A stretch of DNA of 5,841 nt from the IMG/VR virus record IMGVR_UViG_3300029794_000110; one strand, written 5' to 3'. Below are positions 1 through 5,841 of this stretch, in pieces. The position numbers and the translations under genes are program-made. The notes beneath the pieces are model-generated. The model saw only the letters and a list, made by a program, of their open reading frames with translations. It did not search any database and was not told the origin of the DNA. The number at the start of each line of letters is the position of its first letter. The first letter of the stretch is position 1. Origin of the DNA: a virus.

Positions 1-1
1 T

Positions 2-427
2 CAGATCCAGATCGCGCAAGCAGTTCCAGAAACCTATAGATATGTTGCAGGATATGTAACAAAAAAAATGTACGAGATAGACGGAAAGAAAGCCAATGCG
101 TACTACGAATTGGGACAAACGAAACCGTTTGCATGCATGAGCCTAAAACCGGGACTTGGAGACCACTACTATCAAGAACACAAAGCAGAAATCTGGCGAC
201 AGGGGTACATTCAATGCACCAACGGAAAACGGGCACAGATTCCAAGATACTATGAAAAGCAGATGGAAGCAGAAAACCCACAAAGATTGTGGAAAATTAA
301 ACAGAACCGACAGAAAAACGCCATGGAGCAGAAACGTCTACAACTAGAAGAACAGGACTATGAGACAGTCCTAAAGACAAAAGAACGTGTCACCAAAAAA
401 CAAACGAAAAAACGTGGTATTTTGTAA
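2..427 (+). CDS. VP4: Replication initiator protein VP4 (rolling-circle HUH endonuclease), C-terminal portion. The CDS wraps the circular junction and continues from 5126..5718.
   Basis: Reading frame 2 is open from position 2 to a TAA at 425-427, and bases 1..123 are identical to 5719..5841, so this continues the ORF starting at 5126. It contains the catalytic tyrosine motif YRYVAGYVTKK (Microviridae Rep motif III). The basic Lys/Arg-rich C-terminus is typical of gokushovirus VP4. Confidence 0.92.
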   Translation, partial: QIQIAQAVPETYRYVAGYVTKKMYEIDGKKANAYYELGQTKPFACMSLKPGLGDHYYQEHKAEIWRQGYIQCTNGKRAQIPRYYEKQMEAENPQRLWKIKQNRQKNAMEQKRLQLEEQDYETVLKTKERVTKKQTKKRGIL

Positions 428-440
428 TTAGTATATAATT

Positions 441-490
441 GGTGTCACCTAGCCCAGTACCTATCAAGTAAGTACTGGGCTTTATTATTC
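441..490 (+). terminator. Perfect 10-bp stem (451-460 AGCCCAGTAC / 472-481 GTACTGGGCT) with an 11-nt loop, followed by the T-rich run TTTATTATT. Likely an intrinsic terminator after VP4, or a structured ssDNA element.
   Basis: The reverse-complement match of the two arms was read directly. It sits 24 nt after the VP4 stop and is followed by a U-rich tract. Confidence 0.6.
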
Positions 491-493
491 TAA

Positions 494-544
494 TCGCGCA
501 CACACGTACGCGCGAAAACTACACGCGCACGCGTGCGCACGTAT
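494..544. repeat. Two perfectly alternating pyrimidine-purine GC-rich tracts (495-514, 20 nt; 521-544, 24 nt) separated by AAAACT. Tract 1 is an inverted repeat (TCGCGC 494-499 / GCGCGA 510-515). Tract 2 contains the 14-bp perfect palindrome GCGCACGCGTGCGC (525-538).
   Basis: Py/Pu alternation and the palindromes were read directly. The tracts are dense in CGCG, GCGC, ACGCGT, TGCGCA and GTAC motifs and sit in an otherwise AT-rich intergenic region. Confidence 0.8.
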
Positions 545-580
545 TATAATATAACTTGTTGTAGTCGTAGTAGTAGAGTA

Positions 581-761
581 TGTGGAAAAGTTGAAAACTA
601 CTATTTTATAACGATAGAGCGTAAAAAACAACTGAAAAACGTTGTTGAAAACTTTGTTGAAAACTTGTTGAATTGTTGAAACACTCTGTTGTGCTAAAGT
701 TTAACAATGTTGAAATGTTGAAAACTATGTGGAAAATGTTGAAAACTATGCTGAAAAAGCC
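581..761 (+). repeat. Iteron-like array of at least 10 direct copies of the core (T)TGTTGAAA(A)C, including variants GTTGAAAAC, CTGAAAAAC and TGTGGAAAA, spaced about 10-12 bp apart. A 21-23 nt unit TGTGGAAAA(T)GTTGAAAACTA occurs at both ends (581-601 and 728-750).
   Basis: Copies at 588-598, 631-640, 642-652, 654-664, 665-672, 673-682, 708-715, 716-725, 737-746 and 751-759. The A4-5 tracts recur at roughly helical periodicity. Confidence 0.8.
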
Positions 762-869
762 AATAGAAGCAATCCGGAATCGAGCGGGAAAGTCACGGCC
801 GCGCTTCGCTGGAAGTTGCGCCGCGTAGCGCGCAACAGCGGCCATCTAATGAAAAGTTCTGCAAAAGAC

Positions 870-898
870 TTGACAATTGTAAAGAGATGTGCTATAAT
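870..898 (+). promoter_or_regulatory. Consensus sigma70-type promoter: -35 TTGACA (870-875), exact 17-bp spacer, -10 TATAAT (893-898). Predicted TSS near 905.
   Basis: Exact match to both bacterial consensus hexamers with optimal spacing. It lies immediately upstream of the first ORF after the intergenic region. Confidence 0.65.
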
Positions 899-923
899 AG
901 AGTCAGAAAGAGAGGTAAGCAAT

Positions 924-1103
924 ATGATGTACGAATACACTGAAAACAAAAAGGTAAAATGGTACATTTCACCCATTGACAACAGCATTAGGTTCCCTTA
1001 TACTTACAACAAGAAGATGAAGTGCTGGGACAACAGAACCTGCCAGCTGTCAAGACAAAGGATCCACCAGCTAGAAAAAGAAAACAAAATAATGTGGATG
1101 TGA
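924..1103 (+). CDS. Hypothetical small protein (59 aa, MMYEYTENKKVKWYISPIDN...). Its stop overlaps the upstream alternative ATG of the peptidase gene (ATGTGATGA).
   Basis: ATG at 924, preceded by GAGG at 912-915 (8-nt spacer), directly downstream of the consensus promoter. No similarity recognised. The upstream part of the 729..1103 track ORF overlaps the repeats and promoter and is not considered coding. Confidence 0.35.
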   Translation: MMYEYTENKKVKWYISPIDNSIRFPYTYNKKMKCWDNRTCQLSRQRIHQLEKENKIMWM

Positions 1104-1117
1104 TGAAAGGAGACAGC

Positions 1118-1501
1118 ATGAAACACGTAAACTACATAAAAGCAGACTTCGGAAAAGTAAGCGAGCACTTCAAAGCGAGAGAATTTCAGTGCAAAGACAA
1201 AACAGAAGGACTGCTAGTCGCAACAGAACTAATTGAAACACTGGAAAATATTAGAAGTCACTTCAACGCACCGGTCATCATCAACAGCGGATACCGTACG
1301 CCAAGCTGGAATGCAAAAGTAAACGGAACATCAAACAGCTACCACTGCAAAGGGATGGCGGCAGATATCGTAGTAAAAGGACACAGCAGTAGAGAAGTCG
1401 CAAAGTACGCGGATAGTATCATGGAACAGGGCGGCGTAATCAGATACACAAACTTTGTACACGTTGACGTGCGCGAAGAGCGATACAGAAAGGGGGTGTA
1501 G
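1118..1501 (+). CDS. Peptidase M15 family (M15A / DUF882 / YcbK-like zinc D-Ala-D-Ala carboxypeptidase fold) cell-wall hydrolase. Putative lysis enzyme.
   Basis: ATG at 1118 with AAGGAG at 1107-1112 (5-nt spacer); an alternative in-frame ATG lies at 1103. Protein motifs: SGYRTPSWN, zinc-ligand block SYHCKGMAADIV (His, Asp) and FVHVDVRE (His), all characteristic of peptidase M15 / Peptidase_M15_3. No signal peptide or TM segment is visible. Confidence 0.85.
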   Translation: MKHVNYIKADFGKVSEHFKAREFQCKDKTEGLLVATELIETLENIRSHFNAPVIINSGYRTPSWNAKVNGTSNSYHCKGMAADIVVKGHSSREVAKYADSIMEQGGVIRYTNFVHVDVREERYRKGV

Positions 1502-1504
1502 CCA

Positions 1505-1609
1505 ATGGCATTAATTAAGATCAAAGACCTGAGGGAAGCAATCCAGCTGATTAAGAACGTCCTCGAAAAGCTGGACGAGATTTACCACATCCTGAAAGAA
1601 AAAGAGTAA
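1505..1609 (+). CDS. Hypothetical micro-protein, 34 aa (MALIKIKDLREAIQLIKNVLEKLDEIYHILKEKE). Amphipathic helical / coiled-coil character.
   Basis: ATG 4 nt after the peptidase stop, with GGGGG 8 nt upstream. Heptad-like Leu/Ile spacing. Below the ORF-track length threshold. Could be non-coding. Confidence 0.3.
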   Translation: MALIKIKDLREAIQLIKNVLEKLDEIYHILKEKE

Positions 1610-1611
1610 AG

Positions 1612-1836
1612 ATGATGATGCACAAAACATGGAACGTCAGAGACCAGACCGAAGAAACACTCAGGCTAGAGGCCGAAAGGCTATACAAACAGATAGAAGC
1701 CGGATACAAGATGATAAAAAAAGTATCCAAGCTAGAAGACGCCGAAAAGATCATTGATCAAATCTGGGTTATGAAGAAATGGGCCAACGACATCGAGCTA
1801 GAGCTACTCAGAAGGGAGTACAACAATGAAGCATAG
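1612..1836 (+). CDS. Hypothetical protein, 74 aa, acidic/helical (MMMHKTWNVRDQTEETLRLEAERLYKQIEAGYK...).
   Basis: ORF starts 2 nt after the previous stop, with AAAGAG upstream. It is co-directional and tightly packed with its neighbours, and its 3' end overlaps the next ORF by 11 nt. Confidence 0.4.
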   Translation: MMMHKTWNVRDQTEETLRLEAERLYKQIEAGYKMIKKVSKLEDAEKIIDQIWVMKKWANDIELELLRREYNNEA

Positions 1837-1945
1837 ACAGAGAATGCCAGCGAAAACCGACAAGCGCATGTTCAACGTAACGGCACGCAAGACAAAGAGT
1901 ATCAACCTCAGCCAGAAACCCATGCGGGGCGGCATCAGACTGTAA
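1826..1945 (+). CDS. VP8: Small highly basic protein, 39 aa (MKHRQRMPAKTDKRMFNVTARKTKSINLSQKPMRGGIRL). Probable DNA-binding/packaging protein, gokushovirus VP8 / phiX J analogue.
   Basis: Strong SD GAAGGGAG at 1811-1818, 7 nt before the ATG. About one third of residues are Lys/Arg. Size and composition match Microviridae DNA-condensing proteins. Confidence 0.6.
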   Translation: MKHRQRMPAKTDKRMFNVTARKTKSINLSQKPMRGGIRL

Positions 1946-1959
1946 AGGAGAAAAAAAAC

Positions 1960-2202
1960 ATGATTCATAAGTACTATGGCATCTACGACAGCGTAGCAAA
2001 GAGTTACTGCTACATTGGCGAAAACAAGAGCAACGAAACGTTTGCACGAATGTGCAACATCATGGCAAAGGACGAGAAAACCTTCCTCGGCCAGTCGCCT
2101 GAAGACTACAAGGGCTACCATATCGCAAACTTCAACGATGAAAACGGCCAGTTCGAGAGCATTGAGCCGGACAAGGTCTGGGAGGGCAAGCCGCATGAAT
2201 AA
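1960..2202 (+). CDS. Hypothetical 80-aa protein in the VP5 position (immediately upstream of VP3). Possible VP5-like ssDNA-synthesis/packaging protein.
   Basis: ATG at 1960 after AGGAG (1946-1950) and an A-run. Ordinary amino-acid composition, unlike the overlapping frame-2 reading. The stop overlaps the VP3 start (ATGAATAA). The VP5 assignment rests only on position and size. Confidence 0.45.
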   Translation: MIHKYYGIYDSVAKSYCYIGENKSNETFARMCNIMAKDEKTFLGQSPEDYKGYHIANFNDENGQFESIEPDKVWEGKPHE

Positions 2203-2590
2203 ACGATACGAGGAAGGGCGAAAGCCCTTCTTTTCGAATCCGGGCGAAAAACTACGCAAGCAGTACGTCTGGGGCAAAGACGAAAAAGGCGAAAAAAAAC
2301 TGATTGAAACGGAGCCAATCGACATTCAGGCCGAAATCGAAAGCTATGCAGACGAATGCGACATTAAAAACATCGTCCGTAAAGCAAGTTTTGACCCTGA
2401 ATTTGCAAAAAGTCTAGTAGACAGCGCAAAAACGGACGAAGTCGTCGATATCACGGAATGGCCAACCAACATTCACGAGTACCACGCCATGATGGCAACG
2501 GCGCAAGCCACGGCAATGGAAATCCAACGAAATCAGAAAAAAGTTGCGGAAGTACCTGTAGAAAAGGAGAAGAACAATGAACCGGAATAA
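2195..2590 (+). CDS. VP3: Internal scaffolding protein VP3 (131 aa).
   Basis: Contains the conserved gokushovirus VP3 block AEIESYADECDIKNIVRK (DECDI(N/K)NIV motif). The start at 2195 has GGAGGG 8 nt upstream. The longer frame-2 extension back to 2015 is low-complexity S/T/R-rich and overlaps the 80-aa ORF, so it was rejected. The 3' end overlaps VP1 by 14 nt. Confidence 0.8.
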   Translation: MNKRYEEGRKPFFSNPGEKLRKQYVWGKDEKGEKKLIETEPIDIQAEIESYADECDIKNIVRKASFDPEFAKSLVDSAKTDEVVDITEWPTNIHEYHAMMATAQATAMEIQRNQKKVAEVPVEKEKNNEPE

Positions 2591-4256
2591 CGAACGGCAC
2601 TTTAACAATGTACCACAAACACATGTGAGCCGAACACGTTTCAAACGAGACCAGAACATTCTCACAACCTTTGACGCGGGAAAACTCATTCCGTTTTACG
2701 TAGATGAAGTTCTTCCGGGCGATACATTCAACGTGAGTACGGCGGCAATCATCCGAATGACAACGCCGAAATATCCCGTTTTTGACGATTCTTTCATCGA
2801 TTTCTACTATTTCTTCTGTCCTAACAGAATCCTATGGGACCACTTCCAGCGTTTCATGGGTGAAGCAGACGATGCACCGTGGATGCCGAAAAGAACTTAT
2901 CAGGTGCCAAAAATCAAAATCGCATCAAACGCAAAAGCAAACGAAGACGACCACTTCCTAGGGCCAAAAGAAGGAAGCGTCCTGGATTACATGGGAGTGC
3001 CGACAAAAATCAACGAAAAAGAAGGAGCCAAAGAAACGTACATAAACGCACTGCCAGTCAGAGCTTACGTGAAAATCTGGAACGAGTTCTTCAGAGACCA
3101 AAACGTAGGAAATCCGGCAACGGTATGTACAGACGATGAAGACAGAGATTATAACGATAAAGAAGACGAATGCACAAACGAAATTCTACGCAAGGCAAAC
3201 CTAGGCGGGCGTTGTCTTCCGGTAAGTCGCTACCACGACTATTTCAGCTCCTGTCTGCCGTATCCTCAGCGAGGGCCGGAAGTAACCATCGCACTGACAG
3301 GAAATGCACCTATTAAAATGTACGGTAACGACGGAATCAACGGGCAGACAGAACCGACGACAATCTGGATGAGTGCAACCGCATCATTTCTAACACAGAA
3401 CAGTGAAGATGAATCGATCCTTGCGCTCGGCGCAACAGGGCAGACAGATGGAACATCCGTTTCAAGACTCATTGCAACGGACCTGAGCAACATCGAAGCC
3501 ACAACCATCAACCAGCTCCGACAGGCTTTTGCAGTACAGCACTATTACGAAGCGCTGGCACGTGGCGGCAGTCGCTACCGCGAACAGGTAAGAGCGCTTT
3601 TTGGAGTAACGATCAGCGATAAAACAGTTCAGGTGCCTGAGTATCTAGGTGGCGGACGCTATCACGTGAATATTAATCAGATCGTGCAGACCAGCGGACA
3701 GCAGACCGAAAACGACACGCCTATAGGCGAAACGGGTGCAATGTCGGTAACTCCTATCAACGAAAGTTCCTTTACAAAGAGCTTTGAAGAGCATGGCTTT
3801 GTTATCGGTGTCATGTGTGTACGTCACAATCACTCCTATCAGCAGGGTTTGGAACGCTTCTGGAGCCGTTCAGACAGACTGGACTACTACTTCCCGCAGT
3901 TTGCAAATTTGGGGGAACAGCCTGTCAAGAAAAAAGAAATCATGTTGACTGGCACAGACACAGACGATGAAACTTTCGGATATCAGGAAGCCTGGGCAGA
4001 CTATCGCATGAAGCCGAACCGCGTGAGCGGCAAAATGCGGAGTAACGCACAGGGAACGCTGGATTTCTGGCACTATGCAGACAACTACGAAACGGTGCCG
4101 ACACTCAGTCAAGAGTGGATGAACGAAGGCAAATCAGAAATTGCAAGAACACTGATCGTTCAGGACGAACCGCAATTTTTTGGAGCAATCCGAGTAATGA
4201 ACAATACAACACGCTGTATGCCGCTGTATAGCGTGCCGGGACTGGAAAAACTGTAA
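2577..4256 (+). CDS. VP1: Major capsid protein VP1 (559 aa), Microviridae F-protein family, gokushovirus type.
   Basis: N-terminus MNRNNERHFNNVPQTHVSRTRFKRDQNILTTFDAGKLIPFYVDEVLPGDTFNV is the canonical gokushovirus VP1 signature. AAGGAG lies 7 nt upstream. The length is typical. Confidence 0.95.
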   Translation: MNRNNERHFNNVPQTHVSRTRFKRDQNILTTFDAGKLIPFYVDEVLPGDTFNVSTAAIIRMTTPKYPVFDDSFIDFYYFFCPNRILWDHFQRFMGEADDAPWMPKRTYQVPKIKIASNAKANEDDHFLGPKEGSVLDYMGVPTKINEKEGAKETYINALPVRAYVKIWNEFFRDQNVGNPATVCTDDEDRDYNDKEDECTNEILRKANLGGRCLPVSRYHDYFSSCLPYPQRGPEVTIALTGNAPIKMYGNDGINGQTEPTTIWMSATASFLTQNSEDESILALGATGQTDGTSVSRLIATDLSNIEATTINQLRQAFAVQHYYEALARGGSRYREQVRALFGVTISDKTVQVPEYLGGGRYHVNINQIVQTSGQQTENDTPIGETGAMSVTPINESSFTKSFEEHGFVIGVMCVRHNHSYQQGLERFWSRSDRLDYYFPQFANLGEQPVKKKEIMLTGTDTDDETFGYQEAWADYRMKPNRVSGKMRSNAQGTLDFWHYADNYETVPTLSQEWMNEGKSEIARTLIVQDEPQFFGAIRVMNNTTRCMPLYSVPGLEKL

Positions 4257-4268
4257 AGAAAGGAGGAA

Positions 4269-4292
4269 AGCCCGGGAAACCGGGCTAATTTT
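4269..4292 (+). terminator. GC hairpin AGCCCGG-GAAA-CCGGGCT (7-bp stem, GAAA tetraloop) followed by AATTTTAT. Intrinsic terminator/attenuator candidate between VP1 and VP2.
   Basis: Reverse-complement arms at 4269-4275 and 4280-4286, with a T-tract at 4289-4292. It sits between the AGGAGG at 4261-4266 and the VP2 ATG. Confidence 0.5.
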
Positions 4293-4295
4293 ATA

Positions 4296-5129
4296 ATGGC
4301 AGGATTAGGAGCAATGTTAGCAAGCGGAGCGGCCAAAGTTGGAACATGGCTAGCAAATAATCCGGCAGTTGTAACCGGAGCGATGCAATTACTAGGCGGC
4401 GGACTGTCATCAATGTACGGTCAAAAAAGCGAGAACTTTAGCCAAAGCAGCAACGTAAGCACAGGAAAAGGCGGGGGAAGTTCACTAAGCGTTTCAGAAG
4501 GAGGAACGAATGACGAACAAATAATGAAATACCTCGACCAATACTATAACTGGCAAGGAGGACAAAACGCTTTCCAAAGCAAAACGAACCGCCAAAACAT
4601 GCTAATGCAGATGGGCTATAACACACTGGGAGCGATCCAACAGGGAATTTATAACCATATCGAGCAAAACGCTGCAATGCAGTACAACAGCGCCGAAGCA
4701 CTGGCAAACAGAAAGTTTCAAGAGCGTATGAGCAGTACAGCATACCAAAGAGCCGTTGAAGATATGCGAAAAGCAGGATTAAATCCCATTTTAGCATACG
4801 CACAGGGCGGAGCAAGCACGCCGGGTGGCTCAGGTGCAACCATCACTGGCGCAAGTATGGGAATGCCAGCCTCAAGCGCATTGGGAGTATCAGCACTAAG
4901 CGGCACAGTACCAAACAGCTATTACAGCAAAAGCATAGCAAAATCAACATGGTACCAGCTCTCAGAAGCCGTAGGAAGCCAACTATCAAAGGGCTATACA
5001 AGTCCATACGAGCTAACGAAGGACCTGCTAGACACATACAAACAATTAGAGAAAACAGATAAAACAGTGCCGTTTACAGCAGGCGGTGGAAAATTCAACA
5101 CAGGAAAAGGAGGAGGAAGAAAGAAATGA
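4296..5129 (+). CDS. VP2: Minor capsid / DNA pilot protein VP2 (277 aa).
   Basis: Conserved gokushovirus VP2 core NRKFQERMSSTAYQRAVEDMRKAGLNPILAY, with Gly-rich termini. Possible alternative start at 4314 (AGGA 9 nt upstream). The TGA stop overlaps the VP4 ATG (ATGA). Confidence 0.85.
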   Translation: MAGLGAMLASGAAKVGTWLANNPAVVTGAMQLLGGGLSSMYGQKSENFSQSSNVSTGKGGGSSLSVSEGGTNDEQIMKYLDQYYNWQGGQNAFQSKTNRQNMLMQMGYNTLGAIQQGIYNHIEQNAAMQYNSAEALANRKFQERMSSTAYQRAVEDMRKAGLNPILAYAQGGASTPGGSGATITGASMGMPASSALGVSALSGTVPNSYYSKSIAKSTWYQLSEAVGSQLSKGYTSPYELTKDLLDTYKQLEKTDKTVPFTAGGGKFNTGKGGGRKK

Positions 5130-5841
5130 GTTGTTACAAGCCATTAATAAGGCTGTACAACCCGGACGATAGAGAACAGAGCGGGCGGGTATATTCACTC
5201 GCCCGCTTTTCTCAGCTAAGCGGGAAACAGCTAAAATATGAAGATTTGATGTACAATCCAAAAATCATGTTAATTCCATGCGGGCAGTGTATTGGATGCA
5301 GAATCCGACAGCGAGAAGATTGGACGACAAGAATAGAATTAGAAGCGCGAGACTATCCGAAGGAAGAAGTTTGGTTTATAACACTGACATATGACGATGA
5401 ACATGTGCCGGGCATGATAGTAAAAACAGGGGAAATCATGCGAAAAGTGCAATACACGTGGAAGCCGGGAGAGAAGCTCCCAGACAGCGTACAAATTCTG
5501 CTATATGAAGATATTCAAAAGTTCTTAAAACGCCTCAGAAAGGCTTACAGGGGCAAATTACGCTACTTTGTGGCCGGTGAATACGGAGAGAAGACAGCGA
5601 GACCACATTATCACATGATTCTATACGGCTGGAAACCAAAAGACCTAGAAAATCTGTACAAAATCCATCACAACGGATACTATACCAGTAAATGTTTAGA
5701 AGACCTATGGGGCATGGGTCAGATCCAGATCGCGCAAGCAGTTCCAGAAACCTATAGATATGTTGCAGGATATGTAACAAAAAAAATGTACGAGATAGAC
5801 GGAAAGAAAGCCAATGCGTACTACGAATTGGGACAAACGAA
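5126..5841 (+). CDS. VP4: Replication initiator protein VP4, N-terminal portion. It runs off the window end and continues at 2..427 via the circular junction. Total 339 aa.
   Basis: AGGAGG lies 9 nt upstream of ATG 5126. Zinc-finger-like PCGQCIGCRIRQ, RCR motif I FITLTYDDEH, HUH motif II RPHYHMILYGW and tyrosine motif III YRYVAGYVTKK. No stop occurs before the window end. Confidence 0.93.
   Translation, partial: MSCYKPLIRLYNPDDREQSGRVYSLARFSQLSGKQLKYEDLMYNPKIMLIPCGQCIGCRIRQREDWTTRIELEARDYPKEEVWFITLTYDDEHVPGMIVKTGEIMRKVQYTWKPGEKLPDSVQILLYEDIQKFLKRLRKAYRGKLRYFVAGEYGEKTARPHYHMILYGWKPKDLENLYKIHHNGYYTSKCLEDLWGMGQIQIAQAVPETYRYVAGYVTKKMYEIDGKKANAYYELGQT
5719..5841. repeat. Terminal redundancy: an exact 123-bp duplicate of 1..123. 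This is an assembly artefact of a circular genome; the unit length is 5718 bp.
   Basis: Base-by-base identity of 1..123 and 5719..5841. The VP4 reading frame is continuous across the junction because 5718 is divisible by 3. Confidence 0.95.

Follow-up and report, generated by a model that had tools for sequence, protein, structure and literature searches.

The window analysed here, a stretch of 5,841 nucleotides, holds the circular genome of a gokushovirus-like microvirus with a length of 5,718 nt and a 123-nt terminal overlap. Every gene is encoded on the plus strand. Besides Rep (VP4), these are the genes for an M15 peptidase, VP5, the VP3 scaffold, VP1 and VP2. The small ORFs, which were compared with Pfam and PHROGs, made up the standard gokushovirus gene set plus the M15 peptidase, and no Z-DNA-binding domain was found among them. 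The locus comprises the following features:

5126 across the junction to 427, plus strand: Rep (VP4) gene, with its stop codon at 425-427
428-923: non-coding region, starting after the Rep (VP4) stop and containing the tracts
495-514: tract 1, 20 nt, CGCGCACACACGTACGCGCG, a maximal uninterrupted alternating purine/pyrimidine run
520-544: tract 2, 25 nt, TACACGCGCACGCGTGCGCACGTAT, a maximal uninterrupted alternating purine/pyrimidine run
525-538: 14-nt palindrome, GCGCACGCGTGCGC
870-898: promoter of the consensus form TTGACA-17-TATAAT, the only strong one found

The original prediction had described two uninterrupted alternating tracts in the intergenic region. Both are real, and the third-longest run of this kind in the genome has 13 nt. 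The length of 20 nt given for the first run was correct, whereas the second run comprises 25 and not 24 nt, and the string that had been quoted was 22 nt long. When genomes were simulated with a first-order Markov model, a run of at least 20 nt occurred in 8 of 1,000, and two adjacent long runs were far rarer by chance than one. The tract region contains 12 CpG in 51 nt, compared with 56 per kb genome-wide. It had been proposed that restriction-type sites are purged elsewhere in this genome. This was not observed, since the ratio of observed to expected sites outside the tract was 0.97 for GCGC, 0.64 for CGCG and 1.07 for CpG. The segment 522-541 is the most stable 20-bp duplex of the genome, and the tracts abut the window 541-560, the fifth least stable of all 20-bp windows genome-wide. 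The location in a replication-control region was borne out. A switch next to the promoter, as had been suggested, is doubtful because the sole strong promoter lies about 330 bp away.

No local single-strand fold of the plus strand is more stable than that of the GC-rich segment 770-850 (-17 to -19 kcal/mol), which lies just upstream of this promoter and has GC-rich counterparts in relatives. Second in stability is a 12-bp perfect hairpin (GAGCGGGCGGGT...) at 5156-5225 in the 5' part of the Rep gene, which is overlapped by a weak Rfam match to Termite-leu (E = 0.053).

The paired tracts are conserved in related microviruses

The non-coding region matched 57 microvirus records in GenBank, which came from the guts of humans, pigs, monkeys and other hosts. 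In 13 of the 14 GenBank records that were fetched, the paired tracts were found at the same place, and most of 80 IMG/VR relatives with a Rep at least 83% identical carried them as well. Conservation in related microviruses, on which the original prediction had been made to depend, was therefore found in most of the relatives examined. Within the clade of the window, 97 of 109 genomes have the paired tracts. They were still present in genomes with a Rep identity of 44-55% and absent at 35-37%. Since the tracts are missing from a few clade members (L014, L053 and L093), the element must be dispensable or replaceable; it is strongly conserved yet not indispensable.

Each tract of the relatives is about 20-26 nt long, and the two are split by 0-6 nt that are mostly A. 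Overall, the tract length ranged from 16 to 48 nt across the relatives. More than 60 distinct versions were collected, which differed by changes of CG to CA/TG and in length. About 64% of the steps are CG, 30% are CA/TG and 6% are TA. In all of the roughly 66 distinct versions the alternation was unbroken, and this extends across deep divergence. When pairs of genomes were compared, tracts of equal length differed at 0.06-0.135 per site and exclusively by transitions, whereas the 4-fold sites of Rep in the same pairs differed at 0.26-0.42 per site with one third transversions. The tracts thus evolve 3-4 times more slowly than the Rep 4-fold sites. A comparison of transitions and transversions in tracts and flanks was discarded as circular, since the tracts are defined as unbroken runs and the flanks had been aligned ungapped. 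BLAST match ends at the tract edges were rejected as a sign of recombination because low-complexity filtering hides the tracts from the search.

No description of these tracts was found in the literature searched, the coverage of which was incomplete. Alternating CG/TG tracts of up to 91 nt were also seen in non-coding parts of unrelated larger phage contigs (L196 6960-7380, L276 5630-5800 and L207 5940-6040). They lie there beside short direct repeats, which are of the TTGAAAA type in L196, and this suggests a recurring origin-like architecture of these regions.

The two tracts are the arms of one hairpin

According to the original prediction, each tract folds into a hairpin of its own on the coding strand, the first by a 6-bp stem and the second by the 14-bp palindrome. 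We found that both tracts belong to one and the same GC-rich hairpin, with a stem of about 20 bp in which each tract provides one arm. The conserved structure is very probably the hairpin of the minus strand, antisense to all genes. It is composed as follows:

495-514, minus strand: 3' arm of the hairpin, pairing with 522-541
515-521: loop (plus strand AAAACTA, minus strand TAGTTTT), earlier taken as a spacer
522-541, minus strand: 5' arm of the hairpin, the core of tract 2

The minus strand from 550 to 490 folded into a single 20-bp helix with -20.3 kcal/mol (z = -3.19 versus shuffles), whereas the plus strand of the tract region reached -13.2 kcal/mol (z = -0.55) and was without a comparable helix. 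For 64 distinct versions, shuffles that preserve the alternation gave a mean z of -1.36 for the minus strand with DNA parameters and of -1.77 with RNA parameters. The corresponding values of the plus strand were -0.10 and -0.48. An unbroken minus-strand helix of 18-32 bp was present in 63 of the 64 versions, and its pairs were 72% G-C, 20% G.T and 8% A-T. The loop of the relatives, 0-6 nt between the runs, is rich in A on the plus and in T on the minus strand.

Hairpins of the plus strand were rejected as the selected structure, because their mean z was 0.01 against alternation-keeping shuffles and only 3 of 58 fell below -1.64. Since the plus-strand folds show no excess stability over shuffles, the palindromes noticed earlier are what any alternating CG-rich sequence gives. 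Neither the 14-bp palindrome nor the 6-bp stem, which in run 1 requires the flanking T494 and A515, was kept across the versions.

The facing positions of the two arms were then compared in a register picked by the Watson-Crick count alone. This choice favours neither strand and replaces an earlier scoring that was unable to separate the registers. Watson-Crick pairs were found at 1,059 facing positions, compared with 939 +/- 9 in the shuffle null. Mismatches with A.C on the plus strand, which are G.T on the minus strand, occurred at 262 positions (null about 290), whereas G.T on the plus strand, which is A.C on the minus strand, occurred at only 20 positions, where the null was 69 +/- 5. The observed ratio of the two mismatch classes is 13:1. 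The mutation bias at the Rep 4-fold sites, where G>A on the plus strand is 2.2 times C>T, predicts a ratio of about 2.2:1.

For 36 minus-strand versions, RNAalifold returned a 20-bp consensus helix with -42.2 kcal/mol, and compensatory double changes were observed in 8 of the 20 consensus pairs. When the same sequences were read as the plus strand, the energy was -4.7 kcal/mol and no long helix appeared. With the register shifted by 2 columns, alternation alone still gave 88-94% pairing, whereas 99.7% of the 714 aligned pair positions were paired in the unshifted register. None of 500 shuffles matched the 99.7%, nor did any match the number of double changes; the versions are related and not independent, so these shuffle statistics overstate the significance. 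The pairing pattern, with its mismatch asymmetry and its consensus helix, shows that the selected form is a single minus-polarity strand in which G.T pairs are tolerated.

An origin-like element lies beside the hairpin

We know of no gokushovirus replication origin that has been defined experimentally, and the literature searched, again with incomplete coverage, contained no description of one. A putative Rep origin is located next to the GC hairpin:

441-481, minus strand: putative Rep origin, consisting of a hairpin (451-460/472-481, loop 461-471) plus GGTGTCACC at 441-449
Minus-strand reading of the origin-like element: AGCCCAGTAC-TTACTTGATAG-GTACTGGGCT-A-GGTGACACC
553-558, plus strand: second phiX-like motif, AACTTG

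The origin-like hairpin 441-481 folded with z = -5.87, and it lies 3' of the GC helix on the minus strand, at a distance of 13 nt. Its loop and flank, TTACTTGATAGG ... TAGGTGACACC, resemble the viral-strand origin of phiX174, and a phiX-like nick (ACTTG|ATA) would fall between 466 and 465 of the minus strand. In the clade of the window the origin stem shows compensatory transversions, for example from CCCAGTACC to CCAAGTACC. Individual stem variants were used for this, as a column test of the stem was dropped when the registers were found to differ.

The element of about 43 nt is approximately 90% identical in microviruses of Ciona, Apis and blackfly (L299 1362-1405, L300 1504-1544 and L301 2364-2405), although their Rep is only 28-33% identical. 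In these genomes it is placed the opposite way round relative to the genes, and the coding strand reads stem-TTACTTGATA-stem-TAGGTGACACC. In the clade of the window, the phiX-like reading was present on the Rep-coding strand in 0 of 101 loci and was found on the minus strand instead. A scan of viral contigs showed the origin-like element to be confined to contigs of microvirus size. It was not found in phiMH2K and Chp2 by a search for the motifs ACTTGATA / TATCAAGT. The genomes that carry it fall into two classes:

Class 1: 56 genomes of about 4.4 kb; phiX-like reading on the coding strand, AT skew +0.03; paired tracts in 0
Class 2, the clade of the window: 109 genomes of about 5.7 kb; reading on the non-coding strand, AT skew -0.34; paired tracts in 97

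GC-rich hairpins 5' of the origin hairpin are present in class 1 genomes, too, but these are non-alternating. Among the genomes carrying the origin-like element, the AT skew tracks its orientation. The coding strand of the window has an extreme excess of A, with an AT skew of +0.33, and at the Rep 4-fold sites of L015-L094 it has 48-52% A versus 12-14% T. At these sites C>T on the minus strand, which is G>A on the coding strand, is the fastest transition. Because the minus strand carries the origin-like element, is T-rich and has C>T as its fastest transition, it is the probable candidate for the strand that is nicked, displaced and single-stranded.

In the 8.8-kb contig L061 (4060-4700), the sequence past the origin hairpin is unrelated and has reverse-strand ORFs. 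Perhaps this contig was assembled chimerically; it could also represent a larger element with a microvirus Rep.

A putative DnaA-dependent block follows the tracts

On the other side of the GC hairpin, the non-coding region continues with these features:

542-589, plus strand: putative oriC-like unwinding module of AT-rich stretch, trios, spacer and DnaA-box complement
542-554, plus strand: AT-rich stretch
562-576, plus strand: DnaA-trio-like TAG TCG TAG TAG TAG
581-589: TGTGGAAAA, complement of the DnaA box TTTTCCACA, separated from the trios by a 4-nt spacer
581-757, plus strand: about ten direct repeats of TGTTGAAAA(C) or TGTGGAAAA, the 'iterons' of the original prediction

Published definitions of the oriC basal unwinding system call for a DnaA box in which no more than 2 positions deviate, a spacer of 0-16 bp, three or more NAN trios (consensus 3'-GAT-5') and an AT-rich element next to them (PMC8287927, PMC7561715). 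Judged by its sequence, the segment 542-589 appears to possess all of these parts, and their orientation was checked against the oriC of E. coli. Compared with the complement of TTATCCACA, the TGTGGAAAA at 581-589 deviates at 1 position. The block TATTATAATATAACTTGTTG-TAG TCG TAG TAG TAG-AGTA-TGTGGAAAA is conserved in relatives, and the region 542-589 is about 80% identical even in L137, a genome with a Rep of 37% identity. Direct repeats do exist, but they resemble DnaA boxes plus DnaA-trios instead of iterons, and the repeats at 581-757 may be degenerate DnaA boxes rather than iterons for Rep. A search of plasmids with the repeat block gave nothing useful.

In several relatives (L037 2177-2400, L053 2215-2420, L077 and L084) the block of trios, box and repeats is inverted relative to Rep, and the orientation of the GC hairpin and the origin hairpin is unchanged. 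Because it holds its orientation when the block inverts, the GC hairpin goes with the origin strand and not with the DnaA block. The distance from the GC hairpin to the AT-rich element varied from 6 to more than 100 nt among the relatives. In L038, L041, L043 and similar genomes, the two are separated by an inserted inverted repeat of about 40 nt (gctcttaggcgctattgttcgcaagctcacaagcgccg).

Bacterial genomes were also searched for a host or prophage with ACTTGTTGTAGNNGTAGTAG. Of the 74 matches 73 were chance matches, and no integration site or host was obtained. The remaining match was a free microvirus contig that had been binned with a Bacteroides genome. A dif/XerCD attachment site is without support, since no integration site was found in the bacterial genomes.

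Discussion

Rolling-circle plasmids have their single-strand origins on the displaced strand, a short distance upstream of the point where it is nicked. We propose, with a rough probability of 0.45, that the GC hairpin is a single-stranded-DNA replication signal on the strand nicked by Rep, in the position of a complementary-strand origin. Rep would nick the minus strand in the loop of the origin hairpin (ACTTG|ATA, followed by TAGGTGACACC), and rolling-circle synthesis would displace this strand. The GC hairpin would be among the last elements to become single-stranded and could then serve the displaced or packaged DNA as a cis-acting signal. Its likeliest role would be that of a start site for the complementary strand, a single-strand origin, since the hairpin would stay free of SSB and be recognised by a host priming enzyme. 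We infer the nick site in the loop, the displacement of the minus strand and the priming function. Complementary-strand priming had been among the roles considered in the original prediction, and it stays the best guess for the tracts.

Several observations speak against a single-strand origin. The second phiX-like motif (AACTTG, 553-558) is located on the plus strand, and the tracts are missing in L014, L053 and L093. A hairpin alone needs no strict alternation, yet the alternation is never lost. No known single-strand-origin motif was identified; when the region 490-550 was read for the RS_B and CS-6 (TAGCGT) motifs of ssoA, none was evident.

A wider proposal, which we regard as tentative, concerns the whole clade (109 genomes sampled). 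Its Rep origin may be antisense to all genes, so that these viruses would displace and package the non-coding strand and would represent 'negative-sense' Microviridae, with the GC hairpin as the complementary-strand origin on the virion DNA. To our knowledge, all characterised Microviridae have been described as positive-sense.

The strict alternation leads to a different reading, in which the tracts act as Z-DNA or as a supercoil-sensitive switch in the double-stranded replicative form. Each tract would flip to the left-handed form and absorb about 4.4 turns, and this would modulate origin opening or transcription. The original assignment to a Z-DNA-forming sequence class holds, since both runs are alternating tracts of at least about 12 bp in which CG and CA/TG steps dominate. 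In a two-state model of the 5,718-bp circle, the predicted critical sigma of the tracts was -0.038 and -0.041, and that of all other segments was -0.049 or beyond, which makes the tracts the two best predicted Z-formers of the genome. A sigma near -0.04 can be reached in purified supercoiled DNA. The alternation is intact in all the versions, the tracts differ by transitions exclusively and at rates below those of the Rep 4-fold sites, the nearby origin stem tolerates transversion pairs, and one of the least stable duplex windows directly adjoins the tracts. However, Z-DNA has no strand polarity and leaves the 13:1 asymmetry of the mismatches unexplained, as well as the excess of Watson-Crick complementarity, the conserved loop and the equal length of the arms. 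The unconstrained supercoiling usually present in vivo at best just reaches the predicted threshold, and the distance to the AT-rich element is variable. We therefore consider Z-DNA unlikely as the primary function and rank it as a secondary property or a rival, since it cannot by itself explain the strand asymmetry. The alternation is in part kept because the path from G-C over G.T to A-T admits only transitions. It also lends Z-DNA potential to the duplex and slippage tolerance to the pairing of the hairpin, which may be under secondary selection. It is plausible as well that the alternation is selected directly, either for Z-DNA formation in the replicative form or for pairing that tolerates slippage.

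The selected strand could also be RNA. A hairpin of minus polarity in an antisense RNA or in the RNA primer of the complementary strand might serve as a stabiliser, a terminator or a primer-release signal. The 20% of G.U-type pairs and the covariation from GC over GU to AU are a classic RNA signature, and the z against shuffles is stronger with RNA than with DNA parameters (-1.77 and -1.36). We nevertheless regard this as quite unlikely. In the window no leftward promoter is found upstream, and the right flank differs between lineages. No T/U run of an intrinsic terminator follows the hairpin on the minus strand (plus-strand flank ATTATAAT, minus-strand flank ATTAGAATAATAAAG), and a terminator scan flagged only a 6-bp sub-hairpin with the hairpin loop as its tail. 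Among Rfam matches with E <= 1, none overlapped the helix 495-541; the nearest one was a weak match to mir-318 at 435-497 (E = 0.87), far under the gathering score.

Next comes a boundary in the duplex, where the tracts would act as a GC clamp, cruciform or fork barrier and delimit the DnaA-dependent unwinding element and the Rep origin. This would be in line with the direct neighbourhood of the most stable 20-bp segment (522-541) and the fifth least stable one (541-560), and with an adjacent block that looks like an oriC unwinding module. A clamp, however, needs neither an inverted repeat nor alternation nor strand asymmetry, and the adjacency to the AT-rich element is lost where the block is inverted or where 40-100 nt are inserted. 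We think that such a boundary is improbable.

A site for a sequence-specific protein, for example a Chi-like signal that attenuates an exonuclease, is very unlikely. The motif CACGCGC, which we take to be the reverse complement of the Lactococcus Chi GCGCGTG, was present in 63 of 66 versions, and CGCGCACG and CGCACGCG were present in 60-61 of 66, compared with 43 in the null. However, a null that preserves the alternation already gave 54 of 66 for CACGCGC, shared ancestry can produce an enrichment, and the positions and spacing of the motifs vary. The match also depends on the Chi of Lactococcus, which may not be that of the host. The Chi-like motif was rejected, as it is indistinguishable from composition and shared ancestry. 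A simple-sequence expansion without function, maintained by slippage, would agree with tract lengths of 16 to 48 nt, the few genomes without tracts and the similar tracts in other phage contigs, but it is hardly credible in view of a position, two-arm symmetry and loop that are kept down to 44% Rep identity, an evolution 3-4 times slower than that of the 4-fold sites and the compensatory changes.

The proposed single-strand signal can be compared with known systems. Like the ssoA, ssoT, ssoU and ssoW origins of rolling-circle plasmids, the element is non-coding, has strong intrastrand pairing and is specific for one strand and one orientation, which in the plasmids refers to function and here to the conserved structure. 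A further likeness would be its place just upstream of the nick on the displaced strand, both of which are putative in our case. Unlike the plasmid origins with their branched fold of 150-300 nt, it is a single 20-bp helix, strictly alternating and CG-rich, and unlike ssoA it shows no RS_B or CS-6 motif. By their description, the n' primosome hairpin of phiX174, which is recognised by PriA, and the DnaG hairpins of the G4 oric are similar, since they are intergenic, reside on the viral single strand of a microvirus and start the complementary strand. The site of phiX174 and G4 is found in the F-G intergenic region, whereas the hairpin described here is antisense to the genes and adjoins the Rep origin. 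The neighbouring element, TTACTTGATAGG...CTAGGTGACACC on the minus strand, is like the annotated phiX174 origin CAACTTG|ATATTAATAACACTATAGACCAC in its 8-nt core ACTTGATA and a similar 3' 'key' region. The phiX174 origin is inside gene A on the coding strand, whereas the nick motif in the window is in a hairpin loop of non-coding DNA on the non-coding strand.

The tracts share with the Z-forming d(CG)n and d(CA)n inserts of plasmids a strict purine/pyrimidine alternation with CG and CA steps over 20-25 bp. Unlike these inserts, they form an inverted repeat with strand-specific wobble pairing, which is needless for Z-DNA. The block at 542-589 has the same parts, order and relative strands as the basal unwinding system of bacterial oriC. 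Here, however, it is in a phage genome, the DnaA box is a predicted one, and the likeness concerns the neighbouring block and not the tracts. Taken together, the element can best be classed with the single-strand hairpins that are known to lie near the origins of microviruses and rolling-circle plasmids, as a variant so far unassigned to a named sso family.

Gokushoviruses are the dominant single-stranded DNA phages of animal guts. For one large clade, our results provide a map with a putative phiX-like nick hairpin, a strand-specific GC hairpin and a predicted oriC-like module of DnaA box and DnaA-trios. As the pairing of the hairpin and the strict Z-type alternation are kept together, the element is a good substrate for studying a non-B duplex role in a bacterial virus. 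If the origin is indeed on the antisense strand, the clade would be an exception to the positive-sense rule for the Microviridae, and strand-specific virome methods, models of the mutation spectrum, and the annotation and orientation of these genomes would be affected.

Follow-up and report, generated by a model that had tools for sequence, protein, structure and literature searches.

Genome context of the repeat array

The stretch of DNA that we analysed (5,841 nt; the window) represents the single circular genome of a gokushovirus, 5718 nt long, with a further 123 nt of terminal overlap, and the same genome is present in human-gut metagenomes as free contigs of 5.7-5.8 kb. All of the genes are carried on the + strand: VP4/Rep, an M15 peptidase, VP5, VP3, VP1 and VP2. 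VP4/Rep begins at 5126 and runs across the overlap to 427, with its stop codon at 425-427, and from there to a promoter at 870-898 extends a non-coding stretch of about 500 nt in which the repeat array lies. An earlier reading made from the letters of the window (the sequence-only reading) had placed a promoter about 110 bp 3' of the array. The promoter is indeed there, 111 bp downstream on the + strand, as a perfect sigma-70-type TTGACA-17-TATAAT with a TG extension, placed for the downstream gene block.

Two palindromic blocks flank the array and the elements next to it: an alternating-CG block on the left (490-545) and a GC-rich block on the right (775-845), the latter poorly conserved in sequence, with a CG-rich block present in relatives. 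Together they bracket an invertible cassette. A scan of the window against Rfam yielded sub-threshold chance matches only, none of them inside the array.

The repeats and their helical phase

Where the sequence-only reading had described more than 10 direct repeats at 581-761, we found TGT[T/G]GAAAAC at 581-758 in 10 strong and 2 weak copies, all on the + strand. Four are exact copies of TGTTGAAAAC (643, 655, 716 and 737), six are other strong copies (581, 589, 666, 674, 708 and 728), and the weak ones start at about 631 and at 749. With up to two mismatches allowed, the window contains 16 matches against 7.3 +/- 2.5 in shuffled sequence, and none of the 200 shuffles reached 16. Beyond the pair at 581-598, the copies fall into a first distal cluster at 631-682 (weak copy at about 631, then 643, 655, 666 and 674) and a second at 708-758 (708, 716, 728 and 737, followed by the weak copy at 749, which is not conserved). 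A longer repeat that had been reported to bracket the array was also recovered, as TGTGGAAAA(T)GTTGAAAACTA at 581-600 and 728-748 with a 1-nt indel between the two.

Other parts of that description needed revision. The segment is not built almost entirely from repeats, which cover about half of its 180 bp, and the copies are not literally one helical turn apart: successive spacings are 8, 42, 12, 12, 11, 8, 34, 8, 12, 9 and 12, that is, neighbours at 8-12 bp with two longer gaps. The overall phase is nonetheless helical, with R = 0.76-0.78 over 170 bp and a best period of 10.5 bp. The A-tracts are in phase at 10.5 bp as well (R = 0.66, P = 0.005, from phase statistics alone), so that the helical phasing that had been proposed as a recipe for bent DNA is real, and it is conserved. 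Curvature as the function of the array did not stand up equally well. Among relatives the A-tract is no better conserved than the TGT[T/G]G half of the unit; on this ground we rejected curved A-tract DNA as the sole constraint, and curvature is probably a by-product.

Putative DnaA boxes in a host dialect

To place the motif in bacteria we scanned bacterial genomes with the exact pattern, one genome per species, and at least 120 loci matched, among them many in Ruminococcus, Oscillospiraceae and Clostridia assemblies. Among the 120 loci listed, 8 had a DnaA-signature gene and dense motif clusters within the same 8-kb locus. We examined four of these in detail (L202, L205, L242 and L275). DnaA was confirmed by Pfam in each, as was DnaN in L205 and L275, and motif clusters fill the spacer after dnaA in all four, which in L205 and L275 is the dnaA-dnaN spacer; the neighbourhood of the examined loci is the classic yidC/jag - dnaA - dnaN - recF - gyrB. 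In the spacers the motif faces both ways, TTTTCAACA mixed with TTTTCCACA, and reaches a density of 18 per 300 bp. Hosts with the TTTTCAACA dialect have the signature DHSTI/V in domain IV of DnaA. When 8-mers were counted without reference to any motif, TGTTGAAA (51 times) and GTTGAAAA (41 times) came out on top in the host spacers, and the same two are also the commonest 8-mers of the phage intergenic region. A logo of 104 host sites, TGT[T.65/G.35]GAAA-A-C-T, fits the phage unit including its flanking C-T, and a weight matrix from host origins gave 13 matches of at least 8 bits in the window against 2.1 in shuffles, 10 of the 13 inside 581-747, which is 3% of the genome. No microvirus DNA, whether prophage or binning artefact, was found inside the bacterial genome loci. 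The genome scan also returned many matches in Flavobacteriaceae and Bacteroidales, with only two copies.

The motif itself can be read as a DnaA box. TGT[T/G]GAAAAC is the reverse complement of TTTTC[A/C]ACA, and against the DnaA-box consensus TTATCCACA (PMC6669920) the copies of TGTGGAAAA at 581 and 728 differ at one position and TGTTGAAAA at two. Relatives of the phage (L317 and L319; more distant relatives MG945138 and MT135258) mix the perfect canonical box TGTGGATAA in among the variant units. Orientation is a point of difference, since the phage boxes all face one way and those of the host spacers are mixed. We also considered the Spo0A 0A-box (TGTCGAA) and rejected it: the window contains none, and none of the 104 host sites has C at position 4.

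From this genomic context, which comes from metagenome-assembled genomes, we interpret the repeats with high confidence as DnaA boxes in a Ruminococcus/Oscillospiraceae dialect. It is very probable that host DnaA binds the array, and the dialect suggests Ruminococcus/Oscillospiraceae as a candidate host of the phage.

A putative BUS-type module at the proximal end of the array

At 541-580 the sequence-only reading had overlooked DnaA-trios and an AT-rich element, and with these the repeats become part of a putative unwinding module of the origin type. The basal unwinding system (BUS) was defined in B. subtilis, and chromosome origins across the bacteria are predicted to have one widely (PMC6669920, PMC8287927); the published definition asks for three or more trios within 16 bp of a box that has two mismatches or fewer, and the boxes are often tandem (PMC8287927).

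On the phage + strand, 541-598 reads AT-rich stretch, AACTTGTTG, TAG TCG TAG TAG TAG, AGTA, TGTGGAAAA GTTGAAAAC. The DNA-unwinding-element-like end is at 541-552 (541-561 with AACTTGTTG included), in the position of the AT-rich region of the host BUS, and when the 5718 25-mers of the genome are ranked from the least stable upwards, those that start at 541-542 come 5th and 7th. Between it and the trios is AACTTGTTG (553-561), an invariant, phage-specific element that is absent from the host BUS and from the BUS of the large phages described below. The trios occupy 562-576, 5'-TAG-3' being 3'-GAT-5' on the trio reading. In the family consensus there are five TAG trios; the second trio of the window is TCG, which is not NAN, and this leaves three perfect contiguous trios (568-576) plus the TAG at 562-564. 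No other run of three or more TAG occurs in the genome. A 4-bp spacer (AGTA, 577-580) separates the trios from the tandem proximal boxes TGTGGAAAA and GTTGAAAAC at 581-598, whose canonical orientation, TTWTNCACA, reads on the - strand. This tandem arrangement is common to two of the large phage contigs (L163 and L175) and the host.

Set against the published definition, the phage thus has three consecutive trios of the preferred GAT kind (3'-NAN-5'), a tandem pair of boxes 4 bp from them, a fixed orientation of box to trio, and an AT-rich region beyond the trios. Host origins, read on the dnaA-to-dnaN strand, follow the order box-(4-12 nt)-CTACTACTACTACTA-AT-rich-dnaN, of which the phage + strand order is the exact reverse complement, so that box and trios are oriented to each other as in host oriC. 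The location is not that of a chromosome origin, the module being placed after VP4 and ahead of the next gene block in a microvirus of 5718 nt, and we file the element, as judged from its sequence, as a putative BUS-type module outside the chromosome and not as oriC. The lack of a host BUS counterpart to AACTTGTTG, the TCG second trio and the co-orientation of the boxes count against the BUS reading.

The complement of the trios, (CTA)n, also yields TnnT repeats, which in B. subtilis are recognised by DnaD (PMC10201434).

Conservation and inversion of the module

Conservation was scored as identity to the window in 73 relatives that had been picked by VP4 similarity only. AACTTGTTG was 100% identical, the trios 92% and the boxes 91.5%, whereas array columns outside the boxes reached 52% and the flanks 31-59%. 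At the nucleotide level no segment of the genome is better conserved than the 53-nt BUS core, and VP4 and VP1 rank behind it; elsewhere the genomes of the relatives align at about 70-75% nucleotide identity. In nearly all of the 80 closest viral contigs (VP4 83-100% identical) the array keeps its place and its spacing pattern (12, 11, 8, then 34 or 44), the main length variant being a difference of 10 bp, or one helical turn. The 10.5-bp phase is likewise kept, with a median R of 0.78 in 89 genomes versus 0.11-0.36 at other periods. Recent slippage duplication, for which relatives lacking any conserved repeat at the locus would have spoken, fails on these data, since array and spacing are kept in essentially all relatives.

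A 5179-nt relative, KT264799, keeps only the AT-rich stretch followed by AACTTGTTG-(TAG)5-GGAG-TGTTGAAATGTTGAAT, without the distal array. This minimal form indicates that the proximal boxes and trios are the core of the module and that the long array is accessory to it.

In four relatives (L023, L039, L063 and L070) the whole module is inverted relative to VP4. The nearest VP4 relative of each inverted genome is non-inverted, which points to inversion having arisen repeatedly, by our reading of these sequences at least four times independently. Inversion could proceed through the alternating-CG palindromic blocks. Independence of orientation is compatible with a DnaA sink or with a duplex origin that is complete in itself, and speaks against roles tied to one strand, for instance as a single-strand origin or as a nick site on the + strand.

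Distribution in other viruses

Searching other gokushoviruses for the motif, we found that about 44 GenBank records carry the module, from human, pig, monkey, dog, mink and raccoon faeces, and that it is almost always unannotated in them. The exact-pattern scan of viral sequences also matched large, non-microvirus contigs, and the motif is therefore not VP4-specific. Complete BUS modules with tandem boxes were present in three large unrelated phage contigs (L163, L175 and L184), in L175 between an integrase and a cI-like repressor; the stretches fetched from these three contained no dnaA signature.

We also scanned viral contigs for a narrow BUS pattern with the canonical box, TAGTAGTAG-N(2-14)-TGTGGATAA. 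There were 79 matches, which is about the number that we estimate for chance, and no other BUS-bearing microvirus clade was among them. The single microvirus of the 79, L390, has no further boxes and no AT-rich flank, and we rejected it as coincidental. The module may be confined to one microvirus clade, as far as these scans indicate.

A candidate rolling-circle origin beside the module

Directly 3' of the VP4 stop codon, on the + strand, is a hairpin at 451-481 (stem 451-460/472-481) that has the loop TATCAAG at 462-468 and then a T-rich tail. It folds stably as single-stranded DNA; its stem shows compensatory changes at 4 of 9 pairs, and its loop is invariant. Directly upstream is GTGTCA (442-447, + strand), a candidate binding repeat for Rep (VP4) that occurs in 1-3 tandem copies in a comparison of 41 distinct relatives. 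GTGTCA is a neighbour of the DnaA module and not part of it. One genome, L047 (VP4 84% identical), has no boxes after the hairpin and yet keeps the hairpin itself; it is an 8.8-kb contig and possibly chimeric.

The nick consensus of phiX174/pC194 is CTTG^ATA. The reverse complement of the hairpin loop, CTTGATA, presumably corresponds to this consensus, but it is on the non-coding strand. We consider the hairpin a candidate for a terminator and/or a rolling-circle nick hairpin, and the segment 442-481, with GTGTCA and hairpin together, is a better candidate for the Rep-dependent rolling-circle origin than the array is.

Possible roles of the module

The sequence-only reading had offered the array as a replication origin or Rep-loading platform, a host-factor landing pad, or a curvature-based transcription enhancer. 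A protein landing pad tied to replication agrees with our results, and a host-factor landing pad or replication origin comes closest to them; Rep as the protein that lands there does not. On balance we lean towards the view that 541-758 is a copy of the DnaA-dependent BUS of the host chromosome, carried by a gokushovirus and acting on the replicative form (RF), and we give the unwinding and origin role of the module, which we infer from its parts, a somewhat better than even chance.

When the region is folded as single-stranded DNA the array is unpaired, and only the 451-481 hairpin and the CG-rich blocks fold; the boxes are therefore double-stranded only in the RF, and it is on the double-stranded RF that the module would act. 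Host DnaA-ATP would fill the phased boxes, with the two distal clusters (631-682 and 708-758), on the same face of the helix, feeding DnaA to the proximal pair. A DnaA oligomer would then extend onto the TAG trios of one strand and melt the AT-rich end. With (CTA)n supplying TnnT repeats for DnaD, the bubble could recruit the host helicase loaders, and replication of the RF would become initiator-dependent, theta-type and coupled to host DnaA-ATP. By analogy with the incC plasmids of B. subtilis, many RF copies would, as a side effect, titrate DnaA and interfere with host initiation. For rolling-circle synthesis VP4 would turn to a different element, probably GTGTCA and the hairpin at 442-481. 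We know of no microvirus that needs DnaA. A theta-type mode is not required, because replication of the phiX174 type is explained by Rep nicking and the host primosome.

Several other roles can be proposed for the same elements. The boxes of a multicopy RF, at about 12 per molecule, might only soak up host DnaA while the phage DNA is not unwound, and so block or retime initiation on the host chromosome or de-repress DnaA-controlled genes, in the way of datA, box clusters and incC plasmids. That incC plasmids inhibit chromosomal initiation in B. subtilis agrees with such a role, as does a function independent of orientation. Titration, however, could do without trios, without a fixed orientation of boxes to trios and without an AT-rich end. 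It is these parts that are conserved most, and KT264799 retains just two boxes and the trios; we regard the proposal as unlikely. We think it improbable, too, that DnaA-driven melting serves rolling-circle replication by exposing the VP4 nick site as a single strand, either at the invariant AACTTG (553-558) or at the 451-481 hairpin, whose extrusion it could promote. HUH nucleases require a single-stranded substrate, the 100% invariant and phage-specific AACTTGTTG lies inside the predicted bubble, the candidate Rep hairpin is some 60-90 bp away, and AACTTG is reminiscent of the CTTG^ATA site of phiX174/pC194. But the module is inverted in four lineages in which hairpin and VP4 are not, which transfers AACTTG to the opposite strand and takes the melted end some 250 bp farther away from the hairpin, so that AACTTG is weakened as a + strand nick site for VP4; and the same module is present in large phages that lack VP4.

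DnaA is a known transcription factor, and a curved, DnaA-occupied element might, depending on the growth state of the host, tune the promoter at 870-898 or shield it from read-through out of VP4. The A-tracts phased at 10.5 bp and the perfect promoter 111 bp downstream are what such a device would call for. Against it, the segment between array and promoter is unconserved and variable in length, the module can be inverted, the trios are left unexplained, and in KT264799 a small unannotated ORF follows and then the annotated VP5 about 470 bp further on. A transcriptional role is in our judgement quite improbable, and the curvature-based enhancer of the sequence-only reading is contradicted by the inversions and by the unconserved, variable promoter distance. 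Very little probability attaches to a neutral leftover of a captured host origin, to recent slippage or to a coding region. Short ORFs do cross the region, but boxes and trios are selectively conserved and the spacers are not, and most GenBank records have no annotation there. A PHROG search with two of the crossing ORFs (533-679 on the + strand and 606-845 on the - strand) gave no match, and with length variants of 10 nt, which is not a multiple of 3, we rejected a protein-coding array; translation of the region, which would have spoken against a control element, is not indicated. Least credible of all is that the repeats are iterons for VP4 (Rep), as in plasmids and CRESS-DNA viruses, a comparison that the sequence-only reading had drawn and that the occurrence of direct repeats near a rep gene invites. 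The same motif fills host oriC beside dnaA, it is present in unrelated large phages without VP4, and close (VP4 83-100% identity) and distant relatives share it alongside canonical DnaA boxes; the repeats are not specific to Rep, nor are they beside the nick-site hairpin, which with its GTGTCA is elsewhere (442-481).

Relation to known systems

If the module is a BUS, as we favour, its nearest counterparts are chromosomal. The phage arrangement is identical to that of the BUS in Ruminococcus/Oscillospiraceae dnaA-dnaN spacers. With the incC BUS of B. subtilis (PMC6669920, PMC8287927, PMC10201434) it shares tandem boxes in fixed orientation, a 4-bp spacer, 3'-GAT-5' trios, an AT-rich region, a complement with TnnT repeats, and helically phased distal boxes. 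At incC, onto which the split into core and accessory array can be mapped, boxes #6/#7 and the trios (DnaA-box/DnaA-trios) are necessary and sufficient for unwinding; the distal boxes deliver DnaA, which they do at variable distance but in helical phase; and incC plasmids cause incompatibility and inhibit chromosomal initiation in B. subtilis. The phage module differs in that it is not beside dnaA/dnaN but in an ssDNA phage of 5.7 kb with an HUH Rep of its own, and in having all of its boxes co-oriented, the extra invariant AACTTGTTG, and an invertible cassette with CG-palindrome flanks.

Plasmids that replicate from oriC include the E. coli minichromosomes, Spiroplasma/Mycoplasma oriC vectors and B. 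subtilis incA/B/C plasmids. Like the phage on this reading, these are small circles with chromosomal-type DnaA boxes, wholly dependent on the host initiator and expected to compete with the host origin; however, they are laboratory constructs, usually with dnaA or both box clusters, whereas the phage is natural, viral, and has its module beside a rolling-circle system. DnaA boxes are also found in plasmid and phage theta origins (P1 oriR, pSC101, F, RK2 and R6K), and there, too, boxes within the origin let a mobile element draw on host DnaA. Opening of such origins is the work of the element's own Rep on iterons, with DnaA as a helper, whereas the phage has only an HUH nuclease as initiator; to our knowledge DnaA-trios have not been described in plasmid and phage theta origins. 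The datA and other DnaA-titrating clusters resemble the phage module in being dense groups of boxes outside oriC and, unlike it, are without trios or an unwinding element. Within the Microviridae, the elements of the phiX174 type are the gene A origin, CAACTTG^ATA, and the primosome assembly site, dependent on Rep and PriA. The phage belongs to the same virus family, and both its AACTTG and its hairpin loop, whose reverse complement is CTTGATA, are similar to the nick consensus; our literature searches turned up no counterpart of a DnaA-box/trio module among the phiX174-type elements.

A literature search for DnaA together with Microviridae, gokushovirus or oriC-like found nothing relevant, and one for the motif string returned primers and unrelated sequences only; the searchable literature thus agrees with the earlier remark that the array is not a described feature of Microviridae. 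What is already known comprises DnaA boxes, trios and the BUS in chromosomes and, in the theta origins of plasmids and phages, DnaA boxes with a helper role. In the searchable literature we found no rolling-circle ssDNA phage with a complete chromosomal-type BUS, and in GenBank it is unannotated.

Implications for the biology of gut microviruses

For the biology of origins, the relatives of this phage provide a natural and minimal putative BUS of 60 bp outside the chromosome (KT264799), and variants that differ naturally in how the distal boxes are spaced and oriented and in how many there are. As to the hosts of gut gokushoviruses, the box dialect offers a concrete, testable candidate in Ruminococcus/Oscillospiraceae.

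Microviruses are textbook rolling-circle replicators, thought to need only Rep and host elongation and priming factors. If the BUS reading is right, microviruses that form a major group in the guts of humans and animals tap into DnaA, the master initiator, which would bear on microvirus replication, on persistence without integration, and on disturbance of the host cell cycle. A bolder version, possible though we rather doubt it, is that gut gokushoviruses of this clade carry a portable, invertible origin cassette of chromosomal type, with CG palindromes at its sides, and that it lets the RF replicate as a DnaA-dependent minichromosome. Were this so, these phages would have a second replication mode beside rolling-circle synthesis and a plasmid-like persistent state timed by the host cell cycle, with competition against the host origin; the same type of cassette would circulate among unrelated tailed phages of Oscillospiraceae (L163, L175 and L184), and the DnaA-box dialect would be usable to assign hosts to uncultured phages.

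Hairpin and GTGTCA motif downstream of VP4

Directly after the stop codon of VP4, the gene for the phage's HUH Rep, comparison of the relatives delineated a GTGTCA motif together with a hairpin (window 442-481). GTGTCA is present in 1-3 tandem copies among these relatives, and the hairpin combines a covarying stem with an invariant loop, TATCAAG. The hairpin and its adjoining motif are likely to act as a terminator. As judged from sequence, they are also a candidate origin for rolling-circle replication. Read in reverse complement, the loop gives CTTGATA, the nick consensus of phiX174/pC194, but this reading falls on the non-coding strand. Abutting this region on its upstream side, a stretch at the end of VP4 (window 414-441) has the lowest duplex stability in the entire genome.

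Conservation, inversion and possible loss of the DnaA module

The element AACTTGTTG (window 553-561) is 100% invariant among 73 relatives, and it was not found in those basal unwinding system (BUS) modules of the host or of large phages that we compared. It moves together with the DnaA module in inverted genomes: the entire module is flipped relative to VP4 in four genomes (L023, L039, L063, and L070, where it lies at about 5000-5210), the nearest relatives of which are non-inverted. Alternating-CG palindromic blocks are present on each side of the module (window 490-545 and 775-845), and these could have mediated the inversion. In L047, an 8.8-kb contig whose VP4 is 84% identical to that of the window, the hairpin is retained, the downstream sequence is unrelated, and no DnaA boxes are present at 6198-6900; this contig represents either a chimeric assembly or a natural loss of the module. 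As a separate observation, the perfect downstream promoter has its -35 hexamer within a near-palindrome, CTTGACAATTGTAAAG (window 869-884).

BUS modules and box arrays in large viral contigs

Complete BUS modules are present in three large non-microvirus viral contigs of 43-142 kb: L163 (2280-2480), L175 (about 9040-9340, minus strand) and L184 (11000-11330). Their layout is AT-rich-(TAG)4-5-4 nt-TGTTGAAAA(GTTGAAAAC), with distal boxes in addition, and no dnaA signature was found in the sequence stretch examined from each contig. The L175 module is flanked by an integrase on one side and a cI-like HTH gene on the other. Three related viral contigs of 77-126 kb carry arrays of 10-11 TGTTGAAAAC boxes (L090, 3461-3626; L119, 7504-7700; L146, 6527-6653), with which no trios were found. 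A distance of about 2.6 kb separates these arrays from a gene matching the Pfam RdRP family (PF05183, two-barrel polymerase type), the product of which is 966 aa in L119 and truncated in L090 (353 aa) and L146 (248 aa).

Reach and possible basis of the box dialect

Boxes of the TGTTGAAA type also occur, at a density of 11-13 per 300 bp, in four Thermotogota assemblies (Mesoaciditoga/Athalassotoga MAGs L223, L262, L274 and L302), and L223 includes the arrangement (TAG)4-GTAC-TGTTGAAA. The box dialect may not be confined to Oscillospiraceae. Many Flavobacteriaceae/Bacteroidales genomes also matched the two-copy pattern (for example L213, L232, L255 and L261, from Aquimarina and other Flavobacteriaceae), with only 2-3 copies each among the matches listed and no DnaA signature within the locus.

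DnaA proteins from hosts of the TTTTCAACA dialect (for example those encoded at L242 3100-4542 and L202 5092-6477) have DHSTI/DHSTV in the DNA-binding domain, whereas E. coli and B. subtilis DnaA have DHTTV at the corresponding place. Judging from these sequences, this difference may be the basis of the box dialect.

Follow-up and report, generated by a model that had tools for sequence, protein, structure and literature searches.

Gokushoviruses are among the most abundant phages of the mammalian gut. The locus described here raises the question of how a gokushovirus that encodes a peptidoglycan peptidase with no export signal and no holin could bring this enzyme to the bacterial cell wall. 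The peptidase, referred to as M15, is the only recognizable lysis-related function of gokushoviruses and is fixed in the clade to which the present genome belongs. We favor a reading in which M15 would serve as an accessory cytoplasmic endolysin, one that accelerates or completes lysis after the membrane has been breached and is not self-sufficient, and we assign it a probability of roughly 0.65. If solved, the export step would represent either a new, holin-free form of endolysin delivery or the long-sought intrinsic mechanism of gokushovirus exit.

The window, i.e. the whole stretch of DNA that was analyzed (5,841 nt; IMG/VR record IMGVR_UViG_3300029794_000110), covers a circular microvirus genome (5718 nt) in full, and the remaining 123 nt of the stretch are terminal redundancy. 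IMG/VR UViG 3300029791_000087 (L001) is an identical genome. Membership in the Gokushovirinae was judged on a Phage_F capsid protein VP1, a Chlamy_scaf VP3, a Phage_ORF5 VP5, a Rep VP4 and a pilot protein VP2, together with a circular genome of ~4.5-6 kb and the placement of all genes on a single strand; all of these proteins were found, and the plus strand holds every gene of the genome (Table 1). Gokushovirus identity thus rests on the Pfam matches to Phage_F, Chlamy_scaf, Phage_ORF5 and Rep and on the top DNA matches of the genome, which are Gokushovirinae records. VP2 matched PHROG 8742, "pilot protein for DNA ejection", with E = 7.7e-102. The small protein o39 has a net charge of +11, matched PHROG 10695 (E = 3.6e-11) and keeps its C-terminus, ...RGGIRL, in all lineages; it is probably a VP8/J-like DNA-binding protein. 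The 59-aa ORF upstream of M15 is kept in only ~7 relatives, has no hydrophobic segment and gave no match in Pfam, PHROG or NCBIfam. It is not a holin.

Table 1. Features of the gokushovirus genome, with positions numbered along the window
Feature	Positions	Strand	Basis
Rep/VP4	5126 wrapping to 427	+	Pfam/PHROG
Conserved intergenic hairpin, AGCCCAGTAC-11 nt-GTACTGGGCT, 10-bp stem, located past the VP4 stop, with a T-rich run downstream	451-481	+	
Promoter with the perfect extended sigma-70 consensus, TTGACA-17-TGnTATAAT; M15 begins ~220 nt downstream	870-898	+	12/12 match
Hydrophilic, variable accessory ORF starting at ATG 924 (59 aa)	924-1103	+	
Shine-Dalgarno-like motif of M15, AAAGGAG, with a 5-nt spacing to the ATG	1106-1112	+	read from sequence
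M15 gene, 127 aa, probable accessory endolysin	1118-1501	+	Pfam PF08291, PHROG 894
o34, 34 aa, amphipathic helix	1505-1609	+	
o74, 74 aa, hydrophilic helical	1612-1836	+	
o39, 39 aa, highly basic, VP8/J-like	1826-1945	+	PHROG 10695
VP5	1960-2202	+	Pfam Phage_ORF5
VP3	2195-2590	+	Pfam Chlamy_scaf
VP1	2577-4256	+	Pfam Phage_F
VP2 pilot protein	4296-5129	+	PHROG 8742

The M15 reading frame opens at ATG 1118 and closes at TAG 1499-1501. The first-pass annotation had read its product as a zinc peptidase of the M15A/DUF882 fold in a microvirus and had named a profile search as the check, and the search bears this reading out. M15 scored 83.6 bits on Pfam Peptidase_M15_3 (PF08291, MEROPS M15A; cut-off 23.2, E = 1.3e-23), residues 17-117 aligning with profile positions 2-108 of 108 as a single domain, and the motifs quoted earlier were all found, namely SGYR (57-60), SYHCKGMAADIV (74-85) and HVD (115-117). 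PHROG 894, "endolysin", was matched with E = 3.4e-36. The match to Peptidase_M15_2/DUF882 was weaker (E = 5e-8), and the NCBIfam equivalog for MepK (NF053624) gave 47.4 bits against a cut-off of 185; the protein is therefore not MepK, and the likeness is at the superfamily level only. The H-x6-D...H motifs of the zinc triad are present as S74-Y-H76-C-K-G79-M-A81-A-D83 and F113-V-H115, then D117, in agreement with the published definitions S-x-H-x-x-G-x-A-x-D and (W/F)-x-H (PMC13461873, PMC5025407). R60, H76, D83, H115 and D117 are invariant among 20 diverse homologues, down to 39% identity, and the predicted zinc-binding and catalytic residues of the protein are intact.

The top match of known structure was 1LBU, the zinc DD-peptidase of Streptomyces albus G, by sequence (E = 7e-4) as well as by profile (E = 2e-7). 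A Foldseek search of the PDB with a model of M15 also returned 1LBU first, but weakly (probability 0.94, E = 0.048, TM 0.43), with hedgehog N-domains as secondary matches behind it. The weak fold match is due to the model, which is only moderate (pLDDT 74, and <50 in the loop of residues 62-77 that leads into the first zinc ligand, H76), and the evidence for the fold therefore comes mainly from the sequence profiles. By family, M15 is a predicted zinc-dependent peptidoglycan peptidase of the M15A type, with a presumed muralytic activity. The 1LBU enzyme and E. coli MepK (YcbK, DUF882; an L,D-endopeptidase) share the LAS/M15 fold superfamily and the metal-binding motifs with the viral protein. 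Both of these enzymes are exported and act outside the cytoplasm, whereas the viral M15 has no export signal. M15 is under purifying selection, with a median dN/dS of 0.13, and so are its neighbors o34 and o74. A gene hidden within M15 was considered and rejected, given that the synonymous rate showed no marked local drop and never fell below 0.65 of the gene mean.

The N-terminus of M15, MKHVNYIKADFGKVSEHFKAREFQ, is charged, and the protein as a whole contains no uncharged run of at least 7 residues and has a maximum mean hydrophobicity of 0.25. A scan of hydrophobicity and charge found no signal peptide, SAR domain or transmembrane segment in the protein, and a possible upstream extension from GTG 1022 is likewise hydrophilic, so that the earlier description of the enzyme as leaderless stands. 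Canonical endolysins are normally leaderless and cytoplasmic. Only the missing holin is odd about the M15 enzyme, not its leaderless state.

Holins were sought among the ORFs of all six frames, a 19-mer average of 1.4 or more on the Kyte-Doolittle scale being the threshold. The single plus-strand ORF to pass, a marginal candidate, was 3784-3948, which lies in the +1 frame within VP1 and has a hydrophobic N-terminus and a basic C-terminus. It was considered as an overprinted E-like lysis gene and rejected because stops break the frame in many close relatives, six codons in for L003-L005, L009, L011, L019 and others. A 50-aa hydrophobic ORF that follows VP4 in ~11 relatives was also rejected, as a conserved DNA hairpin and T-rich tract read as protein; in an alignment of ~35 relatives its frame shifts via indels, and a stop closes the copy in this genome. 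Among ~50 relatives no further conserved plus-strand transmembrane ORF was found, nor was a conserved alternative-frame ORF with an N-terminal transmembrane helix of the phiX174 E type. Synonymous rates across M15, o34 and o74 showed no strong suppression, except at the known overlap of o74 and o39. Since the hydrophobic frames are artefacts and the ~50 relatives hold no other conserved transmembrane ORF, the absence of a holin extends to the whole clade, and the claim that this genome has no evident holin or E-type lysis gene is upheld. Only one membrane-like segment encoded by the genome is conserved, namely residues ~1-42 of VP2, a Gly/Ala-rich N-terminus. VP2 has a mean hydrophobicity of 0.50, the highest among the proteins of this genome that were compared, and the corresponding N-termini of relatives have Kyte-Doolittle values of 1.3-1.6. 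Lysis of a microvirus host in the absence of a holin is exemplified by phiX174, whose E is an overprinted transmembrane protein that inhibits MraY non-enzymatically; the present genome differs in having no conserved overprinted transmembrane ORF.

Three independent entry points, M15, Rep and an o74 profile, were used to sample the clade and gave 140 loci. Full-length M15 was present in 131 of these. The 9 exceptions were contigs truncated at or in M15, or one frameshifted "UNVERIFIED" record, and M15 is therefore fixed in the clade. L099, L113, L121, L080, L106 and L062, which had been candidates for close relatives lacking M15, were rejected on the same ground, as truncated contigs or the frameshifted UNVERIFIED record. 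Identity in M15 and identity in Rep do not run in parallel: relative to this genome, a Rep that is 84% identical occurs with an M15 that is only ~46% identical, and a Rep that is 37% identical occurs with an M15 that is 70% identical. By these comparisons M15 behaves like an exchangeable cassette, inserted just upstream of o34. The gene was acquired horizontally from tailed phages or bacteria and now stands at the promoter-proximal end of a gene block.

In a second sampling, relatives of a distant M15-bearing lineage were collected via Rep, and complete, terminally redundant genomes were tallied. M15 and o34 were both present in 123 complete genomes and both absent in 8; o34 occurred without M15 in 13, and M15 without o34 in 0. 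The occurrence of o34 in 13 complete genomes that lack M15 marks it as a core small protein with an M15-independent role, ahead of which M15 was inserted. Homologues of o34, 28-40 aa in length, were found in L036, L037, L040, L044, L050, L054, L055 and L204-L221, and the protein, which carries the motif L-x-x-L-D-x-I-Y-H, is kept across gokushovirus lineages with VP1 just 40-55% identical; it appears to be a small core gene, so far unrecognized, that is shared by a large group of gokushoviruses. The M15-less sister genomes (L205, L212, L235 and others) have an unchanged gene order, with no other recognizable lysis gene and no transmembrane ORF except the VP2 N-terminus. Sisters that lack both M15 and any lysis gene imply that gokushoviruses probably have an intrinsic, M15-independent exit route, and this route may also release M15.

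Two further small ORFs were observed in the M15-less sisters L204-L238. The slot upstream of o34 holds a small acidic, Cys-containing ORF of ~52-55 aa (MKSYYEEEVENCAAALYDGGW...), and a 55-79 aa ORF, M[RK][ST]Q[IV].KR.N[IV]NLT..., lies between VP2 and VP4. Example coordinates from these sisters are 5482-5649 in L205 and 5413-5571 in L212.

The presence of an M15 gene in gut gokushoviruses has been known since 2012, and its presumed role is textbook-level for the field. The novelty implied by the first-pass annotation is therefore not sustained, the same gene and the same endolysin proposal being found in Roux et al. 2012 (PLoS One, PMC3394797). Among Gokushovirinae and Alpavirinae associated with humans, that study described 11 genes of the Peptidase_M15_3 family and demonstrated their horizontal acquisition. 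It also pointed out that homologues in tailed (pro)phages have holins as neighbors, and suggested that the proteins are endolysins. The present gene shares with them the Pfam family, the virus type, the gut habitat, the slot between Rep and the small ORFs/VP5, and the proposed role of a horizontally acquired endolysin. There is no essential difference. The genome belongs to a sub-clade in which the M15 allele is 80-91% identical internally. Such peptidases have been treated as accessory lysis genes by Kirchberger and Ochman 2020 and by Kirchberger et al. 2022, the latter also documenting recombination of the peptidase between microvirus families, and M15 genes have been reported in the cultured Occultatumvirinae. 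GenBank records of gut gokushoviruses carry "peptidase M15" at the same position (KX513868, KX513877, Microviridae sp. MG945xxx); the nearest GenBank copy, KT264792, has 74% aa identity, and hundreds of copies that are 80-91% identical were found in a protein database, on metagenomic contigs of ~5.5-6 kb.

How the enzyme crosses the membrane is not explained in Roux 2012, in Kirchberger 2020/2022 or in the literature on the Occultatumvirinae and on phage Ebor. What the comparison of genomes adds is that M15 is fixed in its clade, cassette-like and accessory, with neighbors that are not dedicated partners. The value of the genome lies in being a further example and in these comparative constraints, to which sigma-70-type promoters may be added.

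The closest functional guides are single-domain Peptidase_M15_3 enzymes of tailed phages that infect Gram-negative bacteria, namely LysPM1 of Proteus phage Homer, peptidase M15A of Burkholderia phage ST79 and Spp64 of Shewanella. These M15A endolysins resemble the microviral protein in their single domain, their size (~116-130 aa; ST79 ~18 kDa with a His-tag), their zinc-triad motifs, 1LBU as the nearest structure and the lack of a signal peptide, and a related Proteus phage homologue (H39) is ~45% identical to M15. The only feature that distinguishes microviral from tailed-phage copies is a short hydrophilic N-terminal extension of the former. LysPM1 (116 aa; PMC13461873) and ST79 M15A (PMC5025407) lyse permeabilized Gram-negative cells or sacculi, and the activity of LysPM1 is lost with EDTA and partly restored by Zn2+ (PMC13461873). 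In ST79, lysis is reported with a holin, LysB and LysC (PMC5025407), none of which is encoded by this microvirus. A homologue in Faecalibacterium phage FP_oengus, 46% identical and annotated as an endolysin, has an annotated holin two genes away, and the prophage homologue in L051 is flanked by an SLT gene and three ORFs with transmembrane segments; both thus sit in lysis cassettes with membrane proteins, whereas the microvirus has no such genes.

Among microviruses, Ebor (Tainavirinae; host Rhodobacter capsulatus) encodes a peptidoglycan hydrolase, Gp7, that is muralytic by biochemistry (mBio 2025, PMC11980548). Gp7 resembles M15 in being an accessory wall-degrading enzyme encoded in a microvirus genome. 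A predicted membrane protein of 45 aa, Gp1, is also encoded by Ebor and has no counterpart in this genome. Membership of Gp7 in the M15 family was considered and found no support, its HHpred template (6SSC) being absent from the PDB profile matches of the M15 alignment.

In the mechanism that we propose, M15 would be made without an export signal and would accumulate, folded, in the cytoplasm during infection. It would gain access to the wall only after a late-stage loss of cytoplasmic membrane integrity, and would then cleave peptide stems or cross-links of the sacculus, so that lysis would be sped up or completed and virions let out. The breach itself might come from a membrane-active VP2 N-terminus, from one of the small core proteins, for example o34, or from general failure of the envelope. 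The endolysins of lambda-type systems do not cause lysis unless a holin is present, and a release mechanism must therefore exist. Hydrolysis of peptidoglycan has been shown for homologues; the muralytic activity of M15, its timing and its route across the membrane are inferred. The fixation of M15 in the clade could also reflect a function other than lysis.

The alternative that survives best assigns the missing step to the neighboring genes. Here o34, or o34 with o74, would be a non-transmembrane substitute for a holin or an export chaperone and would form a two-gene module with M15; o34 would gather at the cytoplasmic side of the membrane and permeabilize it, or would escort M15 across. Precedent for an escort is found in mycobacteriophage Ms6, in which Gp1 takes LysA across the membrane. 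The arrangement of the genes is in keeping with such a module: o34 starts 3 nt past the M15 stop in this genome and 0-3 nt past it in 5 of 7 distant lineages (~150 nt downstream in L050 and L054), it has its own Shine-Dalgarno sequence within the 3' end of M15, and M15 without o34 was seen in 0 of 190 loci. The o34 protein is strongly constrained (dN/dS 0.046) and combines a hydrophobic moment of 0.70 with a mean hydrophobicity near zero, but its net charge of 0 and heptad-like pattern fit a soluble coiled coil equally well. It has no database annotation, and neither o34 nor o74 matched a holin, disruptin or chaperone family in Pfam, PHROG or NCBIfam. An obligate module of M15 and o34, as the adjacency in distant lineages had suggested, was rejected on account of the 13 complete genomes that have o34 without M15. 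The o74 family (73-81 aa, helical, dN/dS 0.14) is kept across the clade and near relatives only; it has an invariant W-N-x-R-D near the N-terminus, WNVRDQ in this genome, and A-N-x-I-E-x-E-L near the C-terminus, and it is absent from the L044 lineage whether M15 is present there or not.

The first-pass suggestion that the enzyme may depend on an adjacent micro-ORF is therefore weakened. A dedicated partner is contradicted by o34 in the 13 M15-less genomes and by the lack of o74 in M15-bearing lineages; what is left is a role for o34 that is not specific to M15. The alternative, also when put more widely as o34 or VP2 acting as an unconventional membrane-breaching or escort factor, is unlikely.

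A second alternative dispenses with the crossing altogether. M15 would be a single-gene lysis enzyme acting in the cytoplasm, where it would hydrolyze D-Ala-D-Ala, UDP-MurNAc-pentapeptide or lipid II, so that wall synthesis is starved and a holin is not needed. VanX and VanY provide the model for hydrolysis of D-Ala-D-Ala or of pentapeptide precursors. The leaderless state of M15 and the lack of a holin in the genome are what such an enzyme would predict, the solved structure nearest to it, 1LBU, is that of a muramoyl-pentapeptide DD-carboxypeptidase, and characterized small lytic phages commonly block peptidoglycan synthesis, phiX174 E being an example (Roux 2012, PMC3394797). The homologues of M15, however, cut mature sacculi and derive from holin-bearing cassettes, and the N-terminal extension is the only sequence feature that sets the microviral protein apart from them. 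In addition, ST79 M15A was over-expressed for 4 h in E. coli and purified with no lysis reported, yet it degrades the E. coli wall (PMC5025407). We consider cytoplasmic destruction of precursors quite improbable.

The more general proposition that M15 is a truly holin-independent lysis effector, whether by precursor destruction, as an enzymatic counterpart of phiX174 E, or by release through the amphipathic o34, is likewise doubtful. If true, it would constitute a lysis strategy undescribed for any phage endolysin of the Peptidase_M15_3 family.

The earlier suggestion that M15 is virion-associated, read here as an entry enzyme opening the wall for the VP2 DNA conduit, can be set aside as highly improbable. 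Tailed phages do often have virion-associated wall hydrolases (PMC13461873), and purified Ebor virions contained its lysin in traces, but only VP1, VP2 and Gp10 were present in those virions in significant amounts (PMC11980548). M15 lies in the promoter-proximal non-structural block away from VP1, VP2 and VP3, it is missing from sisters whose capsid and pilot proteins are similar, and a small T=1 capsid would offer limited internal space.

Across 223 related genomes, the plus (coding) strand contains 60 copies of the perfect TTGACA-17-TATAAT promoter and the minus strand contains 0, against 0.07 expected; the Bacteroides-type TTTG/TAnnTTTG motif has 0 copies on the coding strand. These counts suggest that the host RNA polymerase reads canonical -35/-10 signals, as in Firmicutes or Proteobacteria, and not those of Bacteroidota. 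A Bacteroides or Prevotella host, as indicated by MAG bins, was judged unreliable because the contigs are free 5.7-kb molecules binned by coverage; it also clashes with the sigma-70 promoter signal. Two complete, microvirus-sized contigs of 5.7-5.8 kb, L054 (CAVKUS010000079.1) and L055 (CALBJK010000280.1), were observed inside GTDB species-representative MAGs labeled Bacteroides sp. CAG:545 and Prevotella sp., respectively. Their presence there is most likely binning contamination; they are most likely neither prophages nor evidence of a host.

The intergenic region that follows VP4 is highly conserved, in the hairpin at 451-481 and in further parts at 486-543 and 580-760. Downstream of the hairpin is an alternating CG/CA palindromic tract, CGCGCACACACG...ACGCGTGCGCACG, and past this tract are several GTTGAAAAC-like direct repeats. 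The conserved region could be a terminator, a complementary-strand origin or a set of iterons.

Some of the contigs collected were ~1.5-2 times genome length, namely L100/L167 (IMGVR_UViG_3300045988_004182, 10.7 kb), L072/L141 (10.9 kb) and L092/L143 (8.8 kb). At least one of them, L100, has two distinct Rep genes, which are 36% and 84% identical to the Rep of this genome. The over-length contigs are probably chimeras made in assembly, or concatemers from the co-assembly of two microviruses.
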